A stretch of 64,000 nt of DNA, taken from the sequence record OL615012. One strand, written 5' to 3'. Within the stretch, counting starts at the first letter, position 1, and the number at the start of each line of letters is the position of its first letter. Below, piece by piece: positions 1 to 64,000 of the stretch. Below the pieces are notes generated by a model that saw only the letters and a list, made by a program, of their open reading frames with translations, made no database searches and had not been told where the DNA came from. The DNA comes from Shigella phage vB_SboM_Phaginator. Position numbers and translations under genes: made by a program.

Positions 1-11
1 AATTTTCCTTA

Positions 12-2189
12 TTAGGCCGCAAGGGCCTTCATAGTTTTAGCGATTTGGGAAACTTCATCATCACTTAAAGAGTTGCGATAACCGATGAAGTCAGAAACAA
101 TACGGAATTTCTTGGTAAACTCAGCAACCATTTTATCACTATTTTTTGAAGCATTACGTGATAATTCATCAAAGAGATTAGTTACTGTCCAGATATCATG
201 ACCGATGGTATCTTTTCCACCGTTGAAATATACACCCTGTAATGAACTAACCATATTAGCGAGTCGTGTATATTCTTCAGAAACTTCATCTACACTGAAG
301 TACTTCATCATAAAATCTAACTCAGGATACTTGATAATTTTATCAATATATCGTTTAGCTGAACTTGAATAACCTACATACTTATCATAATCTACATCAT
401 CAAAAGCATCTACATATAAATCACGCAAAGCTTCAAAAATACATTGGCACTGACCGAGTTCTTTTACCTTTTTCTGTAAAAGCGGACGAATAACATAAAA
501 TTCATTAATGCCAATAAGATTAGCCATACGAATCAAAATATTCATAGATGGATGACAAAGCGATGTAGTACCATCCATAGAGAAAATATCAGAACGATGC
601 ATATACGCTACATAACCAGTAATTTCATCTGCTTCTGATGTGAGAGTAAACAGTTCCTCTTTTTCCCAGCGCCCGTCTTTAATTTCAAACTTAAATGCAG
701 TAGCAGCTTTAGGACGAGGAGCTGCACTTTTTACTACCTTTGGAATATAACTTTTAACTAAAGCTTCGATTTCTGACAAATAATGTATGTTAACTTCATC
801 ACTTTCAAACATTGCCATAATATCAGGAAGCAAATCAATCTGCGATTCTACTTCCGGATTAATAAACAGAAGACGCTCATTATGATGAATATTCAAAGTG
901 TTATTAAATTCACTATCATCTAATGCACGTGCTAATCCACGGACAATATTAACACGATTTTTAATATTATCAATAACAATATTAATTTTTGTCGTATTAA
1001 TACCAAACAGACGATAGCTTGACGCAACGGCTGAAGTTTCATGACTTTGCTTAATGCGTTTCAGTCGAGGGTCAAGATTTACTTCATACACCACGCCTGC
1101 ATTACATAACTTACTGTCAGGTTCAAACATGCTCTGCATCTTTTTATATGACAGATTTTTAGTCGTGAATTTGACTGAATTACTAATCATATAATCTCGA
1201 GCAGAATACCCCATCTTCATCAATTCACGATATGTGTGACGGGGAGATGTAGATTCTTTAAATCGTTTTACATCTTCATTAAATGCTTTCTCACTAAGCT
1301 CTTTAACTCGTTCAATAATATTTTTACGAGTACGATCATCCAATGAAAGAGCTTCACGTGATGGAGCAATATCAAGTGAACCCATTGGAAATTTAATGTA
1401 ATTCACTTCATTGCGAATGCTTAGCCAGTTACGGTCTCTAATAACACCATCGATAGGATAAACGATACCGCCGTAGATAGCATATAATCCACCACGATCA
1501 GGCCAGTATCTTTCTGGATTTACACCGTAATAATCATCAAAATCCGGAAAATAATCAATTTCGCGGTCAAGACCATTAATGATAGCCAAATCTTTGAACG
1601 GTCGCATGATATAAGAAACTTCATAAGCAAAGTTTCTAAAGTCTTTTTCTTCAACTGGAACTACGATTTCAATGCCAGTTTTATCATCTGGACCCATTTC
1701 TTTCACGAATGTAGGTTTAATTTGTGGACCATCACCATCCATGTAAGCTACATAACCACGAATTTCACCTTTATGATACGAAGTAATACTAAATGTATCA
1801 GTATAACTAAACGGAGATTTAGAACCTAAACCAAATCCGCCAATGAAATCGTTAGATTCAGCCTTAGATGAACTGAAGTATGAATTATACAAACCAGGAG
1901 AATTATCATCACCCTGAATATCAAAATCACTCATACCCGGACCAAAATCTCGGCAAACAAATCGTGGATCTAAACGTCCAGGAACTTGTATGATAAATTT
2001 TTCAGGATTTCCATTGAGAGCATGGGCATCAATCATGTTGGTAATCAATTCACGAACAACTGCGCGAATTTTGTTTGTATACAAATCAGATGACAGAATT
2101 TTAAATACTTTAGGAGATGCTGTGATGCTAAATGCTTTTGATTTAGAACCATTACCAAGAATTGTTTCTTTTTCAGTGGTGATAATCAT
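12..2189 (-). CDS. rIIA: rIIA protein (725 aa), GHKL-ATPase-like N-terminus
   Basis: 725-aa ORF at the same coordinates and length as T4 rIIA; motif [10 protein letters not shown] resembles a GHKL ATP-binding fold. Confidence 0.9.
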
Positions 2190-2199
2190 AATTTCCTCA

Positions 2200-2403
2200 T
2201 TAATTCATATTACGCTTAATAACTTCAGCAACTTCTAGTAGTTCATCTTTAGTTGCGGTGTCGGATTGAATTTTATCTCTAATATCTTTAAAGCGGTTTT
2301 TAAATTCTTCGGCTTCTCCCATATCGAAAAAACGTTGAATGATTCTATATTCTCGATGAACTGCTTTATCAAAAAGTTCTAAATTTACTTTATATGATTT
2401 CAT
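2200..2403 (-). CDS. rIIA.1: small acidic protein at the rIIA.1 position
   Basis: 67-aa ORF directly upstream of rIIA; ATG preceded by GAGGA; position matches T4 rIIA.1. Confidence 0.65.
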
Positions 2404-2428
2404 TTCAATATCCTCATTTGCCCAATTA

Positions 2429-2458
2429 ATTATACCACATCCTTGTGGTAAAGTAAAC
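2429..2458 (-). promoter_or_regulatory. T4-type early promoter
   Basis: Minus strand reads GTTTAC-18 nt-TGGTATAAT; leader then GAGGA and the rIIA.1 ATG. Confidence 0.7.
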
Positions 2459-4278
2459 TACTGGCTCATCCATTCTTTACGAAGGTCAGCATTATCTCCC
2501 ATGAGCATTTCAAAAAGCTCTTTCCAATTCTCAGGAAGTTTAACAACATCATATACTGGGTTCTGAATCATCTCACGATATTCAGATTTTTCCAAAGAGC
2601 CAAGTCCCTTAATATAACGGATGCTATGTTTAGGTAGAGCATCTTTGGCACTCTCATATTCAGCGACTGTATAAAACCATTCTTGTTTTTTACCGACCTG
2701 AGCGATGATTACAGGAGTTTTGACAAAGCGAATTCGTCCTTGCTCAAACAGTTCTGGCCAATTACTAAAAAATCCGAGCAGAGAAGGATAAATGCTTCCT
2801 AAACCATCATGGTCAGCATCGGTCATAATAGCAATATTATGATAATTCAAGTTTTCAGCTTTTTCACCAAGAACTAATCCAGTGATTGCGCAAATATCAA
2901 ATAGTTCTTTGTTTTTAAGCATATCAGCATATGACATACCCCAACTGTTGAGAACTTTACCACGCAATGGATAACCACCATGAAGTTCTTTATCACGAAC
3001 ATCAATAAGATATCCGATAGCAGAATCACCCTCAGTCAAGAAAAGAGTAGTATCAGCATCTTTACCGCAAAGATTAGCTTTAATATGTTTATGAACCTTT
3101 GCCTTAGAAGCCTTTTTAGCTGCTTTAGTTTCTGCTGCTTTTTCTGCCGCTAATTTACGGGCCAAAGCAGCTTCAATAATCGGCATTAAAATTGCTTCAT
3201 TATTTAGAATAGCGCGTGAAATCTTTTTAGCATCAAGCTGAATATGACTACGAATTTCACCAAATGGAGAAGTCAAACGCTCTTTAGTTTGAGAATCAAA
3301 TCGCATGTTTTTCATATCACGAACAAACATAACGATAGTTAAACATTCTTTAACACGTGCTTTAGTCACATCAATTTTGAACTTACGTTTGATTTGTGGA
3401 ATAAGGTCTTCACAAATATCATCCATCACACAGTCAATGTGATGGCCACCATTCTTAGTGTGAATGTTATTCACATAAGTTAATTGGCGAAATCCATCCG
3501 GTGAACGACCAACCGCAATAGAACAATTTTCTTGTTCTTGAACAATAGCATGTTCATCATACTGTCGTGCATATTTCTTAAAATTGCCCTGAACCTTTTT
3601 ACCATTAAAGGTAAATTGAATATCAGGATAAACAACAGCAAGTGTCTGGAGACGATCTAGTGTAATGTCAAGATAAACTTGGGACAGCTCATTAGTTTCA
3701 AATGACATAAAATCAGGAATGAAAGTAACACGGGTTCCTTTCCATTTTCCAGGAATATCTTCCCATGATTTATTTTCCATGCCATTTGAACAACGAACTA
3801 CAATATTATTTTGACCGTCGCCAGTTTCACCGACAAACATCACAGAAAAAATGTTTGTCAAACTAGAACCAACACCGTTCATACCGCCGGTGACGCGTTC
3901 TTTATCATCACCAAAGTTACCACCTGCTTTTGGAATAGTCCACGCAGCAACAGGACCAGGAATTTCTTCACCGGTAGGTGTTTTAACCATCGCTTGTGGA
4001 ATACCACGACCGTTATCTTCAACTGTTACTTGATTGTTTTTGATAGTAACATTAATTTTATTCGCGAATTTAAACTTAGTACGAATACCTTCATCTACTG
4101 AGTTATCGATAATTTCATCAATAAGCTTAACAAGACCAGGTACATACTGAACACTTTCCCATTTACCAAACAGAAAGCGCTCATGCATTTCATTAGCAGA
4201 AGAGCCAATGTACATGCCACTACGCTTTTTGATATGTTCAATATCGCTCAGAATTTTAATTTCATTCTTAATCATCAC
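2458..4278 (-). CDS. 39: DNA topoisomerase II large subunit, single ORF covering T4 gp39 plus gp60
   Basis: 606-aa ORF with GyrB-like N-terminus (GMYIG, EDNGRGIP); T4 splits this into 39 and 60, T2-type phages have ~605-aa fused form. Confidence 0.9.
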   Translation of the reverse strand: MMIKNEIKILSDIEHIKKRSGMYIGSSANEMHERFLFGKWESVQYVPGLVKLIDEIIDNSVDEGIRTKFKFANKINVTIKNNQVTVEDNGRGIPQAMVKTPTGEEIPGPVAAWTIPKAGGNFGDDKERVTGGMNGVGSSLTNIFSVMFVGETGDGQNNIVVRCSNGMENKSWEDIPGKWKGTRVTFIPDFMSFETNELSQVYLDITLDRLQTLAVVYPDIQFTFNGKKVQGNFKKYARQYDEHAIVQEQENCSIAVGRSPDGFRQLTYVNNIHTKNGGHHIDCVMDDICEDLIPQIKRKFKIDVTKARVKECLTIVMFVRDMKNMRFDSQTKERLTSPFGEIRSHIQLDAKKISRAILNNEAILMPIIEAALARKLAAEKAAETKAAKKASKAKVHKHIKANLCGKDADTTLFLTEGDSAIGYLIDVRDKELHGGYPLRGKVLNSWGMSYADMLKNKELFDICAITGLVLGEKAENLNYHNIAIMTDADHDGLGSIYPSLLGFFSNWPELFEQGRIRFVKTPVIIAQVGKKQEWFYTVAEYESAKDALPKHSIRYIKGLGSLEKSEYREMIQNPVYDVVKLPENWKELFEMLMGDNADLRKEWMSQ

Positions 4279-4328
4279 TTATCCTCGTTTGGTTTCGGGA
4301 ATATTATACTCCGGCAATCATAAAGCTA

Positions 4329-4347
4329 AAGGCCCGAAGGCCTTTTA
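4329..4347 (-). terminator. stable tetraloop hairpin (AAAGGCC-CGAA-GGCCTTT)
   Basis: Perfect 7-bp stem with tetraloop immediately 3' of the interrupted ORF; T-run on plus side, so strand assignment uncertain. Confidence 0.45.
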
Positions 4348-4605
4348 TTTAAAACGAATAGTTGAATCCTTAAAGAACAGCCCAGAACATACTGTTCCTT
4401 CTACTTTCTGCCCAGTAGGTCCAATAGCACGAAATCCAGTATGTTGGAAATCATTTTCAGAGCAACCGAACTAGTTATATCCAGTGATTTCAATATTCGT
4501 AAAACCACTTGATGATAAAATTTTAGTTGCATTATCAGCATCAGTACATCCTACTAAAGATACTGCTAATACTAATGCTGCGATAGAACGATTAACATAT
4601 TTCAT
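4345..4605 (-). pseudogene. small lipoprotein-like ORF interrupted by an in-frame TAG
   Basis: ATG at 4605, MKYVNRSIAALVLAVSLVGC lipobox signal, 44 codons, TAG at 4471..4473, then 41 more codons in the same frame to TAA at 4345. Confidence 0.45.
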
Positions 4606-4610
4606 AATTT

Positions 4611-4982
4611 TCACTTAAATTTAATGGCTTGAAGGAGACTAATAATTCTTAAACGGCTTCTTTCATCTTTAACTGTAAAAGAAAGAGGGTCACCAGATTT
4701 CATAGTAATAGTACATTCAAAATCAAAATCTTCGGAAACTTCTTTGAAGAAGTCAAATTCTTCATCATAAATTAGAACATTACTCTGACAACTATGAAGA
4801 ATTTTTCCATCATTTCCAGATGCTGTACTAATCATTGTAACATTATGACCTTTCATATCTTCAACGATAAATTCACTAGTCAATATTACAGCATTAATAG
4901 AACTATTCCTATTACTAGCAGAAAGTAGATATTTCTGTTCTTCACCTTCACGAATGCGATATTTCTTACCAATTTTAAACAT
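4611..4982 (-). CDS. hypothetical protein (123 aa)
   Basis: ORF-track ORF co-directional in the early array between gene 39 and dexA. Confidence 0.6.
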   Translation of the reverse strand: MFKIGKKYRIREGEEQKYLLSASNRNSSINAVILTSEFIVEDMKGHNVTMISTASGNDGKILHSCQSNVLIYDEEFDFFKEVSEDFDFECTITMKSGDPLSFTVKDERSRLRIISLLQAIKFK

Positions 4983-4984
4983 AA

Positions 4985-5161
4985 TTACCCTTTAAGTAAG
5001 TCGTAAAAACCACCATTCACATGCTTAGGAGCAGAAGGCCGACGAGTAGACAAACGATGACATTTAGGGCAAACATCATTTTCTCGTTCAGAAATCTTTT
5101 TAATTTTTTCATATTCATGCCCACAATCTTCGGATTGGCATTTATAATCATACATTGGCAT
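4985..5161 (-). CDS. small zinc-ribbon protein (FmdB-like)
   Basis: Hand-translated 58-aa ORF MPMYDYKCQSEDCGHEYE...CPKC with two Cys pairs; fills the gap between two ORFs; below the 60-aa track cutoff. Confidence 0.5.
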   Translation of the reverse strand: MPMYDYKCQSEDCGHEYEKIKKISERENDVCPKCHRLSTRRPSAPKHVNGGFYDLLKG

Positions 5162-5163
5162 AA

Positions 5164-5571
5164 TTATTCCTTAAAGTGTGCTTTCAACATCTGATACAAG
5201 GACCATGCCTGTTCATTATTTTCAATAGTAACTTTCATTAAAGGAAAATCAGATGTATCAGTTACTGGTGCAGGTTCTTCAACTTCATCAACGATTGCAT
5301 TTGGGTCTTCAACTTCATCAAAAAACTGTGCATCATCTGCTAAAAGACAAATATAATTTTCACTTAAGATGTCTTCATATAAAAATAGTGTTCCACTAGA
5401 TGTCATAATTTTAGTTGGACTTTGAAGAGAATCAACATCCAAGATTTTAAAAGGATGCATACCTAAGCGCTGTGCATAAGTTCCATTCTCAATGTGGTCT
5501 TTAATAAAAGCTTCTTGGGCTTGTTTATTTTTGAATTGATACCATTTATTAACTTCAAATTTAATAGCCAT
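5164..5571 (-). CDS. hypothetical acidic protein (135 aa), at the T4 goF position
   Basis: ORF-track ORF; position relative to 39 and motB matches goF but sequence not recalled. Confidence 0.55.
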
Positions 5572-5786
5572 TAATAAATTTCCTTCCAGTAAGTTGTACC
5601 GTCTTCAGTGATTTCACGGAATACACCATAAATCGGTTGTTTATCACCAACCTTTTCATACACATAAACCGAAGTCAAGTGAGTAAACTTAATGGTGTGT
5701 TCCTTTTGAACTACTACCAAATCTGGATCGAATAATACATCTTCAAATTCGTCATTAGTACAATTCTGAACAATTTTACGTTTCAT
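5571..5786 (-). CDS. hypothetical protein (71 aa), at the T4 cef position
   Basis: 71-aa ORF, same length as T4 cef as I recall; ATGA-type overlap with the upstream gene. Confidence 0.55.
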
Positions 5787-5799
5787 TACAATTTCCTCA

Positions 5800-6069
5800 T
5801 TAATTGAACAGTGGAGCGATGCGTTTCAGAAGAGTAGCAGCACCTTTGGCGAATTTTACATCATGAAAAACAGTTTCTTCTTCCGTTACAACACGAGCTT
5901 TAATGTTTTCACAATCCCAATTTTTACGAACAATCTTTAAAAGCTGCAGTAAATCTTTACATTCAGCAATATCGATAACACATCCACGAGAATCTTCCAT
6001 TATTGCACGATAACCGTAAGCCATACCATAATCGTTGAAAGATTGTTCGATGATGATTAAGTTTTCCAT
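5800..6069 (-). CDS. hypothetical protein (89 aa)
   Basis: ORF-track ORF trimmed to the ATG after GGAGAATAAA; the track start is a TTG inside the leader. Confidence 0.6.
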   Translation of the reverse strand: MENLIIIEQSFNDYGMAYGYRAIMEDSRGCVIDIAECKDLLQLLKIVRKNWDCENIKARVVTEEETVFHDVKFAKGAATLLKRIAPLFN

Positions 6070-6093
6070 TTTATTCTCCAAGTTGTTTTCTGT

Positions 6094-6136
6094 ATCAGTA
6101 GTTGATATTGATATAGTACCATAATCAACTACTGAT
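6094..6136. repeat. perfect 13-bp inverted repeat (ATCAGTAGTTGAT / ATCAACTACTGAT, 17-bp spacer) over a promoter -10
   Basis: Arms at 6094..6106 and 6124..6136 are exact reverse complements; spacer contains TGGTACTATAT. Confidence 0.6.
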
Positions 6137-6166
6137 GTATATAGTTTTATGAAAAAATTTTAAACT

Positions 6167-6655
6167 TTATGCATAGAGAGCATTGCTATAGTGTTTAATC
6201 CAACTTTCAGGAACGACTTTGTATGTTCCTAAAAATACCACGTTGTACAACTTAACGCCATCTTCTACCCATTGATCGGTAATGTATCCACACATAGCGC
6301 GAGTATAAACAGCCTTTCCATCATCTTTGATAAATTTAAATTCGCAAGGAGCAATGAACTTAATAGCTTGACCGAGTTTCCACTTAAAGTCTACACCTAC
6401 ATGCGAAGTATCAATCGTTTCAATTCCTTTAGCAGGAACAGCTTTCAAAAACGCAGATTCAAGAAATTTCGCACGAACATAGCCAAACTGGGGTTTAGAC
6501 TTTCCATCTTTAGGAATGATACGCACTTTTACTTCAGAATCTTCATCTTTAACACCGTGTTTAAGCTGAATGCTTACAACTTCGACCAATTTTCCTGCTG
6601 CTTTAGAGCGGGATTTATCAGATACACGAGCTAATTCACCAATATTAATAATCAT
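6167..6655 (-). CDS. motB: MotB-like protein (162 aa)
   Basis: 162-aa ORF at the T4 motB position and length; shares a C-terminal motif with the next ORF. Confidence 0.55.
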   Translation of the reverse strand: MIINIGELARVSDKSRSKAAGKLVEVVSIQLKHGVKDEDSEVKVRIIPKDGKSKPQFGYVRAKFLESAFLKAVPAKGIETIDTSHVGVDFKWKLGQAIKFIAPCEFKFIKDDGKAVYTRAMCGYITDQWVEDGVKLYNVVFLGTYKVVPESWIKHYSNALYA

Positions 6656-6699
6656 AGTTATCTCTCACTTGTTAAAAAGATTTTATACTCCACGGGACC

Positions 6700-6729
6700 A
6701 TTATACTCTGGTCCCAAGAGTTTGTAAAC
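6700..6729 (-). promoter_or_regulatory. T4-type early promoter
   Basis: Minus strand GTTTAC-18 nt-(GAG)TATAAT upstream of the motB-like ORF. Confidence 0.6.
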
Positions 6730-7166
6730 TAGCTTACACGAACATTAATCACTGCGCTGCGAGGAACTACAGAGTACTCTCCAGCATGAACTACGTTCAG
6801 AAGTTCAACACCATCTTCAATCCACTGATCAGTCACCCATCCACCCACAGGATTCGCGAATGGACGACGAATATAAACTGCCTTACACAGTAGATCAGTT
6901 GGATCTTCAGGTTTTTCAATTTCTGTCAATAGACTAAAATCTTTTTCATAAATAATAAGCGGTGATACCATTCCATAATAGTTTCTAATTTCAATATACA
7001 TCATACCGATAAGAATTCCGCTATTAACACTAATAACAGTAAAAGGATATCCGCCAGTTAAACCAAGAAGTTCACAAAACTTATTATGAGCTGTATTAGA
7101 CAGTACCGAAAAATTCTTAATTTCATCAAATTTTTTCAATTGATAAACAGCATTATTTTTAATCAT
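6729..7166 (-). CDS. hypothetical protein (145 aa) with MotB-like C-terminal motif
   Basis: C-terminus GGWVTDQWIEDGVELLNVVHAGEYSVVP parallels motB GYITDQWVEDGVKLYNVVFLGTYKVVP. Confidence 0.6.
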   Translation of the reverse strand: MIKNNAVYQLKKFDEIKNFSVLSNTAHNKFCELLGLTGGYPFTVISVNSGILIGMMYIEIRNYYGMVSPLIIYEKDFSLLTEIEKPEDPTDLLCKAVYIRRPFANPVGGWVTDQWIEDGVELLNVVHAGEYSVVPRSAVINVRVS

Positions 7167-7176
7167 AATTTTCTCT

Positions 7177-7680
7177 TTAATCTAAGGTAATAAAGCCTTT
7201 TAATTCGGCATGTGACTTGCGGAACATTACTTGATGCCCACCAATGATAACTTTATCTTCAGGTACTTCGTATACAGCGAGATAAAATCCTTTAGAAGCT
7301 AATTCTTCACGCTCTTCTCGTGTGAACCATCTCATCATATCATATTCACTAGCAAAAGCAAAATGATAAAGAGCTATAAACCATCCTGGAATATAGTGAT
7401 CTACGCCTACATATTCTTCTTTCTCAAAATTAGTATTAATTGTTATATTAGCATTTTTAACTAATAGTTTGTCTTCGTGCGGAAGAGGAATTCTTTTATT
7501 ATCATTACTATGATGCATAAAATTAGGTTTATCATAACCTACGTGTAATAACCACTCTTCGCTCCATGAATCTATTATACTCCTGTATGGCGTTATTTGA
7601 ACACAAAGATCTCGACGTATTGTTATAGCATCTTCATAATTAAGAATACTAAATGATGATTCAACACGATAAATTTTCAT
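7177..7680 (-). CDS. hypothetical protein (167 aa)
   Basis: ORF-track ORF trimmed to the ATG after GAGGATAATAAA; track start is TTG inside the promoter. Confidence 0.6.
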   Translation of the reverse strand: MKIYRVESSFSILNYEDAITIRRDLCVQITPYRSIIDSWSEEWLLHVGYDKPNFMHHSNDNKRIPLPHEDKLLVKNANITINTNFEKEEYVGVDHYIPGWFIALYHFAFASEYDMMRWFTREEREELASKGFYLAVYEVPEDKVIIGGHQVMFRKSHAELKGFITLD

Positions 7681-7707
7681 TTTATTATCCTCAGTAGCTA
7701 TGGTGTT

Positions 7708-7737
7708 ATAATACCACAACTAACCGAGGAAGTAAAC
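7708..7737 (-). promoter_or_regulatory. T4-type early promoter
   Basis: Minus strand GTTTAC-18 nt-TGGTATTAT. Confidence 0.6.
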
Positions 7738-7743
7738 AACTTT

Positions 7744-8427
7744 TTATCGTTTTGTTGGAAGAGATAGAGGATCGCATTCTTCCTCTGATGGAGCGTCTTC
7801 AAGACCCATAGCATAGCGCAAAGCATACTTCATCATCAGGATGTCTTTCGCACAGTCATGAATAGAATCATGCGCAACGAATCCATCTAAAGTTCCTTTT
7901 GGAAGAGGACACGTGGTCATATCACGAACAAGGAGAAGTGCTTCAATTCTGGTACGAATATCACGCTGATTCCAGAATTTACACGGTTCTAACTTAAATG
8001 TATCAAGCTCATTCTCGGAAACGCCGTTAAGACGTTGAATATCGCGAATGAGATCGACTAAAATTGGAAAATCAAACGACATTCCACGGCACCAACCCTG
8101 AGATTTCCAAGGATCGATATTATGCGCATTGATGTAATCATTAAATTTTGCAATACCGTCGATAGTGCTTACATCTTCATCTGATGGTGCAATATTTTTT
8201 CGAGCTTCAGGAGATTGATTTTTCCACCATTCGATAGTGCTTTTAGTAAAAAGACGATGTCCTTTTTGGCTTTTTAAATCAAATTTGATTTTAATGCCAC
8301 GTGAAACTAATTCATCAAATGTTTCAACTACTTCTGGATTAGGGTCAAAGGCAATAACAGCCAAATCAATAACAGCTGCCTTTTCACCGCTTCCCATTGT
8401 TTCAAAATCTATAATAAAATCAAACAT
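7744..8427 (-). CDS. dexA: exonuclease A (DexA)
   Basis: 227-aa ORF, same length and position as T4 DexA; DEDD-like N-terminus MFDFIIDFET. Confidence 0.85.
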   Translation of the reverse strand: MFDFIIDFETMGSGEKAAVIDLAVIAFDPNPEVVETFDELVSRGIKIKFDLKSQKGHRLFTKSTIEWWKNQSPEARKNIAPSDEDVSTIDGIAKFNDYINAHNIDPWKSQGWCRGMSFDFPILVDLIRDIQRLNGVSENELDTFKLEPCKFWNQRDIRTRIEALLLVRDMTTCPLPKGTLDGFVAHDSIHDCAKDILMMKYALRYAMGLEDAPSEEECDPLSLPTKR

Positions 8428-8702
8428 TAAATTTTCCTTGCTAAATCGCGAATTTGACCTACAGTATAATCTTGGATATAAACTTTATTAATAGGCTCAT
8501 CAATAAATTTTGCCATAGATTCAATATCTTTTTGCATCTCTTCAAGACTGTATATTATCTTTAAAGCTTTTTCGCGAATAGTAATATTTTCAGGACCAGA
8601 ATTTTTCTCAATGACAGCTTTAACATTTGTCATAAGAGATTTAAACTGATGCAAACTTAATTCAATCATTAATAACCGCCTTATAAAGATGGCTAATTTC
8701 AC
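8427..8702 (-). CDS. hypothetical protein (91 aa)
   Basis: ORF-track ORF between dexA and dda; start may be an internal Met. Confidence 0.5.
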   Translation of the reverse strand: MKLAIFIRRLLMIELSLHQFKSLMTNVKAVIEKNSGPENITIREKALKIIYSLEEMQKDIESMAKFIDEPINKVYIQDYTVGQIRDLARKI

Positions 8703-8922
8703 CTAAAACATAATCACTGATTGTGACAGTTTTCACTTCACCACAAAAGAATTCTAACGCAATTAAATCTCGTTCAATTTCTTCTAATTGAAGAATTAAC
8801 TTGCCAGATTCAACTTTTACATTTCTACGATTTTTACTATAAGCTATTTCATAAATTTCGCTCACTTTATCTTGAAGCAGATAAAACTGGTCTTTAGTTA
8901 TTTCCACGAATAGCTTCCTCAA
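8662..8922 (-). CDS. hypothetical protein (86 aa)
   Basis: ORF-track ORF between dexA and dda. Confidence 0.5.
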   Translation of the reverse strand: MRKLFVEITKDQFYLLQDKVSEIYEIAYSKNRRNVKVESGKLILQLEEIERDLIALEFFCGEVKTVTISDYVLGEISHLYKAVIND

Positions 8923-9154
8923 ATTTAATTAGTAATTTACAGACACTTTCATCTAGTGTAATTACCGTATCTGTATTACTGTGATATGATTGTTTTTCAA
9001 TTCGTTTAATTGCTAATATAGTATCACTTATAAGATAAAGCTTATGAAGGAGCTCAGCTCCTGTTACCATAACATCGAGATTATCTTGCTTATTAGTATG
9101 CTTCCTTATACCATCTATTAGACGATTTAAATATTTTGAATTGATGTTAATCAT
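8894..9154 (-). CDS. hypothetical protein (86 aa)
   Basis: ORF-track ORF immediately downstream of dda. Confidence 0.5.
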   Translation of the reverse strand: MININSKYLNRLIDGIRKHTNKQDNLDVMVTGAELLHKLYLISDTILAIKRIEKQSYHSNTDTVITLDESVCKLLIKFEEAIRGNN

Positions 9155-9160
9155 ATAGCC

Positions 9161-10480
9161 TCACACATAAAACACATCATAACGACCACGTGTTACACCA
9201 ACATAAAGAAGCTGCTGAGCTAGTTCAGCATCTGCATAATGAATACAAGGCGTATAAATGAAAGCACGGTCTACAGACATACCCTGAGCTTTATGGAATG
9301 TTGATGCAGGAAGTGCTTTCACTTTACTAAACTGTGATTTAGCATCCCAAAAATCACTCCACGGAGCTTTTCCGCCTTTGTTCCAATTTTTATAAGTTTC
9401 TGCCGTTTTACCTAAAAACAGGTTAAACTTATATAGCTCTTCATCAGATGAAATTATTTTAATCTTTTCACGATAATATTCATCATCGCCGTAAGTTTCT
9501 ACTGTTAAATCCCAATGACGAATTAGATATTCTCCAGGAACACCACGAGCTTTAACAAAGGTTGATGTATACTCTGCTTCTATAATACGAACTAATTGTC
9601 CGTTATTAAAAATAATTTCTGATACAGGCTTTCCATCAATTTTATATGTTTTAATTAATGGTTCCTGCATTACAATAATTTCACCGACAATAAAATCTTT
9701 ATCAGTTTCAAAAATTTTTTTACGAATAATGCTATTTAACTTGTCAACAGATTTATTCGTAAATGCCATTACGCGATTTTCAAACAAATCATCTAGTGAT
9801 TTGACGATTGAAAAATAATTTACCATAAAATCGCGTAAAGCGGTATCACCAGTAAATCCACGTACTCCATGCCCGTCAACAACTTTATCATAAATCCATT
9901 TACCGTTGCGAACATCAGTAGCTACATCAATAATAGGAGCATTACTGCGTTTAACTTCAGTAAGTTCACACTGATAAAAATCTTTGTGCGTAAAGAATGG
10001 ACTGATATAAGCAGTATTTTCTCCTGGATCAACAGGTCTAATTTGCTTATTATCACCTATTCCAATTATAGTACACCAAGGTGGAATAGTTGAAAGCAGA
10101 ATTTTAAATAGCTTTCTATCATACATTGACACTTCGTCGCAGATTAATACCCTACATTTAGCTAAATCTGGTACTTCCTTCTGCTCAAAGAGGACATTTT
10201 CTTCATATGTTACCGGGTTAATTTTAAGAATACTATGAATAGTACTCGCTTCTTTCCCCGACAGTTTTGAAAGAATCTTTTTAGCTGCATGTGTAGGAGC
10301 TGCTAAAATAATACCAGTTTCACCTGTAGATATTAAAGCTTCAATGATGAACTTAGTAAGAGTAGTCTTACCAGTACCAGCAGGTCCATTAATAGTTACA
10401 TGATGTTTCTTTTCTTTAATAGCCCTCATAACAATGTTAAAGGCATTTTTCTGGCCTTCGGTCAAATCATCAAATGTCAT
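9161..10480 (-). CDS. dda: Dda DNA helicase (SF1B)
   Basis: 439-aa ORF, T4 Dda length; Walker A GPAGTGKT. Confidence 0.9.
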   Translation of the reverse strand: MTFDDLTEGQKNAFNIVMRAIKEKKHHVTINGPAGTGKTTLTKFIIEALISTGETGIILAAPTHAAKKILSKLSGKEASTIHSILKINPVTYEENVLFEQKEVPDLAKCRVLICDEVSMYDRKLFKILLSTIPPWCTIIGIGDNKQIRPVDPGENTAYISPFFTHKDFYQCELTEVKRSNAPIIDVATDVRNGKWIYDKVVDGHGVRGFTGDTALRDFMVNYFSIVKSLDDLFENRVMAFTNKSVDKLNSIIRKKIFETDKDFIVGEIIVMQEPLIKTYKIDGKPVSEIIFNNGQLVRIIEAEYTSTFVKARGVPGEYLIRHWDLTVETYGDDEYYREKIKIISSDEELYKFNLFLGKTAETYKNWNKGGKAPWSDFWDAKSQFSKVKALPASTFHKAQGMSVDRAFIYTPCIHYADAELAQQLLYVGVTRGRYDVFYV

Positions 10481-10788
10481 CGTAAATTCCCTGCAATTGG
10501 TATACTAACAATACGCCCAGTATCTAAAATTCGCTGATACAATCTTTGTGTGTCTACGTCAGGCTTAACATGTTTAACTTCTATTTTATTAAACCAAAAT
10601 TTACGTGGAGTCTCAACTAATCTTGGAATTCCCTTACCTAAAGCTAGTTGATACTGCTCTTTAAGAGTGGTAAATACTTTATCAGCAATATTCCATTCAA
10701 AAAATACAGCAGGACGATGTTCATCAAGTGGAACTGGCGCCGTAAATCCGTCTTTGTCTCGGTAAACTATCGCATATACATAAACCAT
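10477..10788 (-). CDS. dda.1: Dda.1-like protein (103 aa)
   Basis: ORF between dda and srd as in T4; ATGA overlap with dda. Confidence 0.6.
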   Translation of the reverse strand: MVYVYAIVYRDKDGFTAPVPLDEHRPAVFFEWNIADKVFTTLKEQYQLALGKGIPRLVETPRKFWFNKIEVKHVKPDVDTQRLYQRILDTGRIVSIPIAGNLR

Positions 10789-10789
10789 A

Positions 10790-11536
10790 TTATCCTCGGA
10801 TAAGTTTAAAAATTGAACAATTCAGCGGGTATCCTCTTTTTAATTTGAGTTTATCAATAAATGATAAGTTTTGAAACCGCTCTACACCTTGGATAATTTT
10901 ATCACACATATCATATTGCATTTCTGCTTCTGACAACTTTTTCACAGTTTTCCAATCCGAGCCTTTAAGAAGAACGTTCAATTTAACAACTTCAGCGCCT
11001 TCTGCTATACGAGAACCATCAATACGAGCTTTAAGTGCTACAATAGTTAATTTAATATCAGCGGTTTGTTTTGATTTAGAAAGCTGAGAAATGTGTTCAA
11101 TTCGGTTTTCACGTTTTTTCTGTATAGCTTTAATTTGATTATAAGTCTTTTTGATTTTAGCCCATTTCTTTTCATCTAAATTTAGTTTATGAACTTTTTT
11201 CGCAGATGAACGACCAATTCGCAAAGCAAATAAATCACGCTTTTCAATCAACTCTTCTAAAGTATAATCAGAACGAAATGTATTATACTTTTTCTTTACT
11301 GCAATAACGTTCCCTTTAATGTATCCAATGTTATTATCAAAACGTTCTAATGATAATTTCTCTCCTTCAATACGATTATCAAAAGGTTCTCCCGAGTAAG
11401 CACAAACTTTTTGATCTAAAATGTTCTTAATGTAATTGAAGTCTAAGTTAAAATCTTTAGAACGTCTTTTTGCAGATGCCTGAGTGTGCTCTAAACGACG
11501 TTTAATTTTACGAATTTGATTATTAGACAGTTTCAT
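10790..11536 (-). CDS. srd: Srd-like protein (248 aa)
   Basis: Length and position match T4 srd, upstream of modA. Confidence 0.6.
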   Translation of the reverse strand: MKLSNNQIRKIKRRLEHTQASAKRRSKDFNLDFNYIKNILDQKVCAYSGEPFDNRIEGEKLSLERFDNNIGYIKGNVIAVKKKYNTFRSDYTLEELIEKRDLFALRIGRSSAKKVHKLNLDEKKWAKIKKTYNQIKAIQKKRENRIEHISQLSKSKQTADIKLTIVALKARIDGSRIAEGAEVVKLNVLLKGSDWKTVKKLSEAEMQYDMCDKIIQGVERFQNLSFIDKLKLKRGYPLNCSIFKLIRG

Positions 11537-11571
11537 ATTTTTCTCACATCTTACGGACGGTTGACTACTAT

Positions 11572-11601
11572 ACTATAACATTTTTACTTCAGCTTGTAAA
11601 C
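11572..11601 (-). promoter_or_regulatory. T4-type early promoter
   Basis: Minus strand GTTTAC-18 nt-TATAGT upstream of the srd-like ORF. Confidence 0.55.
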
Positions 11602-11657
11602 AACTTTATGAAAAATGCTTTAAAACTTTTATGGTATAATGAATCTAAGTCCTTCCA

Positions 11658-12260
11658 TTATAGATTAAATCCTTCAAAGTCAAGAGTATAGATAGTGTAT
11701 GTTGAATACTTTTTATATTCATATCTATCTGCAATTCTAAATACACTTCCAGCTGGTATCATTACTTCTTGTTCATCTGAAACTAATTCCATATTACGAT
11801 AACGATGGCTATCCGGAAACTTAAAGTTTGGATTGTATTCTTTACAGCGTAGAGCTTTTATAGCATACTCCTGGAAATTGAATACCATAGGAGCTTTGAA
11901 TTCAAAAATAACCTGTGTGTTATACTCTAAACCGGAAGCAAAATGTAGAGCTATATTTTTATCATATGAAGCTGATACGACTTTATCAAATGTAATAATA
12001 TCAATTCCTTGATTTAACTCCTGCTTAGTCTCAACTGGAACACCTCTCCAAAGAGGTTTATCGTTTGGAACCAAACGAGATTTGATTATTTCATTTAACC
12101 AAGTATGGTCATCTGGCTTATTAGTAATACAATGAATTAAAAGTTCAATTTCAGATAAATTAAACCCTTCAGAAAGCAATTCTTCACGAATAGAAGCACG
12201 CACCGATGCATCCATTGATTTTATTTTAAAATCTTTTAGTTGCATTACTGAGTATTTCAT
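11658..12260 (-). CDS. modA: ADP-ribosyltransferase ModA
   Basis: 200-aa ORF, T4 ModA length; R-S-E triad context (PLWRG, SAS, EQEVMIP). Confidence 0.85.
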   Translation of the reverse strand: MKYSVMQLKDFKIKSMDASVRASIREELLSEGFNLSEIELLIHCITNKPDDHTWLNEIIKSRLVPNDKPLWRGVPVETKQELNQGIDIITFDKVVSASYDKNIALHFASGLEYNTQVIFEFKAPMVFNFQEYAIKALRCKEYNPNFKFPDSHRYRNMELVSDEQEVMIPAGSVFRIADRYEYKKYSTYTIYTLDFEGFNL

Positions 12261-12880
12261 TCAACTACCTCAATATCATACACTTTAAATGTTCCAAACG
12301 AATCGTGTAATTTTTCTTTTGAAATAGAAGTTATTTTATACTTTCCAATTGGAATCATCCATTCTTGTTCACGCACAATCATCATTAAGTTATCAGTACG
12401 CTCTGAATCTAGCCCATCAGTATCTTCATACGTGTACTTAAACTCAGTATTAGGAGAAGAAAGTATAATATCGCTGATATGGTCAGAATAATTAAAAGCT
12501 TTATCAGTTTTTAAACGAAGTATTGTTTCAGTGAAATATTCAGCATAAGAAAAAGAACACGCTGTATGCAAACTAGTAGTAAATGAATCTACCCTGTTCG
12601 TTGAAAACACTTCTCCAACCTGTAAATCTTTAATAAGTTCTTTTGTCGATTTTGATATACCGCGATATAACTGATAAGGTGATTTAGTTAAATGCTTTTT
12701 AACGATTTTATTCAACTGCCGATGAAGAGCTTCATTCTTTTTAGCTTCCATACATTGCCAAAGAATTGACTGCTCAAAGTCAGTAAATTTTTCACAGACC
12801 TTTTTATACATATCATATTGAAAATCAACGCTTTCAGCTTTTATAGATAACTGTTCAACATCTGCAAGATTAATAATCAT
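12257..12880 (-). CDS. modB: ADP-ribosyltransferase ModB
   Basis: 207-aa ORF, T4 ModB length, adjacent to modA; YRGIS and EQEWMIP motifs. Confidence 0.85.
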   Translation of the reverse strand: MIINLADVEQLSIKAESVDFQYDMYKKVCEKFTDFEQSILWQCMEAKKNEALHRQLNKIVKKHLTKSPYQLYRGISKSTKELIKDLQVGEVFSTNRVDSFTTSLHTACSFSYAEYFTETILRLKTDKAFNYSDHISDIILSSPNTEFKYTYEDTDGLDSERTDNLMMIVREQEWMIPIGKYKITSISKEKLHDSFGTFKVYDIEVVE

Positions 12881-12906
12881 GATAGCCTCCGTATATTTCA
12901 GAAGCT

Positions 12907-12936
12907 ATCATATCATCGTTAGGAAGGAAAGTAAAC
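12907..12936 (-). promoter_or_regulatory. T4-type early promoter
   Basis: Minus strand GTTTAC-18 nt-TATGAT, then GGAGG and the modB ATG. Confidence 0.6.
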
Positions 12937-12947
12937 AACTTTTTGAA

Positions 12948-13130
12948 TTATTTTGCCCAGGGAGCCCAAGGCGGAGGGTCAAGATGGTATGAAGCTAGTT
13001 CTTCTAGAAGAGCATCTGGGGCTTCAATTCCATAATTTTGTAATACTATACGGTACTCTTTCTTATAATCACTAGAATCATTCTGGATATTCGTAGAATG
13101 ATTATCTTCTAACATCTCAAATAAATCCAT
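12948..13130 (-). CDS. hypothetical protein (60 aa)
   Basis: ORF-track ORF in the modB-soc interval. Confidence 0.5.
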   Translation of the reverse strand: MDLFEMLEDNHSTNIQNDSSDYKKEYRIVLQNYGIEAPDALLEELASYHLDPPPWAPWAK

Positions 13131-13138
13131 ACTAATTC

Positions 13139-13609
13139 CTAGCGATAAAAACCAAATTGACGATTAGCTTCAATAATCTTTCTTTCTTCTTCGGACATTC
13201 TCCAGCGTAGTCCAACATCAAAATGAGCCCAGACCATCCTAACAAATGCATTTATATCTTTAATATCTTCAATAATGAATGTTTTACTTTTAGAAGGTTG
13301 ACTCGCTAATTTAACTTTATCGTCTTCAAACATGTCAAAAAGACCATATTCATGAGCTCTTTTATAGCCTTTAATAGTTAAAGCTTCAGAAGAAGAAAAT
13401 GGTGAATCTGTATTCTGCAAAATATCTTCAGTATGCTTTATAATTAGAATAACATTTTCTGGATATTTTCTTTCTTTTATATCTTTAATTAAAATATCCG
13501 GATTTTCTGCTAAAGGAATAATTAACGAGCATTTTTTATCAAGTGTATTTACTGATTTACCTTCTTTAGACATAAATTCTATTGAATAATGTTTTGCTAC
13601 TTCAATCAT
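13139..13609 (-). CDS. hypothetical protein (156 aa)
   Basis: ORF-track ORF. Confidence 0.6.
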
Positions 13610-13766
13610 GTGATTTCCTCTTGCCTACTAATGGGCCGTCAGGAATTTTGTTTTCCTGGATATATTTCTCATTTTCTTCCATCATTTTACTGCCAATTTT
13701 AAGAAGCAAATCCAAGGCTTCATTTGCTTTAGCCTTTGCCTCTTCTAACGTCATATCTTTGGTCAT
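13605..13766 (-). CDS. small hypothetical protein (53 aa)
   Basis: Hand-translated [30 protein letters not shown]...; ATGA overlap with upstream ORF, 5-nt overlap with downstream ORF. Confidence 0.4.
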
Positions 13767-13966
13767 GATTTATCACCATAGATGTCTCTCATCAATTTAA
13801 GCGCTGAGCGCTCTAATTTCTTTTCTTTCTCAGCACTAATCATTGATTTCATCCATTCTTCTGACTCGTTCTGTATTTCTTTATTTGCCTGTTCAACCCA
13901 ACCATCATCAATATACATTGAGTTTGGTCTATTGAACCATTCAAGCATTTTCTTCAGAACTTTCAT
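13763..13966 (-). CDS. hypothetical protein (67 aa)
   Basis: ORF-track ORF. Confidence 0.55.
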
Positions 13967-14438
13967 TTATTTTACCTAAAACGATAGTATGGACACCGTC
14001 AAATTCATGAATTTTTAGCAAATTTGGATTTAAATTATTCCATAAAGAGGTAATAAAATATGATAGCGCACTTTCGTCCGTAATTATAAATTTATTTCCC
14101 TTATCAATTTTCCAGTCATATATTGAATCATATGAATAGAAGGATAACGGTTTATTATTATAGTATGCTTCAGCAACATCAATATAGTTAGATTTAGTAA
14201 ATGCTTGAATTGCCATAAATGGAGAATTTTGTACAGTTTCAATAATTCCGATCTTTTTAAGTTTTATTTCAACATCTTCTGGAACTGGCATTGAAATAAA
14301 ATCTTCTACTAGATACATGTCATTGTCATATCTTTTATCAATCATTACTGCTACTGTAATTGGAACATCCTTGACAAACGCCATACTAATACTATTGATA
14401 GACATTTCAAACAAAATCGCTTCCATAATTTTCCTCAA
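13941..14438 (-). CDS. hypothetical protein (165 aa)
   Basis: ORF-track ORF; roughly the size and position of T4 mrh. Confidence 0.55.
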
Positions 14439-14776
14439 TCACAAGATGTAGATGAACAACTAGAATCACAAGAACTTCCACATGAATCGCCCGTCCATAC
14501 ATGAACAGGAACATTAGTATCATATGAATCAGAACTAGACTGTGTATTCTGCGTATTAGATGATGTAGTAGGTGTTGACCAGCGCCAAGGATTTTTATAA
14601 TATTCTTGGGCTTCTTCATAAGTCATAGTAACTGCTTCTACTGTTCCATCTCCCATATAAACATACTCAACTACAGTTAAAGGAAGATAGTCATTTGAAA
14701 TAGGAACTACACCTTCTCCGGGAGTTGTAGAGAAAAAATCCGTAAAGAAACTTTTAAACCAATTAAAGATAAACAT
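14435..14776 (-). CDS. hypothetical protein (113 aa) with Cys/Ser-rich tail
   Basis: C-terminus [18 protein letters not shown]. Confidence 0.6.
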
Positions 14777-14982
14777 TACAAAAAGCCTCTCTTGAATTCG
14801 ACTTGCTTTTCGCCATAATCATATCGAATCTCTGCATTAAATTCAACAGAACCATCTGCGTACATCATAAATGAGTGCACAACAACTTCTGTAGACCATG
14901 ACTGCAGTTCATATTTCTTCATTACATGCCGTGAAATGATAATATCTAAATCTTCATTTGGTTTAATCCAACGATTTAACAT
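14776..14982 (-). CDS. hypothetical protein (68 aa)
   Basis: ORF-track ORF; ATG preceded by GAGGAG and an early promoter. Confidence 0.6.
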   Translation of the reverse strand: MLNRWIKPNEDLDIIISRHVMKKYELQSWSTEVVVHSFMMYADGSVEFNAEIRYDYGEKQVEFKRGFL

Positions 14983-15008
14983 AGTGCTCTCCTCTATAAG
15001 ATAATTCT

Positions 15009-15038
15009 ATTATACCATACTCATTTTGGAAAGTAAAC
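15009..15038 (-). promoter_or_regulatory. T4-type early promoter
   Basis: Minus strand GTTTAC-18 nt-TGGTATAAT. Confidence 0.7.
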
Positions 15039-15046
15039 CAGTAAAA

Positions 15047-15073
15047 TGAAAAAGGACTCCCGAAGGAGTCCTT
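15047..15073 (-). terminator. intrinsic terminator after soc
   Basis: Minus strand AAGGACTCC-UUCG-GGAGUCCUU followed by a U-run. Confidence 0.7.
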
Positions 15074-15077
15074 GAAT

Positions 15078-15323
15078 TTATTCACCAGTTACTTTCCACA
15101 AATCTTCGTTTGCAGTAATCCATTCAGTACGTTGATTTTCTTCATATACTGTAGAATATGCTGCTTTTTCTGAAGGGAATATCTGATAATGAGCGCCAGA
15201 AATTTTGTGAACGTCAGAATAAAGAGGGAAAGCGACAGAAATTTCCTTTCCTTCAATTTTCTTATTTCCATCTAATTTCTGCTCAAATGTTTTGATATTA
15301 ACATAACCGCGAGTACTAGCCAT
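15078..15323 (-). CDS. soc: small outer capsid protein Soc
   Basis: 81-aa ORF MASTRGYVNIKTFEQKLDGNKK..., near-identical to T4 Soc as recalled. Confidence 0.95.
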   Translation of the reverse strand: MASTRGYVNIKTFEQKLDGNKKIEGKEISVAFPLYSDVHKISGAHYQIFPSEKAAYSTVYEENQRTEWITANEDLWKVTGE

Positions 15324-15339
15324 GTAATTCTCCTTTTAT

Positions 15340-15549
15340 TTAAATTACATGATTATTTATAATAAATTCTCGCGGAACGTTAAAATACCCAATTTTAGTT
15401 AATATAACAATATCGCCGTTAATAATTACCGGAGAATAATCTTCTGGAGCATTAAATTTCCAATGGGCTCTAATATTATATCCATCAGAACCAAATGCTC
15501 GAGTAGCCGGTCTCCCGGCTTTTTGCCACGCGTAGAAATCAAATTTCAT
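15340..15549 (-). CDS. hypothetical protein (69 aa)
   Basis: ORF-track ORF between soc and gene 56. Confidence 0.5.
   Translation of the reverse strand: MKFDFYAWQKAGRPATRAFGSDGYNIRAHWKFNAPEDYSPVIINGDIVILTKIGYFNVPREFIINNHVI
15354..15361 (-). promoter_or_regulatory. late promoter (TATAAATA)
   Basis: Exact TATAAATA on the minus strand ~45 nt upstream of the soc ATG. Confidence 0.7.
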
Positions 15550-15740
15550 TTTGAATGATCTATAATTAATTTTAAATCTTCTTCACTGACAAAAATTTCG
15601 TCAGGACCTTCTATAACTTCAACCATACGAAGTTGATTAGTTAAGAGCTCACATACGAGCTCCTTGTTATAATCTTTAAATAGCTGGTCAATACGTTTCT
15701 TATGGGCTTTCTTAAGCTGACGCTTATTTAAACGAGTCAT
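15546..15740 (-). CDS. hypothetical protein (64 aa)
   Basis: ORF-track ORF; ATGA overlaps at both ends. Confidence 0.5.
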   Translation of the reverse strand: MTRLNKRQLKKAHKKRIDQLFKDYNKELVCELLTNQLRMVEVIEGPDEIFVSEEDLKLIIDHSK

Positions 15741-16258
15741 TAATAACCTCGGTCTTGACGAGCGAAGTTTTCAGCATTTTTCAGGTAATAAAGTTTAAAG
15801 ATTTCTTCAGCTGACATTCCAAGAGCAATAAATTTATTCATGAAAAAGTGAAATTGGTCAATCAGTTCAAATTTAATTTCAAGCTGATCTTCGGGAGATA
15901 AATCTTGAATTTTCTTGGATTGCATTTCAGAATAACGTTTCTTCCAAGGTTTCCATACAGCAGAAGCTTCTTTTTCACCATTACTCATACCACCAAGAGA
16001 AGTATATAGTTCGCGAGTTTCATCTGCGATATAATCGTCTTGGTTTCGCAACCAAGCAAGAACTTCTCCTGCAGTTTCAAGTGAATCAGGATGACGATTT
16101 GTTTCTGGTTTATCATTAGCCAAACGAATCTGTAAATGCCGCTGCATATCAAGCATAACCTGCAGTGGGTCAATATTGTGCATAATATTCTCAGCATATG
16201 CACGATTTGCTTTATCAACGCCTTCGATCAAATGAGCACATTCATTAAAGTAAGCCAT
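15740..16258 (-). CDS. 56: dCTPase/dUTPase (gp56)
   Basis: Start trimmed to MAYFNECAHLIEG..., giving 172 aa (T4 gp56 ~171 aa). Confidence 0.85.
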   Translation of the reverse strand: MAYFNECAHLIEGVDKANRAYAENIMHNIDPLQVMLDMQRHLQIRLANDKPETNRHPDSLETAGEVLAWLRNQDDYIADETRELYTSLGGMSNGEKEASAVWKPWKKRYSEMQSKKIQDLSPEDQLEIKFELIDQFHFFMNKFIALGMSAEEIFKLYYLKNAENFARQDRGY

Positions 16259-16292
16259 TATTTTTCCTTTCAATTCATGGGTTAGTAGATTA

Positions 16293-16317
16293 ATTATACA
16301 ATAAATATATAAAGCAA
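16293..16317 (-). promoter_or_regulatory. MotA-dependent middle promoter candidate for gene 56
   Basis: Minus strand TTGCTTTA (MotA box), 11 nt, TATAAT, ~35 nt upstream of the gene 56 ATG. Confidence 0.5.
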
Positions 16318-16329
16318 TAAGGAGGACAT

Positions 16330-16530
16330 ATGGTACAAAAATTAATGGCACTTGTTAATGCCATAAAAGGTAATAAAAAACGTATAGCTTTTACTATTTC
16401 TGCTATGGTAGGAATTTTACTCTGGAACTTTATTCTATCACCTGTTGCAATTGCACATGGTATTAATATTCCAGTAGTTACTCTTGATACATTTGTAGAT
16501 TTAGCATTTGCTTTAGTTGGGTTAATTTAA
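16330..16530 (+). CDS. small hydrophobic protein (66 aa) on the opposite strand
   Basis: Plus-strand ORF after AAGGAGG; hydrophobic sequence; stop overlaps the gene 61 stop; lies where T4 has dam as I recall. Confidence 0.35.
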   Translation: MVQKLMALVNAIKGNKKRIAFTISAMVGILLWNFILSPVAIAHGINIPVVTLDTFVDLAFALVGLI

Positions 16531-17555
16531 ATCTTAGCATATTTAGATAACCGCATTTTAGCCATCAACCCCTGGGCAATATTATTTTTCATATATTCCA
16601 TAATTTGTTCAGGGGTTGCACCTTCCTTTCTAATCATATCATTGACATCTTTTGATTTCCAGGGAGATTTATCCCAAAACATAACCCTTTCTCCTGCATC
16701 AACTAATTTAGTCATTCGCTTGATAGTGTCAGGGTGACGAGGTTCATTATCTAAAACCCACACTCGTCTATCTTTAAATGGAACAACTTCTAGGTCTAAT
16801 TGACCGCCAGTAATGGCTATACCATTTTCAATAAAAAGTGAATCGATGGGTCCTTCTAGAACATATACATCACCATCTTTAACTCGTTCAACACCGTAAA
16901 TTTTTGTTGCCTCAGGATAAGCTTTGATGGTGATATACTTTTGTGGAGCATCTTTCTTTAATGCACGTCCTTGAAAAGACTCAGCTTTTCCATTAGCATT
17001 ATAAATTGGAATAACAAGACGAGGCTCAGAAATTTCCTTTTTGTATGTTCCCGGTGCTATGCTATTAACTAATTTAGGCCATTCGGTTGTAAACCAAAGA
17101 TATTTCCATTTATCCTTTGGAATACAACGAGCTTTTACATATTTTATAATTGGATGGTCTTCCGCCAGTTTATCTAATCTAACACATGACGGAAGAGATT
17201 TAATTATTTTCTTCTCAGGTTGCTTAGGAAGTTCTTTAGGTTTTTCTACTGGACGACTTTTACCTTTTTCTTTTCTTATTTCAAAGATATACTCACGATA
17301 TAAATCAGGTTCAAACTCCTTTAAATATATTCCGATTGGTGCATGATAATTACAGTTATAACAATGAATATTTCCTTCATTATTATCGCCATAATACCAT
17401 CCACGGGCTTTATTTTGATCGGTTTTTGAATCTCCACAAACAGGACATCTAAACCGTAATTTAAAAGTTGAACTATTATTTACTTGTGTGAATTTAGGTA
17501 AATGAGCTAATGCACGGTATGCAAACTCATTATCAATCCAAGGTATTGATGACAT
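16527..17555 (-). CDS. 61: DNA primase (gp61)
   Basis: 342-aa ORF, T4 gp61 length; zinc ribbon CPVCGDS...CYNC. Confidence 0.9.
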   Translation of the reverse strand: MSSIPWIDNEFAYRALAHLPKFTQVNNSSTFKLRFRCPVCGDSKTDQNKARGWYYGDNNEGNIHCYNCNYHAPIGIYLKEFEPDLYREYIFEIRKEKGKSRPVEKPKELPKQPEKKIIKSLPSCVRLDKLAEDHPIIKYVKARCIPKDKWKYLWFTTEWPKLVNSIAPGTYKKEISEPRLVIPIYNANGKAESFQGRALKKDAPQKYITIKAYPEATKIYGVERVKDGDVYVLEGPIDSLFIENGIAITGGQLDLEVVPFKDRRVWVLDNEPRHPDTIKRMTKLVDAGERVMFWDKSPWKSKDVNDMIRKEGATPEQIMEYMKNNIAQGLMAKMRLSKYAKI

Positions 17556-17557
17556 TT

Positions 17558-17722
17558 TTACTCTTCTTTTTCTTTAGATTCCTCTTTTTTCTTTTTAGGA
17601 ATCTGTTCAGGACCTTTATTTACTACAGCACCTGACGTTGTTCCAGTAGAGATATTTTCAGGATTACCACCTGAATCTCCAGCGACCATATCTTCTTTAA
17701 TAAATTCTTTATATGTTTTCAT
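17558..17722 (-). CDS. small charged peptide with internal-protein-like N-terminus (54 aa)
   Basis: Hand-translated MKTYKEFIKEDMVAGDSGGNPENISTGTTSGAVVNKGPEQIPKKKKEESKEKEE; GAGGT SD; below the 60-aa track cutoff. Confidence 0.45.
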   Translation of the reverse strand: MKTYKEFIKEDMVAGDSGGNPENISTGTTSGAVVNKGPEQIPKKKKEESKEKEE

Positions 17723-17723
17723 A

Positions 17724-18080
17724 TTAACCTCTATTCATAAAAGCATTAAAAATTTGGTCATCAATAGATGGCGCAGTAATATTTTCTGCATCATTTAGCA
17801 AATCATTAATTTCATCAGATAGCATAACACATGTACCTTTATTTCCTGTAATTGTTACTGCACAATTACGAACGTTTTCTTTATCAAATTTTAGGTTAAT
17901 ATTTTCGTAGTGAAAATCCTTTAATGCCGAATATATCTTTAAAATGAAATTGTCTTTTACTACAATAAACCCAACCTCACTATTAAAACGCGGTTCATGG
18001 AAACTGTAATAAACCTTTTCATCTATAAAATCGTATGAAATTTTTTCCATTTTTAAATATGAAAATTCAGAACTATACAT
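17724..18080 (-). CDS. hypothetical protein (118 aa)
   Basis: C-terminus IDDQIFNAFMNRG and its 3' DNA repeat the end of the next ORF. Confidence 0.6.
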   Translation of the reverse strand: MYSSEFSYLKMEKISYDFIDEKVYYSFHEPRFNSEVGFIVVKDNFILKIYSALKDFHYENINLKFDKENVRNCAVTITGNKGTCVMLSDEINDLLNDAENITAPSIDDQIFNAFMNRG

Positions 18081-18081
18081 A

Positions 18082-18714
18082 TTAACCTTTATTCATAAAA
18101 GCATTAAAAATTTGATCGTCAATAGAAACTTTTACTTTAGGCTGTTCTTCAAACGGTAATTCATATCCACATATTACAATTTTGTGATCGATACCAAAAT
18201 ACACAGAAGCAATATTATTAATATTATTTTCAGTGAAATCTAAATCAACATCAATATCTTTTTGACTAACGCTCAAAGGATAATTAATACGAATAATTCG
18301 ATTATCTTTAACAAAGATTCCACCGACATACTCTGTGCTGCGTTTAAAGTTTACACGTTTCCTAAATGAAAAATATTCAGGTTCTTTATGGGCTCGACTC
18401 ATAGGGCTTAAAGTGTATTCCGAATATGAAATATCAAATCCTACACCTTCAATATGAGCCAAAGTGTCATGATTAAACCAATTATAATCGTATGCCAAAT
18501 CCATTAAATTGTAATATGTGAAAGGCACCGGATTAACATCATATGTTGTACCTTTAAAATCTGCCCAGGCAACGATTTCGTTATCTTTAACAATTACAAA
18601 AATTGTGCCAATAAGATATCCACGGTTATTTTCATCAGGCGTTATATTATAACATTGTGCATCAGGAAATTTACCGTATTTAAACGGTGGATTTTTGTGC
18701 ATATAATAAATCAT
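18082..18714 (-). CDS. hypothetical protein (210 aa)
   Basis: C-terminus IDDQIFNAFMNKG; T4 61.2-like position. Confidence 0.6.
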   Translation of the reverse strand: MIYYMHKNPPFKYGKFPDAQCYNITPDENNRGYLIGTIFVIVKDNEIVAWADFKGTTYDVNPVPFTYYNLMDLAYDYNWFNHDTLAHIEGVGFDISYSEYTLSPMSRAHKEPEYFSFRKRVNFKRSTEYVGGIFVKDNRIIRINYPLSVSQKDIDVDLDFTENNINNIASVYFGIDHKIVICGYELPFEEQPKVKVSIDDQIFNAFMNKG

Positions 18715-18715
18715 A

Positions 18716-19009
18716 TTATTCGCCTGTGATTTCGGTTACGATATTTTTGTTATTAAAGTTTTTATCGCAATACAGAACATAATTATACTGCATTACACCA
18801 TCAGACTTAAGTTGTTTTTGCACTTCAGCTTTCATTTCAGGACGATCGCGCTCAACGATATTCATAATATCCGCTTCAATTTGAGTTTCAACTTCAGTCT
18901 GATCTGCAGTCATAGACCATTCACACAAGTCTTTATCATATCCTGCCATAGAAGGCTGAGCAGCACAAGAAGCCAAAGTAAAAATTGTAGCAAAAATAAA
19001 TTTTTTCAT
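18716..19009 (-). CDS. sp: Spackle (periplasmic, signal peptide)
   Basis: 97-aa ORF with signal peptide MKKFIFATIFTLASCAAQP; same length and position as T4 sp. Confidence 0.8.
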   Translation of the reverse strand: MKKFIFATIFTLASCAAQPSMAGYDKDLCEWSMTADQTEVETQIEADIMNIVERDRPEMKAEVQKQLKSDGVMQYNYVLYCDKNFNNKNIVTEITGE

Positions 19010-19037
19010 GATAATCTCCTCAGTAGTTTATGTTTAT

Positions 19038-19067
19038 ATAGTATATCAATTTCCAACAAAAGTAAAC
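19038..19067 (-). promoter_or_regulatory. T4-type early promoter
   Basis: Minus strand GTTTAC-18 nt-TACTAT, then GAGGAG and the sp ATG. Confidence 0.55.
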
Positions 19068-19069
19068 AG

Positions 19070-19327
19070 CTATTTTAAAACTTCTGCATAATCACATGTT
19101 ACAAACTGTTTCTCTAACTTGACGATTTTACGAAAGTATCTTTTGCATTGGCGAATCTGTCGCTTCGTAGGGCGCACAGCAAACTTAATAAATTCCACTC
19201 GACCAAATGGAGGACTTTCTTCTGCTGGAATATCTAACACCAATTCCCACGTATCCGCAATAAGTGCCTTGAATTGAGTATTTTTCCTAACATTATACGG
19301 AGTAGGTTTAAATAAAACAATATGCAT
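19070..19327 (-). CDS. hypothetical protein (85 aa), T4 61.4 position
   Basis: ORF-track ORF between dmd and sp. Confidence 0.55.
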   Translation of the reverse strand: MHIVLFKPTPYNVRKNTQFKALIADTWELVLDIPAEESPPFGRVEFIKFAVRPTKRQIRQCKRYFRKIVKLEKQFVTCDYAEVLK

Positions 19328-19328
19328 A

Positions 19329-19511
19329 TTATCCTCTGCAATCTACTTCACACACTTGCTTGTCATCAATGAAAGCTTTAACTAATGCTTTATTAACTTC
19401 AGCATATTGAGTAGTAGCCCATTGAACGTCATCTTTCATCATTGTGATTTCTTTAGTAAACATGCTTTCATTCTTAAACCACCCCATAAAAACTACCTTT
19501 ACTAATTCCAT
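19329..19511 (-). CDS. dmd: Dmd antitoxin (inhibitor of host RnlA/LsoA)
   Basis: 60-aa ORF MELVKVVFMGWFKNES... matches T4 Dmd as recalled; directly downstream of gene 41. Confidence 0.85.
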   Translation of the reverse strand: MELVKVVFMGWFKNESMFTKEITMMKDDVQWATTQYAEVNKALVKAFIDDKQVCEVDCRG

Positions 19512-19540
19512 AACAATCTCCTCATTTAACCAACAAGACT

Positions 19541-19570
19541 ACTATACCATAGTCTTGCCAGCTTGTAAAC
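19541..19570 (-). promoter_or_regulatory. T4-type early promoter
   Basis: Minus strand GTTTAC-18 nt-TGGTATAGT, then GAGGAG and the dmd ATG. Confidence 0.65.
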
Positions 19571-20997
19571 TAAAATTTTAATTCATTTGCCAAAGCATCT
19601 AACTGAGCTCGAGTGGATTCATTTCTTTGATAGCGATTCTGTTCAGCCTGAATCTGCTGTGAACCTGCTACTTCACTCACTTCAGTTGGAGTAGAATCTT
19701 GTTCAATTTCTACCCATTTCTGATTTCCCTTTTGAACACCCATCAAAAACTTATTCCACTTATTTTTATCACCATATCGTGATTTGATTTGCTTAATGAG
19801 TTGCTGTTCAGCAGCTGCTAGCTCCTCGGTTTCAATGACCGCAAGCATAAAATCGGCTGTTGCTGGAAGACCGGCAGATTCTGCAATATCGCTCATGTTA
19901 ACATCAGAAGAATCCCAAGCTTGTTTACCAACCTGTGCTGCGGTCCAAAGAACAGTTTCGGTTTCAACAGCAAGAGCACGCAATTCTTCTGCGATGGCTT
20001 TAACAGTTGTGTAACTATTTTCTGAATAAACTCTGATGCGGCAAGATTTACAAATACCTAGATAGTCAACAATAATGATTGTTGGAACAAAATTCTTCTT
20101 GAGCTTTAATTCGTTTAAAAGCGATCGAAATGTATTAGCGTCTGCTCCACCAGTAGGATACTGTTTAACGATTAAACGGCCGAGAGTAGATTTCTCACGC
20201 CATTTTTCCATTTTTCCTTTATATTCAGCGTAAGAAATATGCCCATCATCAATGTCATCAAGAGAAACGTCAAGCATATTAGCATCAATACGTTTAGCAC
20301 AGACTTCTTCTGCCATTTCCATGGAAATGTAAAGAACGTTATGTCCGAGCTGCAAATAATCTGCTGCCAATGAACACAGACCTAATGACTTACCAACGTT
20401 AACACCAGCCATTAAAACGTTCAGTGTTCCAGTTTCAGCTCCGCCTTTAGTAATTTTATTTAGAATTTTGAGTTTAAATGGAACTTTACGAGCTTTATTC
20501 ATATAAGATAGCCAACGTGCTTCATAATCATCCATCCAATCATGACCAACGTAGCTATCAAATGAAATTGACAATGCTTGTCGCATGATGTCAGGAATAG
20601 CACCAACATCCGGCATTTTCTTATTTCGTTTTTCCGGAGGAAGCTCAGCATTAGTTTGAATTTCAATTATTTTAGATGTGGCGTTAAACATCGCCCTTTG
20701 CTGAACATATTTTTCTGTTTCTTTTACTAACCAGCTATGGTCTTCCGGAGAATCGGCCAGTTTTGAAATAAGTGTTTTTACACCAGAATATTCTGTTTCA
20801 GTAAATGAACTATTTTCTAACGCAACATTTAACGCATTAATAGATGGAACGCTATGGTACTCATTAACATGAGATTTAATTAATTTGAATGTATTTTTAG
20901 CTGGACCACTTTCAAAATATTCTGAATCCATATATGGCCAAACTTTTGAAAAATAAGCTTGATCAAATATGAGATGAGAAAGAATAATTTCTACCAC
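19570..20997 (-). CDS. 41: replicative DNA helicase (gp41)
   Basis: 475-aa ORF, T4 gp41 length; DnaB-like Walker A GVNVGKS. Confidence 0.9.
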   Translation of the reverse strand: MVEIILSHLIFDQAYFSKVWPYMDSEYFESGPAKNTFKLIKSHVNEYHSVPSINALNVALENSSFTETEYSGVKTLISKLADSPEDHSWLVKETEKYVQQRAMFNATSKIIEIQTNAELPPEKRNKKMPDVGAIPDIMRQALSISFDSYVGHDWMDDYEARWLSYMNKARKVPFKLKILNKITKGGAETGTLNVLMAGVNVGKSLGLCSLAADYLQLGHNVLYISMEMAEEVCAKRIDANMLDVSLDDIDDGHISYAEYKGKMEKWREKSTLGRLIVKQYPTGGADANTFRSLLNELKLKKNFVPTIIIVDYLGICKSCRIRVYSENSYTTVKAIAEELRALAVETETVLWTAAQVGKQAWDSSDVNMSDIAESAGLPATADFMLAVIETEELAAAEQQLIKQIKSRYGDKNKWNKFLMGVQKGNQKWVEIEQDSTPTEVSEVAGSQQIQAEQNRYQRNESTRAQLDALANELKF

Positions 20998-21006
20998 ACT
21001 TACTCC

Positions 21007-21369
21007 TTAAAAGAATTTAAACTTTTTCTTTGACCTTTTATTAAATGCATCTTGTAGTTGCATTGTAATACATTTTTCTACATGAGGAGCTAACTCAGCT
21101 TTTCTTTCTTGGTCAAGAACAGCAAAGTCCATTACAACCTTTCCATCAACCCAATCCAGTTTAGTTACATACACTATATGTGTAGAACCATCTTCTAGTT
21201 TAATGACAATCTCCTGGATAACATTTTCCATGGCAGATTTAATTATCTTAAGAGATTCATTAAAAAGACGTTCTTTTCTTTCTTCTTCCCCCTCCGAAGA
21301 GGGGGATTCGTCGATAATTTCTAGATCTAAATCTAAATCATCTTTATTCATTAAATTCTTCCATATCAC
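21007..21369 (-). CDS. 40: gp40-like protein
   Basis: 120-aa ORF between uvsX and 41 as in T4; start may be the internal Met at 21351. Confidence 0.65.
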   Translation of the reverse strand: MIWKNLMNKDDLDLDLEIIDESPSSEGEEERKERLFNESLKIIKSAMENVIQEIVIKLEDGSTHIVYVTKLDWVDGKVVMDFAVLDQERKAELAPHVEKCITMQLQDAFNKRSKKKFKFF

Positions 21370-22525
21370 TTAACTGTTCGAGGTCAGTTTCTAAATCAGC
21401 TGCTGATTTACTTTTACTTTCTGGAGATTTAAATTTTTCAACCTTTGAGTTAATCAATTCATCAACTTCAGCTTCAACAATTTCATTACTATCAATAGCA
21501 CCTAATTGATAAGCACGTTTAATAGCATCTCGGAATGGTTGATGCTTAAATAAAGGACCCCAGAATGTAGTGCAGTTGGTATCTTTTGCACGCCAAGATT
21601 TTTCTTCGCGAATCATCTCGCCGGTTTCTTCGTCAAGAAATTCACGAGCATACCAACCATTTTTAGGTTTTACTACAAATCCTAATTCAAGAGCCATATC
21701 TAGCAATCCAGAATAAGGATCAATACCACCGTCAAATTTAACATCAATAAAGAATTTACTTTTTTCTTTAACGGTACGAGATTTTTCTACATTTAGAACA
21801 AATTGATACCCCTGAAGATCAGAACCATCTTTAATCTGACGCTTACCGATAATGAATACTGTATCAGCCGAATACATTACGCCTGTACCACCTGTCATCA
21901 CGGTTTTACTAAACATTTCAATTGTTTCAATTGTATGGTTAACCGCAACGCACGGAATATTTTTAATGCTAAAATAAGGAGTAACAATACGGAATAATGA
22001 CTTCAGTGATTTAGCACGAGTCATATCTGCCACAGATTTTTCATTTAAGGCATCTTCCGTTTCTTTCTTAGAAGCCATATTACCGATTGAGTCGATGAAT
22101 ACAATAACCTTTTCACCACGCTCAATAGCTTCAAGCTGGTTCACCATATCAATTTTCAGCTGTTCAACTGACTGAATCGGCGTATGAATTACTCGTTCCG
22201 GGTCAACTCCCATGGATCGCAAATAAGCTGGAGTAATACCAAATTCACTATCATAGAATAGACAAACCGCGTCAGGATATTTGTTCAAATATGCCGCAAC
22301 CATAGTCAAAGACATATTTGATTTAAAGTGTTTAGAAGGCCCTGCGAAAATAGTTAAACCAGACTGCATGCCGCCATCAATCGCACCAGAAATAGCAATA
22401 TTAAGCATTGGGATTTTTGTACGGATTACATCCTTTTCATTAAAGAATTTAGATGTAGTCAGTTCAGCAGTCATTTTAGAAGTGGAAGCTTTAATCAAAC
22501 GGGATTTTAAATCTGCAATAGACAT
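21344..22525 (-). CDS. uvsX: UvsX recombinase (RecA-like)
   Basis: 393-aa ORF MSIADLKSRLIKASTSK...; near-identical to T4 UvsX as recalled. Confidence 0.95.
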   Translation of the reverse strand: MSIADLKSRLIKASTSKMTAELTTSKFFNEKDVIRTKIPMLNIAISGAIDGGMQSGLTIFAGPSKHFKSNMSLTMVAAYLNKYPDAVCLFYDSEFGITPAYLRSMGVDPERVIHTPIQSVEQLKIDMVNQLEAIERGEKVIVFIDSIGNMASKKETEDALNEKSVADMTRAKSLKSLFRIVTPYFSIKNIPCVAVNHTIETIEMFSKTVMTGGTGVMYSADTVFIIGKRQIKDGSDLQGYQFVLNVEKSRTVKEKSKFFIDVKFDGGIDPYSGLLDMALELGFVVKPKNGWYAREFLDEETGEMIREEKSWRAKDTNCTTFWGPLFKHQPFRDAIKRAYQLGAIDSNEIVEAEVDELINSKVEKFKSPESKSKSAADLETDLEQLSDMEEFNE

Positions 22526-22602
22526 TCATTTTTTCCATAGGCATCATTATATTTTCCTCACTGGTTAAAGATAGGGTAATTATAACACAATAAATTTAGG
22601 CA

Positions 22603-23451
22603 TTAATCGACTGCTATTGGATGAATAGCATTAAACTTATGAAACGCTTCTGATTTTTCTTTGCGCGAAACACACATGCGAAGAACCTTTAATGGCTCGT
22701 CTTCTTCACCCAACGATTTTCGTTTTTCAATATTCGACGTTTTCCAACGAGCTTGCTCTGGAAACTCTCTATTGATTTGCTCAAGCGCTCTATTATGTTT
22801 AGAATTACTGCGAATTGAACTGCACCCGCCAGGAGCTTGTGCTTTTCCAGATACAACCAGATATTTGAACAAGGCCAAATGCGGATAACCTTGATTAATT
22901 AAATTGAGAAATGCATACATATCTTCGCATAAATCAATTTTTCCATACCCAATTTGTTCTGTCGTAAGTTTTCCGAGGTCATACCATGTATTCGTGAATC
23001 CATATGAATTTTCACGATAATTACCCCAAGATGAAGTAATTTTAAAAATAGGTAGACGAGCATGGCCATGATAATACCCACAATCCATGGCATCCTCAAC
23101 ATATTGAATCAATTCATAGAACTGTTCACGAGTCAATTGATTGACTTTATCTACGCAACGACGATCATCTCTTTTTCGCATTGAACTCATACGAATAGTA
23201 GTATCATCGTCAATCATCCAGATTCGTTGACCTGCATACATATCAGTAATTGCTTTACGAGTACCGGCAATTCCGTTTACATCATCAGGAATAGTTATAA
23301 TTTTAGCTCTAGACCCATAAGCGTCATGATAAGCTTTTTCTTCATGTTCACGCACTACAATATGTGGTTCATAATCAGTCGGAAACATATCAAGGGCAGA
23401 AACTGCCCCTACGCGTTGATAGCTTGGAATTACGAATTGAATCATTTCCAC
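22603..23451 (-). CDS. glycosyltransferase at the beta-gt locus, putatively beta-glucosyl-HMC alpha-glucosyltransferase
   Basis: 282-aa ORF between uvsX and 42; not the ~351-aa T4 beta-gt; IDDDTT looks like a GT-A DxD motif. Confidence 0.6.
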   Translation of the reverse strand: MEMIQFVIPSYQRVGAVSALDMFPTDYEPHIVVREHEEKAYHDAYGSRAKIITIPDDVNGIAGTRKAITDMYAGQRIWMIDDDTTIRMSSMRKRDDRRCVDKVNQLTREQFYELIQYVEDAMDCGYYHGHARLPIFKITSSWGNYRENSYGFTNTWYDLGKLTTEQIGYGKIDLCEDMYAFLNLINQGYPHLALFKYLVVSGKAQAPGGCSSIRSNSKHNRALEQINREFPEQARWKTSNIEKRKSLGEEDEPLKVLRMCVSRKEKSEAFHKFNAIHPIAVD

Positions 23452-24182
23452 TCACCGTTATAATCTTTTTTCACAATATGAGTTTCGCCAGTATTCCACC
23501 AATGATCAACCAAGTAAAAATGACGAGAATATACATGAAGACTTCCAACATTCCATATAATAGAACCTGCTTTATACTGACGAGTTGAATCGCCGGCATT
23601 CAAATCAGATACTAATTTATCTAATACGTATTTTTGCCATGCATAATCATTACGGAATCCGAAGACCACATCATTTGAGCGCATGCTTACTACTGCATTG
23701 ACTTTCTTATCACGAATCAGGTACTGTACTGTATTAGTACACATGAAATCTGACATACCATCTTTATTGTAATCAAATTGCATGGATGGACGAGTATAAA
23801 TCATGATACCACGTCGAGAATCAGGATTTTGACCAAGTTCAGCTAAACACATATCATACTGGGCATAGTTATCTTCTGACCAAATAGCCCAACCATAATT
23901 CGAGTTAATTTCGCCTTTAGAAGATGCTACCTGCTGCCAAATCTTTGGTGTTTCACCTGGAATATCTTTAACAAACAAGCTCTTAGATTTATACCATTCA
24001 AGTTCACGCTGAATGTATTCATCATTAAGAGCGCCAAAAATAAACGGTTCATCTGCTACAAATGATGCGCCAATAATTTCAATAGTTTTAACACCAGTTT
24101 TATCAACTACGAAATCTTTTTCTTTTAATGCAAGCCCCAAATGAAGACGGATTTCTTCAACTGTCATAGAGTCACTAATCAT
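23442..24182 (-). CDS. 42: dCMP hydroxymethylase (gp42)
   Basis: 246-aa ORF, T4 gp42 length; thymidylate-synthase-like fold. Confidence 0.9.
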   Translation of the reverse strand: MISDSMTVEEIRLHLGLALKEKDFVVDKTGVKTIEIIGASFVADEPFIFGALNDEYIQRELEWYKSKSLFVKDIPGETPKIWQQVASSKGEINSNYGWAIWSEDNYAQYDMCLAELGQNPDSRRGIMIYTRPSMQFDYNKDGMSDFMCTNTVQYLIRDKKVNAVVSMRSNDVVFGFRNDYAWQKYVLDKLVSDLNAGDSTRQYKAGSIIWNVGSLHVYSRHFYLVDHWWNTGETHIVKKDYNGEWK

Positions 24183-24189
24183 TTAAACC

Positions 24190-24339
24190 TCAATTGATGC
24201 ATTCATATTTAAATTGTAACAGTAATAAACCCCACCCTATGATAAGAGTTGGAATCATAGCAGGAACTGTTACGCTATAGTATATACTTATTATAACCAT
24301 CAAGATTAAAAGCAACACTGCTATAATTTTGCTTTTCAT
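24190..24339 (-). CDS. small membrane protein (49 aa)
   Basis: Hand-translated MKSKIIAVLLLILMVIISIYYSVTVPAMIPTLIIGWGLLLLQFKYECIN; ATGA overlap with the imm stop. Confidence 0.45.
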   Translation of the reverse strand: MKSKIIAVLLLILMVIISIYYSVTVPAMIPTLIIGWGLLLLQFKYECIN

Positions 24340-24587
24340 TCTTTCTCTCTGATGATAATTACCTGATTTGGCTGTGCAGACTTTTTAGTTTCACCAGCAA
24401 TTGACCAAATAAATGTAATAAACCAACCAATAATTGACCAGTTAAACAGTAAAGATGTGAAAAAGATTCCTACTGTCGATTTTGACCCACGCATCAAGGC
24501 GATAAACCATGGAAGCATGTATATAATAATAGCCAACACACCTGAAACTAAAACCATAAAAATTGAACCTGCTACTAAAGTTTCCAT
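24336..24587 (-). CDS. imm: Imm superinfection-immunity membrane protein
   Basis: 83-aa hydrophobic ORF between 43 and 42, T4 Imm length. Confidence 0.8.
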   Translation of the reverse strand: METLVAGSIFMVLVSGVLAIIIYMLPWFIALMRGSKSTVGIFFTSLLFNWSIIGWFITFIWSIAGETKKSAQPNQVIIIREKE

Positions 24588-24594
24588 GTTTTCC

Positions 24595-24975
24595 TCACTT
24601 AGTCAAATTTTTTACACATGAATTATAAGAATTCACTACATACTCCATCGGAGCATTTTTACCAGTACGCCATTGGTAATTATTAGCCCAATTAGCCCAA
24701 AGCTCGGCGCAGTAGTTTTCAATTTTTTCTTCGCGTGTAATTACATCCGAATTACGATATGCTTGAGCAGATTCATCTGGACGAATAGCTTCGTCAAAAT
24801 TCGCCTGCATTTGTTCTACTGTTTGCTTTGGAGCTTCTTTATAACACTTGACATTAGGATTATAAAATTTGCTTGAACAGTTTACAATTTTTCCTACATC
24901 AGACTGATTTACTACCGGTCCTTGAGCTACACAACCAGTAAGACTTAATGCAATAACCAAAATAGCGATTTTCAT
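24595..24975 (-). CDS. predicted lipoprotein (126 aa)
   Basis: Signal peptide with lipobox MKIAILVIALSLTGC. Confidence 0.65.
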   Translation of the reverse strand: MKIAILVIALSLTGCVAQGPVVNQSDVGKIVNCSSKFYNPNVKCYKEAPKQTVEQMQANFDEAIRPDESAQAYRNSDVITREEKIENYCAELWANWANNYQWRTGKNAPMEYVVNSYNSCVKNLTK

Positions 24976-24985
24976 AATAATTTCC

Positions 24986-25222
24986 TCAAATGCAAGTAGT
25001 AATTACTCCAGTAGTGCTTATGCAGGTATTACCCATTTGCACACCTAAAGATCCATTTGTATTCACATGAAGATTATCATCAATTTTAACTGATATTTTA
25101 CCATTAGTGTGAATAACGGTGCTAGATTCAATCACAGGTTGAGTATCATTTTCAACACTAACAAATGGAACTGCTGCTAATGCAACTAAACAAACTGCTA
25201 AGCATCCCATAACAATTTTCAT
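24986..25222 (-). CDS. secreted small protein (78 aa)
   Basis: Trimmed to the ATG after GGAGAATAAA; signal peptide MKIVMGCLAVCLVALAAVPFVS. Confidence 0.6.
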   Translation of the reverse strand: MKIVMGCLAVCLVALAAVPFVSVENDTQPVIESSTVIHTNGKISVKIDDNLHVNTNGSLGVQMGNTCISTTGVITTCI

Positions 25223-25259
25223 TTTATTCTCCAAATCTGTATCAGTAGTTGATAGTTGT

Positions 25260-25289
25260 ATAGTACCATGGAAGAACAGTCTTGTAAAC
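25260..25289 (-). promoter_or_regulatory. T4-type early promoter (TACTAT -10) with conserved leader
   Basis: Minus strand GTTTAC-18 nt-TGGTACTATA then leader CAACTATCAACTACTGATACAGATTTGGAGAATAAAATG. Confidence 0.6.
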
Positions 25290-25371
25290 AGTTTTGTGAA
25301 AATTTTTTAGGGAATTCTAAAGGTCCAGAATCATCTGTTTTTCATAAGTATAGATTTATATTACTTGTATG

Positions 25372-25392
25372 AAAAAGGGACCCGGAGGTCCC
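25372..25392 (-). terminator. intrinsic terminator after gene 43
   Basis: Minus strand GGGACC-UCCG-GGUCCC followed by UUUUU. Confidence 0.7.
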
Positions 25393-25405
25393 TAGATTTG
25401 TTCTA

Positions 25406-28102
25406 TCAGCCAAACAGGAAGTCTAACGAAGCTTTTTCTTCATAGTCCATACCAGCCGATTCACACATGCCTGCAAGCGGTTTAACAAACGATTTTTGGA
25501 ACAAAGTCGAGTAGTCAATCCAAGACAGTACGTCAGAACGAATTTCTTTTGGAAGTTCTGTACCCGACGGCCAAGCAATGCATTTGTCACCAAATGGATT
25601 TCCTTCACGCAATGGAAGAACCATTACTTTATTTCCATCCAAAATTGGAGCTACACCTAAACCGTTAACAGCTCGACGATAAGTTAGCACCCCACGAATA
25701 TGGAACGGGCATTTAAATCCTGGCCAACCTTTATCGTCATATTTCGCTATATCGTTCGCGGTTTTTACTTCAGCAATAACTTTATAGTCAAGTTGACGAT
25801 ATTCTTTCTCAAAGTTCTTATAGTATTCTTGAACAGACTCTTCACCTTCCTGAAGAATACGACGAATACTTTCTTCGAGAGCTTCTTGCACTGCTTTTGG
25901 TGTTGAACTCTGCTGAGTTTCCATACCCATGATTTTTAGATGTGGTTCAGCAAAACGCTTATCTTCCATATCATAAACGTTCAGAGCATAACGCTTTTTC
26001 GCTTTCCAAAATCCACCAACGCCCTTTGAACCAAGTGGAGGGCAAGAAATAGCTTCACGGTCCATATGCATCAGATGCTCGCGGTTATTCATATAATCAC
26101 ATAACTCACGATATGCAACATCAATCATAGGTTCCATCTTTTTCTTACCGAACTGATTCATGAATTCAACTAAATCGTTCTGCTCTTTGAATCGGTCAAG
26201 ACCAACTTTTTCAATAACTTTATCTACACAAACATATACCGAATCAGTATCACCTGCTGCAATGAAATCTTCGTCATTAGTTCCGCATACTTTATTCAGA
26301 TATTCATTAATTTTACGAGCAATCCACTGAATACCAACTTGGCCGAAAATTGTGATAGCAGTAGCATTTCGCAAATCATAGTAACGGAAATGAATATTAC
26401 CAAGAGCACCATAAAGACTGTTAATAAGAATTTTACGGTTCAGCTGATTTGTATTAGCAAGTGTAGCTGCTTTTTCACATTCCTCAATCAGACTATTGAG
26501 AACAGATTCAGTATAATTCGATAGTTCATTTAAGAAATCATCATTGAACTTAACATATCGTTCAACTTCTGGTTTAGTTGAACAAGACCCTGCGCCTTTC
26601 ATAATAATCTTTTTAATAGCTTCGGCATTCATTTCTTCAGCGAACATTTTCTTTTTCCAATCTTTACGCTGGAAAAATACTTTAGCGATTTCCTTTGGAA
26701 TGATACCTTCTTGATGCTTATCATACATCCATCCATTCGGAGAACAAGAATATTCATCACTCGGTTTAGGAGCTGTTCCTGCGATATATTCATGAATTGG
26801 ATGAACTTTAAACTGACCACGAATAGTCTCAGGACTAATGTTAACCTGACGAATAATGCTCGGATACAGAGACGTCAAGTCAAAACTCATAATATATCGA
26901 CGAGCAATTGGTTTAGGTTCAAATACGAATGCACCCGGAAAACTCTGTTTAACGTGCGAACCTTGTTGAGGAATAACCTTATGTTCACCTTTCAATGAGT
27001 TAAAAATAATAGCATCCCAGGTTTTAATAGGACTCATTACACCGGAAAAAGGCATTTTAGCGTAATAAGACATACTTAAAACTAGATCGATAAACCCGCG
27101 AATTTTATCAATTGCTTGAACTGATTCTACGTCAATGATGTTATAACTAATGTATCGTTGATGATTAGTCTCACGAAGTTTATTAATAGGACCGTCGTAT
27201 GGTAATTTACCTTTTTTGGTTTCATGCTGAGCAACTGATTCCAAAGAGAATGACGGCAAATTAGTAAAAGCGAATTTCTTGTACAAATCTAAATAATCAA
27301 GAATAGATACGCCATCAATAGAATAAATTTCTTTGCTACCGTACATATTTTGAATTAGTTTAGATTTTACTCGACCGATTGGAGAGAAGCGTTTCATACT
27401 ACGTTCACCGAGAACCATTTTAACGCGATTCATGATATACGGAACGTCAAACCCCTCAATATTCCAACCAGTAAAAATAGCAGGTCGTTTCTGTTCCCAG
27501 AGATTGATATATTCCATGAGCATATCACGCTCATTATCGAATGGCATATAAATTACTCGGTCAAGAATTTCTTGAGGAACTTCATCACCACCTTCACAGT
27601 CAAGCTTAGCAGCTAACTTTGCATCCCATTTTGATACTGAACCATACATTGAATTCAAAAGGTCGAAAACATAAAAACGATCATCAATTGAATCGTAATG
27701 AGTGATAGCATCAATTTCATATTCAGCTTTCATTGGGTCAGGAAATTTATCACCAGTAACCTCAATGTCACAATTAGCTACACGAACAAATTTTCGGTCA
27801 TAAACAATTTCTGAACCGTATGTATCACTGATATAAGCGAGTTTAAAATCGTTCATACCGAGAGCTTCGAGACCGATGTCTTCCATTCGTTTCATCCAAT
27901 CTCGGGCATCTTTCATTGATGGAAATTTTTGAGGAGCACAGTTTTTACCGTAAATGTCTTTGTATTTTGATTCTTCCTTACAGTGTCTAAACATAGTTGG
28001 AAGATATTCTACTTCACGAGTACGTTCCTTTCCGTTTTCATCAATATAACGTTCAACAATGTTATTTCCGACTGTTTCAATAGAGATATAAAATTCTTTC
28101 AT
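25406..28102 (-). CDS. 43: DNA polymerase (gp43, family B)
   Basis: 898-aa ORF, T4 gp43 length; exonuclease and polymerase motifs (YGDTDS). Confidence 0.95.
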   Translation of the reverse strand: MKEFYISIETVGNNIVERYIDENGKERTREVEYLPTMFRHCKEESKYKDIYGKNCAPQKFPSMKDARDWMKRMEDIGLEALGMNDFKLAYISDTYGSEIVYDRKFVRVANCDIEVTGDKFPDPMKAEYEIDAITHYDSIDDRFYVFDLLNSMYGSVSKWDAKLAAKLDCEGGDEVPQEILDRVIYMPFDNERDMLMEYINLWEQKRPAIFTGWNIEGFDVPYIMNRVKMVLGERSMKRFSPIGRVKSKLIQNMYGSKEIYSIDGVSILDYLDLYKKFAFTNLPSFSLESVAQHETKKGKLPYDGPINKLRETNHQRYISYNIIDVESVQAIDKIRGFIDLVLSMSYYAKMPFSGVMSPIKTWDAIIFNSLKGEHKVIPQQGSHVKQSFPGAFVFEPKPIARRYIMSFDLTSLYPSIIRQVNISPETIRGQFKVHPIHEYIAGTAPKPSDEYSCSPNGWMYDKHQEGIIPKEIAKVFFQRKDWKKKMFAEEMNAEAIKKIIMKGAGSCSTKPEVERYVKFNDDFLNELSNYTESVLNSLIEECEKAATLANTNQLNRKILINSLYGALGNIHFRYYDLRNATAITIFGQVGIQWIARKINEYLNKVCGTNDEDFIAAGDTDSVYVCVDKVIEKVGLDRFKEQNDLVEFMNQFGKKKMEPMIDVAYRELCDYMNNREHLMHMDREAISCPPLGSKGVGGFWKAKKRYALNVYDMEDKRFAEPHLKIMGMETQQSSTPKAVQEALEESIRRILQEGEESVQEYYKNFEKEYRQLDYKVIAEVKTANDIAKYDDKGWPGFKCPFHIRGVLTYRRAVNGLGVAPILDGNKVMVLPLREGNPFGDKCIAWPSGTELPKEIRSDVLSWIDYSTLFQKSFVKPLAGMCESAGMDYEEKASLDFLFG

Positions 28103-28140
28103 AGATATTCCTTAGTTTATAGCCCGAGTTATTAGGCTCT
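28103..28140 (-). promoter_or_regulatory. gene 43 translational operator
   Basis: Leader AGAGCCUAAUAACUCGGGCUAUAAACUAAGGAAUAUCU-AUG matches the T4 gp43 autoregulatory hairpin plus RBS as recalled. Confidence 0.65.
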
Positions 28141-28160
28141 TGATATATTATACTCCAAAT

Positions 28161-28178
28161 AAGGGGCCGAAGCCCCTT
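28161..28178 (-). terminator. tetraloop hairpin (AAGGGGC-UUCG-GCCCCUU)
   Basis: 7-bp GC stem with UUCG loop between the small ORF and the gene 43 leader; weak U-tract. Confidence 0.45.
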
Positions 28179-28180
28179 GC

Positions 28181-28402
28181 TTAAATTAGTACTATTTGTC
28201 GGTGAAAAATTGTCATTCCATCTGCATTAATTGACTTAACGACTGCGGTAAAGTGTTTTTGTTCTGGATGAATTAATTTTTGAAATTCTACCTGAAATTT
28301 TAGTTGGAGGTTTTCTGGTAAATCAAAAAGTGTTTCTGTTGCAGAAAGATTATATTTTTCTTTAAGAGACGCCATGTATTCTTGTGGAGTTATAGCAGTC
28401 AT
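28181..28402 (-). CDS. small hypothetical protein (73 aa) between regA and 43
   Basis: Trimmed to MTAITPQEYMASLKEKY... starting 1 nt after the regA stop; I do not recall a gene here in T4. Confidence 0.4.
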   Translation of the reverse strand: MTAITPQEYMASLKEKYNLSATETLFDLPENLQLKFQVEFQKLIHPEQKHFTAVVKSINADGMTIFHRQIVLI

Positions 28403-28403
28403 A

Positions 28404-28772
28404 TTAATTACCAATCGTATATTTAGGAACGAGTTTCCATTCATGTTTTTGTTTAAAAGAAATAACTCGGAAGTTATTAGTTAAATCTTTCATAAAAGTT
28501 CTTTGACCAGGAACGATTTCAATCAGTCCCCAATCTTCTAATAGCCATGCAATCGAATCACGACGAACTTCATCTTCTTCTGTCATTTCAACTTGACGAC
28601 CATCCATACGAAGCATTTCTTTAAAATGAACGATATAATATAGTCCTTTTTTCTGAAGAATATGACAGGACTGATACAGAACTTTATCTTTATTATTAGC
28701 AATTCCCATACGAGTCAAAGTTTCTTTTACTTTCAGAAAATCTTCAGGTTTTTTAAGAGTAATTTCAATCAT
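28404..28772 (-). CDS. regA: RegA translational repressor
   Basis: 122-aa ORF MIEITLKKPEDFLK... matches T4 RegA as recalled. Confidence 0.95.
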   Translation of the reverse strand: MIEITLKKPEDFLKVKETLTRMGIANNKDKVLYQSCHILQKKGLYYIVHFKEMLRMDGRQVEMTEEDEVRRDSIAWLLEDWGLIEIVPGQRTFMKDLTNNFRVISFKQKHEWKLVPKYTIGN

Positions 28773-28773
28773 T

Positions 28774-29337
28774 TTACCATTCCAATGCTAGTTTTTTGAG
28801 TTGTTTCTGTTCTTTTACGTTCTTAGTCACTTCTTTCAAAAAATCATCCGTGACTAAACCTTTTAGTTCTTTTAATACTAAAGGAAGTTTTCCATTTTTA
28901 GTAAGAATTGATTTATAGTTAATTGCATCATTTGTGTTAACTTGATACCGCTTAGCAAGTAACTTAATAATCAATACTTCGGTGGAATCTTCAACTAGTT
29001 TTGCCCATTTACCATATCTTTTACCACGAGGAACTGCAGCCATTAGATAATTAAAATGGGCTTCATCACTTAAGCCTGATCCAATTAAATTCATTGCATA
29101 CACTGCCGGCATGCACTCCGGAAATTGTGACAATGCATTTTCAACCATGAATTTTGAATAATCTTTTTGAGCAATAGAGCATTTAGTTTTATTATTAATA
29201 GCTCCAATTATTTCAAAAAATTCATTTTCAGCTTTTTCCTTGAAAGAATCAGCAGCAGATTGGACAGCTGTCCAATCTTTTGAATACCAAGCAACTTGAT
29301 GCTCGTTTAATTGAATATCATCTTCAAATAAGCTCAT
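28774..29337 (-). CDS. 62: clamp loader small subunit (gp62)
   Basis: 187-aa ORF, T4 gp62 length, between regA and 44. Confidence 0.9.
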
Positions 29338-29338
29338 A

Positions 29339-30313
29339 TCACTTCCACTGCATTTCGCATGCCAATTGAATGAAAAGATATGCTAAATGTAATTCCGTAT
29401 TAGCCGCAATTCCATGATACTGGTTATTTTCACCAACAATTTCATACATACGAATAATACTCTGTGGAGTTACACGTGAATAGATTTCTTCGGCAAGTTT
29501 ACCCACGAACCACGAATAATCGGCTGCATATTTTGGTGCTAAAGCTCTGAGTTGTTTAACATCTTTATTTTTGAGAGACTCAAGAACATCATCAATAGCA
29601 CCACGATCGTTAGTAACCAGTGATAAAATACCAGCATCCAAAACACCTTTAGATGAATAACTATCGAGCTCGCCAATAGTTTTACGAAAATCAGGAAAAT
29701 TCTTTTTAACCAAAGCTGCTACAACTTTCATATCAGCTATAGCAATTCCTTCATGTTTACAGATTTCAGTCAATCGACGAATCATCTGCTTCATCATTTC
29801 AATTTTATCTTCATCGGTCGGTTGACCGAACGTAATAACTCGGCAGCGTGACTGAAGTGGTTTAATAATACCATCAATATTGTTAGCAGTAATAATAATA
29901 CTACAGTTTGAACTATAAGCTTCCATAAAGGAACGAAGATGTCGCTGAGACTCTGCTAATCCTGAGCGGTCAAATTCATCAATAACGATTACTTTTTGAC
30001 GACCATCAAATGAAGCGGCGCTGGCAAAATTAGTCAAAGGACCACGAACGAAATCAATTTTACAATCTGATCCATTCACAAACATCATATCAGCATTTAC
30101 ATCATGACACAATGCTTTTGCTACAGTTGTTTTACCTGTTCCTGGAGAAGGAGAATGAAGAATAATATGTGGAATCTTACCTTTACTTGTAATAGATTTA
30201 AAGGTTTCTTTATCAAAGGCGGGAAGAATACATTCATCGATAGTAGATGGACGATATTTCTGTTCAAGAATGTGTTCTTTTTCATTTACGGTAATCATAA
30301 TTTCCTCATTCAA
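29339..30313 (-). CDS. 44: clamp loader ATPase subunit (gp44)
   Basis: 324-aa ORF; Walker [14 protein letters not shown] Walker B. Confidence 0.9.
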
Positions 30314-30332
30314 GTTTTAGTGTAAATTATAA

Positions 30333-30346
30333 AGGGCCGAAGCCCT
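30333..30346 (-). terminator. tetraloop hairpin after gene 45
   Basis: AGGGC-UUCG-GCCCU immediately 3' of the gene 45 stop. Confidence 0.45.
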
Positions 30347-30349
30347 CTA

Positions 30350-31036
30350 TTAAAAATCGTGGGTAGAATCAGCTTCAAGAGCTACTACATAATTCGCGTG
30401 TTCACCTTCAAATTTAGCAGCACCTTGTTTACCTTTTGCCCAAAGCAGAAGTTTATAATTTCCTGGTTGCATTTTCATATTTGCCATATTGATAATGAAA
30501 TTAAATGTATTTTCACCATCATAATCACCAAGAGTCAAAGAATATTTAACACGAGTCAAAGCAGAATCTTCTACTTTATTAAAACCGTTAATTACGATTT
30601 TACCTTCTTTTACTGTGATAGCAATTGTATCAATCTGCAGACCACGAGATACACGCAACAGCTGTTGAAGGTCTTCAGCTTTAATTTCAGTAACAACAGA
30701 TGCTACCGGGAATGGAATTGGTTTATTAGGAGCAACTACTGTACTCGGATCGGCTGCTGGCCAAAAAATTGTTGAGCGGGCATCAGCAATTTTAATATTT
30801 CCATCTTCTGACTGAGAAATTTCTGCATCATCATTAACTAAAGACAGAATACCGAGAAAACCGTTCAAATCGTAAATTGCTACATCAAAATCAATAACGT
30901 CAGAAATATTTGCTTCCGCATAAGTTGTACCATTAACTGCACGAGTCATAATAAATTGACCTGATTTAAGCATAATGCCAGAGTTAATAGTAGCGAAATT
31001 TTTAAGCAGAGCAGTAGTATCTTTAGACAGTTTCAT
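30350..31036 (-). CDS. 45: sliding clamp (gp45)
   Basis: 228-aa ORF MKLSKDTTALLKNFATINSGI...; T4 gp45 length. Confidence 0.95.
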   Translation of the reverse strand: MKLSKDTTALLKNFATINSGIMLKSGQFIMTRAVNGTTYAEANISDVIDFDVAIYDLNGFLGILSLVNDDAEISQSEDGNIKIADARSTIFWPAADPSTVVAPNKPIPFPVASVVTEIKAEDLQQLLRVSRGLQIDTIAITVKEGKIVINGFNKVEDSALTRVKYSLTLGDYDGENTFNFIINMANMKMQPGNYKLLLWAKGKQGAAKFEGEHANYVVALEADSTHDF

Positions 31037-31067
31037 GTAATTTCCTTCAATTCAAATGAGATTTAAT

Positions 31068-31091
31068 TTTATAACTAATTTAATAAAGCAA
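31068..31091 (-). promoter_or_regulatory. MotA-dependent middle promoter candidate for gene 45
   Basis: Minus strand TTGCTTTA, ~10 nt, TATAAA upstream of the gene 45 ATG. Confidence 0.45.
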
Positions 31092-31481
31092 TTAACGATT
31101 AAAATCAGCCGCAATTGTTTCCGCAACAATTTGAGCAGCAACAATTAGGCGTTCATCTGCATTACCGCAATATTCATCTTCAAGGCGTTCACCACATGAA
31201 GTCATAATAAACTTAGCACCGGCGTTTAAGGATTCTGTAGTATGTTTGCGCATTAGTTCAATCCATTTATTACTTACTTCACGATCGATAGCTTCATAAT
31301 ACGCATGACGAGCAGGTGCAGATTTAATTTTGTTCTGAATAACTTCCATTGCGTTATCAGAAAGAGACAAAACCCATGCGCGACGAATTTTATTTTGGTT
31401 TTGCGGATTTGAGTCAGAACGCACGTGTTTTGGCTGAATATCTTTTACATCAACAGTATAATTCACAGTAATTTTAGTCAT
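31092..31481 (-). CDS. rpbA: RNA polymerase binding protein RpbA
   Basis: 129-aa ORF upstream of gene 45, T4 RpbA length. Confidence 0.8.
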
Positions 31482-31490
31482 AATACACCT

Positions 31491-31679
31491 TTAGTCATAA
31501 TAATCAGTAACAGTCCAAGATTCATTTCTATTGGACATTATTTTTGTATATTCTGCTTTAAATGCATTCCTAAGCATAGATTCAGTAACTATATGCTCTT
31601 CATTAGAAAAATTATTTCTCAGAATATATCGTTTTATTTCAGGAAAAGTTAATAGATGCTGTCCAGTTGAATATTCCAT
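31491..31679 (-). CDS. 45.2: hypothetical protein (62 aa), T4 45.2 position
   Basis: ORF between 46 and rpbA, same size as T4 45.2. Confidence 0.6.
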   Translation of the reverse strand: MEYSTGQHLLTFPEIKRYILRNNFSNEEHIVTESMLRNAFKAEYTKIMSNRNESWTVTDYYD

Positions 31680-31734
31680 GTTTTTCCTCCATAGAGATTA
31701 TACTCTAATAAATTAAAGCATAATCTCTTATAAA

Positions 31735-33417
31735 TTAAACCATTACAGTAAATCGACCAACTTTCTTCATTTGAAGATGCTGACCATATGCTTGTGGGTC
31801 ATGGTCTCTATGTGAAATAACAAAAACATTAGTATTTTTTAAACTATCTAAAATAGTTGAAATAGCTTTTACACCTTCAACGTCGGTCGCTGAATCAAAA
31901 ACTTCATCAAGAATTAGTGTGTTTATTTTAACACCTGAAACTTTTTCAGCAATATCACGCCAAGTAAATAAAAGAGCAATATCAATTCGTGCTTTTTCAC
32001 CTTGACTGAATGAAGCATAACTAAAATCTTCACGACCACGGGATTTAATTGTCTCATTAAATTCTTCATCTAATGTAAACACATAATCCGCTTCCATTAT
32101 TTTAAGATAATGGTTAATCTGCTTATTAAATAATGGAATGTACTTTTTAATAATAGCACCTTTAATACCAGAATCTTTGAGCATATCAGTCAAAATTCCT
32201 CGGTGGTATTTTTCCATTACTAAATTAGTTTTTGTCTTAACAATTTTATCAAGTTCTTCTTGAAGCAGTGCTATTTCATCAGCATGGTCAATAAACTCAG
32301 AAGATGCTTTTTCTATAGCTGCTTTAACTTTTTTAGCTTTATCTACCGTCGTGATTAGAGATTGCTTTTTATTGCGAATATCATTTGCCAACGACTGCTG
32401 AGTTTTAATATTATCTCGGTATTCATCAACAAGAACTTTTAAATTATCACGGTGCGTTGAAAGCTGTTCAAACGAATGCGTACATTCAGAAACTTTATCT
32501 TTAATTTTAGAAACAACTTTATCACCGGAACTTAATTGTGACAAGCAGGTTGGACATAATCCACCTTCGTGATACATATTAATGACTTTATTATACGAGT
32601 CAATTTTTGATTTAATTAAAACTGCTTCTTGACCGATTTTATTAAATGCATCAGTCGGGTCTTCATCCAAAACAATATTAACTAATCTTTCATTAGCTTC
32701 TTCTATTTCCGATTTTAGCGTTCTAGCTTCTTTTGCCAAATCATCATACATATTTTGTAGACGAGTAAGGTTGTCACCCGTTAATTTTTTCTGGCGTTCA
32801 ACGTTATCATTATATATTTTAATTTGTTGGATAATACTATCTTTTTTAACATCAAGCACTTGGTTTTGTGAATTTAATTCACGTATTAGTGCTTTATTAA
32901 GCTTATCCATTTCAGCTAATGTTCCTACCTCAAGCAGGTCTTCCACAAGCTTTCTTCGTGCAGGGGTCGACAAACCCATGAAAGGGGTATACCCTGCTGT
33001 ACCAAGGACAACAATCTGCTTGAAACTGGCATATGACATTCCGATAAGCTGTTCAAATTCTGCTTGGAAATCTTTACTGCTGGCAGATTCATTAAGACGT
33101 GTACCGTTAACGGTGATTTCGAAAACGTTTGGTTTTTGTCCTCTTTTGATATAGTACTTTTTCTCATCATATTCCATCCACAGTTCAACTAAAAGTTCTT
33201 TCTTATTTGTGCTGTTTATTAATTGACCTTTCTTTACATCACGAAATGGCTTGCCAAAAAGCCCAAATGTGATGGCTTCTAACATAGTAGACTTACCACC
33301 GCCATTTCGTCCAGTAATAAGAGTTTTTTGAACCTTATCTAATTGAATGTCAATAGGATTTCCACCTACTGACATTATATTTTGATACCTAACTCGGTTT
33401 AGTTTAAAATTCTTCAC
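31735..33417 (-). CDS. 46: recombination nuclease subunit gp46 (Rad50/SbcC-like)
   Basis: 560-aa ORF, T4 gp46 length; Walker A GRNGGGKST, zinc hook CPTC, D-loop LILDEVFD. Confidence 0.9.
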   Translation of the reverse strand: MKNFKLNRVRYQNIMSVGGNPIDIQLDKVQKTLITGRNGGGKSTMLEAITFGLFGKPFRDVKKGQLINSTNKKELLVELWMEYDEKKYYIKRGQKPNVFEITVNGTRLNESASSKDFQAEFEQLIGMSYASFKQIVVLGTAGYTPFMGLSTPARRKLVEDLLEVGTLAEMDKLNKALIRELNSQNQVLDVKKDSIIQQIKIYNDNVERQKKLTGDNLTRLQNMYDDLAKEARTLKSEIEEANERLVNIVLDEDPTDAFNKIGQEAVLIKSKIDSYNKVINMYHEGGLCPTCLSQLSSGDKVVSKIKDKVSECTHSFEQLSTHRDNLKVLVDEYRDNIKTQQSLANDIRNKKQSLITTVDKAKKVKAAIEKASSEFIDHADEIALLQEELDKIVKTKTNLVMEKYHRGILTDMLKDSGIKGAIIKKYIPLFNKQINHYLKIMEADYVFTLDEEFNETIKSRGREDFSYASFSQGEKARIDIALLFTWRDIAEKVSGVKINTLILDEVFDSATDVEGVKAISTILDSLKNTNVFVISHRDHDPQAYGQHLQMKKVGRFTVMV

Positions 33418-33677
33418 AAAAGATTCCTTTTAATGTATCTTTTAGACCATTCTATCATATCATCATAATCTAAAAAGTATTCATCAAATTCAGCCATGCA
33501 AACAACGCCTTGTGCTGCTTTTGATGTGATATAAATTATTCCAACATATCTAGAATCTTCTTCGGTGTAATCAATGTTTGCTATGAATTCATCATTAATG
33601 TCAAATGTCGAAAACTTCACAGTATGCATCCTTAATACAAGATACAGCCATATCTCGTAATGATTTAGGTGTGTCAT
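33414..33677 (-). CDS. hypothetical protein (T4 46.1/46.2 region)
   Basis: ORF-track ORF; true start may be the internal Met near 33629. Confidence 0.5.
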   Translation of the reverse strand: MTHLNHYEIWLYLVLRMHTVKFSTFDINDEFIANIDYTEEDSRYVGIIYITSKAAQGVVCMAEFDEYFLDYDDMIEWSKRYIKRNLL

Positions 33678-33864
33678 TATCTAAAATGTTGAAGTTAAAA
33701 GATACAGCCCAGTCAGTGCAGACCGTGACCTTTTTAATACAATTATCTTCAACTTCTAGTGGTTCAAACCAGTATTCAATAATTTCTTTATGCCCAATAT
33801 CATCTTTTACTTCGCATTCAAAATGCTGACTCATCATAACATTTTTAAATTCATCAAAAGTCAT
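33601..33864 (-). CDS. hypothetical protein (T4 46.1/46.2 region)
   Basis: ORF-track ORF overlapping the previous ORF. Confidence 0.5.
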   Translation of the reverse strand: MTFDEFKNVMMSQHFECEVKDDIGHKEIIEYWFEPLEVEDNCIKKVTVCTDWAVSFNFNILDNDTPKSLRDMAVSCIKDAYCEVFDI

Positions 33865-34880
33865 TGTGTTGCCTCTACATATAGCTGATTTGCATATTGA
33901 ATAAGTGCTTCACGGTCAGAATCAGTGATGTCTGGAATTGCATTAATATACTCTTCCATTAATGTCTGAAGCGATTGAACTTCAACTTCTTCACTGTCAT
34001 CTGACTCGACAGAGTTATCAATCTTTGACACAACTCGTAATGAATGCACAACTTTTTCTAGTTCAGATTCGAACTTCGTCAGATTTTTGTCTACTTCAGT
34101 TACTATAACACGTACTGATAGATTTGTAAAATCTTTATAGTCAATTTTTCCTTTAAATGGATAATGAATTCTACGATGCCAGGTAGTATTATTTGGAATA
34201 AATTCCATTCGTTCTGTTTCTGTATCAAACACCCAGAACCCACGAGGGTCATTCTCGTCACCTGCAGTTAGTGTCCATGGTGTCCCAATATATCTGACGT
34301 TTGCAGCCTCAGAGATAGTATGGAAGTGACCAGACCACACTTCTTTATAAGTCTTAAGGAAATCAGGTTCAAGACCATGAGATTTCATTCCTTTATAAAA
34401 ATAAAATCCGTTCAGTTCCCAGTGACCAACACAAAAAGAAGCAGATGAAGTTTTGATGTGCTCAAGAATTTCACCAGTATTTTCTTCACACATCCAAGGA
34501 ATTAAATCAATTAAACATCCGTCAAAATCTACCGTAGTAGGCTTATCATATACTTTAACATTAGGATATTTAGCCAAAAGCTCAGTAGAGGCATTTGGAT
34601 GCATTACATTTTTGTAGTGGAGATCGTGATTTCCTACAATAGTATGTAATGTGATTCCAGCGTCATCAAGCATTTGAACTATTTCGCGAGCGAACTCCAT
34701 AGTTTTATGCGTGATTGCTTTTCGCACATCAAAAATATCGCCGTATTGAATCCATGTAGTAATTCCATTTTTCTTAGAATATTCTATTGCTTGTTTAATT
34801 CCATCAATTTGAATACCGCGAATCCACTCATCATCGGCTTTAACACCTAAATGCCAATCACCTAAATTTAAAATTTTCAT
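33861..34880 (-). CDS. 47: recombination nuclease subunit gp47 (Mre11/SbcD-like)
   Basis: 339-aa ORF, T4 gp47 length; calcineurin-like phosphoesterase motifs (GDWH, GNHD). Confidence 0.9.
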   Translation of the reverse strand: MKILNLGDWHLGVKADDEWIRGIQIDGIKQAIEYSKKNGITTWIQYGDIFDVRKAITHKTMEFAREIVQMLDDAGITLHTIVGNHDLHYKNVMHPNASTELLAKYPNVKVYDKPTTVDFDGCLIDLIPWMCEENTGEILEHIKTSSASFCVGHWELNGFYFYKGMKSHGLEPDFLKTYKEVWSGHFHTISEAANVRYIGTPWTLTAGDENDPRGFWVFDTETERMEFIPNNTTWHRRIHYPFKGKIDYKDFTNLSVRVIVTEVDKNLTKFESELEKVVHSLRVVSKIDNSVESDDSEEVEVQSLQTLMEEYINAIPDITDSDREALIQYANQLYVEATQ

Positions 34881-35017
34881 ATATCAAGAACCGTCATTGA
34901 AATGCAAAATAAAATTATTGAAATAAACCCATCTGGTGTGCTAAAGAACCCAATCCAACACGCTCTAGTGAATAGATAAAACGCTAGAAAAAGTATCACA
35001 TATCCAAGAAATATCAT
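34877..35017 (-). CDS. small membrane peptide (46 aa)
   Basis: Hand-translated MIFLGYVILFLAFYLFTRACWIGFF...; ATGA overlap with the gene 47 start. Confidence 0.4.
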   Translation of the reverse strand: MIFLGYVILFLAFYLFTRACWIGFFSTPDGFISIILFCISMTVLDI

Positions 35018-35040
35018 TATATCAAACTCCGTATAAAGCT

Positions 35041-35058
35041 AAAGGGCCGAAGCCCTTT
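35041..35058 (-). terminator. tetraloop hairpin at the alpha-gt 3' end
   Basis: AAAGGGC-UUCG-GCCCUUU overlapping the alpha-gt stop. Confidence 0.5.
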
Positions 35059-36259
35059 ATTTTGTAATAATGTCAAACTGTTCTTTAAAGCAGAAGCTTG
35101 AATCTTGGTGCTGATACAAAAATTCATATGCTTTTTCTCGCTCACGGTCATAAAGAGCTCGGTCAGATGACAGTTCTTTAATACGCTCAAATGTTGATTC
35201 CATGTCATTTTCATCAAACCAAATGATACCGCTATCATGAGAAATTAACGGAGTATTATCAACACGGAATTTTAAATTTTCGCCAGTAGATTTCCAAAAT
35301 ACCGGAATTGTTCCGCATGCACCAAGCTCGAGATGAGTATATTCTAAAGAACGTTGTAAATATTTTTTGTCCAACTTACTCAGTTGATAACCAAATCCGG
35401 ATTTACTCATGCGTTCAAGCATTTCGCTATTTACATAACGGTCAAGAATTTGCGTTGGCAAATTAGGAGCAATTTTAATTTGGTCTACTTGATGAAGACG
35501 ATAATACTCGTATGGAATTCCTTTTTCTTTAATGGGAATGAACGCTGGAGAACGTTCCAGACCTTCCATAATAGTACTTAGTCCTGCAGGTTTAAGATGT
35601 TTTTCGTGAAAATCAAACATCTGATAAAAGCCTTTCCATGTAGTAGTACGACCAATCCAACGGTTGATATTCATGTTAATTTCAGAAACATCTTTCCAGT
35701 AGGTTGATCGAACTTTCGCAATATCCATAGGAGGCTGAAAGTTATATACGGTCGGTGCTTCTTCAATATCATCAAACAGAGAAACAGTTTCTGGATACCA
35801 TTCTTTCATCAGAACTTTATTAAAATCACCATTATCAGAATGGCTAAAAATAACATCAGCTCGACGAACAGTTTCTTCTAATCCCAAATTTCGACGCAAA
35901 GAAAGAGAAGAATGGTCATGCTGATAAACTACAACACGAACAGAAGGTTTAATGTTATCAATAATTTTTTTATAGTTATTAATAGTGTCTTCTTCAACAG
36001 AAGTAGCAGGAACTGAATTGATAATTAGAATATCACAATCATTTACCAGCTTAAGTGTTTTATCGTATTCTTTTGCCAATAAAACTGGAATTGAAAATGA
36101 CTTATAATCATGCGCGCAATTACGAGTAAATGATTTATCTTTAGCATAAACCAAAGTTACTTCATGACCATTTTTAATAAACCAATCACGTTGCTCGAGT
36201 GAGAATTTTGTTACACCACAACCTTCAAGACCTCGAGCCATAAAAATACATACTTTCAT
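35057..36259 (-). CDS. agt: DNA alpha-glucosyltransferase
   Basis: 400-aa ORF M(K/R)ICIFMARGLEGCGVTKFSLEQRDWFIKNGHEV...; near-identical to T4 alpha-gt as recalled. Confidence 0.95.
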   Translation of the reverse strand: MKVCIFMARGLEGCGVTKFSLEQRDWFIKNGHEVTLVYAKDKSFTRNCAHDYKSFSIPVLLAKEYDKTLKLVNDCDILIINSVPATSVEEDTINNYKKIIDNIKPSVRVVVYQHDHSSLSLRRNLGLEETVRRADVIFSHSDNGDFNKVLMKEWYPETVSLFDDIEEAPTVYNFQPPMDIAKVRSTYWKDVSEINMNINRWIGRTTTWKGFYQMFDFHEKHLKPAGLSTIMEGLERSPAFIPIKEKGIPYEYYRLHQVDQIKIAPNLPTQILDRYVNSEMLERMSKSGFGYQLSKLDKKYLQRSLEYTHLELGACGTIPVFWKSTGENLKFRVDNTPLISHDSGIIWFDENDMESTFERIKELSSDRALYDREREKAYEFLYQHQDSSFCFKEQFDIITK

Positions 36260-36283
36260 TTAATATCCTCTTTGTTTTGGTTT

Positions 36284-36308
36284 ATTTTACCAAAAATTTA
36301 TAAAGCAA
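36284..36308 (-). promoter_or_regulatory. MotA-dependent middle promoter candidate for alpha-gt
   Basis: Minus strand TTGCTTTA, 11 nt, TAAAAT, ~25 nt upstream of the alpha-gt ATG. Confidence 0.5.
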
Positions 36309-36325
36309 TATAGGAGCCGAAGCTC

Positions 36326-36499
36326 CTATCCGCATAATACGCCATACAGAGGCTCGTTAGAACTTTTAAATTTTATGCGCTTATATTTTATAGTTCCTTC
36401 TGCTTTAGCTTTATCATGAGACTCTTTAAAGCGTCTCATCATTTCCTCTTTAGAGGAACGAATTTTATTATAATCTATTTCAGAAGTCTGGGTGTTCAT
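36326..36499 (-). CDS. small basic protein (57 aa)
   Basis: Hand-translated MNTQTSEIDYNKIRSSKEEMMRRFKESHDKAKAEG...; stop lies in a GGAGC-CGAA-GCTCC hairpin. Confidence 0.4.
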   Translation of the reverse strand: MNTQTSEIDYNKIRSSKEEMMRRFKESHDKAKAEGTIKYKRIKFKSSNEPLYGVLCG

Positions 36500-36502
36500 C
36501 TT

Positions 36503-36709
36503 TCATAGTTGCCACCATTTTTTGACTTGATAGGAATCAACCCACACTTTCATATTAGGGTCTGCTCTTACAATAGGAGGATTAACTTCTTTAATTGAAC
36601 TATCATGGTATTCTTTTTCAGAAATTTTCACACAAAGATGACCATTCAAAGATTCAGTAAATCCTGCATTAATTTTAAGACGCTTGAATTTTACGTGTGT
36701 AAGCATCAA
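36503..36709 (-). CDS. hypothetical protein (68 aa)
   Basis: ORF-track ORF between 55 and alpha-gt. Confidence 0.5.
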   Translation of the reverse strand: MMLTHVKFKRLKINAGFTESLNGHLCVKISEKEYHDSSIKEVNPPIVRADPNMKVWVDSYQVKKWWQL

Positions 36710-36992
36710 TCATATCCTCAATTTGCGATCTAGTAGTCTTCCAAAGAATACTGATGAGTTCATCGTTATATGGCTGTTTTAGAATATCCCGACTTTTCTT
36801 GATAGCATATTCGTATTGAGCAAAATTATTGTTTTCAGCTGCAATCTGAGCGTGCTTATAAAGACGATTCAGTTCGCGTTTGTTTTTAGACAATAACTTA
36901 TTTGCTTTTCTTTCTGCTTCAAGACGGTTCTTTTCTTCAATAGAAGAAATAAGCTTTTCCACTTCATCATTAATTTCGGGTTTATCAGTCAT
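36675..36992 (-). CDS. hypothetical protein (105 aa)
   Basis: ORF-track ORF. Confidence 0.55.
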   Translation of the reverse strand: MTDKPEINDEVEKLISSIEEKNRLEAERKANKLLSKNKRELNRLYKHAQIAAENNNFAQYEYAIKKSRDILKQPYNDELISILWKTTRSQIEDMIDAYTRKIQAS

Positions 36993-36993
36993 A

Positions 36994-37212
36994 TTATTTC
37001 TCTAATATAAAATAAAAATCATCATCTGTTAAATGATACCGATAGTTTAATTCTACACCATTAGATTTAAAAGCGGTATCATACGGATTTTCTGGATCAA
37101 TATCAATGTCAAGAGCTAAAACTTCCCTGAGATACATTTTAAGTAAATAGGGAATAGCTTCAACTTCAGGTATTTCTTCCAAGAATCCGGAGAGGTTAAT
37201 CGTTAGCCTCAT
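36994..37212 (-). CDS. hypothetical protein (72 aa)
   Basis: ORF-track ORF directly downstream of gene 55. Confidence 0.55.
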
Positions 37213-37753
37213 ATAAAAAATCCAAACTAGGAGAATCGTCTACAACACTTTTCTTTTCAGCCCCCGGTGTTCTATAGGTTGATTCTTCGTAATGCGTCAT
37301 TTTATCGTAGATGTCTTGAATAAAAGTTTCATCTACTAACGCAACCATATCGTCGTCACGACTGTCATAGACATTGTGAACGAAGTAACTATATTTCTTT
37401 GCAACTTCCTTACGTTCTTTTTTAATACGCTGGACGAATGCATTAAAACAAGCTTGAGTTATATATGCATGTGGGTTTTTATATTTCGTTTCATCAAAAT
37501 TATGAAGCCCCTTAATAGAAGCTTCTATACCATCTGCAATCATTTCTTGTTTCCAAGACTGGGTGTATCCTGAAAAGTTGAAACGTTTAGATAAGCCTTC
37601 TGCAATAAGCATAATGGCTAATCCGATAGTATCATTCTGACGAACTACTTTATTTGGGTCTTTATTATTTGCTAATTCTGTTTTCCAATCAATAATAGCT
37701 TGTAAAAGCTCTTTATTGTTTACGTAATTATATTTAGGCTTAGTTTCTGACAT
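37196..37753 (-). CDS. 55: late sigma factor gp55
   Basis: Trimmed to [23 protein letters not shown]... (185 aa); matches T4 gp55 as recalled. Confidence 0.95.
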
Positions 37754-37831
37754 TTTCACCTCTTAGCTCAATTCATAGATCTATTATATCATAATATTTG
37801 AAGATCTATCTTAAAGCATAGAGGATATCAG

Positions 37832-38101
37832 TTATCTAAGTAAGCAGTATGCTTGGAACACTTTCTCCATCATCTTTTTAAATTCATGAATATCTATATA
37901 ATGACTAGTTAGATCAGCATGATATAAAAAGTCTAAAAACTTTTCATGTGTACTAGCATATTCACTTTCATTTAATTCAGAAACATGGCTTTCCCAATAT
38001 CCAACACCAGTCTTATTTGGGAAAAATGAAATTTTCATGTATTGGTCAACATAGAAAATGCCATAATTTTCAATAGTAATAGAAATATTAATAAATTTCA
38101 T
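37832..38101 (-). CDS. hypothetical protein (89 aa)
   Basis: ORF-track ORF in the 55-nrdH interval. Confidence 0.5.
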   Translation of the reverse strand: MKFINISITIENYGIFYVDQYMKISFFPNKTGVGYWESHVSELNESEYASTHEKFLDFLYHADLTSHYIDIHEFKKMMEKVFQAYCLLR

Positions 38102-38313
38102 ACATTCATCAACTTAGCCGCTTCAAGAGCTGCATCTAGTGAATCAAATTGGTCAACGTATTCAATCAATTCGCCGTAATTGGCATATAACCACCATTGG
38201 CTAAATTCATACTCAAGGATGAATCCATTTCCCTCAATTTGAGTTAAACCATTGCCGTTTGTATTTACTTCATATCCGGCAAGACGTAAATCGTTAATAA
38301 GAGCTTCGTTCAT
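38098..38313 (-). CDS. hypothetical protein (71 aa)
   Basis: ORF-track ORF; ATGA coupling. Confidence 0.5.
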   Translation of the reverse strand: MNEALINDLRLAGYEVNTNGNGLTQIEGNGFILEYEFSQWWLYANYGELIEYVDQFDSLDAALEAAKLMNV

Positions 38314-38315
38314 AA

Positions 38316-38642
38316 TTATACCTTAGTAATTTTCAGGTCTGCAAATTTTTTCTTGCGTTGATTTTTCATGCGACGAATAGTTTTATCGGAAATTTCATGC
38401 TTTTGATAAGCTTTAGATTCTACACCAAAAGCTTTAACATCAAATTCTGACAAGATATATTGAACCAACAATTCACGGACAGTATTGCGTCCAATCTTCT
38501 GATCATTCTGTTTCATCGTCTGATGAAGCTCTTTTTCCCATTTATCCAAAATTTGAGGAGTTACAATATCGCCTTTTTCTAGCAAAGAAACTACTTTATC
38601 ATATGCGTAAGAATTGATGGCGTTTTTAATTTGAATAGTCAT
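38316..38642 (-). CDS. hypothetical protein (108 aa)
   Basis: ORF-track ORF. Confidence 0.55.
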   Translation of the reverse strand: MTIQIKNAINSYAYDKVVSLLEKGDIVTPQILDKWEKELHQTMKQNDQKIGRNTVRELLVQYILSEFDVKAFGVESKAYQKHEISDKTIRRMKNQRKKKFADLKITKV

Positions 38643-38675
38643 ACATTATCCTCAATTACGTTAAAATTTTATTAT

Positions 38676-38696
38676 CCAAAAAGGGCCGAAGCCCTT
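38676..38696 (-). terminator. intrinsic terminator
   Basis: Minus strand AAGGGC-UUCG-GCCCUU followed by UUUUU. Confidence 0.6.
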
Positions 38697-38895
38697 AGCT
38701 AAACTTTTTGGCACCCTTCCAGCCTTCATACATCATTGCGGCTGATATTAATATTGCTCCTGAGCAACTTGAATATTTGTGATTCCAAAACCAGTTTAGA
38801 AAAACTTCATCGTCAATACCTTGGGCTATCATATTTTCAAAGAACTGACGACGAGATTCGGCAATTCGTTGTGATAATTTAGATTCAGGATTCAT
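38695..38895 (-). CDS. hypothetical protein (66 aa)
   Basis: ORF-track ORF. Confidence 0.5.
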   Translation of the reverse strand: MNPESKLSQRIAESRRQFFENMIAQGIDDEVFLNWFWNHKYSSCSGAILISAAMMYEGWKGAKKFS

Positions 38896-39027
38896 TTAAA
38901 TTTTCCAGTTACCGTTTTCATCAATAAATTTAATCCAGTCATTTACTGACCACTTAGTTGTATCACCTTTTGGAGTAACATTTAAAGTGTATAACCCCTG
39001 CTTAAAAAGCATTCGTTTGATATTCAT
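38896..39027 (-). CDS. small hypothetical protein (43 aa)
   Basis: ORF-track ORF 38896..39111 trimmed to an internal ATG to avoid 77-nt overlap with the upstream gene. Confidence 0.35.
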   Translation of the reverse strand: MNIKRMLFKQGLYTLNVTPKGDTTKWSVNDWIKFIDENGNWKI

Positions 39028-39034
39028 ATTTTCC

Positions 39035-39328
39035 TCAGCTGTAACGATAACACTCGTTTGATTTACGTTTAGCAACTCGTTGAGAAGTATTATAATCAAA
39101 ATCATCGTCAATGTAAACTGATTTTTTCAACTTTCTTACTTCACCACGTAATTGGCGATTTAGCTCATCTTTAACTTCTGAATCAATGCCTTTCATTCTA
39201 CGCCATTTATCTGAGCGAAAAATGTTTTCAACCATATCTTTATGACTTACCCCATCAGGAGCTTTACGCTTTCCGAAATAGTCATAATCACGAACTTTCA
39301 AGTCTTTACGACGATACGTTTTACCCAT
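39035..39328 (-). CDS. basic hypothetical protein (~97 aa)
   Basis: ORF-track ORF trimmed to MGKTYRRKDLKVRDYDYFGKRK... Confidence 0.5.
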   Translation of the reverse strand: MGKTYRRKDLKVRDYDYFGKRKAPDGVSHKDMVENIFRSDKWRRMKGIDSEVKDELNRQLRGEVRKLKKSVYIDDDFDYNTSQRVAKRKSNECYRYS

Positions 39329-39503
39329 GGAGTTTAATTTCCTTAGCAACTGAACTAAATACAGCACGATCGCAAATCATGCGTTTATGTAACTTGAGTA
39401 TAATATAGCAAACTTCAAAACTATTTACATGAATAACACGAACAGCATTACCATTAATGAGATAATACTGTCCCTTTTTAATTTCTTTATCAACCATAAC
39501 CAT
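39321..39503 (-). CDS. hypothetical protein (60 aa)
   Basis: ORF-track ORF downstream of nrdH. Confidence 0.5.
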   Translation of the reverse strand: MVMVDKEIKKGQYYLINGNAVRVIHVNSFEVCYIILKLHKRMICDRAVFSSVAKEIKLHG

Positions 39504-39635
39504 ATCAATTCCTCAAAGGTAATTCATATGTTAATAATACCACGGTTTGAACTTGTTGTAAACAACTTTGTGAAAAATATTTTAGGGAATGACAAGAAGG
39601 GAACGATAGCTTAGAATGGTAATATACAGAATGTA

Positions 39636-39658
39636 AGAAAGAAAGGCCCAGAGGGCCC
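39636..39658 (-). terminator. candidate terminator after nrdH
   Basis: GGGCC / GGCCC hairpin followed by a U-rich run on the minus strand. Confidence 0.45.
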
Positions 39659-39661
39659 GTC

Positions 39662-39970
39662 TTAGTCTTCTATGATATCTCTATTATATCCAAGTGAAAT
39701 GAGAGTTTCTTTGAAGTGTTTAATGTTCTTTTGTCTAGAATCATTAATGAAAATGACTGGATAACGAATGTTAAGAGATGTGAATCCAGCGCGTTTAGCA
39801 AGAGATACAATCAGCGGACGATCATACTCAATCTTACCATTATTTGTAAGAACTTTATAGAAAGTAAAAGGAGCATTAAGCTCCTTTAGAAGTTTTGTAA
39901 CTGATTGACATCCAGGACAACGACCTACTTCATCTGGAATTCCATAGACTTCAATCTTATTTTGTTTCAC
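39662..39970 (-). CDS. nrdH: glutaredoxin-like protein NrdH
   Basis: 102-aa ORF with CPGC redox motif; T4 NrdH length and position. Confidence 0.85.
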   Translation of the reverse strand: MKQNKIEVYGIPDEVGRCPGCQSVTKLLKELNAPFTFYKVLTNNGKIEYDRPLIVSLAKRAGFTSLNIRYPVIFINDSRQKNIKHFKETLISLGYNRDIIED

Positions 39971-39972
39971 AA

Positions 39973-40185
39973 CTATTCCTTACTAAGAGCAGCATTCAGC
40001 TTGTTAGTAATTTTATCCAGACGCTTATTGAACTCACTAGAAGATAAGCCCTTTTCTGGAGAAATTAAACTAATCACGAAAAATATAGCAATAAAAGGAA
40101 TAAGGAAAATAGCTCCAACTGCCATAAACAGAAAGAATGTTACGGTTGTAAGAAAATCAGCTAAACCTTTACGAAATTTATACAT
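39973..40185 (-). CDS. small membrane protein (70 aa)
   Basis: Hydrophobic stretch FLFMAVGAIFLIPFIAIFFVISLI. Confidence 0.55.
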   Translation of the reverse strand: MYKFRKGLADFLTTVTFFLFMAVGAIFLIPFIAIFFVISLISPEKGLSSSEFNKRLDKITNKLNAALSKE

Positions 40186-40299
40186 ATTTACCCTTAATTA
40201 ATTAACCAAGCATTGATAAGCACTAAACTATATTGTGAATAAAATTCTGGACCAAAATGAAAAATCATATCATTTATAGTATCCATAATGTAATTCAAT

Positions 40300-40770
40300 T
40301 TAATCATGTGTCCACACCCCATCGGTATTTGACCAAAGTCGCTGATTATCTGATCCTCGCCACAGCTTTTTAGTCGGAAGATTTTTCTCATACTTCCCAT
40401 CAATAATAACATCAACATATTTAAGCATTTCTAGTTGTTTAATATCTTCAAACTTATATCCTGTCCACAACCAAATGCTTTTATTGGGATAAAGATTTTT
40501 TACTGTTTGAACAATGCAATGAATAACATCTCGGTTATCAGGATAGAGAGGGTCACCTCCGGTTATAGTCAATCCTTCTATATAATCATTATTCAAACAT
40601 TCAATTAATTGTTCTAGTGTTTCACTAGTGAATGGAATACCATTTCTAGCATTCCATGTTGATTTATTATAACACCCTTCGCATTTATGCAAACAACCTG
40701 TAACGAAAAGAACGACCCTGCAACCAGGGCCATTCACAAAATCGCAAGGATAAAATCTATCATAATTCAT
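40300..40770 (-). CDS. nrdG: anaerobic ribonucleotide reductase activase NrdG (radical SAM)
   Basis: 156-aa ORF with CLHKCEGCYN cluster; T4 NrdG length. Confidence 0.9.
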   Translation of the reverse strand: MNYDRFYPCDFVNGPGCRVVLFVTGCLHKCEGCYNKSTWNARNGIPFTSETLEQLIECLNNDYIEGLTITGGDPLYPDNRDVIHCIVQTVKNLYPNKSIWLWTGYKFEDIKQLEMLKYVDVIIDGKYEKNLPTKKLWRGSDNQRLWSNTDGVWTHD

Positions 40771-42584
40771 TGGTGTTTAACCCTATGCATGATTTCTTTA
40801 TTTTTACCGAGATTAAATCCGCGCTCGTTCGGATTTCCCAAATAACCGCATGTTCTTCTTATGGTATTCATCTTTTTAGGATCAGTTTCTCCACAAATAG
40901 AACAAACAAATCCGTTTTCAGTAGGAGTCATTTCATGGGTACTTCCACACGTAAAACATTTATCTACTGGCATGTTAACACCAAAATAATCTAAATGCTG
41001 TGCAGCATAATCCCATACGGCCTCAAGACCTTTTAGATTATTTTTCATATCAGGAAGTTCAACATAAGAAATGTGACCACCTGTCGCAATGAAATGATAT
41101 GGCGCTTCACGAGAAATCTTTTCAAACGGAGTAATATTTTCTTCTACTGAAACATGGAAACTATTAGTGTACCAGCCTTTATCAGTAACATCTTTTACGC
41201 TTCCATATTTTTCTGTATCAAGTTTACAGAAGCGATAACAAAGGTTTTCAGCAGGAGTAGAATACAAGCTAAAAGCAAATCCGGTTCTTTCAGTCCACTG
41301 TTTAAGACGAGCATTCATTTTAGTTAAAATTTCTTGTCCAATATCACGACCGACAAGAATATTCAATTCGTGAATACCAATGTATCCTAGAGACACTGAA
41401 CTTCTGCCATTTTTAAATAACTCAATTATATCGTCATCAGGTTTAAGACGAACCCCGAATGCACCTTCTTGGTAAAGAATAGGAGCAACAGTCGCTTTAA
41501 CTCCTTTTAAGGAACTAATTCTACACATCAAAGCTTCAAAACATAAATCCATTCGTTCATTGAATAATTCAACAAATTTCTGTTCATTGAATTGTGTTCC
41601 AATATAAGAATCTAATGCGATACGAGGAAGATTCAGTGTTACAACACCGAGATTATTACGTCCATCAAGAATTTCATTGCCAGTCGAATCTTTCCATACA
41701 CTCAAGAAACTGCGGCAACCCATTGGAGAAACAGGAATAGATGAACCAGTGATAGCTTTATTGTTCTTAGCTGAAATAATATCAGGATACATCCTTTTGC
41801 TTGCACACTCTAGAGCAAGCTGTTTAATATCATAGTTCGGATCGTCTTTGTAAAGATTAACACCTTCTTCAACGAACATAACAAGCTTAGGGAAAATAGG
41901 AGTTATCCCATCACGACCAAGACCTTTAATGCGATTTTTCAGAATTGCTTTCTGAATCATTCGTTCAGTCCAGTCAGTTCCCGTACCAAATGTAATTGTT
42001 ACAAAAGGCGTTTGTCCGTTTGAACTAAAGAGAGTATTTACTTCATATTCATAAGCTTGGAATGCATCGTATACGTCTTTTTCTGTTTTAGATTGAGCAT
42101 AATTCAACGCATCAGCGATTTGCCATTTTTCTGCATCCTCAATATGTTTTGCATAGGTGCGTTTAACATAAGGAGAAAGTACTTTATCTACATTCGCAAA
42201 AGTCGTTCCGCCATATTGATGGGAAGCAACTTGCGCAGTAATTTGTGCCATAATTGCAGTAGCAACGCCAATTGATTTAGGAGTTTCAATCTGCGCATTA
42301 CCAAGCTTAAATCCGTTCTCAAGCATTCCTTTTAAATCTACTAAACAGCAATTAGTAAATGGAAGAGCAGGGGAATAATCAATATCATGGAAATGAATAA
42401 TTCCGCTTTCATGCGCTTTCATAATAAAAGACGGGACCATATTTTTGGCAATGTGTTTAGACACAATACCAGCCATAAGGTCCCGTTGAGTTGGAAAAAC
42501 ACGAGAATCTTTATTAGCATTCTCGTTTAAAAGGTCTTTATTAGTTTTATGAATCAATCCTTCAATTTCTTTTTCAATTGTCAT
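40767..42584 (-). CDS. nrdD: anaerobic ribonucleoside-triphosphate reductase NrdD, uninterrupted
   Basis: 605-aa continuous ORF with C-terminal zinc ribbon CFTCGS...CSICG; T4 NrdD is 605 aa from two exons. Confidence 0.9.
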   Translation of the reverse strand: MTIEKEIEGLIHKTNKDLLNENANKDSRVFPTQRDLMAGIVSKHIAKNMVPSFIMKAHESGIIHFHDIDYSPALPFTNCCLVDLKGMLENGFKLGNAQIETPKSIGVATAIMAQITAQVASHQYGGTTFANVDKVLSPYVKRTYAKHIEDAEKWQIADALNYAQSKTEKDVYDAFQAYEYEVNTLFSSNGQTPFVTITFGTGTDWTERMIQKAILKNRIKGLGRDGITPIFPKLVMFVEEGVNLYKDDPNYDIKQLALECASKRMYPDIISAKNNKAITGSSIPVSPMGCRSFLSVWKDSTGNEILDGRNNLGVVTLNLPRIALDSYIGTQFNEQKFVELFNERMDLCFEALMCRISSLKGVKATVAPILYQEGAFGVRLKPDDDIIELFKNGRSSVSLGYIGIHELNILVGRDIGQEILTKMNARLKQWTERTGFAFSLYSTPAENLCYRFCKLDTEKYGSVKDVTDKGWYTNSFHVSVEENITPFEKISREAPYHFIATGGHISYVELPDMKNNLKGLEAVWDYAAQHLDYFGVNMPVDKCFTCGSTHEMTPTENGFVCSICGETDPKKMNTIRRTCGYLGNPNERGFNLGKNKEIMHRVKHQ

Positions 42585-43054
42585 TTTAAACTCTTTCTAA
42601 GCTGCTTCTTAAATGAAGCTATTAACTGTGTTTTAGTGTCAGATTCATTATATTCAAATCCTCTTTGAAGCATCTCAGCCATCATTTCCTCTTTTCCTAA
42701 ACGAGAAAATTCCTTTGATTTATCTCCAACAAAGTTAGGGTGAATATTATTTTGGGTGTAATCGGATTTTAAATAAGTAAGTAAATTTTCTAACCATTCA
42801 AGATAATCAACACCTTGTCCCTTTAAGCCAGAACGATTAAATTTGTGCTTCATTTGACCTTCCGTAGCATTGCAGAGATTACAAAGCAATCCACGCACCT
42901 TTCCTGCTTTTGGTCCATTTAATTCATGGTCATGGTCGAGGTGATTAGCTTGAACATCAGGATTTAGTTCTCGTTGGCAAATTAAGCATTTACCGTTTTG
43001 TGCATCATAAAATTTCTGTTTTTCTTCTTTATATAATTTGCCAGTCAATAACAT
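42581..43054 (-). CDS. 49: endonuclease VII (gp49)
   Basis: 157-aa ORF MLLTGKLYKEEKQKFYDAQNGKCLICQREL...; matches T4 gp49 as recalled. Confidence 0.95.
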   Translation of the reverse strand: MLLTGKLYKEEKQKFYDAQNGKCLICQRELNPDVQANHLDHDHELNGPKAGKVRGLLCNLCNATEGQMKHKFNRSGLKGQGVDYLEWLENLLTYLKSDYTQNNIHPNFVGDKSKEFSRLGKEEMMAEMLQRGFEYNESDTKTQLIASFKKQLRKSLK

Positions 43055-43095
43055 AATAAACCCTTACCTTAAATAGATAAGGGTATTTATTATTT

Positions 43096-43599
43096 TCAAG
43101 TATTGTAAAACATTTGATTCAATCGCTTATATTGCCGAATCTTTTGGTCAGAAAAAGAAATTTGGGTTTCAAGCCATTCAATATATTCTGCCGCAGCTTG
43201 CATCAAATTTCCTTCATAGCCATCGTTATTTTCTTGTGCAGCTAATTTAGCTAATGCATATGAAATACGTTCACCTTGAAAATCAGCTTTAGGCTTCTGA
43301 ACAACTTGATTAGTTCGCTCTACAACTTCTTCAATTTCGCCATTTTCGACTGATTCAGTATTCCACAAGCACCAATACGTAATTGGCTTATCGTAGATGT
43401 TAATAATCTTTCCATCATAAAGTTCAATTTCAATAATTCCAGTGTCAGGCTCTATATCATCTTCACATTCTTTTGCAAGTTCACGAACTTTAAAGACAGT
43501 ACCTGCACTAAGTTCCGGCCAGTAATTACACAGCCCTGTATCAGCACGATTAATTCTAAACCACTTATCTACTGTAATCATGTCCCATCTCCATATCAA
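43096..43599 (-). CDS. pin: Pin-like protein (protease inhibitor position)
   Basis: 167-aa ORF directly downstream of gene 49 as T4 pin. Confidence 0.6.
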   Translation of the reverse strand: MIWRWDMITVDKWFRINRADTGLCNYWPELSAGTVFKVRELAKECEDDIEPDTGIIEIELYDGKIINIYDKPITYWCLWNTESVENGEIEEVVERTNQVVQKPKADFQGERISYALAKLAAQENNDGYEGNLMQAAAEYIEWLETQISFSDQKIRQYKRLNQMFYNT

Positions 43600-43704
43600 T
43601 TAAGTCATTTATCGTTGGTTCATTATATACTGTTTCTTCATCAGTGTAAACCGGTTCTTCCGGCTCTGGCTCTACAGTTTCCCATCTAGCCGCCCACCAA
43701 GGTT

Positions 43705-44025
43705 TTATAGCGTAATCCATTCTCGTACTGTCTGAGTTACTACACGTTCACGGGGCTCGACTAGTTCAACAGTCGGAACTGCATAATACCAGTCAGAATG
43801 ATAAGAACCTGACCGAGATTCATTTACAGCCACATGTACATTATGTTTTGGACTAAAGTAAACACACTGACGATATTGACATTTACCATCTTGCACCCAG
43901 TCTTCTATTTCGACAGGTTTAAGATAATCGGAAAAATCGAAATCATAGTTTTCCGAAAATGCATCATGGTCTTCAATGATTTCGCTCAGAACTGCATCAA
44001 CATCTAATTTATTTTCAATAGTCAT
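43705..44025 (-). CDS. hypothetical protein (106 aa)
   Basis: ORF-track ORF between nrdC and pin. Confidence 0.55.
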   Translation of the reverse strand: MTIENKLDVDAVLSEIIEDHDAFSENYDFDFSDYLKPVEIEDWVQDGKCQYRQCVYFSPKHNVHVAVNESRSGSYHSDWYYAVPTVELVEPRERVVTQTVREWITL

Positions 44026-44208
44026 TTTTCACCAATTAATTTCGCAATTTATTAAGTTCTTCATCATCAATCCAGGATTCTAGTCCTGATGGCAGGGCAC
44101 ATTCAATTTCCCAAAGAAGTTCTTCAATTTTATGAAGACGATCTAGTTCTTCAGCAGGAATAGTAACCATTGACGGAGCTCGTGATACATTAATATCGTA
44201 AATCATAT

Positions 44209-44424
44209 TTACCCCAATTTAACCATACAATCGCCGTATTTCCACTTAGAAATAGACTTTTCACCATTAGAATAATAAACTTCGAGTTTAGCACGATTAT
44301 TTTTAATTTGAATAACCTTGGCTGTCATCAAAGTTCCATACCCATAATAAACTGCAACTTCATCACCTACATATACCGCGCTTCCGCGATAATCATGAAT
44401 ATAATCAGTTCCTTCGAGCATCAT
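44209..44424 (-). CDS. hypothetical protein (71 aa)
   Basis: ORF-track ORF; ATGA overlap with nrdC. Confidence 0.55.
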   Translation of the reverse strand: MMLEGTDYIHDYRGSAVYVGDEVAVYYGYGTLMTAKVIQIKNNRAKLEVYYSNGEKSISKWKYGDCMVKLG

Positions 44425-44684
44425 TTAAAATATTCTCGCAGTTGGTCAAATCCACCAATATGACTTCCATCAGGAGCAAATATCTGGGGCATTGTTAAGC
44501 CGATTTGAGTATCACGACCTAGTTTAGTCAGAAGCTCAGCGATTTTCTCATCATCAAAAACACCTTTTTCCGGCATAATGTTGATAAATTCAAACGGCTG
44601 TTTCTTCACAGTCAAAAGACGTTTTGCATTATCGCAATACACGCATTTATGAATGTTGCTATCATAACCATATACTTTAAACAT
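44421..44684 (-). CDS. nrdC: thioredoxin/glutaredoxin NrdC
   Basis: 87-aa ORF with CVYC active site; T4 NrdC length. Confidence 0.9.
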   Translation of the reverse strand: MFKVYGYDSNIHKCVYCDNAKRLLTVKKQPFEFINIMPEKGVFDDEKIAELLTKLGRDTQIGLTMPQIFAPDGSHIGGFDQLREYFK

Positions 44685-44685
44685 A

Positions 44686-44943
44686 TTATTCCTTAATTCC
44701 TAGTACTTGTTTAAAAGTCTCATCGTAATCAAGACTTTGGCCTGTTTGTTCTTTATGTTTGTATATAATATCACTTACTTCTAATAGCATATTTTTGTAT
44801 GAACGAGTTAAAGCAGATTTAAGCACGCTGTATCTATCAGGAAATTTACCATGTTCATTATAATAAGCTATTGCTAATTCACGGACTGCCTTTTCAGCAG
44901 CCTCCATATATTCTTTACGCTTGGTCATTTTCTTCTCGGTCAA
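44686..44943 (-). CDS. hypothetical protein (85 aa), 1st ORF after nrdC
   Basis: ORF-track ORF; positional equivalent of T4 nrdC.1. Confidence 0.55.
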
Positions 44944-45211
44944 ATCGGTGTTTACAATGGCGACATTTATAACGAAGATTACTAGTCTGCCAATGAACTA
45001 ATTGTACCTGTTCAGTACCGCATTCAGGGCAATTAGGAACGTTTTTAGAAGCCCTTTCGCGACGCTTAACCATAGCCATAATGGCATCCCATGCTGGAGG
45101 TTTAAAATCTAAATCGTCAGTAACTAGCAGTCCTTTATCAAACCCAGCGCATGGAGTCCATTCAGGAAAATCTGAAGCTTCGGCAATATCTTCTAATAAA
45201 CGCTTTTTCAT
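44915..45211 (-). CDS. zinc-ribbon protein (98 aa), 2nd ORF after nrdC
   Basis: CPECG...CRHCKHRF four-Cys ribbon. Confidence 0.6.
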
Positions 45212-46134
45212 TTCAGTACCTCAATAGCATCACGTAAACCATTTGCTTTGGCGGTTAAAGCCTTAAGAACTTTAGTATGCTCTTCAATCTGTTTTTCAAC
45301 TTCAATCAAACGAGCACTGAGATATTCGCGTTCTTCTTTCATAGTATCATTCCCACGATTGGGCTTTGGCGTAGGTTTAAATTTACTAGGGTCCTTTAAC
45401 TTAATAACAACTTTAGTTTCAAACAGTGAAAGACCATAATTCGTATTATCATCAAAGGATTCAACTACGTCCATTTTAGACAATAACGTACGAAGATTAT
45501 AAGTCAAAGAACGAATCGTTTTATTATGTTTATTAGCTTCACATGGTTTCATATATGGAAGATTTTTATATATTTCATGTGGAGCACAAACAATAATTGA
45601 CAATTCAAATAGTCCATTCTGTGATGATGGAATGAATTTAGCCGTAACCCAATCTTTTACATTTACATTAATAGTACGGTCATCGCCATGACAAAACAGT
45701 CTACGAGAATGCTTAAAAAGCATATTCACATTATTATTAAATTCGTGTGAAAACTCACTAGCAAATTTTTCTTTACTATTTTTAGAAAACCATTCTTCTA
45801 AATAAGTTCTTTTCACGTCATTAATAATATTAAATGTAACAACATTAGCATTTGATACATTAGTCTCAATATAGCTTGGATACATAAATTTTTTAACATT
45901 ATTAACAGCTATCACAGAAGATAGTAATCGGGAACGTTTAAACCATTCAAGCAAATTACCTAACGAATGAGAATAAGCGTTTTGAGTATCTTTACAAATA
46001 TGGTTTTCCCATCCAATATAGTCTAAAAAATCACGAAGAATATTATTGATTACTGCTCTGTGTCCGATTTGATAATTACGGTGTTTAGTAATAAGACTGT
46101 CAAAATAATCAATATAATGCTTACGAGTTTTCAT
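45208..46134 (-). CDS. hypothetical protein (308 aa) with C-terminal coiled coil, 3rd ORF after nrdC
   Basis: Globular N-domain, Pro-rich linker KPTPKPNRG, heptad-rich C-terminal ~50 aa. Confidence 0.65.
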   Translation of the reverse strand: MKTRKHYIDYFDSLITKHRNYQIGHRAVINNILRDFLDYIGWENHICKDTQNAYSHSLGNLLEWFKRSRLLSSVIAVNNVKKFMYPSYIETNVSNANVVTFNIINDVKRTYLEEWFSKNSKEKFASEFSHEFNNNVNMLFKHSRRLFCHGDDRTINVNVKDWVTAKFIPSSQNGLFELSIIVCAPHEIYKNLPYMKPCEANKHNKTIRSLTYNLRTLLSKMDVVESFDDNTNYGLSLFETKVVIKLKDPSKFKPTPKPNRGNDTMKEEREYLSARLIEVEKQIEEHTKVLKALTAKANGLRDAIEVLK

Positions 46135-46186
46135 GTTCTTCTCACTTGGTTAATGATTTATACTCCGAGCCATCCTTGGCTTTAAA

Positions 46187-47188
46187 TTACTTAATTAACT
46201 GTAAAGCTTGTTCAAGACGATCCAAGCGATTGACAGATTCTTCCCAAATCTTTTTAGCCTGCTCATATTCTTTCTGCGCTTTATTAGAAATTTCTAGAAC
46301 TTCTTTATAAGCTTTTTCTAGTGCAATAACTTCTGGACGAATTTCTGCCGGTTCAGGCGAATCATCAAGATTATCCATTAGTTCCTCAAGGGTAGTTTCT
46401 TCTTTAGGAGTATTCACAATTTCATCACATTTTTGTTGGTAAATTTCTTTACTAGTAGGTGAATAAGTACATTTCACTTCACGAAGACTAATTACAATTT
46501 TATATCCTTCCCAGCCGCATATATTCTTAAAAGGATATGTATGAATATTTTCTACTGTTTCCATACAAAGTAATGCGGTCTCTAATTGACGAGTTATAGT
46601 GCTAGCAATTGAGAAAAATTTATTAATGTTCTTTTGGTTAGTTTCTGGTGTAAAAAATCCATAATTCACAAAAATAGATACTTTATTTTTATCAAGTTCA
46701 TATTCTTTTATGATAATCATATCAGAAGCCAAAGGATGAATTTGACGATAATCGCCATAACATAATTTAGAAGCTGATTTTAGAATCTGTCCTTTGAAAA
46801 GTCTGAAATTACTAATCCAACGACGAGTAAAAATATTCTCAGGGTCTTCTTTATTATTAAGATGATAAGAATTAACATCACCGAACCAATTATATCCTAC
46901 TACATCTTTGGTTCGTTTAATTTCTTTCCCAAAATTACCAAGAATATCCCGATTAACCAAATATGAAAGAAGACGAGACTCTTTAAAGGTTTTCTTGATA
47001 ACATCTTTATCTACACGGCTAGAAATTTTACGAATTTCATGAATAAATTTAGTAGAAGAAACAATACTTGCATCAACACTATTGAGCCATTGATTGATAA
47101 TAGAAAGAACGATATTTTGACCAAACATCGGTATAGCTTTATCATCAATAACGCTATTGAATGATTTGATATATTCGTTACGAGTCAT
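46187..47188 (-). CDS. hypothetical protein (~333 aa) with C-terminal coiled coil, 4th ORF after nrdC
   Basis: Trimmed to MTRNEYIKSF... after GAGGAG; Pro-rich linker then coiled-coil tail. Confidence 0.65.
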   Translation of the reverse strand: MTRNEYIKSFNSVIDDKAIPMFGQNIVLSIINQWLNSVDASIVSSTKFIHEIRKISSRVDKDVIKKTFKESRLLSYLVNRDILGNFGKEIKRTKDVVGYNWFGDVNSYHLNNKEDPENIFTRRWISNFRLFKGQILKSASKLCYGDYRQIHPLASDMIIIKEYELDKNKVSIFVNYGFFTPETNQKNINKFFSIASTITRQLETALLCMETVENIHTYPFKNICGWEGYKIVISLREVKCTYSPTSKEIYQQKCDEIVNTPKEETTLEELMDNLDDSPEPAEIRPEVIALEKAYKEVLEISNKAQKEYEQAKKIWEESVNRLDRLEQALQLIK

Positions 47189-47216
47189 AATAATCTCCTC
47201 AGTAGAAAGTAAGAAC

Positions 47217-47246
47217 ATTATACCACATCCTTGTGGCAATGTAAAC
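47217..47246 (-). promoter_or_regulatory. T4-type early promoter
   Basis: Minus strand GTTTAC-18 nt-TGGTATAAT. Confidence 0.7.
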
Positions 47247-48265
47247 TAGTTCAGTGCATTTAGTGCATTGTTCAGTTTAGAACGTTGCTTCGTAAGATTT
47301 TTGACTTTTTCTTGAGCTTTTTCCAACATCTTTTCAGCTTCTAGCACTTCATTGGTCGCTTTAACGAGTTCATCATCTACTGCCTTAAGAGACTTCTCAA
47401 TCGCGTCAGCGTGCCATTTTTCTACAGGTTTAAAATTTGAATTTTCAGTAGGAAGAAAATTCACTTTATTAAGTTTACATGCATCTATATTGCTTGAGCT
47501 ATACATCCAAAATTTAGGATCGTTTGATAAGTAATTGGATAAATTTAAGTTATCTTGCACTTCCTGCTTTTTCTCTTGCGGGACTTCGTCCTTTCTCAAA
47601 AAATCGTATTTAAATGAAACGATCATATCAAGTTCATATGATGTTGTATCTAACTTAAATCGTTCAAAACGAGGTAAAATCTTAGATTGAACAGCAGCAA
47701 CAACATCCATATACTTAAATGCTTCTGTCAACTGTGATTTAAGACATTCACAAATTGAAAGAGAATTTTTTGTATTAGGTTTAAAGCTAATTCGTGCAGT
47801 TCTATTATTTTCTTTTAACGGTCTTACTTCCATCTGAAGAGTATAACCATCAAATTTCAGGTTCTTTAAGTTAATATCAGAGCCTTTTAATCGACTAGCA
47901 GTAGACAAAATTTGCTTTAATTGTCTACGGAACAGAGCAATAAATCTCCATTCAATACGATAATGATTCGGATTGAAAAATCCAGATGATAAATCGACCT
48001 TACTTTGACCAACGCCTTGAACAAATAGAGGATTTTTATAATCAATAGTTTTACAGAAATCGGTGAGCTGCTCACGAGCAGTCATTTGTGTAATATATCC
48101 CGCTTTACTAAAATGACGTAACCATTCACTGCTATTCATATACTTAAAGTGAATATCACGATTAACTTTATCAGGGTCTAAATTATTTTGGCACAAAAAT
48201 GTCATAACATCACGAGTATAGCTGGCATTACGAACCATATCTTCAATTTGAGAACGAGTTTTCAT
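47246..48265 (-). CDS. hypothetical protein (339 aa) with C-terminal coiled coil, 5th ORF after nrdC
   Basis: Coiled-coil tail ...LEAEKMLEKAQEKVKNLTKQRSKLNNALNALN. Confidence 0.65.
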   Translation of the reverse strand: MKTRSQIEDMVRNASYTRDVMTFLCQNNLDPDKVNRDIHFKYMNSSEWLRHFSKAGYITQMTAREQLTDFCKTIDYKNPLFVQGVGQSKVDLSSGFFNPNHYRIEWRFIALFRRQLKQILSTASRLKGSDINLKNLKFDGYTLQMEVRPLKENNRTARISFKPNTKNSLSICECLKSQLTEAFKYMDVVAAVQSKILPRFERFKLDTTSYELDMIVSFKYDFLRKDEVPQEKKQEVQDNLNLSNYLSNDPKFWMYSSSNIDACKLNKVNFLPTENSNFKPVEKWHADAIEKSLKAVDDELVKATNEVLEAEKMLEKAQEKVKNLTKQRSKLNNALNALN

Positions 48266-48273
48266 GGTGTTCC

Positions 48274-49182
48274 TTAAGATTTAAGTAAATCAATAATTTT
48301 AATTAACTTTTCACGCTCAGATTTAGCTTTACTACTCAATCCAGATAGTCTGAAAATTTCATCATCATATTGTTGAATAGAAATATTCAGCTCTTCAATT
48401 TGCTTATTAAAATAATCAATTTGTTCAGAATGTTTTTCGTTACTACGAACTGGTACAGGTTTTGTAGGCAATTTAGTTGAACTGGATTCATCCGGGCGAT
48501 AAATTAAAATACAACTTGAACCAATTGGACATTTTGCACCAGATGAATATTCTAATGTTCCAGCTTCTTTTAAAACTTCAAAAGCTAAACAGAGATGATG
48601 CCCCATATTAACATAATCTGTAGAGCGAGCTCTGATGTAATAATCATCTCCGCGAATACTAAATTTAAAGCATTTAAGGTCTTCTGTATTATTGGTCTTA
48701 AAAATCATTTGTTTATCTAGACCTTTAGCTAATCGAGCGCCTAATGCTAATAATCGTCGTTGATTTTCCCACAAATCCGCAATCATTTGGTCAAATGATA
48801 ATTTCGGCATTAGTCGACCATAAAGGTCGTATCCTTTATTATAATTGCGAAGGATTTCACTCGCGTTAATACGAGACAATGCTCCAATTTTATTAAGGGC
48901 TTTCATGATGCGATTAGATAAACCCATTCCAGACCCGTTTGTTCGCTGTAAATGTTTTTCTAATCCAAATCCAATATCAACTTTAAACTTATCTAAAATT
49001 TCTGCATGAACATCTCTGTCAATAACATTCAAATCCAAAGTTGGGTTAAATCTATGAAAAAATTTATCTGGCTCTCCACGACGAAGTACAGTCCATTCAT
49101 TCAATTTTTTATTAACTAAAGATTTAATTACTGCATTGACATTATTAATTACTACTGACATATTTTCCTCACTCAATTTCAA
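48274..49182 (-). CDS. hypothetical protein (302 aa) with C-terminal coiled coil, 6th ORF after nrdC
   Basis: Pro-rich linker KLPTKPVPV then coiled-coil tail. Confidence 0.65.
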   Translation of the reverse strand: MKLSEENMSVVINNVNAVIKSLVNKKLNEWTVLRRGEPDKFFHRFNPTLDLNVIDRDVHAEILDKFKVDIGFGLEKHLQRTNGSGMGLSNRIMKALNKIGALSRINASEILRNYNKGYDLYGRLMPKLSFDQMIADLWENQRRLLALGARLAKGLDKQMIFKTNNTEDLKCFKFSIRGDDYYIRARSTDYVNMGHHLCLAFEVLKEAGTLEYSSGAKCPIGSSCILIYRPDESSSTKLPTKPVPVRSNEKHSEQIDYFNKQIEELNISIQQYDDEIFRLSGLSSKAKSEREKLIKIIDLLKS

Positions 49183-49576
49183 TTTTACTAAATACGCAGA
49201 ATATGATGGAAAAGACTATATAAGCACCGCATACAGATTGAACTAATACCATTCCAAAGAACCAAACAATATTATCAAACAATGTCTGTTTTACGTCGAA
49301 AGGACGTAAACTTACAGTAATATTATCGTCTTTTTCTATTGATGAATACATCTCTGGGGAAATATATTCGCTAAATCTATAACCGTCTTTGAGTTCATAT
49401 ACGGCAATAAACGATAAACTAGACCCCTTTCCTTGAGTTCCTGTAAGGGTATTAACTACAGTAACATCATAATCTTTATAATGCATATAATCATTAATTG
49501 CGTAATAACCATATGCAATTACTATACATAAACAACATATCAATAAATTCAATCTTTTAATTATCAACTGTTTCAT
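49169..49576 (-). CDS. membrane protein (135 aa), 7th ORF after nrdC
   Basis: N- and C-terminal hydrophobic helices. Confidence 0.6.
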   Translation of the reverse strand: MKQLIIKRLNLLICCLCIVIAYGYYAINDYMHYKDYDVTVVNTLTGTQGKGSSLSFIAVYELKDGYRFSEYISPEMYSSIEKDDNITVSLRPFDVKQTLFDNIVWFFGMVLVQSVCGAYIVFSIIFCVFSKIEIE

Positions 49577-49631
49577 AATAATCTCAATTAAAAGGGCTTA
49601 GAACCATTATACCATCCTTGGTATAAAGCGG

Positions 49632-50159
49632 TTATGCGAGTACCGTCTTTAACCGTTCTTCAAACTTCCGAAGAGTATTTTGGCGTTCAGCTCTTTGCTT
49701 TTTGTAAGTTTCAATACGCTCTGAAATGAGAGTGTATCGTTCATTTACTGATTCTTTCATAAAATCAGGAATTTCACGAGAAGCTTTAATCTCGTCAAAT
49801 TTATCAATAACAGCTTGCTCTTCAGCAATTAAGTTATCATACATCAAAATATCTTTCTTGATGAACTCAATATCTTCTTGAGTTACACGAGATAATTTAG
49901 ATGCTTTATCCTTTTTGTACTGTTCGTTAGTATCACGAGACCAGTGTAATGTACGATTTTTATTCGTATTTTTGTAAATTTCTACAATACCAATCTCATC
50001 GATAATAACGATCCAATTCCAACGGGATTTGTAAATTTGTCCTCCATCAACCGTGATTTCACCTCCGATTGAGATGTCATTAAAGAACTTGCTTTGTGCT
50101 TCTGATTTAAATTTACCATCGTTGTAATTTACCAGGTTGAAAATATCTTTAGCGTTCAT
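49632..50159 (-). CDS. hypothetical protein (175 aa), 8th ORF after nrdC
   Basis: Trimmed to MNAKDIFNLVNY... after GGAGGA; the track N-terminus is translated promoter. Confidence 0.6.
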   Translation of the reverse strand: MNAKDIFNLVNYNDGKFKSEAQSKFFNDISIGGEITVDGGQIYKSRWNWIVIIDEIGIVEIYKNTNKNRTLHWSRDTNEQYKKDKASKLSRVTQEDIEFIKKDILMYDNLIAEEQAVIDKFDEIKASREIPDFMKESVNERYTLISERIETYKKQRAERQNTLRKFEERLKTVLA

Positions 50160-50187
50160 TTTGTGTTCCTCCGTAGTTGATAGTTGT

Positions 50188-50217
50188 ATAGTACCACAGA
50201 GGAACAGTCTTGTAAAC
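50188..50217 (-). promoter_or_regulatory. T4-type early promoter (TACTAT -10) with conserved leader
   Basis: Minus strand GTTTAC-18 nt-TGGTACTATACAACTATCAACTAC. Confidence 0.6.
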
Positions 50218-50219
50218 AA

Positions 50220-50534
50220 CTAAAAGAAACTTCTTTCACAATTTTTTCCACTGAACCATGCACTGACCGCTTTCTTAGTCTCAGGAGCAGTGTTATCCAT
50301 AAACCATTCAAAGGCAGCCTTTTTATGATTCTGGAGGGCTTCTCGGGCTTTAATCTGCTCACGGTCTATTAACACTAATACGTGAGCCTTTCTTGTCACC
50401 ATGGGCTTCTTATGATTTTTTGAATACTCCCAATCATTTGTCCATCGCATCGTTGTTGCGAACTGATGAACCGCGTCTTTAATTTTAGTTTCATAAATTT
50501 CACGAGCCTTTGAGTATAACATCATTACCTCCAT
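50220..50534 (-). CDS. hypothetical protein (104 aa), 9th ORF after nrdC
   Basis: ORF-track ORF. Confidence 0.55.
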   Translation of the reverse strand: MEVMMLYSKAREIYETKIKDAVHQFATTMRWTNDWEYSKNHKKPMVTRKAHVLVLIDREQIKAREALQNHKKAAFEWFMDNTAPETKKAVSAWFSGKNCERSFF

Positions 50535-50623
50535 TTACCAGTTTAATTCTAGTCATCTTTTTAATGGCAGTCCATATAATCTATTTCTGAACTGCCTTTT
50601 TGTCATAGAAGTCCTCTTATGAA

Positions 50624-51592
50624 TTATTTCAGAAGAGTAACCTCAGCAATTTCTTCCCAACCGTTTTTGTCGGTCATAATAAAGTCAGCAAGATAAAGTG
50701 CAGTACGCAGTGAAACATTGCGTAAACGATTAACATTAACTTTCATCCATGATAATGCTTTATAAGTTTCTTCATCAGAAAGACCGCGCTTTTGCATCAT
50801 GTCAGTTGAAAGAATAACATCTTCAACCCTGACCATAATTTCTTCATTAGTGTGAACACCCAAATCTAAATAAACTGAGCGGGACACTAATGCTTGTAAA
50901 TGTGGAGCAAGTTTAGTACCACGGTCTAATTCGCGGTCAATGTCAACGTTTGTGATAAAAACAATCGTTCCTTTAAATTCAAACTCACGCTCAATGCCTT
51001 TTTCTTCTAAGTAAGAAGATGCAGTGCTCCAGCAGACTTTACGGGTCTCTCCAGTGTCCAGAGCAGCTTTCAGAAGATTAAGAATGTCCATATCAGAGAA
51101 AACATCCACATCATCAATCAAAAGGACAGAATTCTCTTCACGATTATTCCAAAGTTGTTCATAAAGACCGATACCGGAGATTTTACCGTTAATGCTTTTA
51201 TATTCAATGTATCCAATATCATTTGCTTTATTTAAAGCTTTATCTAAAGAATACGTTTTACCAATACCCGCCGCACCAGAGATAATTAATGAACGAATGT
51301 TTCCGTTAATAATACCATTCGTCATCATTCCCATAACATTAAATCTTTTATTAATGCGGGTTTTCATATCTTCATATGATTCTTTAACTTCTTCAACTTT
51401 TACACCATCATATGAAATGTCTGATTTGTAAACCCAAACACCGCGACGCTTACCGTCAATTTCAACAAAAACTTTACCATCTCCTTGTGCATCCACCGGA
51501 GCATTATCTGGGAACCATTCGCCTAAGAGCTCAAAAGTTCCAGAGATTTCTTTACCGAAGTAGATACCCTTATTGATAGTTACAGTTTTCAT
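50624..51592 (-). CDS. P-loop ATPase (AAA-like), 10th ORF after nrdC
   Basis: Trimmed to MKTVTINKGIYF... (322 aa); Walker A ISGAAGIGKTY, Walker B VLLIDDVDVF. Confidence 0.7.
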   Translation of the reverse strand: MKTVTINKGIYFGKEISGTFELLGEWFPDNAPVDAQGDGKVFVEIDGKRRGVWVYKSDISYDGVKVEEVKESYEDMKTRINKRFNVMGMMTNGIINGNIRSLIISGAAGIGKTYSLDKALNKANDIGYIEYKSINGKISGIGLYEQLWNNREENSVLLIDDVDVFSDMDILNLLKAALDTGETRKVCWSTASSYLEEKGIEREFEFKGTIVFITNVDIDRELDRGTKLAPHLQALVSRSVYLDLGVHTNEEIMVRVEDVILSTDMMQKRGLSDEETYKALSWMKVNVNRLRNVSLRTALYLADFIMTDKNGWEEIAEVTLLK

Positions 51593-51626
51593 TTTATTCT
51601 CCAAATCCGTATCAGTTGATAGTTGT

Positions 51627-51656
51627 ATAGTACCATAAAGCTTTATGCTTGTAAAC
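51627..51656 (-). promoter_or_regulatory. T4-type early promoter (TACTAT -10) with conserved leader
   Basis: Minus strand GTTTAC-18 nt-TGGTACTATACAACTATCAACTGATACGGATTTGGAGAATAAAATG. Confidence 0.6.
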
Positions 51657-51680
51657 TGTTTTGTGAAAAATTTTTGAAAT

Positions 51681-51705
51681 AAAAAAAGGGAGCCCGAAGG
51701 CTCCC
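51681..51705 (-). terminator. intrinsic terminator
   Basis: Minus strand GGGAGCC-UUCG-GGCUCCC followed by UUUUUUU. Confidence 0.75.
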
Positions 51706-51707
51706 TA

Positions 51708-52721
51708 TCATTTATAATAACTTCGGTGGTTTTCAAGATAGACCTTCTCAAGGAAGTCATCCCAGAAACTCATGTCTACTTTTTGCTGCATACCGTTCTT
51801 AGAAGCTTCAGTAGATGCTGCTTCTACTTGATCGACCACATCTTCCAAAAACTCTTGAACCGTTTTAAATGGATGCTTACCCAACTTCACGTCAAGAATA
51901 AATGGAGCATCTTTGAGTGGATAAACCAAGTCACCAGTTTTGTAAATTTCCAATAGTTGGAGTCCACCACGGCAAGCATGACTCAGAGCTTTCCAGTCAA
52001 TACCTTCATTGGCTTCGGCCTTACGAGCACGTTCACCATATTCAGCATCTAATTTGTTCAGTGACTGCTTAAGCTCAATAAGAGAAAGCGTTGTCTGATA
52101 TTTACGACCCAACACAGTGTAGAACGTTTGTGGGCCTGTTTTCTCATGATTATGGAACACCCATTCACAGAATTCGTTTTCTGGAAGACGATGCTTAATA
52201 TCTTCAACTTTAGTGCGACGCTGCTTAATGGAACCGTCTTCTTGGTAATCAACCCATTGCTCGGGGATTTGATTAACTACTTTCAATACATCACGTAATG
52301 CAGCCAAACGAGAACCCTTGACACCGTATTTAGAAGCTTGCTTGCGGACATATCCTAAATAGGATTTCATGTTAGTCGTATAAAAACGAGAACGGTTGTC
52401 TTGAATAAACTTCCACACATCAGGCAAATCAGATTTAACCACTAGTTCAGGTGGAGTGTGAAGCATATCCAATGCTACAGTTTCACCATCTGCTGCTAAT
52501 TTAAAGAAATATTTAAGACTGTATAGTTCATGGTCAATATCATCTTTAGTGTTTTTAGATGATGTGTTGTTAGTGTTTTTACTCATGTGCTCTTTAACGT
52601 TTCCGATAAGAATATCACGAGCAGGAGGAACAAAGATTTCTTTAAAATCTACATCAGATTCTGGAGTAGAAGTTCCATAAAGATGACTACCAAAATAGCT
52701 TTTCATTACTGTTTTCATCAT
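51708..52721 (-). CDS. predicted nucleotidyltransferase (Pol-beta superfamily-like), 11th ORF after nrdC
   Basis: 337-aa ORF; N-terminal GSHLYGTSTPESDVDF fits the G[GS]-x9-13-DxD signature. Confidence 0.6.
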   Translation of the reverse strand: MMKTVMKSYFGSHLYGTSTPESDVDFKEIFVPPARDILIGNVKEHMSKNTNNTSSKNTKDDIDHELYSLKYFFKLAADGETVALDMLHTPPELVVKSDLPDVWKFIQDNRSRFYTTNMKSYLGYVRKQASKYGVKGSRLAALRDVLKVVNQIPEQWVDYQEDGSIKQRRTKVEDIKHRLPENEFCEWVFHNHEKTGPQTFYTVLGRKYQTTLSLIELKQSLNKLDAEYGERARKAEANEGIDWKALSHACRGGLQLLEIYKTGDLVYPLKDAPFILDVKLGKHPFKTVQEFLEDVVDQVEAASTEASKNGMQQKVDMSFWDDFLEKVYLENHRSYYK

Positions 52722-53179
52722 TCAGCCTTATATTCAATAACAGGACATACTTTAGCTTTACGAGCTTTTAAAAATTCAACGATAATCGATTTCTTGGGTT
52801 GAATAGGAGGTAAACCTTTATACGCTCTATCAATATTTTCTACGTGTAAAGCATAGTCCTTTTTCCATTTATAATCTTTATATTTTTCACGCAGTTGTGC
52901 AGGAATAACAAATGAACCGATAATAAGTAAAACAACCAAAAGCGCAAGTATAAATGCTGATGGAAGAAGAGTCCATAAACTACCGAAAATAAGCCAACGT
53001 TGTAGGCTTTCTGCACAAATAATTGTTAGCCCTACGAGTATAGTACACCCAAAAATAGAAACGAAAAATGTAGGAATGGCAATAGACCAAAAATATGCGC
53101 ATAGTGTCTTAGGTCGTTGCCATTCATCGTTAAACAATTTGAATAATTTATAGTGCCAAGAGTTTTCATTAATAATCAT
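52718..53179 (-). CDS. multi-pass membrane protein (153 aa)
   Basis: Three to four hydrophobic helices. Confidence 0.6.
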   Translation of the reverse strand: MIINENSWHYKLFKLFNDEWQRPKTLCAYFWSIAIPTFFVSIFGCTILVGLTIICAESLQRWLIFGSLWTLLPSAFILALLVVLLIIGSFVIPAQLREKYKDYKWKKDYALHVENIDRAYKGLPPIQPKKSIIVEFLKARKAKVCPVIEYKAE

Positions 53180-53181
53180 AA

Positions 53182-53703
53182 TTATCCTTTCATTGAAGGC
53201 GTAACGGTTGTTAAATACTTAATCATCGCTTCAGCTTCTGATTTTGATAATGAAATTTCTCCATTGTTTTGACGAATAGAAATAAAATCCGGATGACGGT
53301 CACCACCAGCTTTTAAAACACACATATAAGTATCAGTTTCATCTTCAATATTTGAAATGATTGAAGCAGTTCCACATGAATGCGGTTTTTGATAAATCAA
53401 TACAGCTTTTCTTCCGCCATTTGACTGTTCATAAACTTTTAATACATCAAACAAATCACTTCTTTTATCAATAGCTAAAATGTTATTTTCATCTTCAATG
53501 TTAAATCCTTCGGATACTTCATAAAGTGTTACCCATAAATCACCGATGTCAATAACAGCATTTACTTTTCCACGGCTTTCAAGAGTATGACAAATTTTCT
53601 TGATTTCGTCATAACTCATTTTAATAATATCATCTCCTTGACTAAGAAAGATGTCATTTTTAAATTCAACACGAATTAAACCGCTTTCACTTGAAATAAA
53701 CAT
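53182..53703 (-). CDS. hypothetical protein (173 aa), paralog of next ORF
   Basis: C-terminus SKSEAEAMIKYLTTVTPSM parallels TKDEAIALKTYLDSVIPTM of the neighbour. Confidence 0.6.
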   Translation of the reverse strand: MFISSESGLIRVEFKNDIFLSQGDDIIKMSYDEIKKICHTLESRGKVNAVIDIGDLWVTLYEVSEGFNIEDENNILAIDKRSDLFDVLKVYEQSNGGRKAVLIYQKPHSCGTASIISNIEDETDTYMCVLKAGGDRHPDFISIRQNNGEISLSKSEAEAMIKYLTTVTPSMKG

Positions 53704-53709
53704 ATTTCC

Positions 53710-54252
53710 TCACTTTGAAATCATAGTTGGAATAACAGAATCAAGATAAGTCTTTAGTGCAATAGCTTCGTCTTTGGTAAATGTGACAATATGCGATCGA
53801 AAATCATCAATTTGACGAATAGTTAAGACATCTCCATCTTCATAACATTTTGATACGTTTAAAACAGTTTCATCATTCTGATTGCAAGCGTTAGTAATAA
53901 TAGCATTGCAATTTTTAAACCATTTTAAACTATGTTTTCTTTCATTAGAATAATAAAAATATTTAATCTTAGTTATAAAATTATCCCAATTATTAATTGA
54001 TAAGCATATTGACTCGCTTTCAATATTAAATCCTGGGCATAAAGAATAGAAATGAATTTTATGCTCATCATTAATGCTTACAATTTTATCAGTATAAGAA
54101 TTTTCAATTTGGGTTAAACGAACAATTTCGTTAGGCGTAAAATATAGCATATCGTCTTCTTGTGTCAAACGATACATATTATTTACTTTTTCTATAGCCA
54201 ATTCACCAAAAAGTGAACTAACTTCTAATACTAATCGTTTCGCCTCACTCAT
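53710..54252 (-). CDS. hypothetical protein (~180 aa), paralog of previous ORF
   Basis: ORF-track ORF trimmed from GTG to adjacent ATG; shared internal GFNIE and C-terminal motifs. Confidence 0.6.
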   Translation of the reverse strand: MSEAKRLVLEVSSLFGELAIEKVNNMYRLTQEDDMLYFTPNEIVRLTQIENSYTDKIVSINDEHKIHFYSLCPGFNIESESICLSINNWDNFITKIKYFYYSNERKHSLKWFKNCNAIITNACNQNDETVLNVSKCYEDGDVLTIRQIDDFRSHIVTFTKDEAIALKTYLDSVIPTMISK

Positions 54253-54359
54253 CACTGTATACTCCTCTGAATCATATCAATAATGTTGTTCACCAGATTA
54301 TAAGTAAACATTGGGTAATTATATTGAATCATCACATACACAACAAACAAAATTTTCAT
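54252..54359 (-). CDS. small hydrophobic peptide (35 aa)
   Basis: Hand-translated MKILFVVYVMIQYNYPMFTYNLVNNIIDMIQRSIQ; stop overlaps the next start. Confidence 0.3.
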   Translation of the reverse strand: MKILFVVYVMIQYNYPMFTYNLVNNIIDMIQRSIQ

Positions 54360-54386
54360 TCTCTTCTCCTTGACAGTTGACAAGAT

Positions 54387-54416
54387 TACTATACCATAAC
54401 CTTGCCAACTTGTAAA
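54387..54416 (-). promoter_or_regulatory. T4-type early promoter
   Basis: Minus strand GTTTAC-18 nt-TGGTATAGT. Confidence 0.6.
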
Positions 54417-54419
54417 CCA

Positions 54420-54593
54420 TTAAATGACGTTTTCAATAAAATTCTGAAGCTTTGTGTGAGCATCAACCATGATTTTCATTTCTTCCTTTGCGAAAGCTGT
54501 ACCTCTTTCCCGAGCAGAATACTCATAGTCAGAAACTGCATTAGCATATTCTTCAATTAGTTTCATTAAAAACATCTGCTTTTCAGTTTTCAT
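54420..54593 (-). CDS. small hypothetical protein (57 aa)
   Basis: Hand-translated MKTEKQMFLMKLIEEYANAVSDYEYSARERGTAFAKEEMKIMVDAHTKLQNFIENVI; overlaps upstream stop. Confidence 0.4.
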   Translation of the reverse strand: MKTEKQMFLMKLIEEYANAVSDYEYSARERGTAFAKEEMKIMVDAHTKLQNFIENVI

Positions 54594-54777
54594 TATTCCA
54601 CCTAATCATTTCAAGATATTGAACTAACTTAGCTTTAGATTTATCCAAATCCTTTTTAGCTGCTTCTATACCGTCGTATGAATATCCTTCACAATGCTCA
54701 ACTGCTAATTGATATGAATCTATTTCAATATCACGTGCTAATTTAATGATTTTTTCAAACTGTTCGCGTGTTAGCAT
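54583..54777 (-). CDS. hypothetical protein (64 aa)
   Basis: ORF-track ORF. Confidence 0.5.
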   Translation of the reverse strand: MLTREQFEKIIKLARDIEIDSYQLAVEHCEGYSYDGIEAAKKDLDKSKAKLVQYLEMIRWNNEN

Positions 54778-54779
54778 AC

Positions 54780-55019
54780 TTAAACTCTCGTATTATGATC
54801 GATAATTTCATCAAGAAACATATCTAACGCTTCTAAAGCATTATCAACTTTAGCTTCAAGTTCATCAATACCTTTATTTGCAATGCCTGACGAAAACCAA
54901 GCAAAGTCACTAAGTTCCTCATCTGCTTTACGAATTGAAGCCACTAATTCCTTGATTTTATCTGCTTGCTCTATACTAATCATTATTCCACCACATATGA
55001 AAGAGAGAATATTGCACAC
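54780..55019 (-). CDS. hypothetical acidic protein (up to 79 aa)
   Basis: ORF-track ORF; true start probably an internal Met ([13 protein letters not shown]...). Confidence 0.5.
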
Positions 55020-55171
55020 GCCATGTGAGTTGCAACTTCATCACACATATTATAACGTTTCTTAAGAAGTTCTACAAGTTCTTCACTAGTAACTTCATCC
55101 ATGTTGACGAAAAAATCACCATTAATGATGACGTAGATATTTCCTTCTTGATTGAGTGCTTCAATTTTCAT
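54983..55171 (-). CDS. hypothetical protein (62 aa)
   Basis: Trimmed to [14 protein letters not shown]... after GAGGAG; the track N-terminus is translated promoter. Confidence 0.55.
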
Positions 55172-55199
55172 GATGTTCTCCTCTTTATCCGATGGTTGT

Positions 55200-55229
55200 A
55201 TAGTACCACGGCTCAAACAGAAAGTAAAC
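55200..55229 (-). promoter_or_regulatory. T4-type early promoter (TACTAT -10)
   Basis: Minus strand GTTTAC-18 nt-TGGTACTATACAACCATCGG. Confidence 0.6.
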
Positions 55230-55240
55230 CGGTAAAATGA

Positions 55241-55261
55241 AAAAAGTCTCCCGAAGGAGAC
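55241..55261 (-). terminator. intrinsic terminator
   Basis: Minus strand GUCUCC-UUCG-GGAGAC followed by UUUUUU. Confidence 0.7.
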
Positions 55262-55266
55262 TAATG

Positions 55267-55653
55267 TTATTCGAGGGAAAGAAGATACTTACTCTGGTAA
55301 AACATCCCAGTAATATCATCTATCGTGCTTTGAATGGCTGGAGGCATTTCTTTATAAATGCTGTTAGATTGGTCTAGTATGCGATCAATCATTTTAATTG
55401 TGTCGGTAGGAAGTTTACTGGCATCTGGAATTGAAGGTGTGTATTTTCTACCAGAATACCCCAAATATTGCTCACCAAATTTATCAATCAAATCTGGCAA
55501 CTCGGAGAAAATAAAATCGTATGCTTTGTGTCTAGCATAACTTTTAGTTTCAAAATGTGCAGAATGAAAATAAGCTTGTGCAGCCATTAATAAACCTAAG
55601 TATTCATCTGCCTTTGAAGGTTTTCCACTTTGTGAAAAGTCGCTGAATTTCAT
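55267..55653 (-). CDS. hypothetical protein (128 aa), T4 rI.-1 position
   Basis: ORF directly downstream of rI. Confidence 0.6.
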
Positions 55654-55943
55654 TCAGTCTCCAATTTAATGTTCATAATTCTAGCGTATGATTGTGCCAT
55701 CTCCGCGCCTCGTTCTATACATTCAAAATCAGAAGAGCACGGGTCATTTTTATAGGTCGTTCTCATAAAACTATAGAACTGTTCAGATGATTCTACGCTT
55801 TTATTTTCAAAAAGCATATAAACATGTCTAATACCAGATTCCATAAATTTATCAAAATGAGGATCGACATTCGCTTCAATCGATGGAGATAAAACAAATG
55901 ACAATCCTAGCATGGCAAATAGTGCCGTTGCTTTTAAGGCCAT
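55650..55943 (-). CDS. rI: antiholin RI (lysis inhibition)
   Basis: 97-aa ORF MALKATALFAMLGLSFVLSPSIEA... with signal-anchor N-terminus; matches T4 RI as recalled. Confidence 0.85.
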   Translation of the reverse strand: MALKATALFAMLGLSFVLSPSIEANVDPHFDKFMESGIRHVYMLFENKSVESSEQFYSFMRTTYKNDPCSSDFECIERGAEMAQSYARIMNIKLETE

Positions 55944-55955
55944 AAAGGCCTCCTA

Positions 55956-56168
55956 TCATTTTTGTCCTGTATTTACTTTATGCCGATGCACGGCCTTAAC
56001 TTTATCAAGGTATTTTTCAAAATTTCGCAATCTAGTATAGTCTGCCGGAGATTGGTTGAGTGATACTTCTCGACGCAAAGCTGAAATGATATTTCCAACT
56101 TCCCTACGAATTTCATCTAATTGAAGCACAGTAAGATTGCGAAGTTGCTTTTCAGTTAATTGTAGCAT
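55956..56168 (-). CDS. hypothetical protein (70 aa), T4 rI.1 position
   Basis: ORF between tk and rI. Confidence 0.55.
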
Positions 56169-56210
56169 ATATACCCCTTTAGTTAGATAAACCTATTTAT
56201 AACTTTTGCA

Positions 56211-56792
56211 CTAACCGAGCTTTTTAGTTAATTCATTCCAATGTTTTCTGCACAAAGAAACATAAATTTCATCACCAATACAGATTTGATTACCTTCTTT
56301 AACTGGTGTTCCATCTTCCATTAATCGAGCTGTCATAATCGCTTTTTTGCCGCAATGACAGACTGCTTTCAGTTCAATAAGTTTATCTGCAATCGCTAAA
56401 AGTTCTTTAGAACCTTCAAACAATTTTCCAGCGAAATCAGTCCTTAATCCATAAGCCATAACAGGAACATTATATGTATCAACAATTCGGCTCAATTGAT
56501 GCACTTGTTCAGTTTTTAAAAACTGAGCTTCATCTACAAATACGCAATGAATATCTTTTTGTGCTTCGGCCCATTTATAGAATTCGAAAATGTCCATATC
56601 ATCTGTAATAATATTCGCTTCCTGCTTAATTCCAATGCGAGAAACGACTTCACAGACAGAATCGCGAGTATCAATAGCAGGCTTAAGAACTAATACACCC
56701 ATTCCACGTTCTTTATAATTATGTGCAGCAGTCAAAAGAGAAGCAGATTTTCCAGCATTCATTGCTGCATAAGTAAAAATTAAACTCGCCAT
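56211..56792 (-). CDS. tk: thymidine kinase
   Basis: 193-aa ORF, T4 Tk length; P-loop AAMNAGKS and Cys cluster CHCGKK...C. Confidence 0.95.
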   Translation of the reverse strand: MASLIFTYAAMNAGKSASLLTAAHNYKERGMGVLVLKPAIDTRDSVCEVVSRIGIKQEANIITDDMDIFEFYKWAEAQKDIHCVFVDEAQFLKTEQVHQLSRIVDTYNVPVMAYGLRTDFAGKLFEGSKELLAIADKLIELKAVCHCGKKAIMTARLMEDGTPVKEGNQICIGDEIYVSLCRKHWNELTKKLG

Positions 56793-56801
56793 ATCACCTT
56801 C

Positions 56802-56987
56802 TTAAAGCGTATTCACATAAGCTATTAATTCGTTTTCTTTCTTATCAAACCGATCAGCAAATTCTTCCTGCTGTTCGGGAGATAGCGGGCCATATTCATC
56901 ATAAAAGGTGTTTGCTTCTGTATGCTCATCTAGAAGTTCATGGATAAGCTCAAACAATTTATCTTTTTGTTCTTTACTCAGACTCAT
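56802..56987 (-). CDS. small acidic protein (61 aa)
   Basis: ORF-track ORF upstream of tk. Confidence 0.55.
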   Translation of the reverse strand: MSLSKEQKDKLFELIHELLDEHTEANTFYDEYGPLSPEQQEEFADRFDKKENELIAYVNTL

Positions 56988-57153
56988 ATATTAATTTCCA
57001 GGAGTTTTAAAATAATTCGCTTTTGCTTAAATATTTCCATAGTTAAATGACCAGTATCTTTTTGACCGATTCCAATGGCAAAACCTTTATTAACAGCGAG
57101 TTCAATTAAATTATCAAGCTCACGTAACACTTCGTATTGTAACTCAAAACTAT

Positions 57154-57381
57154 TCATTTTGGTTTACCTTCTTTAACGAAATCAGGATAAGGATAAAATC
57201 CCGAATAAAATCCTTCACCTTTATGATTGATGCATCCTTTATTAGAACAATAGCACCAATAATCGAAATCACAAGCCATTTCATCATTACATAAAGCAAA
57301 AACAACAGGCCATTTACACTTTTCGCAATGGGCATTTTTAAGAATACTAGTTTGGCTCATAACCATGTAACCTTTAAGCAA
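57154..57381 (-). CDS. small Cys-rich protein (75 aa)
   Basis: Eight Cys including CEKCKW and CYCSNKGC. Confidence 0.5.
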   Translation of the reverse strand: MLKGYMVMSQTSILKNAHCEKCKWPVVFALCNDEMACDFDYWCYCSNKGCINHKGEGFYSGFYPYPDFVKEGKPK

Positions 57382-57569
57382 TATTCTTCTACATGTTGTT
57401 TACGACCTTTCTTATCAATAAAGGTATATTCAACGAATGTTCCAATGTAGTCTTTATCTACATCATGTGGACTATTAATTGGACATTTAGTACGGCAAAT
57501 GCGTTCCCATTGACGAATAATTTCCACTTTGTTTTTAGGATCAAACGGATGTGGGTAATGTACTTTCAT
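57357..57569 (-). CDS. hypothetical protein (70 aa)
   Basis: ORF-track ORF. Confidence 0.5.
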   Translation of the reverse strand: MKVHYPHPFDPKNKVEIIRQWERICRTKCPINSPHDVDKDYIGTFVEYTFIDKKGRKQHVEEYCLKVTWL

Positions 57570-58020
57570 AATCCACCACTATTAAATCAATATCAGGAGT
57601 AAACATGTCGATTAATTTAGAAACTTTATCCCAATCGCCGCCAGCAATACCACAACCTATGCGTGGAATGTAAATTATCGGTTTAAACAAAAGGGTTTCT
57701 GCCTGTAGATTTAATTCTATCATGCAGTTTACTAAAGCACCATAATCAAGATTAGGACCTGGTTCGTATTGCGTATACAAGTTATAACATATGCCAAAAC
57801 CATTAGGTTTATGTTTAAAAACAATAGACATATCACCGAGTTTTTCACGCGAACCATATTCAGTTGTGGTCTTATCTATTTCTAAAATTTTGGGATAGGC
57901 TCTTGCTAATTGACCAGCTACACCACTGCCCATTGTATGAAAACAATTGCACCCGTGCGCAATAATATTACCTTGAAGAAATAGGGCGACAATATCGCCC
58001 TTGATATATTTTACAATCAT
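57541..58020 (-). CDS. macro-domain protein (predicted ADP-ribose binding/hydrolase)
   Basis: 159-aa ORF; IKGDI...GNIIAHGCNCFHTMGSGVAGQLA and IGCGIAGGDW resemble macro-domain signatures. Confidence 0.6.
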   Translation of the reverse strand: MIVKYIKGDIVALFLQGNIIAHGCNCFHTMGSGVAGQLARAYPKILEIDKTTTEYGSREKLGDMSIVFKHKPNGFGICYNLYTQYEPGPNLDYGALVNCMIELNLQAETLLFKPIIYIPRIGCGIAGGDWDKVSKLIDMFTPDIDLIVVDYESTLPTSV

Positions 58021-58364
58021 CTAGTACTCAATCCTCGATTATAAGAATCTACCAAACGGTCAACCATTGAATGACAAGCGGCTTTATCTTTCTCCTCCGC
58101 AACTGAACATTCTAAGGTATTCCACTTTTTAGCATATCGTTTTAATAATGTATCGTTTTTGTATCTGCTTGATTTATCTCTTTCTCCGTCTTTATATGCA
58201 TATATTAATTTCTGTGCAAATTCAGCTTGGCATGCTTTATTTTTCCCACAATAATCTGCCGCAGTGCGGTTTACATATTCTCTAATTTCAGTATATGATG
58301 TATCTGCTGACGCAGAAGCAGAAAATGAAATTAATCCTATACATAAAACCAAAATTTTAGTCAT
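58017..58364 (-). CDS. secreted protein (115 aa)
   Basis: Signal peptide MTKILVLCIGLISFSASASA; four Cys. Confidence 0.6.
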   Translation of the reverse strand: MTKILVLCIGLISFSASASADTSYTEIREYVNRTAADYCGKNKACQAEFAQKLIYAYKDGERDKSSRYKNDTLLKRYAKKWNTLECSVAEEKDKAACHSMVDRLVDSYNRGLSTR

Positions 58365-58902
58365 TTACTATTTCCAAAAGTTTATTATTTTTAAGGTAAT
58401 TAGCCTTTTCTAGGACTTCAGAAGCATATTTAGAACCAGCTTTAACATTCCATCCCGAATTATAAGAGGATATTGCTTTTCTTATATCGCCCTTATGTAT
58501 ATTTAACCAATAAGAAAGTTCAATGTACGCCCAGGAAGCTGAATTGGATCGTTTATTCAACATTCTTTTTATTTCAGCATCGGTCATATTATAACCAAGT
58601 TCCTTAACTCTTGCTCGCATAGTAGGCAAATAATTTTGGAACATTCCGTAGGCGTGATGCTTTGGTTTAGATTTTAAATTAACTCCGCCAGAGCTTTCTT
58701 GCCATAAAATAGCAGCCATTATATGACCTAATCCGCTCTTGTGGATATTTTTGTGTGTTTTATATTTTCCATCCTTAGAAAATTGTTCCCCGAATTGATA
58801 CGCGTAACGCATGTTATCGAGTTGGACATTACTGAAAGTATGCTCGGAGCTATGTGCCATCATTGAAATGGCCAATAGACCAGCGAGTAGTGCTTTTCTC
58901 AT
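58357..58902 (-). CDS. secreted lytic transglycosylase-like protein (SLT domain)
   Basis: Signal peptide MRKALLAGLLAISMMA; motifs WQESSGG, YGMFQ, SSYNSGW fit the SLT E-S/GLMQ/AYNxG pattern. Confidence 0.6.
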   Translation of the reverse strand: MRKALLAGLLAISMMAHSSEHTFSNVQLDNMRYAYQFGEQFSKDGKYKTHKNIHKSGLGHIMAAILWQESSGGVNLKSKPKHHAYGMFQNYLPTMRARVKELGYNMTDAEIKRMLNKRSNSASWAYIELSYWLNIHKGDIRKAISSYNSGWNVKAGSKYASEVLEKANYLKNNKLLEIVND

Positions 58903-58909
58903 GCTTACC

Positions 58910-59371
58910 TCATTGAGTTTTAATTACTGCTTTAGAAGCCTTTCCTGGTAAACGACGACTGTTGATAATTGCCATCCTACATTGAAGTGACGGGTCTTTG
59001 AACTTCTCATTAGGCTTACAAACTGTAAATCCAAGCCAAAGATTTCCATCTGTGATTTCTAAACGTCCAGGACGATATTCAACCCCATCAATAAAATCCT
59101 CGTCAATGTCAGGACGCGGAGGCATACTCAGGAATTCATTAACTTCTAAAACATGGTCTTTTATTTTATGGAATAATTCAAAAACATATGTCTCATCAAT
59201 CTCCCGTTGAATTGCACGATCAAGAAGATGTTGAGAATATTTTAGATGAAACGATGAGACCCCTGCTGCTTTTGATGCCTCACGAATCTCATTGTTAATT
59301 TGACGAAACTCCGACTCAAAGTGACGACGAAGCTTATTTCGACGGATAAAAACTTCTGTGTTGATAGTCAT
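58910..59371 (-). CDS. regB: RegB endoribonuclease
   Basis: 153-aa ORF MTINTEVFIRRNKLRRHFE...; T4 RegB length and sequence as recalled. Confidence 0.9.
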   Translation of the reverse strand: MTINTEVFIRRNKLRRHFESEFRQINNEIREASKAAGVSSFHLKYSQHLLDRAIQREIDETYVFELFHKIKDHVLEVNEFLSMPPRPDIDEDFIDGVEYRPGRLEITDGNLWLGFTVCKPNEKFKDPSLQCRMAIINSRRLPGKASKAVIKTQ

Positions 59372-59399
59372 GTTATTCTCCTCTTAACTGATAGAAAAA

Positions 59400-59429
59400 T
59401 TATACCACAGTCAAGAGGAAAAGTAAACA
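59400..59429 (-). promoter_or_regulatory. T4-type early promoter
   Basis: Minus strand GTTTAC-18 nt-TGGTATAAT, then GAGGAG and the regB ATG. Confidence 0.7.
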
Positions 59430-59430
59430 A

Positions 59431-59709
59431 TTATTCTTTAAATCTAATCAATTTATTCATAGACTTTGAAACTTCTGCACGAACCTCATGTAGGTTTTTA
59501 AGCTGTTCAAGACGCTGCTCATAGTAAGCAATTTCATCTTCTTCGAGACAGTCCTGCGAATCTTCTTTAAGATAACGTGCATAGTCCTGGAAAGCTTTAC
59601 GGACTACTTCCTGGAAGTCATCAAGACTTTGAATTTTCTTAGGAGCAACAGATACACGACGAGGGGCAGTATAATACTCATAACCAAACCCTGCGCTTAA
59701 TTGAGCCAT
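59431..59709 (-). CDS. hypothetical protein (~92 aa)
   Basis: ORF-track ORF trimmed to [13 protein letters not shown]..., abutting the upstream ORF's stop. Confidence 0.5.
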
Positions 59710-60011
59710 TAATATTTTTCCTCTGGTTGGAACACAGCACGACAAGCCCACATACTGGCTTCTTTGAGTTTCGTTTTAGCAATAGTTAACTGATCGAGGC
59801 TTTCAGCATAATTCTTCGCGAATTCACAGTCTTCACAATTATCTAGTGCTTCCCAGAATTCATCATATAAAGCGTCAAAGATAAGTCCTAAACGAACTTC
59901 AGCGTCTTTGATAGCATTCACTTTACCGATTTTCTCTTCAGTATGTGGCTTATAACCCTTAATATCTTCAATCATATTTGACTTCCTCACCAGTACATAA
60001 ATCATATTCAA
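59709..60011 (-). CDS. hypothetical protein (88-100 aa), 2nd ORF after regB
   Basis: ORF-track ORF; start ambiguous (MNMIYV... or MIEDIKG...). Confidence 0.5.
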
Positions 60012-60189
60012 CTAAACGAATAGGTTCATGAATGCCATATCCTTGAACAGAAATTTCTGTCGTAGGATAAATTCCATCAATATCACCCATATTCCATGCT
60101 TCATTAAATTGTTGTTCGCCTGAATTACTAAACCATTCGGCGAAAGCATTTAGCACATCTTTAGAACCTTCAATAATTATCTTTGCCAT
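59968..60189 (-). CDS. hypothetical acidic protein (73 aa)
   Basis: ORF-track ORF; ATGA-coupled to the GrcA-like gene. Confidence 0.5.
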   Translation of the reverse strand: MAKIIIEGSKDVLNAFAEWFSNSGEQQFNEAWNMGDIDGIYPTTEISVQGYGIHEPIRLVEYDLCTGEEVKYD

Positions 60190-60551
60190 TACAAACTCTC
60201 AGTAAAGGTACGAGCGATAACGTCGCGCTGCTGTTCCGGAGTCAGAGAGTTAAAGCGAACTGCATAACCGGATACACGGATGGTCAGCTGCGGATATTTT
60301 TCCGGATGCTTAACTGCATCTTCCAGAGTTTCGCGACGCAGAACGTTAACGTTCAGGTGTTGACCACCTTCAATTTTAACTGTAGGCTGTGGTTCAATTT
60401 CAATTTCACGGGCATGCAAACCGTAGAAAATTTCTGGGTCTACAAAAGAGTCCTCTTTAAAGGTTTTAGAGACAATAATTCGTGCTTGAATACCATCTTC
60501 AAAATAAATAGTACCTTTGTGTGTGCCTTCAAGAATTTGATATGCTTTCAT
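60189..60551 (-). CDS. GrcA/YfiD-like autonomous glycyl radical cofactor
   Basis: 120-aa ORF; C-terminus ...[60 protein letters not shown] carries the RVSGY glycyl-radical motif and matches E. coli GrcA as recalled. Confidence 0.7.
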
Positions 60552-60558
60552 ATAAACC

Positions 60559-60888
60559 TCAATTAGAAAATAAATTTATCCAAGATTGTTCTTTAATTAA
60601 AAATGGCTCAGAATCATATGCCATTAAACTCTGTGTGATTAGTCCTTTAAAAGGCCCATCAATAAATTCCATGGTAAAATATGGAATTTTATTCATTAAC
60701 CGTGCATTAGGAGCCGTACACAAAACTCTGCATCCTTTGAATACGCCTTTTTGTAATTTGTATTGCTTGGGATAAAATTCGCTCAAAATGTTATTATTTG
60801 CTAAAATTTCAAAATGATTCACCAATTTATTTTTAATAGTTTTTGGCGAAAAATAAAGATATTCGAAAAGCTGAGTGTCTGTCATCAT
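60559..60888 (-). CDS. hypothetical protein (~109 aa)
   Basis: ORF-track ORF trimmed to an internal Met to give ATGA coupling. Confidence 0.5.
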
Positions 60889-61427
60889 TGCATTCCGATT
60901 ATGAAAAACTGTGGACGAGTAATACCACCAATGCAGCATTTACTATTGCAACAGTGGTGCACAGTTTCAATATGAATATCGTAAATTTTATCCATATCAG
61001 GAGATTTAACAGGCTCATCGATTATATACAAAATCCGCGAAAGCGATAAACCTCTGAACTTGCTACCTCTATTACCAACAAAACTACGGACAGAAACAGT
61101 AAATAAACGGAATCGAATATCATCATTAGAATAGCGTGAAAATTCTTTTTTAATGTGGCCCGCAGAAATTTTAGCGTAAGCTGAAGTATTAGAAAGAACA
61201 ATAACTGTTCCACCGTCATACAACCAATTAGCGGCAAAATTAGTTACTGCAGTTGATTTACCGGATTGACGTCCACCATCTAGTCGAAGTGTGCAGTATT
61301 CTTTAAATAAATGTGGCGAATCAGGTACATAAAATCCACTATTACAAATTTCTTCTACTCTAGCATCAGAATGGTGTGTAAAAGCATTCATCAGGGATAG
61401 ATAAGGACCAGTTAAAAATGTTCTCAT
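60885..61427 (-). CDS. small P-loop NTPase with C-terminal Cys cluster (~180 aa)
   Basis: Trimmed to MRTFLTGPYL... after AGAGAGAATAAA; Walker A GGRQSGKST, Walker B ILYIIDEP, tail HHCCNSKCC. Confidence 0.55.
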   Translation of the reverse strand: MRTFLTGPYLSLMNAFTHHSDARVEEICNSGFYVPDSPHLFKEYCTLRLDGGRQSGKSTAVTNFAANWLYDGGTVIVLSNTSAYAKISAGHIKKEFSRYSNDDIRFRLFTVSVRSFVGNRGSKFRGLSLSRILYIIDEPVKSPDMDKIYDIHIETVHHCCNSKCCIGGITRPQFFIIGMQ

Positions 61428-61593
61428 TTTATTCTCTCTAAATTTGGGCCATTCCATGGCGCGTGAATTGTCCATTTCTGTATTTACCCATTACCGCACT
61501 TGGGCTCGACCTTATTACAGGTTGGCTGGAATCCCTCACAGAATCATGAGGTCCAGCTTGTTCCCATTTTATTTGAATGTAAATAGATCTGAG

Positions 61594-62172
61594 TTAGGAA
61601 TTACGGGCTGCATTAGCAACGGCGTAAGCGTACTGGACATTAGCGTCTTTAAACGTACCTTTAGAGGTATCTATTTCTGCCTTAAAGCCGCCTTTAGCCA
61701 TAACATCGGCAAATTCTTTACGGAAAGCCATTGCATCAAGACCTTTCCATGATGATTTATGCTTGGCAAATTCAAGACCAGCGTAGTTGACAGCCTTAGC
61801 TAATTTATTATCAATAACCCATTTACCGGCTTTAGGCACAAACTTCGGGCCTTTTTGTTTAGAGAACAGTTTTAAATTCCAGCGACGAAGGTCACTGTCG
61901 GCTTTAACAAAAGCTGCGTCTAAGTTACTAGCAACAACATCTTCAATATGAGCAAATTTAAGTCCGTCAACTTCAATATTTAGATCGTTACGCCAGCGAA
62001 GTCCTTCCCAAGCGAAGGCTTTAAAGTCGGAAGCCTTTGTAGCTAAGTACCGTTCAATAGGAGCTGTTTTAGGGTCAAAGCCGTTTCCCGATCGGTAGGT
62101 CCACTCATCTTTATTAATGCCTTTGGCCTTTACTATAGAAGCTTCGGCAATAAATTCTTGATAGGTTTTCAT
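61594..62172 (-). CDS. ipIII: internal protein, IPIII-like (capsid targeting sequence)
   Basis: 192-aa basic ORF beginning MKTYQEFIAEA, the T4 internal-protein targeting sequence; T4 IPIII ~194 aa. Confidence 0.75.
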   Translation of the reverse strand: MKTYQEFIAEASIVKAKGINKDEWTYRSGNGFDPKTAPIERYLATKASDFKAFAWEGLRWRNDLNIEVDGLKFAHIEDVVASNLDAAFVKADSDLRRWNLKLFSKQKGPKFVPKAGKWVIDNKLAKAVNYAGLEFAKHKSSWKGLDAMAFRKEFADVMAKGGFKAEIDTSKGTFKDANVQYAYAVANAARNS

Positions 62173-62200
62173 GTGTTTCCTTGTTTGTTTTGATAGAGTA

Positions 62201-62230
62201 ATTATACCATATTAATACTTAAGCGTAAAC
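62201..62230 (-). promoter_or_regulatory. T4-type early promoter
   Basis: Minus strand GTTTAC-18 nt-TGGTATAAT upstream of the IPIII-like gene. Confidence 0.7.
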
Positions 62231-62233
62231 CGT

Positions 62234-62494
62234 TTAAGCTTTACCGCCAGAAATAATTCCGAAGTTGTTAAAATCATATCCAATATCGTCAACATCTACT
62301 TTAGGACTTGCTACAGCATAAGCAATTTCACTACGTTTTGCACAGGTGTTGATTTCTTTACCATCGCCACCTAAGAAAGAATACCCATTACGTTTTAATG
62401 AGCCAAAGTCTTCCGCATCACCAATGAAAGCTTTAACTTTAAATTTAGAACCTTTGGCATCTGCTTCAACGATAAATTCTTGATACATTTTCAT
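62234..62494 (-). CDS. internal protein, IPII-like (capsid targeting sequence)
   Basis: 86-aa ORF beginning MKMYQEFIVEA. Confidence 0.65.
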   Translation of the reverse strand: MKMYQEFIVEADAKGSKFKVKAFIGDAEDFGSLKRNGYSFLGGDGKEINTCAKRSEIAYAVASPKVDVDDIGYDFNNFGIISGGKA

Positions 62495-62500
62495 TTTTCC

Positions 62501-62604
62501 TTAGTAAATTGATTTACCAAAGTATTTGTACCAAGTCGGACGTTGATCAATTTTTTCATCTAAGCGTGCTTGATTTATCGCAATGGACGCTTCGGACGGG
62601 TCAT
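62501..62604 (-). pseudogene. denV: denV (endonuclease V) deletion remnant
   Basis: ATG after GGAGG encodes MTRPKRPLR then stop; a second frame reads [30 protein letters not shown], matching the T4 endonuclease V C-terminus as recalled. Confidence 0.6.
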
Positions 62605-62631
62605 AATTTCCTCCAAGTAGTTGATGAATGT

Positions 62632-62661
62632 ATAGTATCAAAACCCTTGGAGGAAGTAAAC
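62632..62661 (-). promoter_or_regulatory. T4-type early promoter upstream of the denV remnant
   Basis: Minus strand GTTTAC-18 nt-TACTAT, then GGAGG and the remnant ATG. Confidence 0.55.
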
Positions 62662-62662
62662 A

Positions 62663-63465
<803 letters not shown>

Positions 63466-63466
<1 letters not shown>

Positions 63467-63921
63467 TAAAAGAGGCTGTTCATTATTCGGTAAAGTGAAG
63501 GACCCATCACATATTGCCACTGAGTACGAGGAATAAGAGCAAAAGCATCCATCTCTGGAATCATAACACCATCTTTATTTTCAAAATAAGACTCGCAATG
63601 GCAATTTCTAAACATCTCATGCTCTACTGGAATCGTATAATAAAACAGCTGTAAGTCTTTATTACTAGAATATTTAAATACACCTAGGTCTTCTAGAAGG
63701 TCTGGATTATAATTGCTAAAACCGGTCTCTTCTAAGCATTCTCTTCGTGCTGCATCTAGTGCGCTCAAATCAGAATTTTCTACACGGCCTTTTGGAATAT
63801 CCCAGCGATGTGCCATCATTCCAGGCTTACGAGAACCAGTAACCCGTCCCATGAATAAATCTTTATCTTCTGTCATAAAGATAATACCAGCTGATAATGT
63901 TTTCATTTTAATTTCCTGCAT
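63466..63921 (-). CDS. nudE: Nudix hydrolase NudE
   Basis: 151-aa ORF with Nudix box RECLEETGF; adjacent to e as in T4. Confidence 0.85.
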
Positions 63922-64000
63922 TCGGTGATAAAATTATTTAAATTTTGAGTATATTTCTTTTCATCAAAAATCTTTTGCTGCCTACGTAAACGCCATGGCA

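What the first reader, a model, noticed from the sequence alone, without database searches (positions are those of the whole stretch)
4345..4605. Lipoprotein-like ORF interrupted by a single in-frame amber codon
ATG at 4605 opens MKYVNRSIAALVLAVSLVGC (lipobox) and runs 44 codons to TAG at 4471..4473. The same frame then continues 41 codons (FGCSENDFQHTGFRAIGPTGQKVEGTVCSGLFFKDSTIRFK) to TAA, just before a tetraloop hairpin. This is either a recent nonsense mutation in a nonessential gene, a suppressor-dependent allele from laboratory passage, or a sequencing error.
Basis: seen in the sequence. Interest (0 to 1): 0.45.

Follow-up and report, generated by a model that had tools for sequence, protein, structure and literature searches.

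The report
Amber-broken phage lipoprotein gene 39.1
A small, conserved lipoprotein gene (39.1) of a T4-like Shigella phage carries a real single-base nonsense mutation (Trp45 TGG to TAG) that almost certainly inactivates it; this is an ordinary loss of a dispensable accessory gene, and the same gene is broken independently in T4 itself and in several other wild phages.

Summary
On the minus strand, ATG 4605 opens a lipobox signal peptide (LVGC). TAG sits at 4473..4471 (codon 45), the frame runs 41 more codons to TAA 4347..4345, and a UUCG hairpin follows.

The ORF is gene 39.1 of a Tequatrovirus; the window matches Shigella phage vB_SboM_Phaginator. Relatives encode an intact 86-aa protein with TGG (Trp) at codon 45, so the amber is one G-to-A transition. 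None of four stop-allele 33-mers tested (three at codon 45, one at codon 42) occurs in the phage genome collection, whereas the TGG version occurs in 145 records.

An independent assembly of run SRR11575115 has the same TAG, which argues against an assembly error. No other gene in the 64-kb window is interrupted, and the window holds no tRNA gene.

The family is under strong purifying selection (dN/dS 0.03-0.09). Its most conserved part lies after the stop, so truncation removes three of four predicted strands and both conserved cysteines.

The gene is dispensable. The T4 reference has lost the lipobox Cys and is frameshifted, HY03 is frameshifted, and metagenomic contigs carry independent stops at codons 42, 45 (three more), 48, 50 and 57.

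Verdict: a genuine recent loss-of-function allele of an uncharacterised phage lipoprotein. Low interest.

The parts
4345..4605 (-). Gene 39.1 (ortholog of RB51 gp39.1). It has 86 codons plus TAA and is interrupted at codon 45 by TAG.
   Evidence: Searches give the reading. Searches show annotated 86-aa orthologs in NiC89, RB51 and KAW1E185. One search gives phrog_902 at E = 3e-35 over residues 1-86.
4546..4605 (-). Signal peptide with lipobox, codons 1-20: MKYVNRSIAALVLAVSLVG|C. The Cys20 codon is 4548..4546, and the +2 residue is Thr.
   Evidence: The sequence shows this directly. Cys20 is conserved in 47 of 48 family members. UniRef and NCBI name some relatives 'lipoprotein'.
4471..4473 (-). 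Amber codon TAG replacing Trp45 (TGG), a G-to-A transition at window base 4472. The next base is T.
   Evidence: One search gives the alignment. One search finds the TGG 33-mer in 145 phage records, and one search finds the TAG 33-mer in none. Searches show the same TAG in the Logan assembly SRR11575115_270.
4474..4605 (-). The part actually translated: a 44-aa precursor, giving a 25-residue mature lipopeptide after signal peptidase II. It keeps only helix 23-32 and strand 36-43 of the predicted fold.
   Evidence: One search gives the translation and the AlphaFold2 secondary structure. One search shows the GenBank record calls a 47-aa product from the upstream GTG (UGO46677.1).
4348..4470 (-). 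Untranslated remnant, codons 46-86. It encodes three predicted beta strands and the conserved Cys48 and Cys73, and is still identical in protein sequence to intact relatives.
   Evidence: 0 nonsynonymous against 5-8 synonymous differences from Tequatrovirus relatives; this is the lowest-entropy part of the family alignment.
4328..4345 (-). Hairpin AAAGGCC-UUCG-GGCCUUU, overlapping the last base of the TAA stop. Relatives annotate it as a putative terminator.
   Evidence: folds it at -10.7 kcal/mol. Searches show the ARNOLD terminator annotation in KAW1E185 and R5505. The simple terminator scan did not call it.
4611..4982 (-). Upstream neighbour, the RB32ORF005c homolog (123 aa). Its TGA stop lies 5 bases before the 39.1 ATG.
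2458..4278 (-). Downstream neighbour, the fused gene 60plus39 (DNA topoisomerase II large subunit). It fixes the synteny of 39.1.
   Evidence: 99.8% identity to the R5505 homolog.

Best explanation
This is a genuine, recent loss-of-function allele of T-even gene 39.1 in Shigella phage vB_SboM_Phaginator.

Shown:
- One G-to-A transition changed Trp45 (TGG) to amber (TAG).
- The DNA stock really carries it.
- The gene family is otherwise an intact, strongly conserved 81-91-aa protein with a lipobox signal peptide.
- Nothing else in the window is interrupted.

Inferred:
- The intact precursor is exported by Sec and lipidated on Cys20. The signal peptide is cut by signal peptidase II.
- Because residue +2 is Thr and not Asp, the mature protein is sent by the Lol pathway to the outer membrane.
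- There the 66-residue mature domain folds as one helix packed on a four-stranded sheet, probably stapled by a Cys48-Cys73 disulfide. It most likely acts in the envelope, for example against superinfecting phages.
- In a non-suppressing host, translation stops at codon 45. The UAG-U context favours termination. The product is a 25-residue lipopeptide with no fold, so the function is lost.
- The phage tolerates the loss because 39.1 is an accessory gene that single-phage growth does not need.
- Trp45 is where such mutations land most often because it offers two of the gene's four transition routes to a stop codon.
For: - Orthologs have TGG at codon 45 and are otherwise 98-99% identical.
- The TGG 33-mer is in 145 phage records. 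The TAG, AAT-TGA and AAC-TGA versions are in none.
- A second assembly from raw reads (Logan SRR11575115_270) is 100% identical to window 1471-6102, TAG included.
- The exact 47-aa product is UGO46677.1 of phage Phaginator. That record is OL615012.
- Among 134 annotated genes of relative R5505, only 39.1 has a mid-gene stop in the window.
- Family conservation: Cys20, Cys48 and Cys73 are nearly invariant, and the region after codon 45 is the most conserved. dN/dS is 0.03-0.09. Of 67 IMG/VR loci, 66 are intact.
- The AlphaFold2 model (pLDDT 77) places strands 2-4 after the stop.
- Dispensability: T4 NC_000866 has LINS in place of LVGC plus a +1 frameshift. HY03 is frameshifted.
- Independent mid-contig stops occur at codon 42 (19 contigs), codon 45 (L076 TGA, L077 TAG, L084 TGA), and codons 48, 50 and 57.
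- Of 38 one-step routes to a stop in the gene, four are transitions, and two of those are at W45.
Against: - I could not inspect read-level support, so a systematic error shared by both assemblies is not formally excluded.
- I could not see the phage's tRNA cluster, which lies outside the window, or the genotype of its propagation host. Suppression therefore cannot be excluded.
- Position 45 tolerates W, F, L, A, I and Y in the family, so a suppressed protein might work.
Confidence: 0.85

Rival explanations
1. Selected loss. The stop is not neutral drift. It was favoured because gp39.1 is costly, or is sensed by a host defence, in some hosts. Phages would then repeatedly escape by knocking the gene out, as happens with other non-essential phage 'trigger' genes.
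For: - At least eight independent nonsense alleles and four frameshift alleles sit in one 13-member protein cluster.
- One of them (G42 TGA) is on 19 contigs from several samples.
- A neighbouring gene of similar size (89 aa) shows only one truncated cluster with one member.
- Intact alleles are under strong purifying selection, so the gene is useful somewhere, yet it is lost repeatedly.
Against: - There is only one control gene, and protein clustering biases which truncations are seen.
- With billions of sequences, null alleles of any accessory gene are expected.
- None of the four stop alleles tested (three at codon 45, one at codon 42) occurs among the deposited isolates.
- The excess at W45 fits plain transition bias: 2 of 9 routes in codons 42-57, or about 44% if transitions are four times as frequent, against 4 of 8 observed.
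- No defence system or cost is known for this protein.
Confidence: 0.15
2. Sequencing or assembly error. The phage really has TGG.
For: It is a single-base difference from all deposited relatives.
Against: - The Logan assembly of SRR11575115 reproduces the TAG within 4,632 identical bases.
- The site is not in a homopolymer.
- A consensus substitution error is unlikely at the coverage usual for an isolate genome.
- Equivalent stops exist in other phages.
Confidence: 0.04
3. Suppressor-dependent allele. The phage is propagated on a host, or carries a tRNA, that reads UAG, so full-length protein is made.
For: Position 45 accepts several residues, including Tyr and Leu, in the family. T-even phages carry tRNA clusters that can mutate to suppressors (established knowledge).
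Against: - The window has no tRNA, and no other amber-interrupted gene appears in 64 kb.
- The isolate-style record name and host code give no sign of a laboratory amber stock; I did not read the isolation history.
- The UAG-U context is poor for suppression (established knowledge of context effects, not tested here).
- The parallel alleles use TGA and TAA as well, so no single suppressor explains them.
Confidence: 0.03
4. Programmed or leaky readthrough. The stop is kept to give a low dose of full-length protein plus a short lipopeptide.
For: Stops recur within codons 42-45 in several lineages, and the downstream frame is always intact.
Against: - The stop is absent from the tested isolates and from 66 of 67 IMG/VR loci.
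- No clade conserves it.
- Stops also occur at codons 48, 50 and 57, and frameshifts occur too.
- The intact downstream frame is explained by recency: 0-1 differences from the nearest intact alleles.
Confidence: 0.03

Closest known systems
gp39.1 of T-even phages (RB51 ACP30922.1, JS98 gp39.1; PHROG 902; UniRef name 'Lipoprotein')
   Same: It occupies the same locus between gene 39 (topoisomerase) and 39.2/RB32ORF005c. It is 97-99% identical over all 86 codons, with the same lipobox, the same stop and the same hairpin.
   Different: Codon 45 is TAG instead of TGG, so only 44 codons are translated. No function has been assigned to any member.
T4 reference allele of 39.1 (NP_049622.1, 65 aa)
   Same: It is another inactivated copy of the same gene in a viable phage, which shows the gene is dispensable.
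   Different: T4 is damaged at the 5' end: the lipobox LVGC is changed to LINS and there is a +1 T frameshift. The annotated product lacks the signal peptide. The window's allele keeps the signal peptide and loses the folded domain.
Classical T4 amber mutants (conditional lethals grown on su+ hosts)
   Same: It is a TGG-to-TAG transition in a T-even gene.
   Different: The gene is not essential, nothing indicates deliberate selection on a suppressor host, and no other amber is present in 64 kb.
Small phage outer-membrane lipoproteins that block superinfection (T5 Llp, Cor of phi80/N15)
   Same: From the sequence, it is similar in size, has a lipobox, has conserved cysteines in the mature part, and lies in an early-gene region. 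This is a functional analogy only.

Membership tests
T-even gp39.1 / PHROG 902 | Full-length sequence similarity to family members | tested here: met
   phrog_902 scores E = 3e-35 over residues 1-86 when codon 45 is read through. There are 47 homologs with E from 4e-50 to 4e-14.
T-even gp39.1 / PHROG 902 | Position directly upstream of the topoisomerase large-subunit gene 39 | tested here: met
   The gene order is the same in RB51, NiC89, KAW1E185, R5505 and T4.
T-even gp39.1 / PHROG 902 | Uninterrupted ORF of about 81-91 codons | tested here: not met
   TAG at codon 45. This is a disrupted allele of the family, not a functional member.
Bacterial-type lipoprotein precursor (signal peptidase II substrate) | Basic n-region, hydrophobic h-region and a lipobox [LVI][ASTVI][GAS]C | tested here: met
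   K2 and R6, then IAALVLAVS, then L-V-G-C at residues 17-20. The Cys is conserved in 47 of 48 members.
Bacterial-type lipoprotein precursor (signal peptidase II substrate) | Actual lipid modification and membrane location | not testable with these tools
   This needs palmitate labelling, globomycin sensitivity and fractionation. Outer-membrane sorting is inferred from Thr at +2.
Suppressor-dependent amber allele | A suppressor tRNA available in the phage or the propagation host | tested here: inconclusive
   There is no tRNA in the 64-kb window. The phage tRNA cluster and the host genome are outside what I could read.
Programmed stop-codon readthrough | The stop codon is conserved across orthologs | tested here: not met
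   A sense codon is present in 145 of 145 records with matching flanks and in 66 of 67 IMG/VR loci. Stops are scattered, rare and of all three kinds.
Superinfection-exclusion lipoproteins (Llp, Cor) | Sequence or specific fold similarity to Llp or Cor | tested here: not met
Superinfection-exclusion lipoproteins (Llp, Cor) | Binds and blocks the phage's own receptor | not testable with these tools
   This needs expression of intact gp39.1 and plating or adsorption assays.

The most novel reading that the evidence does not exclude
Gene 39.1 is a recurrent target of selected inactivation in wild T-even phages. The lipoprotein would be advantageous in some settings, hence dN/dS below 0.1. In others it would be costly or sensed by a host defence, so null alleles keep arising and one of them (G42 TGA) has spread across many samples. 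The Phaginator amber would be one visible case. If so, gp39.1 would be a candidate envelope-level trigger or exclusion factor worth characterising.
Probability: 0.15. Interest if true: 0.55.

Novelty: new member of a known kind. Interest (0 to 1): 0.2.

Why it matters
For annotation, the 47-aa 'hypothetical protein' of this phage should be labelled as a disrupted 39.1 (W45am), and the T4 reference 39.1 should be recognised as a damaged copy of an 86-aa lipoprotein gene. Biologically the finding is ordinary: an accessory gene lost by a point mutation. Its modest value is as a natural knockout of a conserved, uncharacterised phage lipoprotein. Comparing Phaginator with a TGG revertant would be a cheap way to look for the protein's function. 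The repeated independent knockouts suggest that function is conditionally dispensable.

Tried and rejected
- Pfam, NCBIfam and a PDB profile search gave no significant family or solved relative.
- Exact 26-mer scans of IMG/VR found neither the TAG nor the TGG form, so that negative says nothing about the amber.
- Literature searches for gp39.1, 39.1, SRR11575115 and defence-escape mutants found nothing on this gene. The only paper that names Phaginator merely lists its accession.
- The record OL615012 is not in the phage collection, so I could not read its tRNA region.
- I considered whether the stops clustering at codons 42-45 mark a special site. I rejected this after finding stops at codons 48, 50 and 57 and noting that protein clustering only shows truncations of about 41-56 aa.
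- A stop flagged at window 44230 is only a start-site difference.
- Three contigs that end at codon 44/45 (L074, L075, L085) are cut by contig ends and say nothing about a stop.

Full report
**1. Observation**

The minus strand reads exactly as described.
- ATG is at 4605, and the first 20 codons are MKYVNRSIAALVLAVSLVGC, with a lipobox L-V-G-C.
- 44 sense codons lead to TAG at 4473..4471.
- The same frame continues for 41 codons to TAA at 4347..4345.
- A 7-bp hairpin with a UUCG loop (4345..4328, -10.7 kcal/mol) overlaps the last base of the stop.
- Relatives annotate this hairpin as a putative terminator. The simple terminator scan did not call it.

**2. Identity of the locus**

The window begins like a T4-type genome, with rIIA, rIIA.1 and a fused 60plus39 topoisomerase gene at 2458..4278.
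- The interrupted ORF lies directly upstream of gene 39. It is the ortholog of the annotated 86-aa gene 39.1 of RB51, NiC89, KAW1E185 and R5505.
- Read through codon 45, it matches PHROG 902 (unknown function) over its whole length at E = 3e-35. Pfam and NCBIfam have no family for it.
- An exact look-up shows that the 47-aa product called from an upstream GTG is UGO46677.1, PHAGINATOR_4 of Shigella phage vB_SboM_Phaginator, 166,647 bp.
- A paper gives that genome's accession as OL615012 (PMC9686686).
- The record is not in the phage collection I could search. This explains why the best 20-kb match is only 96.3%.

**3. The change**

Aligned with three relatives, the only coding difference is TGG (Trp45) changed to TAG, one G-to-A transition at window base 4472.

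I used 33-mers with the variant base in the centre, so that megablast can only hit carriers.
- The TGG form is present in 145 phage records, all at 100% identity.
- AAC-TAG, AAT-TGA, AAC-TGA and a G42 TGA allele are present in none.
- A 61-mer with TAG has no exact match among 211 matching records. The TGG 61-mer has 64 exact matches.

Among deposited isolates, the stop is therefore private to this phage.

**4. Real or error?**

A Logan assembly of public run SRR11575115 (contig 270) is 100% identical to window 1471..6102 over 4,632 bases, and it includes the TAG. The next closest phages are only about 96% identical, so this run contains the same phage.

Two assemblies agree, the site is not in a homopolymer, and the change is a substitution. 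An assembly or typing error is therefore unlikely. Read-level counts remain the formal test.

**5. Is the phage an amber stock or recoded?**

I translated all 134 annotated genes of relative R5505 across the corresponding 66 kb and compared them with the window.
- Only 39.1 has a mid-gene stop.
- The one other flag, at window 44230, is a start-site difference.
- ARAGORN finds no tRNA in the window.

The T-even tRNA cluster lies beyond 64 kb, so I could not check it.

**6. What the gene encodes**

- 47 database homologs are 81-91 aa, apart from a few broken ones.
- Cys20 (lipobox), Cys48 and Cys73 are nearly invariant. G42 is invariant.
- The segment after codon 45 is the most conserved: mean column entropy 1.10 bits, against 1.29 for the mature N-terminal part and 1.94 for the signal peptide.
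- Position 45 itself is W in 21 members, F in 14 and L in 7, with A, P, I or Y in the rest.
- Of 67 IMG/VR loci from T4-like and other large phages, 66 have an intact ORF.
- Against Tequatrovirus relatives at dS 0.2-0.3, dN/dS is 0.03-0.09. Downstream of codon 45 there are 0 nonsynonymous against 5-8 synonymous differences.
- An AlphaFold2 model of the 97%-identical P0001 (pLDDT 77) gives a helix at 23-32 and four strands at 36-43, 54-61, 67-74 and 81-85.
- Foldseek against viral models returns only uncharacterised family members, some named lipoprotein. The PDB profile search is empty.

From established rules, the precursor should be lipidated on Cys20 and cut by signal peptidase II. With Thr at +2 it should be sent to the outer membrane. 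These steps, and a Cys48-Cys73 disulfide, are inferred and not shown.

**7. Consequence of the amber**

Termination at codon 45 leaves the signal peptide plus a 25-residue mature peptide. That peptide has the helix and the first strand only, and neither conserved cysteine. This cannot form the predicted domain, so the allele is most likely null in a non-suppressing host.

The base after UAG is U. From published work on context effects, which I did not test here, this favours termination and is poor for suppression.

**8. Dispensability and recurrence**

The T4 reference copy is itself damaged. It keeps the ATGAAATAT start, but the lipobox LVGC has become LINS and a +1 T shifts the frame. The annotated 65-aa product starts at an internal ATG and lacks a signal peptide. 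HY03 is frameshifted.

The 90% protein cluster that holds the window's product has 13 members, and all 13 are truncated or frameshifted forms, the window's own two products included. Fetching their contigs showed genuine mid-contig stops on different haplotypes:

| Allele | Change | Where found |
|---|---|---|
| G42 | GGA to TGA | 19 contigs from several samples |
| W45 | TGG to TAG | L077, 17 nucleotide differences from the window |
| W45 | TGG to TGA | L076, codon 44 AAT; L084, codon 44 AAC |
| C48 | TGC to TGA | L096 |
| E50 | GAA to TAA | L098 |
| G57 | GGA to TGA | L094 |

- A distant homolog, L053, has TGA at aligned codon 43.
- One of eight JGI metagenome loci is frameshifted.
- In every nonsense allele the downstream protein sequence is still that of intact relatives, so each is recent.

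**9. Why codon 45?**

The gene has 38 single-base routes to a stop codon. Only four are transitions, and two of those are at W45.

Protein clustering lets me see truncations only at about codons 42-57. Within that range W45 holds 2 of 9 routes. That share rises to about 44% if transitions are four times as frequent as transversions. The observed share is 4 of 8 independent alleles. Ordinary mutational bias is enough, and no site-specific mechanism is needed.

**10. Is the gene lost unusually often?**

I ran one rough control. A neighbouring accessory gene of 89 aa (window 5803..6069) has a 124-member intact cluster and a single one-member truncated cluster. Gene 39.1 has a 167-member intact cluster and the 13-member broken cluster.

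This hints at an excess of null alleles, and it leaves room for selected loss through cost or defence escape. It is a single control and clustering biases it. I give that reading about 15%.

**11. Verdict**

The finding is a true amber mutation, W45am, in the accessory lipoprotein gene 39.1 of a T4-like Shigella phage. It is recent, almost certainly inactivating and tolerated.
The sequencing-error and suppressor-stock alternatives are disfavoured.
- This is an ordinary event and scores low.
- Its small added value is a natural knockout of a conserved, uncharacterised phage lipoprotein, and the recognition that T4's annotated 39.1 is a remnant.

Noticed in passing
L004 (T4 NC_000866) 5398..5680, compared with window 4345..4620: The T4 reference gene 39.1 is annotated as 65 aa and is a damaged copy of the 86-aa lipoprotein gene. 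The lipobox LVGC is replaced by LINS, and a +1 T frameshift follows codon 24. The annotated start is an internal ATG without a signal peptide. T4 also lacks the RB32ORF005c homolog found at window 4611..4982.
   Followed up: yes
L078-L083 (ENA/Logan contigs, gene at 601-726): A GGA-to-TGA stop at codon 42 of 39.1 is carried by 19 contigs from several samples. All have a T4-type split gene 39 (516 aa). This null allele seems to circulate as a lineage, yet it is absent from the deposited phage genomes.
   Followed up: partly
L074, L075, L085 (contig ends at codon 44/45 of 39.1): Three metagenome contigs from different samples end within one base of codon 45. This is what a de Bruijn assembler does at a branch point, and it suggests codon 45 is polymorphic within those samples. 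I did not resolve it.
   Followed up: no
window 5167..5571 (-): The goF homolog (135 aa) is only 65% identical to that of the close relative R5505, while its neighbours are 98-100% identical. This looks like a locally replaced or fast-evolving gene.
   Followed up: no
window 61430..62960 (-): No homolog of the relative's denV (pyrimidine dimer glycosylase), or of two adjacent genes, is found here. The interval instead holds three ORFs that begin with motifs resembling T4 internal-protein capsid-targeting sequences: two start MK(T/M)YQEFI and a third contains MKTYSEFL. These are probably variable internal-protein genes.
   Followed up: partly
window 4301..4327 (-): Between the 39.1 hairpin and gene 39 lies AGCTTTA, then a spacer, then TATAAT (4308..4303). 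From memory of the T4 consensus, it resembles a MotA-dependent middle promoter for gene 39. I did not test it.
   Followed up: no
window 39665..40185 and 51600..54360: Several small genes of relative R5505 (R39986_40297, R51980_52180, R54836_55102, R55104_55289) have no counterpart in the window. This is ordinary accessory-gene presence/absence variation.
   Followed up: no

What the first reader, a model, noticed from the sequence alone, without database searches (positions are those of the whole stretch)
6094..6136. Perfect 13-bp inverted repeat straddling a promoter -10 element
ATCAGTAGTTGAT and its exact reverse complement flank a 17-bp spacer containing TGGTACTATAT, upstream of the 5800..6069 ORF. 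In four other copies of this promoter-leader cassette the first arm is followed by a GTTTAC -35 element instead of the second arm. This copy therefore looks like a derived palindrome, possibly an operator or an RNA hairpin that occludes the promoter or leader.
Basis: seen in the sequence. Interest (0 to 1): 0.35.

Follow-up and report, generated by a model that had tools for sequence, protein, structure and literature searches.

The report
Early promoter nested inside a hairpin
The palindrome is real and conserved: it is a T4-type early promoter sitting in the loop of a stem-loop that forms only in RNA reading through from the upstream gene motB. This is a known kind of promoter/stem-loop cassette (PeSL) in T4-like phages, not a repressor operator.

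Summary
The perfect 13-bp inverted repeat (6094-6106 / 6124-6136) is there. The window is a Tequatrovirus, and genes here run on the minus strand.

In that orientation:
- The upstream arm fills the -35/-10 spacer of a sigma-70 early promoter (TATACA, 17 nt, TGG TACTAT).
- The -10 lies in the loop.
- The downstream arm starts at the predicted +1 of the leader of a small ORF (phrog_3720) between motB and cef.

T4 itself carries the identical palindrome, and the 59-nt core is identical in 430 of 533 phage records.

In at least five other Tevenvirinae genera, the promoter in front of cef is wrapped in a hairpin at the same place with different arm sequences. Seven of 14 pairs show compensatory changes. 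This points to nucleic-acid pairing rather than a protein operator.

Read-through RNA folds at -20.2 kcal/mol (z -5.6). RNA started at the nested promoter is unstructured. The hairpin has no U-tract and does not cover the ribosome-binding site, so its precise role is inferred: a boundary, attenuator or 3'-stabiliser for motB RNA.

It meets the sequence criteria of the published PeSL cassettes (Arbiol 2010; Comeau 2014).

A wider pattern appeared. Early-promoter spacers are specifically complementary to their own leaders, often to the Shine-Dalgarno sequence.

The parts
6143..6166 (-). A/T-rich tract (AGTTTAAAATTTTTTCATAAAACT) directly after the motB stop codon (6169-6167). It is in the UP-element position of the promoter.
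   Evidence: Sequence read. It is similar to the same tract in the paralogous cassettes at 25289 and 51656.
6136..6141 (-). -35 hexamer TATACA. It matches the T4-type TTTACA at 5 of 6 positions and TTGACA at 4 of 6. Its last A is also the first base of the upstream arm.
   Evidence: The same TATACA/TGTACA -35 sits in front of cef in Dhakavirus and Mosigvirus.
6124..6136 (-). Upstream (5') arm ATCAGTAGTTGAT. It occupies the promoter spacer and is transcribed only by polymerases arriving from motB.
   Evidence: It is unique to this copy of the cassette family.
6107..6123 (-). Loop TATGGTACTATATCAAT, holding the extended -10 (TGG 6121-6119, TACTAT 6118-6113). An inner 5-bp stem pairs UGGUA (6121-6117) with UAUCA (6113-6109).
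   Evidence: TGG-TACTAT is the -10 of six other early promoters in the window.
6094..6106 (-). Downstream (3') arm ATCAACTACTGAT. The predicted transcription start (7 nt after the -10) is at about 6106, so this arm is the first 13 nt of the promoter's own transcript.
   Evidence: It is identical at 25253-25241 and near-identical at 50181-50169. The start site is inferred from spacing and was not measured.
6067..6093 (-). Unstructured A/C-rich linker, Shine-Dalgarno GGAG (6079-6076) and ATG (6069-6067) of the downstream ORF.
   Evidence: Repeat family D9 shares this leader with the copies at 25212 and 51582.
5800..6069 (-). The 89-aa ORF served by the promoter (PHROG 3720, function unknown), followed by cef (5571-5786). 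In T4 this ORF is reduced to an 11-codon remnant.
6167..6655 (-). motB, the upstream gene whose transcripts read into the hairpin. Its own promoter is at 6729-6700.
   Evidence: No terminator-like site lies between them on the minus strand.

Best explanation
This is a composite promoter/stem-loop cassette of the PeSL type, sitting between motB and the next early genes.

**Anatomy**
- The DNA encodes a strong-looking sigma-70 early promoter: A/T tract, TATACA, 17 nt, TGG-TACTAT.
- The two sequence-free parts of that promoter, the spacer and the first 13 transcribed bases, have been made complementary to each other.

**How it works**
- RNA polymerase coming from the motB promoter transcribes both arms. 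The read-through RNA therefore folds into an 18-bp interrupted hairpin (-20 kcal/mol) right after the motB stop codon.
- Polymerase starting at the nested promoter begins at the first base of the 3' arm and makes an unstructured, freely translatable leader.
- The hairpin thus marks the end of the motB message and separates it from the downstream unit. It most likely acts as an attenuator or pause, as a block to 3' exonucleases after endonucleolytic cutting in the A-rich linker or GGAG, or as both. The promoter in its loop restarts transcription.

**Shown versus inferred**
- Shown: the sequence anatomy, the predicted folds, conservation, and covariation across genera.
- Inferred: promoter activity, the start site, and the molecular role of the hairpin.
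For: - **Anatomy and promoter match:**
- **Folds:** read-through RNA -20.2 kcal/mol, z -5.6, 0 of 200 shuffles as good. Own transcript -0.9 kcal/mol, z +1.4.
- **Conservation within the genus:** identical palindrome in T4 at NC_000866.4 6582-6624. The 59-nt core is 100% identical in 430 of 533 phage records. The variants I inspected change only the flanks.
- **Same architecture elsewhere:** the cef promoter in Dhakavirus, Mosigvirus, Moonvirus, Kagamiyamavirus and Klebsiella T4-likes has a hairpin enclosing the -10, with different arms.
- **Covariation:** on an ungapped 16-sequence alignment, 76% of cells pair and 7 of 14 pairs carry compensatory double changes. The covariation score is 0.323 against 0.133 in shuffles (0 of 500 as high) and at most 0.133 in slid controls.
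- **Independence from the promoter:** Gaprivervirus keeps a 10-bp hairpin at this spot although the -10 is gone, so the hairpin has a role of its own.
- **Class-level pattern:** among 19 early promoters in the window, the spacer is specifically complementary to its own leader (mean -11.9 against -7.8 kcal/mol for non-cognate pairs, 0 of 20,000 permutations as low, 10 of 19 rank first). Sense RNA pairs better than antisense (Wilcoxon p = 0.049). The result replicates in RB69 (p = 0.0003).
- **Literature:** PeSLs are defined as an A/T tract, sigma-70 promoter, stem-loop and SD. The stem-loop most often lies between -35 and -10 or overlaps the -10. One such stem-loop cut reporter expression as strongly as rrnB T1 (PMC2839356). 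The T4/PST PeSL promoter consensus is TTTACW-N17-TAYWAT (PMC4122927).
Against: - There is no U-tract after the stem (ACAGAAAAC follows), only 4 of the 13 outer pairs are G-C, and no terminator-like site was called. Efficient intrinsic termination is therefore unlikely.
- No 5' or 3' end data for this locus were found.
- At this locus the G-U versus A-C count outside the fixed promoter elements is 8 against 10, so RNA cannot be separated from single-stranded DNA pairing.
- The promoter scores only 8 of 12 against the plain sigma-70 consensus, and a simple scan missed it.
- For T4/PST, the PeSL authors drew the stem-loops just upstream of the promoter, not around the -10.
Confidence: 0.6

Rival explanations
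1. Translational discrimination, as at T4 e, soc, 49 and I-TevI. The hairpin in read-through RNA lowers translation of the downstream ORF, so that the ORF is expressed only from its own early promoter.
For: - The nested-promoter geometry is the same as in those known cases (PMC3014915 section 29).
- In sibling promoters of this window the spacer pairs with the Shine-Dalgarno itself: 62661 has a perfect 10 bp, 59428 has 13 bp, and 50217, 7737 and 55229 also pair. Predicted SD accessibility in those drops in read-through RNA.
- RB69 7428 has a perfect 12-bp spacer/SD repeat.
- In other genera the cef hairpin ends only 3-9 nt before the SD.
Against: - Here the stem ends 15 nt before GGAG. Predicted SD/AUG accessibility barely changes (0.50 against 0.62).
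- Gaprivervirus has the hairpin but no nested promoter, so cef there must be translated from hairpin-bearing RNA.
Confidence: 0.15
2. A DNA-level element: a cruciform or hairpin in single-stranded DNA that serves recombination and cassette shuffling, or that modulates the promoter with supercoiling.
For: - PeSLs are proposed recombination points, with one crossover mapped inside the loop (PMC2839356).
- The locus borders an indel: the ORF is present here and deleted in T4.
- Phage Pinarejo carries the same arms with the 17-bp loop inverted.
- The arms here are perfect Watson-Crick, so both strands fold about equally (-20.2 against -18.0 kcal/mol).
Against: - Across the window's promoters, pairing is clearly better in the sense strand. 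A cruciform would not show this.
- The T4 deletion end-points lie in the ORF, not in the palindrome.
- The loop flip is seen in only 1-2 of about 498 records and could be an assembly artefact.
Confidence: 0.1
3. An operator: a dimeric phage or host protein binds the two 13-bp half-sites and shuts the promoter.
For: The site has perfect dyad symmetry centred on the -10. Early promoters are switched off within minutes of infection.
Against: - The arm sequences differ completely between genera while staying complementary, with single compensatory steps between close relatives (L031 against L033).
- The T4 reviews I read describe no sequence-specific repressor of early promoters. The MotB paper's abstract characterises MotB only as a DNA-binding protein. 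From my own recollection, not checked here, its binding is not sequence-specific.
- Many unrelated arm pairs occur at other early promoters in the same genome.
Confidence: 0.05
4. No function. The palindrome is a by-product of a templated (strand-switch) mutation in a repeated cassette and persists because the genus is young.
For: - The spacer arm is a perfect copy of the leader's complement and has no resemblance to the paralogues' spacers. That fits a single templated event.
- Within Tequatrovirus the whole promoter region is invariant, so arm-specific constraint cannot be shown.
- The chance expectation in one window is not negligible.
Against: Independent hairpins sit at the orthologous site in at least five other genera with compensatory changes. 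Cognate-specific complementarity holds genome-wide in two genera.
Confidence: 0.1

Closest known systems
PeSL (promoter-early stem-loop) cassettes of T4-like phages (Arbiol et al. 2010, PMC2839356; Comeau et al. 2014, PMC4122927)
   Same: It has an A/T-rich tract, a sigma-70 early promoter with a 17-nt spacer, a stem-loop, then SD and start codon. It is intergenic, in a hyperplastic region, next to an indel between close relatives. It is repeated in the genome with about 70-80% similarity. In RB49/phi1 the commonest stem-loop positions are between -35 and -10 or overlapping the -10, as here.
   Different: The RB49 stems are G-run/C-run. For T4/PST the published figure places the stem-loops just upstream of the promoter, with AGNA/TCNT stems. 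Here the stem is A/U-rich and 13+5 bp, encloses the -10, and lacks any U-tract. I could not check whether this copy is in their list because the figures and supplements are not held.
T4 e, soc, 49 and I-TevI leader hairpins with a nested late promoter (reviewed in PMC3014915, section 29)
   Same: The promoter lies inside the region encoding the 5' strand of a hairpin. Long upstream transcripts fold, and transcripts from the nested promoter do not.
   Different: In those cases the 3' strand contains the SD or AUG and the nested promoter is a late one (TATAAATA). Here the nested promoter is an early sigma-70 type and the SD is outside the stem.
Intercistronic hairpins that stabilise the upstream mRNA segment or are processing sites, such as the T7 early RNase III sites (named from memory as a lead, not tested)
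   Same: It is a hairpin between cistrons of a polycistronic early transcript. It has about 18 bp with a 2x2 internal loop, followed by a single-stranded A-rich linker and a GGAG that is a candidate RegB site.
   Different: No cleavage data exist. The hairpins at the orthologous site in other genera are only 8-14 bp. No promoter is nested in the T7 sites.
Intrinsic (Rho-independent) terminators paired with promoters, as at 55259-55229, 51690-51656 and 15068-15038 in this window
   Same: They occupy the same genomic niche, between an upstream early gene and the next early promoter.
   Different: Those have G+C-rich stems followed by T5-7 that merges into the UP tract. The present hairpin has neither.

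Membership tests
PeSL cassette | A/T-rich tract upstream of the -35 | tested here: met
   AGTTTAAAATTTTTTCATAAAACT at 6166-6143.
PeSL cassette | Sigma-70-like early promoter; T4/PST consensus TTTACW-N17-TAYWAT | tested here: met
   TATACA-N17-TACTAT with TGG at -15 to -13. There is one mismatch in the -35. This is a sequence match only.
PeSL cassette | Sequence able to form a stable stem-loop in or next to the promoter (five positional subclasses, including overlapping the -10) | tested here: met
   -20.2 kcal/mol, z -5.6. The arms lie in the spacer and at +1 to +13. The subclass is described.
PeSL cassette | Shine-Dalgarno and start codon of the downstream gene at the 3' end | tested here: met
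   GGAG at 6079-6076 and ATG at 6069-6067.
PeSL cassette | Repeated in the genome, located in a hyperplastic region, next to gene-content differences between close relatives | tested here: met
   Repeat families D1, D2 and D9. The downstream ORF is present here and deleted in T4.
PeSL cassette | Promoter is active early, and the stem-loop attenuates or terminates upstream transcription | not testable with these tools
   No transcript-end data were found. The absence of a U-tract argues against strong intrinsic termination.
RBS-sequestering hairpin with nested promoter (T4 e/soc/49/I-TevI type) | Nested promoter starts transcription downstream of the 5' strand | tested here: met
   The predicted +1 at about 6106 is the first base of the 3' arm. 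This is inferred from spacing.
RBS-sequestering hairpin with nested promoter (T4 e/soc/49/I-TevI type) | SD and/or AUG lie inside the helix | tested here: not met
   The stem ends at 6094 and GGAG starts at 6079. Unpaired probability is 0.50 against 0.62.
Intrinsic terminator | G+C-rich stem immediately followed by a U-tract | tested here: not met
   Only 4 of 13 pairs are G-C and the tail is ACAGAAAAC. No site was called.
Palindromic protein operator | Half-site sequence conserved among relatives that share the regulator | tested here: not met
   The arms differ between genera but stay complementary, and 7 of 14 pairs have compensatory changes.
Rfam RNA families | Match to a curated covariance model | tested here: not met
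   Only two chance-level hits (E 0.6-0.7), far below the gathering scores.

The most novel reading that the evidence does not exclude
The palindrome may be one visible case of a genome-wide rule in T4-like phages. Under this rule, the otherwise free spacer of each early promoter is tuned to pair with that promoter's own leader, and in about a third of cases with the Shine-Dalgarno itself. RNA arriving from upstream promoters would then be folded and handled differently (translation, cleavage, decay) from RNA born at the local promoter. That would be a transcript-origin code extending the e/soc/49 principle from a few late genes to the early regulon. It might also explain part of the extra 'consensus' seen in T4 early-promoter spacers. 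Neither the PeSL papers nor the 2010 T4 reviews I could read mention SD masking at early promoters.
Probability: 0.3. Interest if true: 0.55.

Novelty: new member of a known kind. Interest (0 to 1): 0.33.

Why it matters
For this locus alone the result is modest. It gives a well-founded annotation (nested early promoter plus conserved boundary hairpin between motB and cef) for a stretch that is unannotated in T4 and about 500 related genomes. It also removes the operator idea.

The wider pattern is worth a direct test. If promoter spacers are systematically complementary to their own leaders, read-through and locally initiated early transcripts in T4 are functionally different molecules. This bears on two old questions: how immediate-early and delayed-early expression are separated, and why T4 early promoters share sequence beyond the polymerase contact elements. 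It would also matter for phage engineering, because moving a promoter away from its leader would change expression.

Tried and rejected
- **Rfam scan of 5700-6800:** only chance-level hits.
- **Terminator and promoter consensus scan:** no terminator at the site, and the promoter falls below the plain 9-of-12 threshold.
- **Strand test at the cef locus (G-U against A-C):** inconclusive once pairs involving the fixed TGn and -10 bases are removed (8 against 10).
- **First RB69 replicate:** a strict promoter pattern found only 6 promoters and had no power (p = 0.22). A looser pattern gave 15 promoters and p = 0.0003.
- **Upstream tandem promoter (GTTTAA...TATATA) that would put the hairpin at a 5' end:** rejected, because T4 has 2 fewer bases in the A/T tract than the window and the -10 lacks the final T.
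- **MotA-box middle promoter:** no TGCTT near -30, and no middle promoter is listed near T4 6.6 kb.
- **Chimeric origin (motB side orthologous to Dhakavirus, leader side from the cassette):** similarities were too even to decide.
- **Literature:**
  - The T4 genome review (PMC150520) is not held.
  - The complete T4 records carry no promoter features.
  - The PeSL paper has no held supplements.
  - A 2026 preprint on promoter-terminator coupling in bacteria was found but could not be opened.
  - No T4 transcript-end map covering this locus was found.

Full report
**What the window is.** It is a Tequatrovirus (T4-like) genome segment, about 94% identical over 5000-7500 to phages such as FelixPlatter and the slur phages. 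The genes around the finding run on the minus strand:
- the topoisomerase large subunit (2458-4278)
- goF (5164-5571)
- cef (5571-5786; Pfam T4_Cef)
- an 89-aa ORF (5800-6069; PHROG 3720, function unknown)
- motB (6167-6655; Pfam motB)

**The observation.**
- ATCAGTAGTTGAT (6094-6106) and its exact complement (6124-6136) flank 17 nt. The repeat extends imperfectly to 20 nt per arm.
- It is the only perfect inverted repeat of 13 nt or more with a loop of 30 nt or less in the window. Such a repeat turns up in 9% of dinucleotide shuffles, so alone it is only suggestive.

**Anatomy on the coding (minus) strand**, in order:
- motB stop codon (6169-6167)
- A/T tract (6166-6143)
- TATACA (6141-6136)
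- a 17-nt spacer whose first 12 bases, together with the last A of the -35, form the upstream arm
- TGG (6121-6119)
- TACTAT (6118-6113)
- ATCAAT
- the downstream arm (6106-6094)
- ACAGAAAACAACTT
- GGAG (6079-6076)
- ATG (6069)

With the usual 7-nt distance, transcription should start at about 6106, the first base of the downstream arm. This start site is an inference from spacing.

**Paralogues.**
- The window holds about 19 T4-type early promoters on this strand.
- Four of them form a cassette family with the present one.
- The UP tract, TGG-TACTAT, the leader ATCAACTACTGATACAG and the SD-ATG are shared. The copy at 25289 is the closest.
- The spacer is unrelated to the other copies, and the -35 has two changes relative to GTTTAC.
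- The leader arm is therefore the family-conserved part and the spacer arm is the derived part.

**Relatives within the genus.**
- T4 has the identical 43-bp palindrome at NC_000866.4 6582-6624. It sits in front of an 11-codon remnant of the ORF and then cef.
- The 59-nt core is 100% identical in 430 of 533 phage records.
- The variants I fetched differ only in the flanks.
- The element is therefore old within the genus. Because the whole promoter is invariant, arm-specific constraint cannot be read from Tequatrovirus alone.

**Other genera.** I anchored on MotB and Cef and looked at the promoter directly in front of cef in these groups:
- Dhakavirus (IME08)
- Mosigvirus (ATK47, AV113, RB69)
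- Moonvirus (Merlin, Moon)
- Kagamiyamavirus (EcS1)
- Klebsiella T4-likes

In all of them the promoter has a hairpin enclosing its TGn/-10. The arms differ between groups:
- GGTAGGGTA / TACCCTATC
- GGTCTAT / ATAGACC
- GGGCTAT / ATAGCCC
- GGTAGGAGCAT / ATGTTCCTACC
- GTGTAGGAACA / TGTTCCTACAC

These are shown. An ungapped alignment of 16 such sequences gave the following for the 14-pair helix:
- 76% of cells are paired.
- 7 pairs have changes on both sides (30 cells).
- The covariation score is 0.323, against 0.133 in column shuffles (0 of 500 as high) and at most 0.133 when partners are slid.

Gaprivervirus keeps a 10-bp hairpin at the same spot although no -10 is recognisable. In Tequatrovirus the helix axis is shifted 2.5 nt downstream, so it is a different solution to the same design. 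This is base-pair conservation, not half-site conservation, and it argues strongly against a protein operator.

**Folding.**
- The read-through RNA (6144-6086, minus strand) folds into 13 bp, a 2x2 internal loop and 5 bp at -20.2 kcal/mol (z -5.6).
- The antisense strand gives -18.0 kcal/mol.
- RNA starting at 6106 is unstructured: -0.9 kcal/mol, z +1.4.
- The stem stops 15 nt before GGAG. Predicted accessibility of the SD/AUG is 0.50 in read-through RNA and 0.62 in own RNA, so masking of the ribosome-binding site is not predicted here.
- No U-tract follows, and no terminator-like site was called.

**A wider pattern.** For the 19 promoters I computed the best duplex between the -35-plus-spacer segment and the leader:
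- Cognate pairs average -11.9 kcal/mol and non-cognate pairs -7.8.
- None of 20,000 permutations was as low, and 10 of 19 cognate pairs rank first.
- In five or six promoters (62661, 59428, 55229, 50217, 7737, and weakly 15038) the 3' arm is the Shine-Dalgarno itself.
- In four (this one, the motB promoter at 6729, 54417 and 19570) it is the start-site region.
- Sense-strand pairing is stronger than antisense (mean -11.9 against -9.5, p = 0.049), and by 4-10 kcal/mol in seven of the nine strongest. This favours RNA or sense-strand pairing over a cruciform or protein site.
- The cognate effect replicates in RB69: 15 promoters, p = 0.0003, including a perfect 12-bp spacer/SD repeat at 7428.
- Only three or four promoters have a classical G+C hairpin plus T-run upstream.

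**Interpretation.**
- The element meets every sequence-level criterion of the PeSL cassettes described for T4-like phages. Their authors state that the stem-loop most often lies between -35 and -10 or overlaps the -10, and they propose it attenuates transcription from upstream. One RB49 stem-loop reduced reporter expression as much as rrnB T1.
- The geometry also parallels the T4 e/soc/49/I-TevI hairpins, in which a nested promoter yields transcripts lacking the 5' strand. The SD-in-helix feature of those hairpins is not met here.
- My best reading is a boundary hairpin formed only in motB read-through RNA, with the downstream unit's promoter nested in its loop.
- Whether it pauses or attenuates polymerase, protects the motB 3' end after cleavage in the A-rich linker or at GGAG (RegB is known to cut early SD sequences), or is itself a processing site cannot be decided without transcript-end data.
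- Placing the arms in the spacer and the initial transcribed region uses the only unconstrained positions of a promoter in very short intergenic gaps. That may be why they interleave.

**Verdict.**
- The feature is real and under selection, but it belongs to a kind already described, so interest for the locus itself is low to moderate.
- The genome-wide spacer-leader complementarity, including SD masking at early promoters, is the part I could not find in the papers available to me. It deserves an experimental test.

Noticed in passing
L042 (Escherichia phage Pinarejo PP925831.1 5886-5944), orthologous to window 6086-6144: The arms are the same 13 bp but the 17-bp loop is inverted relative to the window, T4 and about 496 other records. 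The flipped form still reads TATACA-17 nt-TGA TATAGT on the coding strand, so an extended -10 survives at the same position. This could be an inverted-repeat-mediated flip or an assembly artefact. Only 1-2 of about 498 records show it.
   Followed up: partly
window 6109-6117, + strand: Because the loop is quasi-palindromic, the opposite strand carries TGATATAGT. This is an extended -10-like motif pointing antisense into motB, with a poor -35 (TCTGTA).
   Followed up: no
window, minus strand promoters at 62661, 59428, 55229, 50217, 7737 (and RB69 L047 7428): The -35/-10 spacer is complementary to the promoter's own Shine-Dalgarno. Examples are TTCCTCCAAG / CTTGGAGGAA at 62661 and a 13-bp duplex with two G-U pairs at 59428. 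Read-through RNA would mask the ribosome-binding site while locally initiated RNA would not.
   Followed up: partly
window 6694-6729, minus strand: The motB promoter itself (GTTTAC, 18 nt, TATAAT) has a G+C inverted repeat, GGGACC (6715-6710) / GGTCCC (6699-6694), flanking its -10. The duplex extends to -19.5 kcal/mol.
   Followed up: partly
window 5800-6069 versus T4 L001 2540-2575: The 89-aa ORF (PHROG 3720) between motB and cef is intact here and in many Tequatroviruses. In T4 it is reduced to an 11-codon remnant, while the promoter, leader, SD and ATG are kept. The deletion junction lies at a short GAAAAT/C repeat.
   Followed up: partly
window 19533-19570 and 54380-54417: These two paralogous promoters carry hairpins around the -10 (CAAGACTA / TAGTCTTG and CAAGGTTA / TAATCTTG). 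Their differences are G-U compatible only in the sense RNA: -16.3 and -16.9 kcal/mol sense against -8.5 and -10.4 antisense.
   Followed up: partly
window 55229-55259, 51656-51690, 15038-15068, about 25370-25395: Classical G+C hairpins followed by T5-7 sit directly upstream of early promoters. These are terminator-then-promoter cassettes of the layout drawn for T4/PST PeSLs. They contrast with the interleaved layout at 6094-6136.
   Followed up: no
window 2458-4278: The topoisomerase large-subunit ORF is a single 606-aa reading frame, like RB69 '60plus39', rather than the split genes 39 and 60 of T4.
   Followed up: no
window 40983-40995 / 41032-41044: This is the only other perfect 13-nt inverted repeat within 60 nt in the window (AAAATAATCTAAA / TTTAGATTATTTT). 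It is very A/T-rich and was not examined.
   Followed up: no

What the first reader, a model, noticed from the sequence alone, without database searches (positions are those of the whole stretch)
16259..16530. No dam between genes 56 and 61; a short opposite-strand ORF with a strong SD sits there
Only ~270 bp separate gene 56 from the gene 61 stop. T4 carries dam in this interval as I recall; no ~259-aa methyltransferase ORF is present. A plus-strand 66-aa hydrophobic ORF preceded by AAGGAGG lies here and ends overlapping the gene 61 stop. The same DNA also carries a candidate MotA-box middle promoter for gene 56 on the minus strand.
Basis: partly seen in the sequence, partly recalled or inferred. 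Interest (0 to 1): 0.4.

Follow-up and report, generated by a model that had tools for sequence, protein, structure and literature searches.

The report
Dam-less T4-like interval with conserved micro-gene
This T4-like phage naturally lacks the dam methylase cassette between genes 56 and 61, as phage T6 and most of its relatives do, and the short opposite-strand ORF there is a conserved small membrane-protein gene of unknown function (called dam.1 in T6) that T4 also has, probably switched on late in infection.

Summary
268 bp separate gene 56 (15740-16258, -) from gene 61 (16527-17555, -). No Dam homolog lies in the interval or elsewhere in the 64-kb window. A 66-aa plus-strand ORF (16330-16530) follows AAGGAGG (16319-16325) and overlaps the primase stop.

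None of this is unusual. The same dam-less junction occurs in 293 phage records, including T6. Only 182 of about 500 Tequatrovirus records carry a T4-type Dam anywhere.

The ORF does not replace dam. T4 has both, with 2 aa differences, though its RefSeq record leaves the ORF unannotated. Elsewhere it is annotated as a hypothetical protein (T6 "dam.1", RB69ORF029w, phrog_2024).

It is very probably a real gene:
- codon-position substitution bias, pN/pS 0.11-0.19;
- positional orthologs of 63-66 aa in representatives of seven Tevenvirinae groups (six named genera plus a Klebsiella phage);
- a conserved W-N...P...G...P...[DE] core;
- a predicted N-in/C-out single-span membrane topology.

A late-promoter core (AATAAATA, 16300-16307) sits 22 nt upstream of the ATG. 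ATAAATA is conserved in six of the seven groups (one mismatch in the seventh) and is five-fold depleted in the window overall. On the minus strand a consensus MotA middle promoter for gene 56 overlaps it, matching T4 P(M)16.53/oriA.

Expression timing is inferred, and the protein's function is unknown. Interest is low to moderate.

The parts
15740..16258 (-). Gene 56 (dCTPase/dUTPase), 172 aa
   Evidence: ORF list; phrog_173 E 2.4e-44; 98-99% DNA identity to annotated dCTP pyrophosphatase genes.
16293..16316 (-). MotA-dependent middle-promoter-like site for gene 56. MotA box TGCTTTA = +16310-16316, 11-nt spacer, -10 TATAAT = +16293-16298. Positional homolog of T4 P(M)16.53, the oriA primer promoter.
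   Evidence: Sequence aligned to the T4 X01416 annotation of the mot-box and -10. RB69 has a high-scoring predicted Pm:16038 at the same place (PMC1524935 suppl. 4). Function is inferred.
16300..16307 (+). Late-promoter core AATAAATA, the A(-13) variant of TATAAATA. Predicted transcription start about 16313-16314. It lies inside the spacer of the minus-strand MotA promoter.
   Evidence: ATAAATA occurs 8 times in the window against 42.2 +/- 5.8 expected. Six of the 8 copies lie just upstream of an SD+ATG, including soc, gene 49 and e. It is conserved upstream of the ORF in 6 of 7 groups and marks the left edge of conserved sequence across cassette haplotypes. The A(-13) variant is found at 9 of 50 T4 late sites (PMC2988020). 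No experimental transcription start is available.
16319..16325 (+). Shine-Dalgarno AAGGAGG, 4 nt before the ATG
   Evidence: Sequence. A GGAGG/AGGAG-type SD is present in all seven groups.
16330..16530 (+). Small ORF, 66 aa plus stop (dam.1 / RB69ORF029w / phrog_2024 family). Predicted single-span inner-membrane protein: basic N-terminus in the cytoplasm, TM about residues 19-41, acidic and hydrophobic C-terminal 25 aa outside.
   Evidence: phrog_2024 E 1.4e-31. 692 phage records. pN/pS 0.19 and 0.11, with second codon positions nearly invariant. Orthologs in seven groups. AF2 model with helices 2-12, 16-42, 52-63, pLDDT 79.6. Charge distribution.
16345..16364 (-). Terminator-like hairpin plus T-run on the minus strand, 160 nt downstream of gene 61 and inside the ORF's first codons. 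Low confidence.
   Evidence: Scan. -8.9 kcal/mol, z -1.8, not conserved in RB69. Terminators are annotated at this place in Yersinia phages fPS-90 and fPS-65.
16527..17555 (-). Gene 61 DNA primase, 342 aa. Its stop codon overlaps the small ORF's stop.

Best explanation
The interval is the ordinary dam-less form of the gene 56-61 junction of T-even phages. In T4, T2 and about a third of Tequatroviruses, a dam cassette is inserted at this hot spot. The cassette usually consists of dam plus an upstream gene with a restriction-endonuclease fold. It lies between the gene 56 middle promoter and a small conserved module that stays attached to the primase side.

That module has three parts: a gp55-type late promoter core (AATAAATA here), a strong SD, and a 63-66-aa gene on the clockwise strand. 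The gene is called dam.1 in T6 and RB69ORF029w in RB69, and it belongs to phrog_2024.

I propose the following mechanism. Late in infection, gp55/gp33/gp45-RNA polymerase starts at about 16313 and makes a short-leader mRNA. This is translated into a single-span inner-membrane protein with its lysine-rich N-terminus in the cytoplasm. Its conserved G-x3-P-x-V-x-[LIM]-[DE] tail faces the periplasm, and its invariant intramembrane Trp-Asn pair probably mediates self-association or binding to a membrane partner.

The role I think most likely is modulation of a late envelope event, such as lysis timing, lysis inhibition or a membrane-associated assembly step. That part is a guess.

On the other strand, the same 25 bp form a MotA/AsiA-dependent middle promoter for gene 56, the homolog of the T4 oriA primer promoter.

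What is shown: the anatomy, the conservation, the coding signature, the predicted topology, and the absence of dam from the window. What is inferred: late timing, translation, membrane insertion and any physiological role.
For: Dam-less state is common:
- The junction is contiguous in 293 records and in T6.
- 182 records carry >=90% T4 Dam, against 502 Tequatrovirus records with the ORF.
- There is no Dam in the window or in positions 12.9-168.8 kb of G4507.
- RB69, Gaprivervirus, Dhakavirus and a Klebsiella phage also have 56-ORF-61 without dam.

The ORF is independent of dam:
- T4 has both.

The ORF is coding:
- Variable sites by codon position are 11/3/17 (Tequatrovirus) and 7/0/15 (Mosigvirus). 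pN/pS is lowest in the ORF frame, 0.19 and 0.11.
- Cross-group identity is 46-57% and lower, yet length, start, SD and abutment to the primase stop are kept.
- The antisense frame is interrupted in several phages.

Late promoter:
- ATAAATA is five-fold depleted in the window.
- In about 169 kb, 26 of 53 copies lie within 45 nt upstream of an SD+ATG+ORF, against 3.1% of random positions.
- AATAAATA also precedes gene 49 here and in T4.
- The heptamer lies 9-22 nt upstream of the ATG in 6 of 7 groups. Entb_45 has the canonical TATAAATA.
- Sequence homology among the three cassette haplotypes begins exactly at ATAAATA.
- All T4 early and middle transcription is counterclockwise, so a clockwise gene can only be late. 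A(-13) is the commonest natural variant (PMC2988020; PMC1524935).

Membrane topology:
- AF2 predicts a long helix at residues 16-42. A TM at 21-41 was predicted for RB69ORF029w.
- In every group the N-flank has 4-7 K/R and the C-flank 0-1.

MotA promoter:
-.
Against: There is no transcript, ribosome-profiling or proteomic evidence for the ORF in any phage, and none turned up in the literature. Nolan et al. 2006 did not list a late promoter in front of RB69ORF029w among their 31 RB69 sites. The -13 base is G in T4 and C in Gaprivervirus, and the relative strength of such variants in vivo is unknown. T6 has ATT in place of the ATG start, so the protein cannot be essential in the laboratory. pN/pS is weaker in Gaprivervirus (0.45). 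No function can be read from sequence or fold: no Pfam, NCBIfam or PADLOC match, only 7 hits among 1.84 billion representatives, and Foldseek finds only family members.
Confidence: 0.72

Rival explanations
1. The ORF is real, but the main job of the late promoter is RNA-level or promoter-level control. Clockwise late transcription would run antisense into gene 61, since no plus-strand terminator follows. In the dam-less arrangement, gp55-polymerase bound at ATAAATA sits inside the spacer of the gene 56/oriA middle promoter. This could help shut off primase expression and origin-A priming late in infection. This reading is not exclusive of the best explanation.
For: The late core lies within the 11-nt spacer of the MotA promoter. 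The stop codons of the ORF and the primase overlap, and no plus-strand terminator-like site appears before about 21.08 kb. [quoted passage not shown]
Against: In T4 and other dam+ phages the two promoters are about 0.9-1.5 kb apart, so occlusion cannot be the conserved function. An antisense function alone does not need the protein-level conservation seen: codon bias, conserved motifs and conserved topology. In Klebsiella phage Roth76 a GC hairpin separates the two convergent genes.
Confidence: 0.15
2. The ORF is a holin or other lysis protein, as one UniProt entry names it.
For: It is small, hydrophobic and probably late-expressed. UniRef labels the OE5505 homolog 'Holin'.
Against: The label is a single database name in UniRef/UniProt, while the same protein's NCBI entries call it 'hypothetical protein', and no evidence is attached to the label. 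The protein has no charged C-terminal tail (0 K/R after the TM). It is not next to the endolysin or spanin genes. These phages already carry the T-type holin. Foldseek hits to holins are at chance level (E 6-8).
Confidence: 0.08
3. The ORF is spurious. The conservation would then reflect DNA or RNA elements, such as promoters for dam and gene 56, a gene 61 terminator, or origin-A flanking sequence.
For: T4 RefSeq does not annotate it. A terminator-like hairpin for gene 61 lies within its first codons. T6 has lost the ATG.
Against: Second codon positions are almost invariant while third positions vary. The reading frame, length and SD are preserved across seven groups whose DNA is otherwise unalignable. 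The hairpin is not conserved outside Tequatrovirus. No Rfam family matches.
Confidence: 0.06
4. dam has merely moved elsewhere in this phage's genome.
For: Only 64 kb of the genome are visible. Other T4-like genera (Krischvirus and the RB16 group) carry dam at other map positions.
Against: There is no hit in the window. A 97%-identical relative has none in record positions 12,884-168,828 with T4 or E. coli Dam as query and no annotated methyltransferase there. Its first 12.9 kb were not fetched. The number of records with T4-type Dam (182) leaves about 320 Tequatroviruses without one anywhere.
Confidence: 0.03

Closest known systems
T6 'dam.1', RB69ORF029w and phrog_2024 (hypothetical proteins annotated between genes 56 and 61 in T4-like phages)
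   Same: Same gene: 91-100% identity within Tequatrovirus and about 55% to RB69. Same position, strand and overlap with the primase stop. phrog_2024 E 1.4e-31.
   Different: Nothing substantive. T6 has ATT at the start and is annotated 5 codons shorter. T4 RefSeq lacks the annotation altogether.
T4 dam region (56 - P(M)16.53/oriA - dam - 61; Macdonald and Mosig record X01416)
   Same: Flanking genes 56 and 61, the MotA promoter for 56 and the small ORF are all homologous.
   Different: The dam gene (780 bp) and its upstream region, about 880 bp in all, are absent here. As a result, the late-promoter core lies inside the middle-promoter spacer instead of about 0.9 kb away.
T4 late genes served by variant late promoters inside early regions (soc; gene 49 with AATAAATA)
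   Same: An ATAAATA core lies 13-30 nt upstream of an SD+ATG. The identical AATAAATA octamer precedes gene 49 in this window and in T4.
   Different: soc and gene 49 are counterclockwise like their neighbours. This ORF is the only clockwise CDS annotated between 12.4 and 75.4 kb in the relative G4507. Its promoter has not been mapped experimentally.
Small T4 inner-membrane proteins (Imm, RI, Ac and the like)
   Same: Size class, a single hydrophobic span and a probable envelope site of action.
   Different: No sequence similarity: no paralog in the window and no family match. Those genes are early or early-plus-late and counterclockwise.

Membership tests
dam.1 / RB69ORF029w / phrog_2024 small-protein family | Significant sequence similarity to family members | tested here: met
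   phrog_2024 E 1.4e-31 over the full length. The identical protein occurs on 259 contigs. 692 phage records carry it.
dam.1 / RB69ORF029w / phrog_2024 small-protein family | Location between gene 56 and the primase gene 61, opposite strand, tail-to-tail with the primase | tested here: met
dam.1 / RB69ORF029w / phrog_2024 small-protein family | 63-66 aa, basic N-terminus, one TM helix with W-N, and a G-x3-P-x-V-x-[LIM]-[DE] tail | tested here: met
   Alignments; AF2 model; charge counts.
T4-type late (gp55-dependent) transcription unit | TATAAATA-like element at -13 to -6 with no -35 element | tested here: met
   AATAAATA at 16300-16307, the A(-13) variant found at 9 of 50 T4 sites. Conserved in 6 of 7 groups.
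T4-type late (gp55-dependent) transcription unit | Transcript 5' end about 6 nt downstream of the element, dependent on gp55, gp33, gp45 and DNA replication | not testable with these tools
   No transcript data. No paper found that maps this region.
MotA/AsiA-dependent middle promoter | MotA box (a/t)(a/t)(a/t)TGCTT(t/c)A about 12 bp upstream of a sigma-70 -10 (TAnnnT) | tested here: met
   TTATTGCTTTA, 11 nt, TATAAT on the minus strand. Aligns with the annotated mot-box and -10 of T4 P(M)16.53. RB69 Pm:16038 scores 21.6.
MotA/AsiA-dependent middle promoter | MotA- and AsiA-dependent initiation in vivo or in vitro | not testable with these tools
   Inferred from homology only.
Dam (GATC N6-adenine) methyltransferase gene | An ORF homologous to T4 or E. 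coli Dam | tested here: not met
   Best tblastn E is 0.16 in the 64-kb window. No hit with T4 or E. coli Dam at E<=0.01 in the window or the G4507 segments.
Holin | At least one TMD plus a charged hydrophilic C-terminal tail | tested here: not met
   One long TM helix, but the C-terminal 25 aa have 0 K/R and end in the hydrophobic GLI.
Holin | Genetic linkage to endolysin or spanins, or demonstrated hole formation | tested here: not met
   Endolysin e lies at about 63.4 kb. In G4507 the T holin is at about 160 kb and the spanins at about 135 kb. Hole formation is not testable here.

The most novel reading that the evidence does not exclude
dam.1 is a functional late protein conserved across the seven Tevenvirinae groups sampled here, and it has escaped the T4 reference annotation. 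It is the only clockwise gene inside the roughly 75-kb early-gene block. It would act at the inner membrane in a late process still lacking a component, such as control of lysis timing or lysis inhibition, or membrane-anchored prohead initiation. In dam-less phages, its promoter would at the same time compete physically with the oriA/gene 56 middle promoter in whose spacer it is nested. That competition would link the early-to-late switch to shut-off of origin-A priming.
Probability: 0.15. Interest if true: 0.6.

Novelty: already known. Interest (0 to 1): 0.27.

Why it matters
The finding has little bearing on dam biology. Dam is an accessory cassette in T-even phages, and its absence here is the commoner state. 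The small ORF is a modestly useful reminder. The T4 RefSeq record omits a gene that is conserved, with its probable late promoter, in representatives of six named Tevenvirinae genera and a Klebsiella phage. Adding it to the T4 annotation and knocking it out would be cheap, and could assign a function to a conserved late membrane micro-protein.

Tried and rejected
1. Readthrough extension of the primase. In this window the frame after the gene 61 stop is open for 78 codons. It is closed after 5-23 codons in KMB23, sb2, CF1 and Roth76. Rejected.
2. Paralogs of the ORF in the window. A family HMM against all six-frame segments finds only the ORF itself.
3. Known protein families. Pfam, NCBIfam and PADLOC give nothing. 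A profile search of 1.84 billion representatives returns 7 hits, all family members or fragments apart from one long protein with no matched stretch. Foldseek against BFVD returns family members only.
4. Known RNA families. Rfam gives only chance-level eukaryotic hits.
5. A conserved gene 61 terminator inside the ORF. The hairpin is weak (z -1.8) and absent in RB69.
6. Literature on expression of this ORF. Searches for ribosome profiling, transcription-start mapping, 'dam.1', 'ORF029w' and phrog_2024 found nothing. The Miller 2003 T4 genome review is not held, so I could not check whether T4's list of 50 late sites includes this one.
7. Using to count dam-less genomes. That tool joins pieces up to 1408 nt apart, so the count could include dam-only phages. 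I replaced it with a 126-nt junction query.
8. Polarity of the indel. Outgroup genera favour insertion of the cassette. The Tequatrovirus dam-less junction is not a simple deletion of the T4 arrangement, because the order of ATAAATA and the MotA box differs. Left unresolved.

Full report
WHAT IS THERE. The window is a Tequatrovirus (T4-like) genome segment. It is 97-99% identical to phages such as G4507, REP1 and KMB22. Gene 56 (dCTPase, 15740-16258) and gene 61 (primase, 16527-17555) are both on the minus strand and are separated by 268 bp. On the plus strand, an ORF at 16330-16530 encodes 66 aa. It is preceded by AAGGAGG (16319-16325), and its stop overlaps the primase stop.

DAM. T4 carries dam (259 aa) between 56 and 61. 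This window has no Dam homolog anywhere in its 64 kb (best tblastn E 0.16). A 126-nt query spanning the dam-less junction is contiguous in 293 phage records. Phage T6 has the same 56-ORF-61 arrangement.

In the whole phage collection, 182 records carry a Dam at least 90% identical to T4's, while 502 Tequatrovirus records carry the small ORF. So roughly two thirds of the genus lack a T4-type Dam altogether.

I checked one close relative, G4507. It has no Dam hit with T4 or E. coli Dam as query and no annotated methyltransferase in record positions 12,884-168,828. Its first 12.9 kb were not fetched. The window's homologous early region has no Dam.

RB69 (Mosigvirus), Gaprivervirus, Dhakavirus and a Klebsiella phage also lack dam at this site. 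Absence of dam is therefore the common state and probably the ancestral one. The site is a cassette hot spot. It can be empty, hold dam only (T4, G8), hold a 186-aa gene plus dam (BF15, TOPO13, T2), hold a frameshifted dam (Pinarejo), or hold other small genes (Moonvirus, Kanagawavirus).

THE SMALL ORF IS NOT A SUBSTITUTE FOR DAM. T4 has the same 66-aa ORF (T4 17738-17938, 2 aa differences) between dam and gene 61. It is not annotated in NC_000866, in KJ477684 or in the original X01416 record. Elsewhere it is annotated as a hypothetical protein: "dam.1" in T6, RB69ORF029w and PHROG family phrog_2024 (E 1.4e-31). The identical protein occurs on 259 contigs.

IS IT A GENE? Several lines of evidence say yes.
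- Within Tequatrovirus, variable sites fall 11/3/17 on codon positions 1/2/3. In Mosigvirus they fall 7/0/15. pN/pS is lowest in the ORF's own frame, 0.19 and 0.11. Gaprivervirus is less clear at 0.45.
- Across groups, protein identity falls to about 50% and then to the limit of detection. Even so, a 63-66-aa plus-strand ORF with an SD abuts or overlaps the primase stop in Tequatro-, Mosig-, Gapriver-, Dhaka-, Moon- and Kanagawavirus and in a Klebsiella phage.
- These orthologs share W-N-[FYL]-x4-P-x5-G-x3-P-x-V-x-[LIM]-[DE].
- The antisense frame that continues the primase reading frame is open here. It is interrupted in several relatives, so a primase readthrough product is excluded.
- No Rfam family matches.

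I put the probability that this is a genuine protein-coding gene at about 0.9. One caution: T6 has ATT instead of ATG at the start, so the gene is dispensable at least in that laboratory lineage.

THE PROTEIN. AlphaFold2 (14-sequence alignment, pLDDT 79.6) gives a short N-terminal helix (2-12), a long helix (16-42) and a short C-terminal helix (52-63). Nolan et al. predicted a TM segment at 21-41 for RB69ORF029w (PMC1524935). In every group the N-terminal flank holds 4-7 Lys/Arg. The C-terminal flank holds 0-1 basic and 0-2 acidic residues. By the positive-inside rule, this predicts an N-in/C-out single-span inner-membrane protein.

The invariant Trp-Asn sits within the span. A polar Asn in a TM helix typically drives helix-helix association (general knowledge; an inference here).

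No Pfam, NCBIfam or PADLOC family matches. A profile search of 1.84 billion representatives finds only 7 hits, and there is no paralog in the window. The single 'Holin' label in UniProt comes with no evidence (the same protein's NCBI entries say 'hypothetical protein'). The protein also lacks a holin's charged C-terminal tail and its genetic context.

HOW IT IS PROBABLY EXPRESSED. All T4 early and middle transcripts are counterclockwise. Only late transcripts can be clockwise (Geiduschek and Kassavetis 2010, PMC2988020). In the annotated relative G4507, this ORF is the only plus-strand CDS between 12.4 and 75.4 kb.

Twenty-two nt upstream of the ATG lies AATAAATA (16300-16307). This is the A(-13) variant of the late-promoter box TATAAATA. 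It is the commonest natural variant, found at 9 of 50 T4 sites. Nolan et al. also found -13 poorly conserved, with A or T.

The heptamer ATAAATA is strongly avoided in this genome: 8 copies in 64 kb on both strands, against 42.2 +/- 5.8 in shuffles. Six of those 8 lie just upstream of an SD+ATG. Among these are the known late genes soc and e, and gene 49, which carries the same AATAAATA in T4 as well. Over about 169 kb (the window plus the rest of G4507), 26 of 53 copies lie within 45 nt upstream of an SD+ATG+ORF of at least 50 aa. The rate for random positions is 3.1%.

The heptamer is kept 9-22 nt upstream of the ORF's ATG in six of the seven groups, although the surrounding DNA is unalignable. 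Entb_45 has the canonical TATAAATA, and CF1 has one mismatch. Among the three Tequatrovirus cassette haplotypes, sequence similarity begins exactly at ATAAATA.

I therefore infer a gp55-dependent late promoter with a start near 16313 and an 17-nt leader. Against this, Nolan et al. did not list such a site for RB69, the -13 base is G or C in some lineages, and no transcript has been mapped.

THE OTHER STRAND. The minus strand reads TTATTGCTTTA, then 11 nt, then TATAAT, about 35 nt upstream of the gene 56 ATG. This aligns with the mot-box and -10 annotated for T4 P(M)16.53, the promoter whose transcript primes oriA. RB69 has a high-scoring predicted middle promoter at the same place.

In this dam-less haplotype, the late core lies inside the middle promoter's spacer. 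In Mosig- and Dhakavirus it lies just outside the MotA box, and in Gaprivervirus the two abut. In all of them the two promoters are back to back within about 40 bp.

A weak terminator-like hairpin for gene 61 transcripts lies within the ORF's first codons (16345-16364, -8.9 kcal/mol, z -1.8). It is not conserved in RB69. No plus-strand terminator-like site follows the ORF before about 21 kb, so late transcripts would run antisense into gene 61 unless Rho stops them.

VERDICT. This is the commonest natural form of the 56-61 junction, with a conserved, already-annotated hypothetical micro-gene. My contribution is the case that it is a real gene with a conserved late promoter and an N-in/C-out membrane topology, and the note that T4's RefSeq record omits it. 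The physiological function remains unknown. My committed guess is a late envelope or lysis-related modulator acting through a membrane partner, with low confidence.

Noticed in passing
[not shown]
   Followed up: partly
L033 about 2232 (T6, MH550421 about 16231): Phage T6 has ATT instead of ATG at the small ORF's SD-linked start. Its 'dam.1' is therefore annotated from Met6 as 61 aa. This could be a lab-strain lesion or a rare ATT start.
   Followed up: partly
whole window: The late-promoter core is strongly avoided. ATAAATA occurs 8 times against 42.2 +/- 5.8 expected, and TATAAATA 4 times against 11.6 +/- 3.4.
   Followed up: yes
window 6948-6954 (+) and 60504-60510 (+): Two further clockwise ATAAATA copies lie inside early genes with no SD+ATG downstream. 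They may be antisense late promoters or chance survivors.
   Followed up: no
window 43083-43090 (-); T4 L028 about 1085-1092 (-): Gene 49 (endonuclease VII) is preceded by AATAAATA, not TATAAATA, both here and in T4. This is the same variant as in front of the small ORF.
   Followed up: yes
L013 and L014 2282-2353; L004 2872-3621: In Gapriverviruses, a second weak partial copy of the small ORF (aa 29-52, 42% identity) lies about 90 nt downstream of the first. In DK-13 a homing endonuclease is inserted between the small ORF and the primase.
   Followed up: no
L022 698-1390 (Pinarejo): This phage's dam is frameshifted near codon 229. It is annotated as a 230-aa methyltransferase plus a 37-aa ORF.
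   Followed up: partly
window 16293-16526 (-): The primase reading frame stays open for 78 codons past its TAA in this phage. The extension is not conserved in relatives, so it is a by-product of lying antisense to a coding region.
   Followed up: yes
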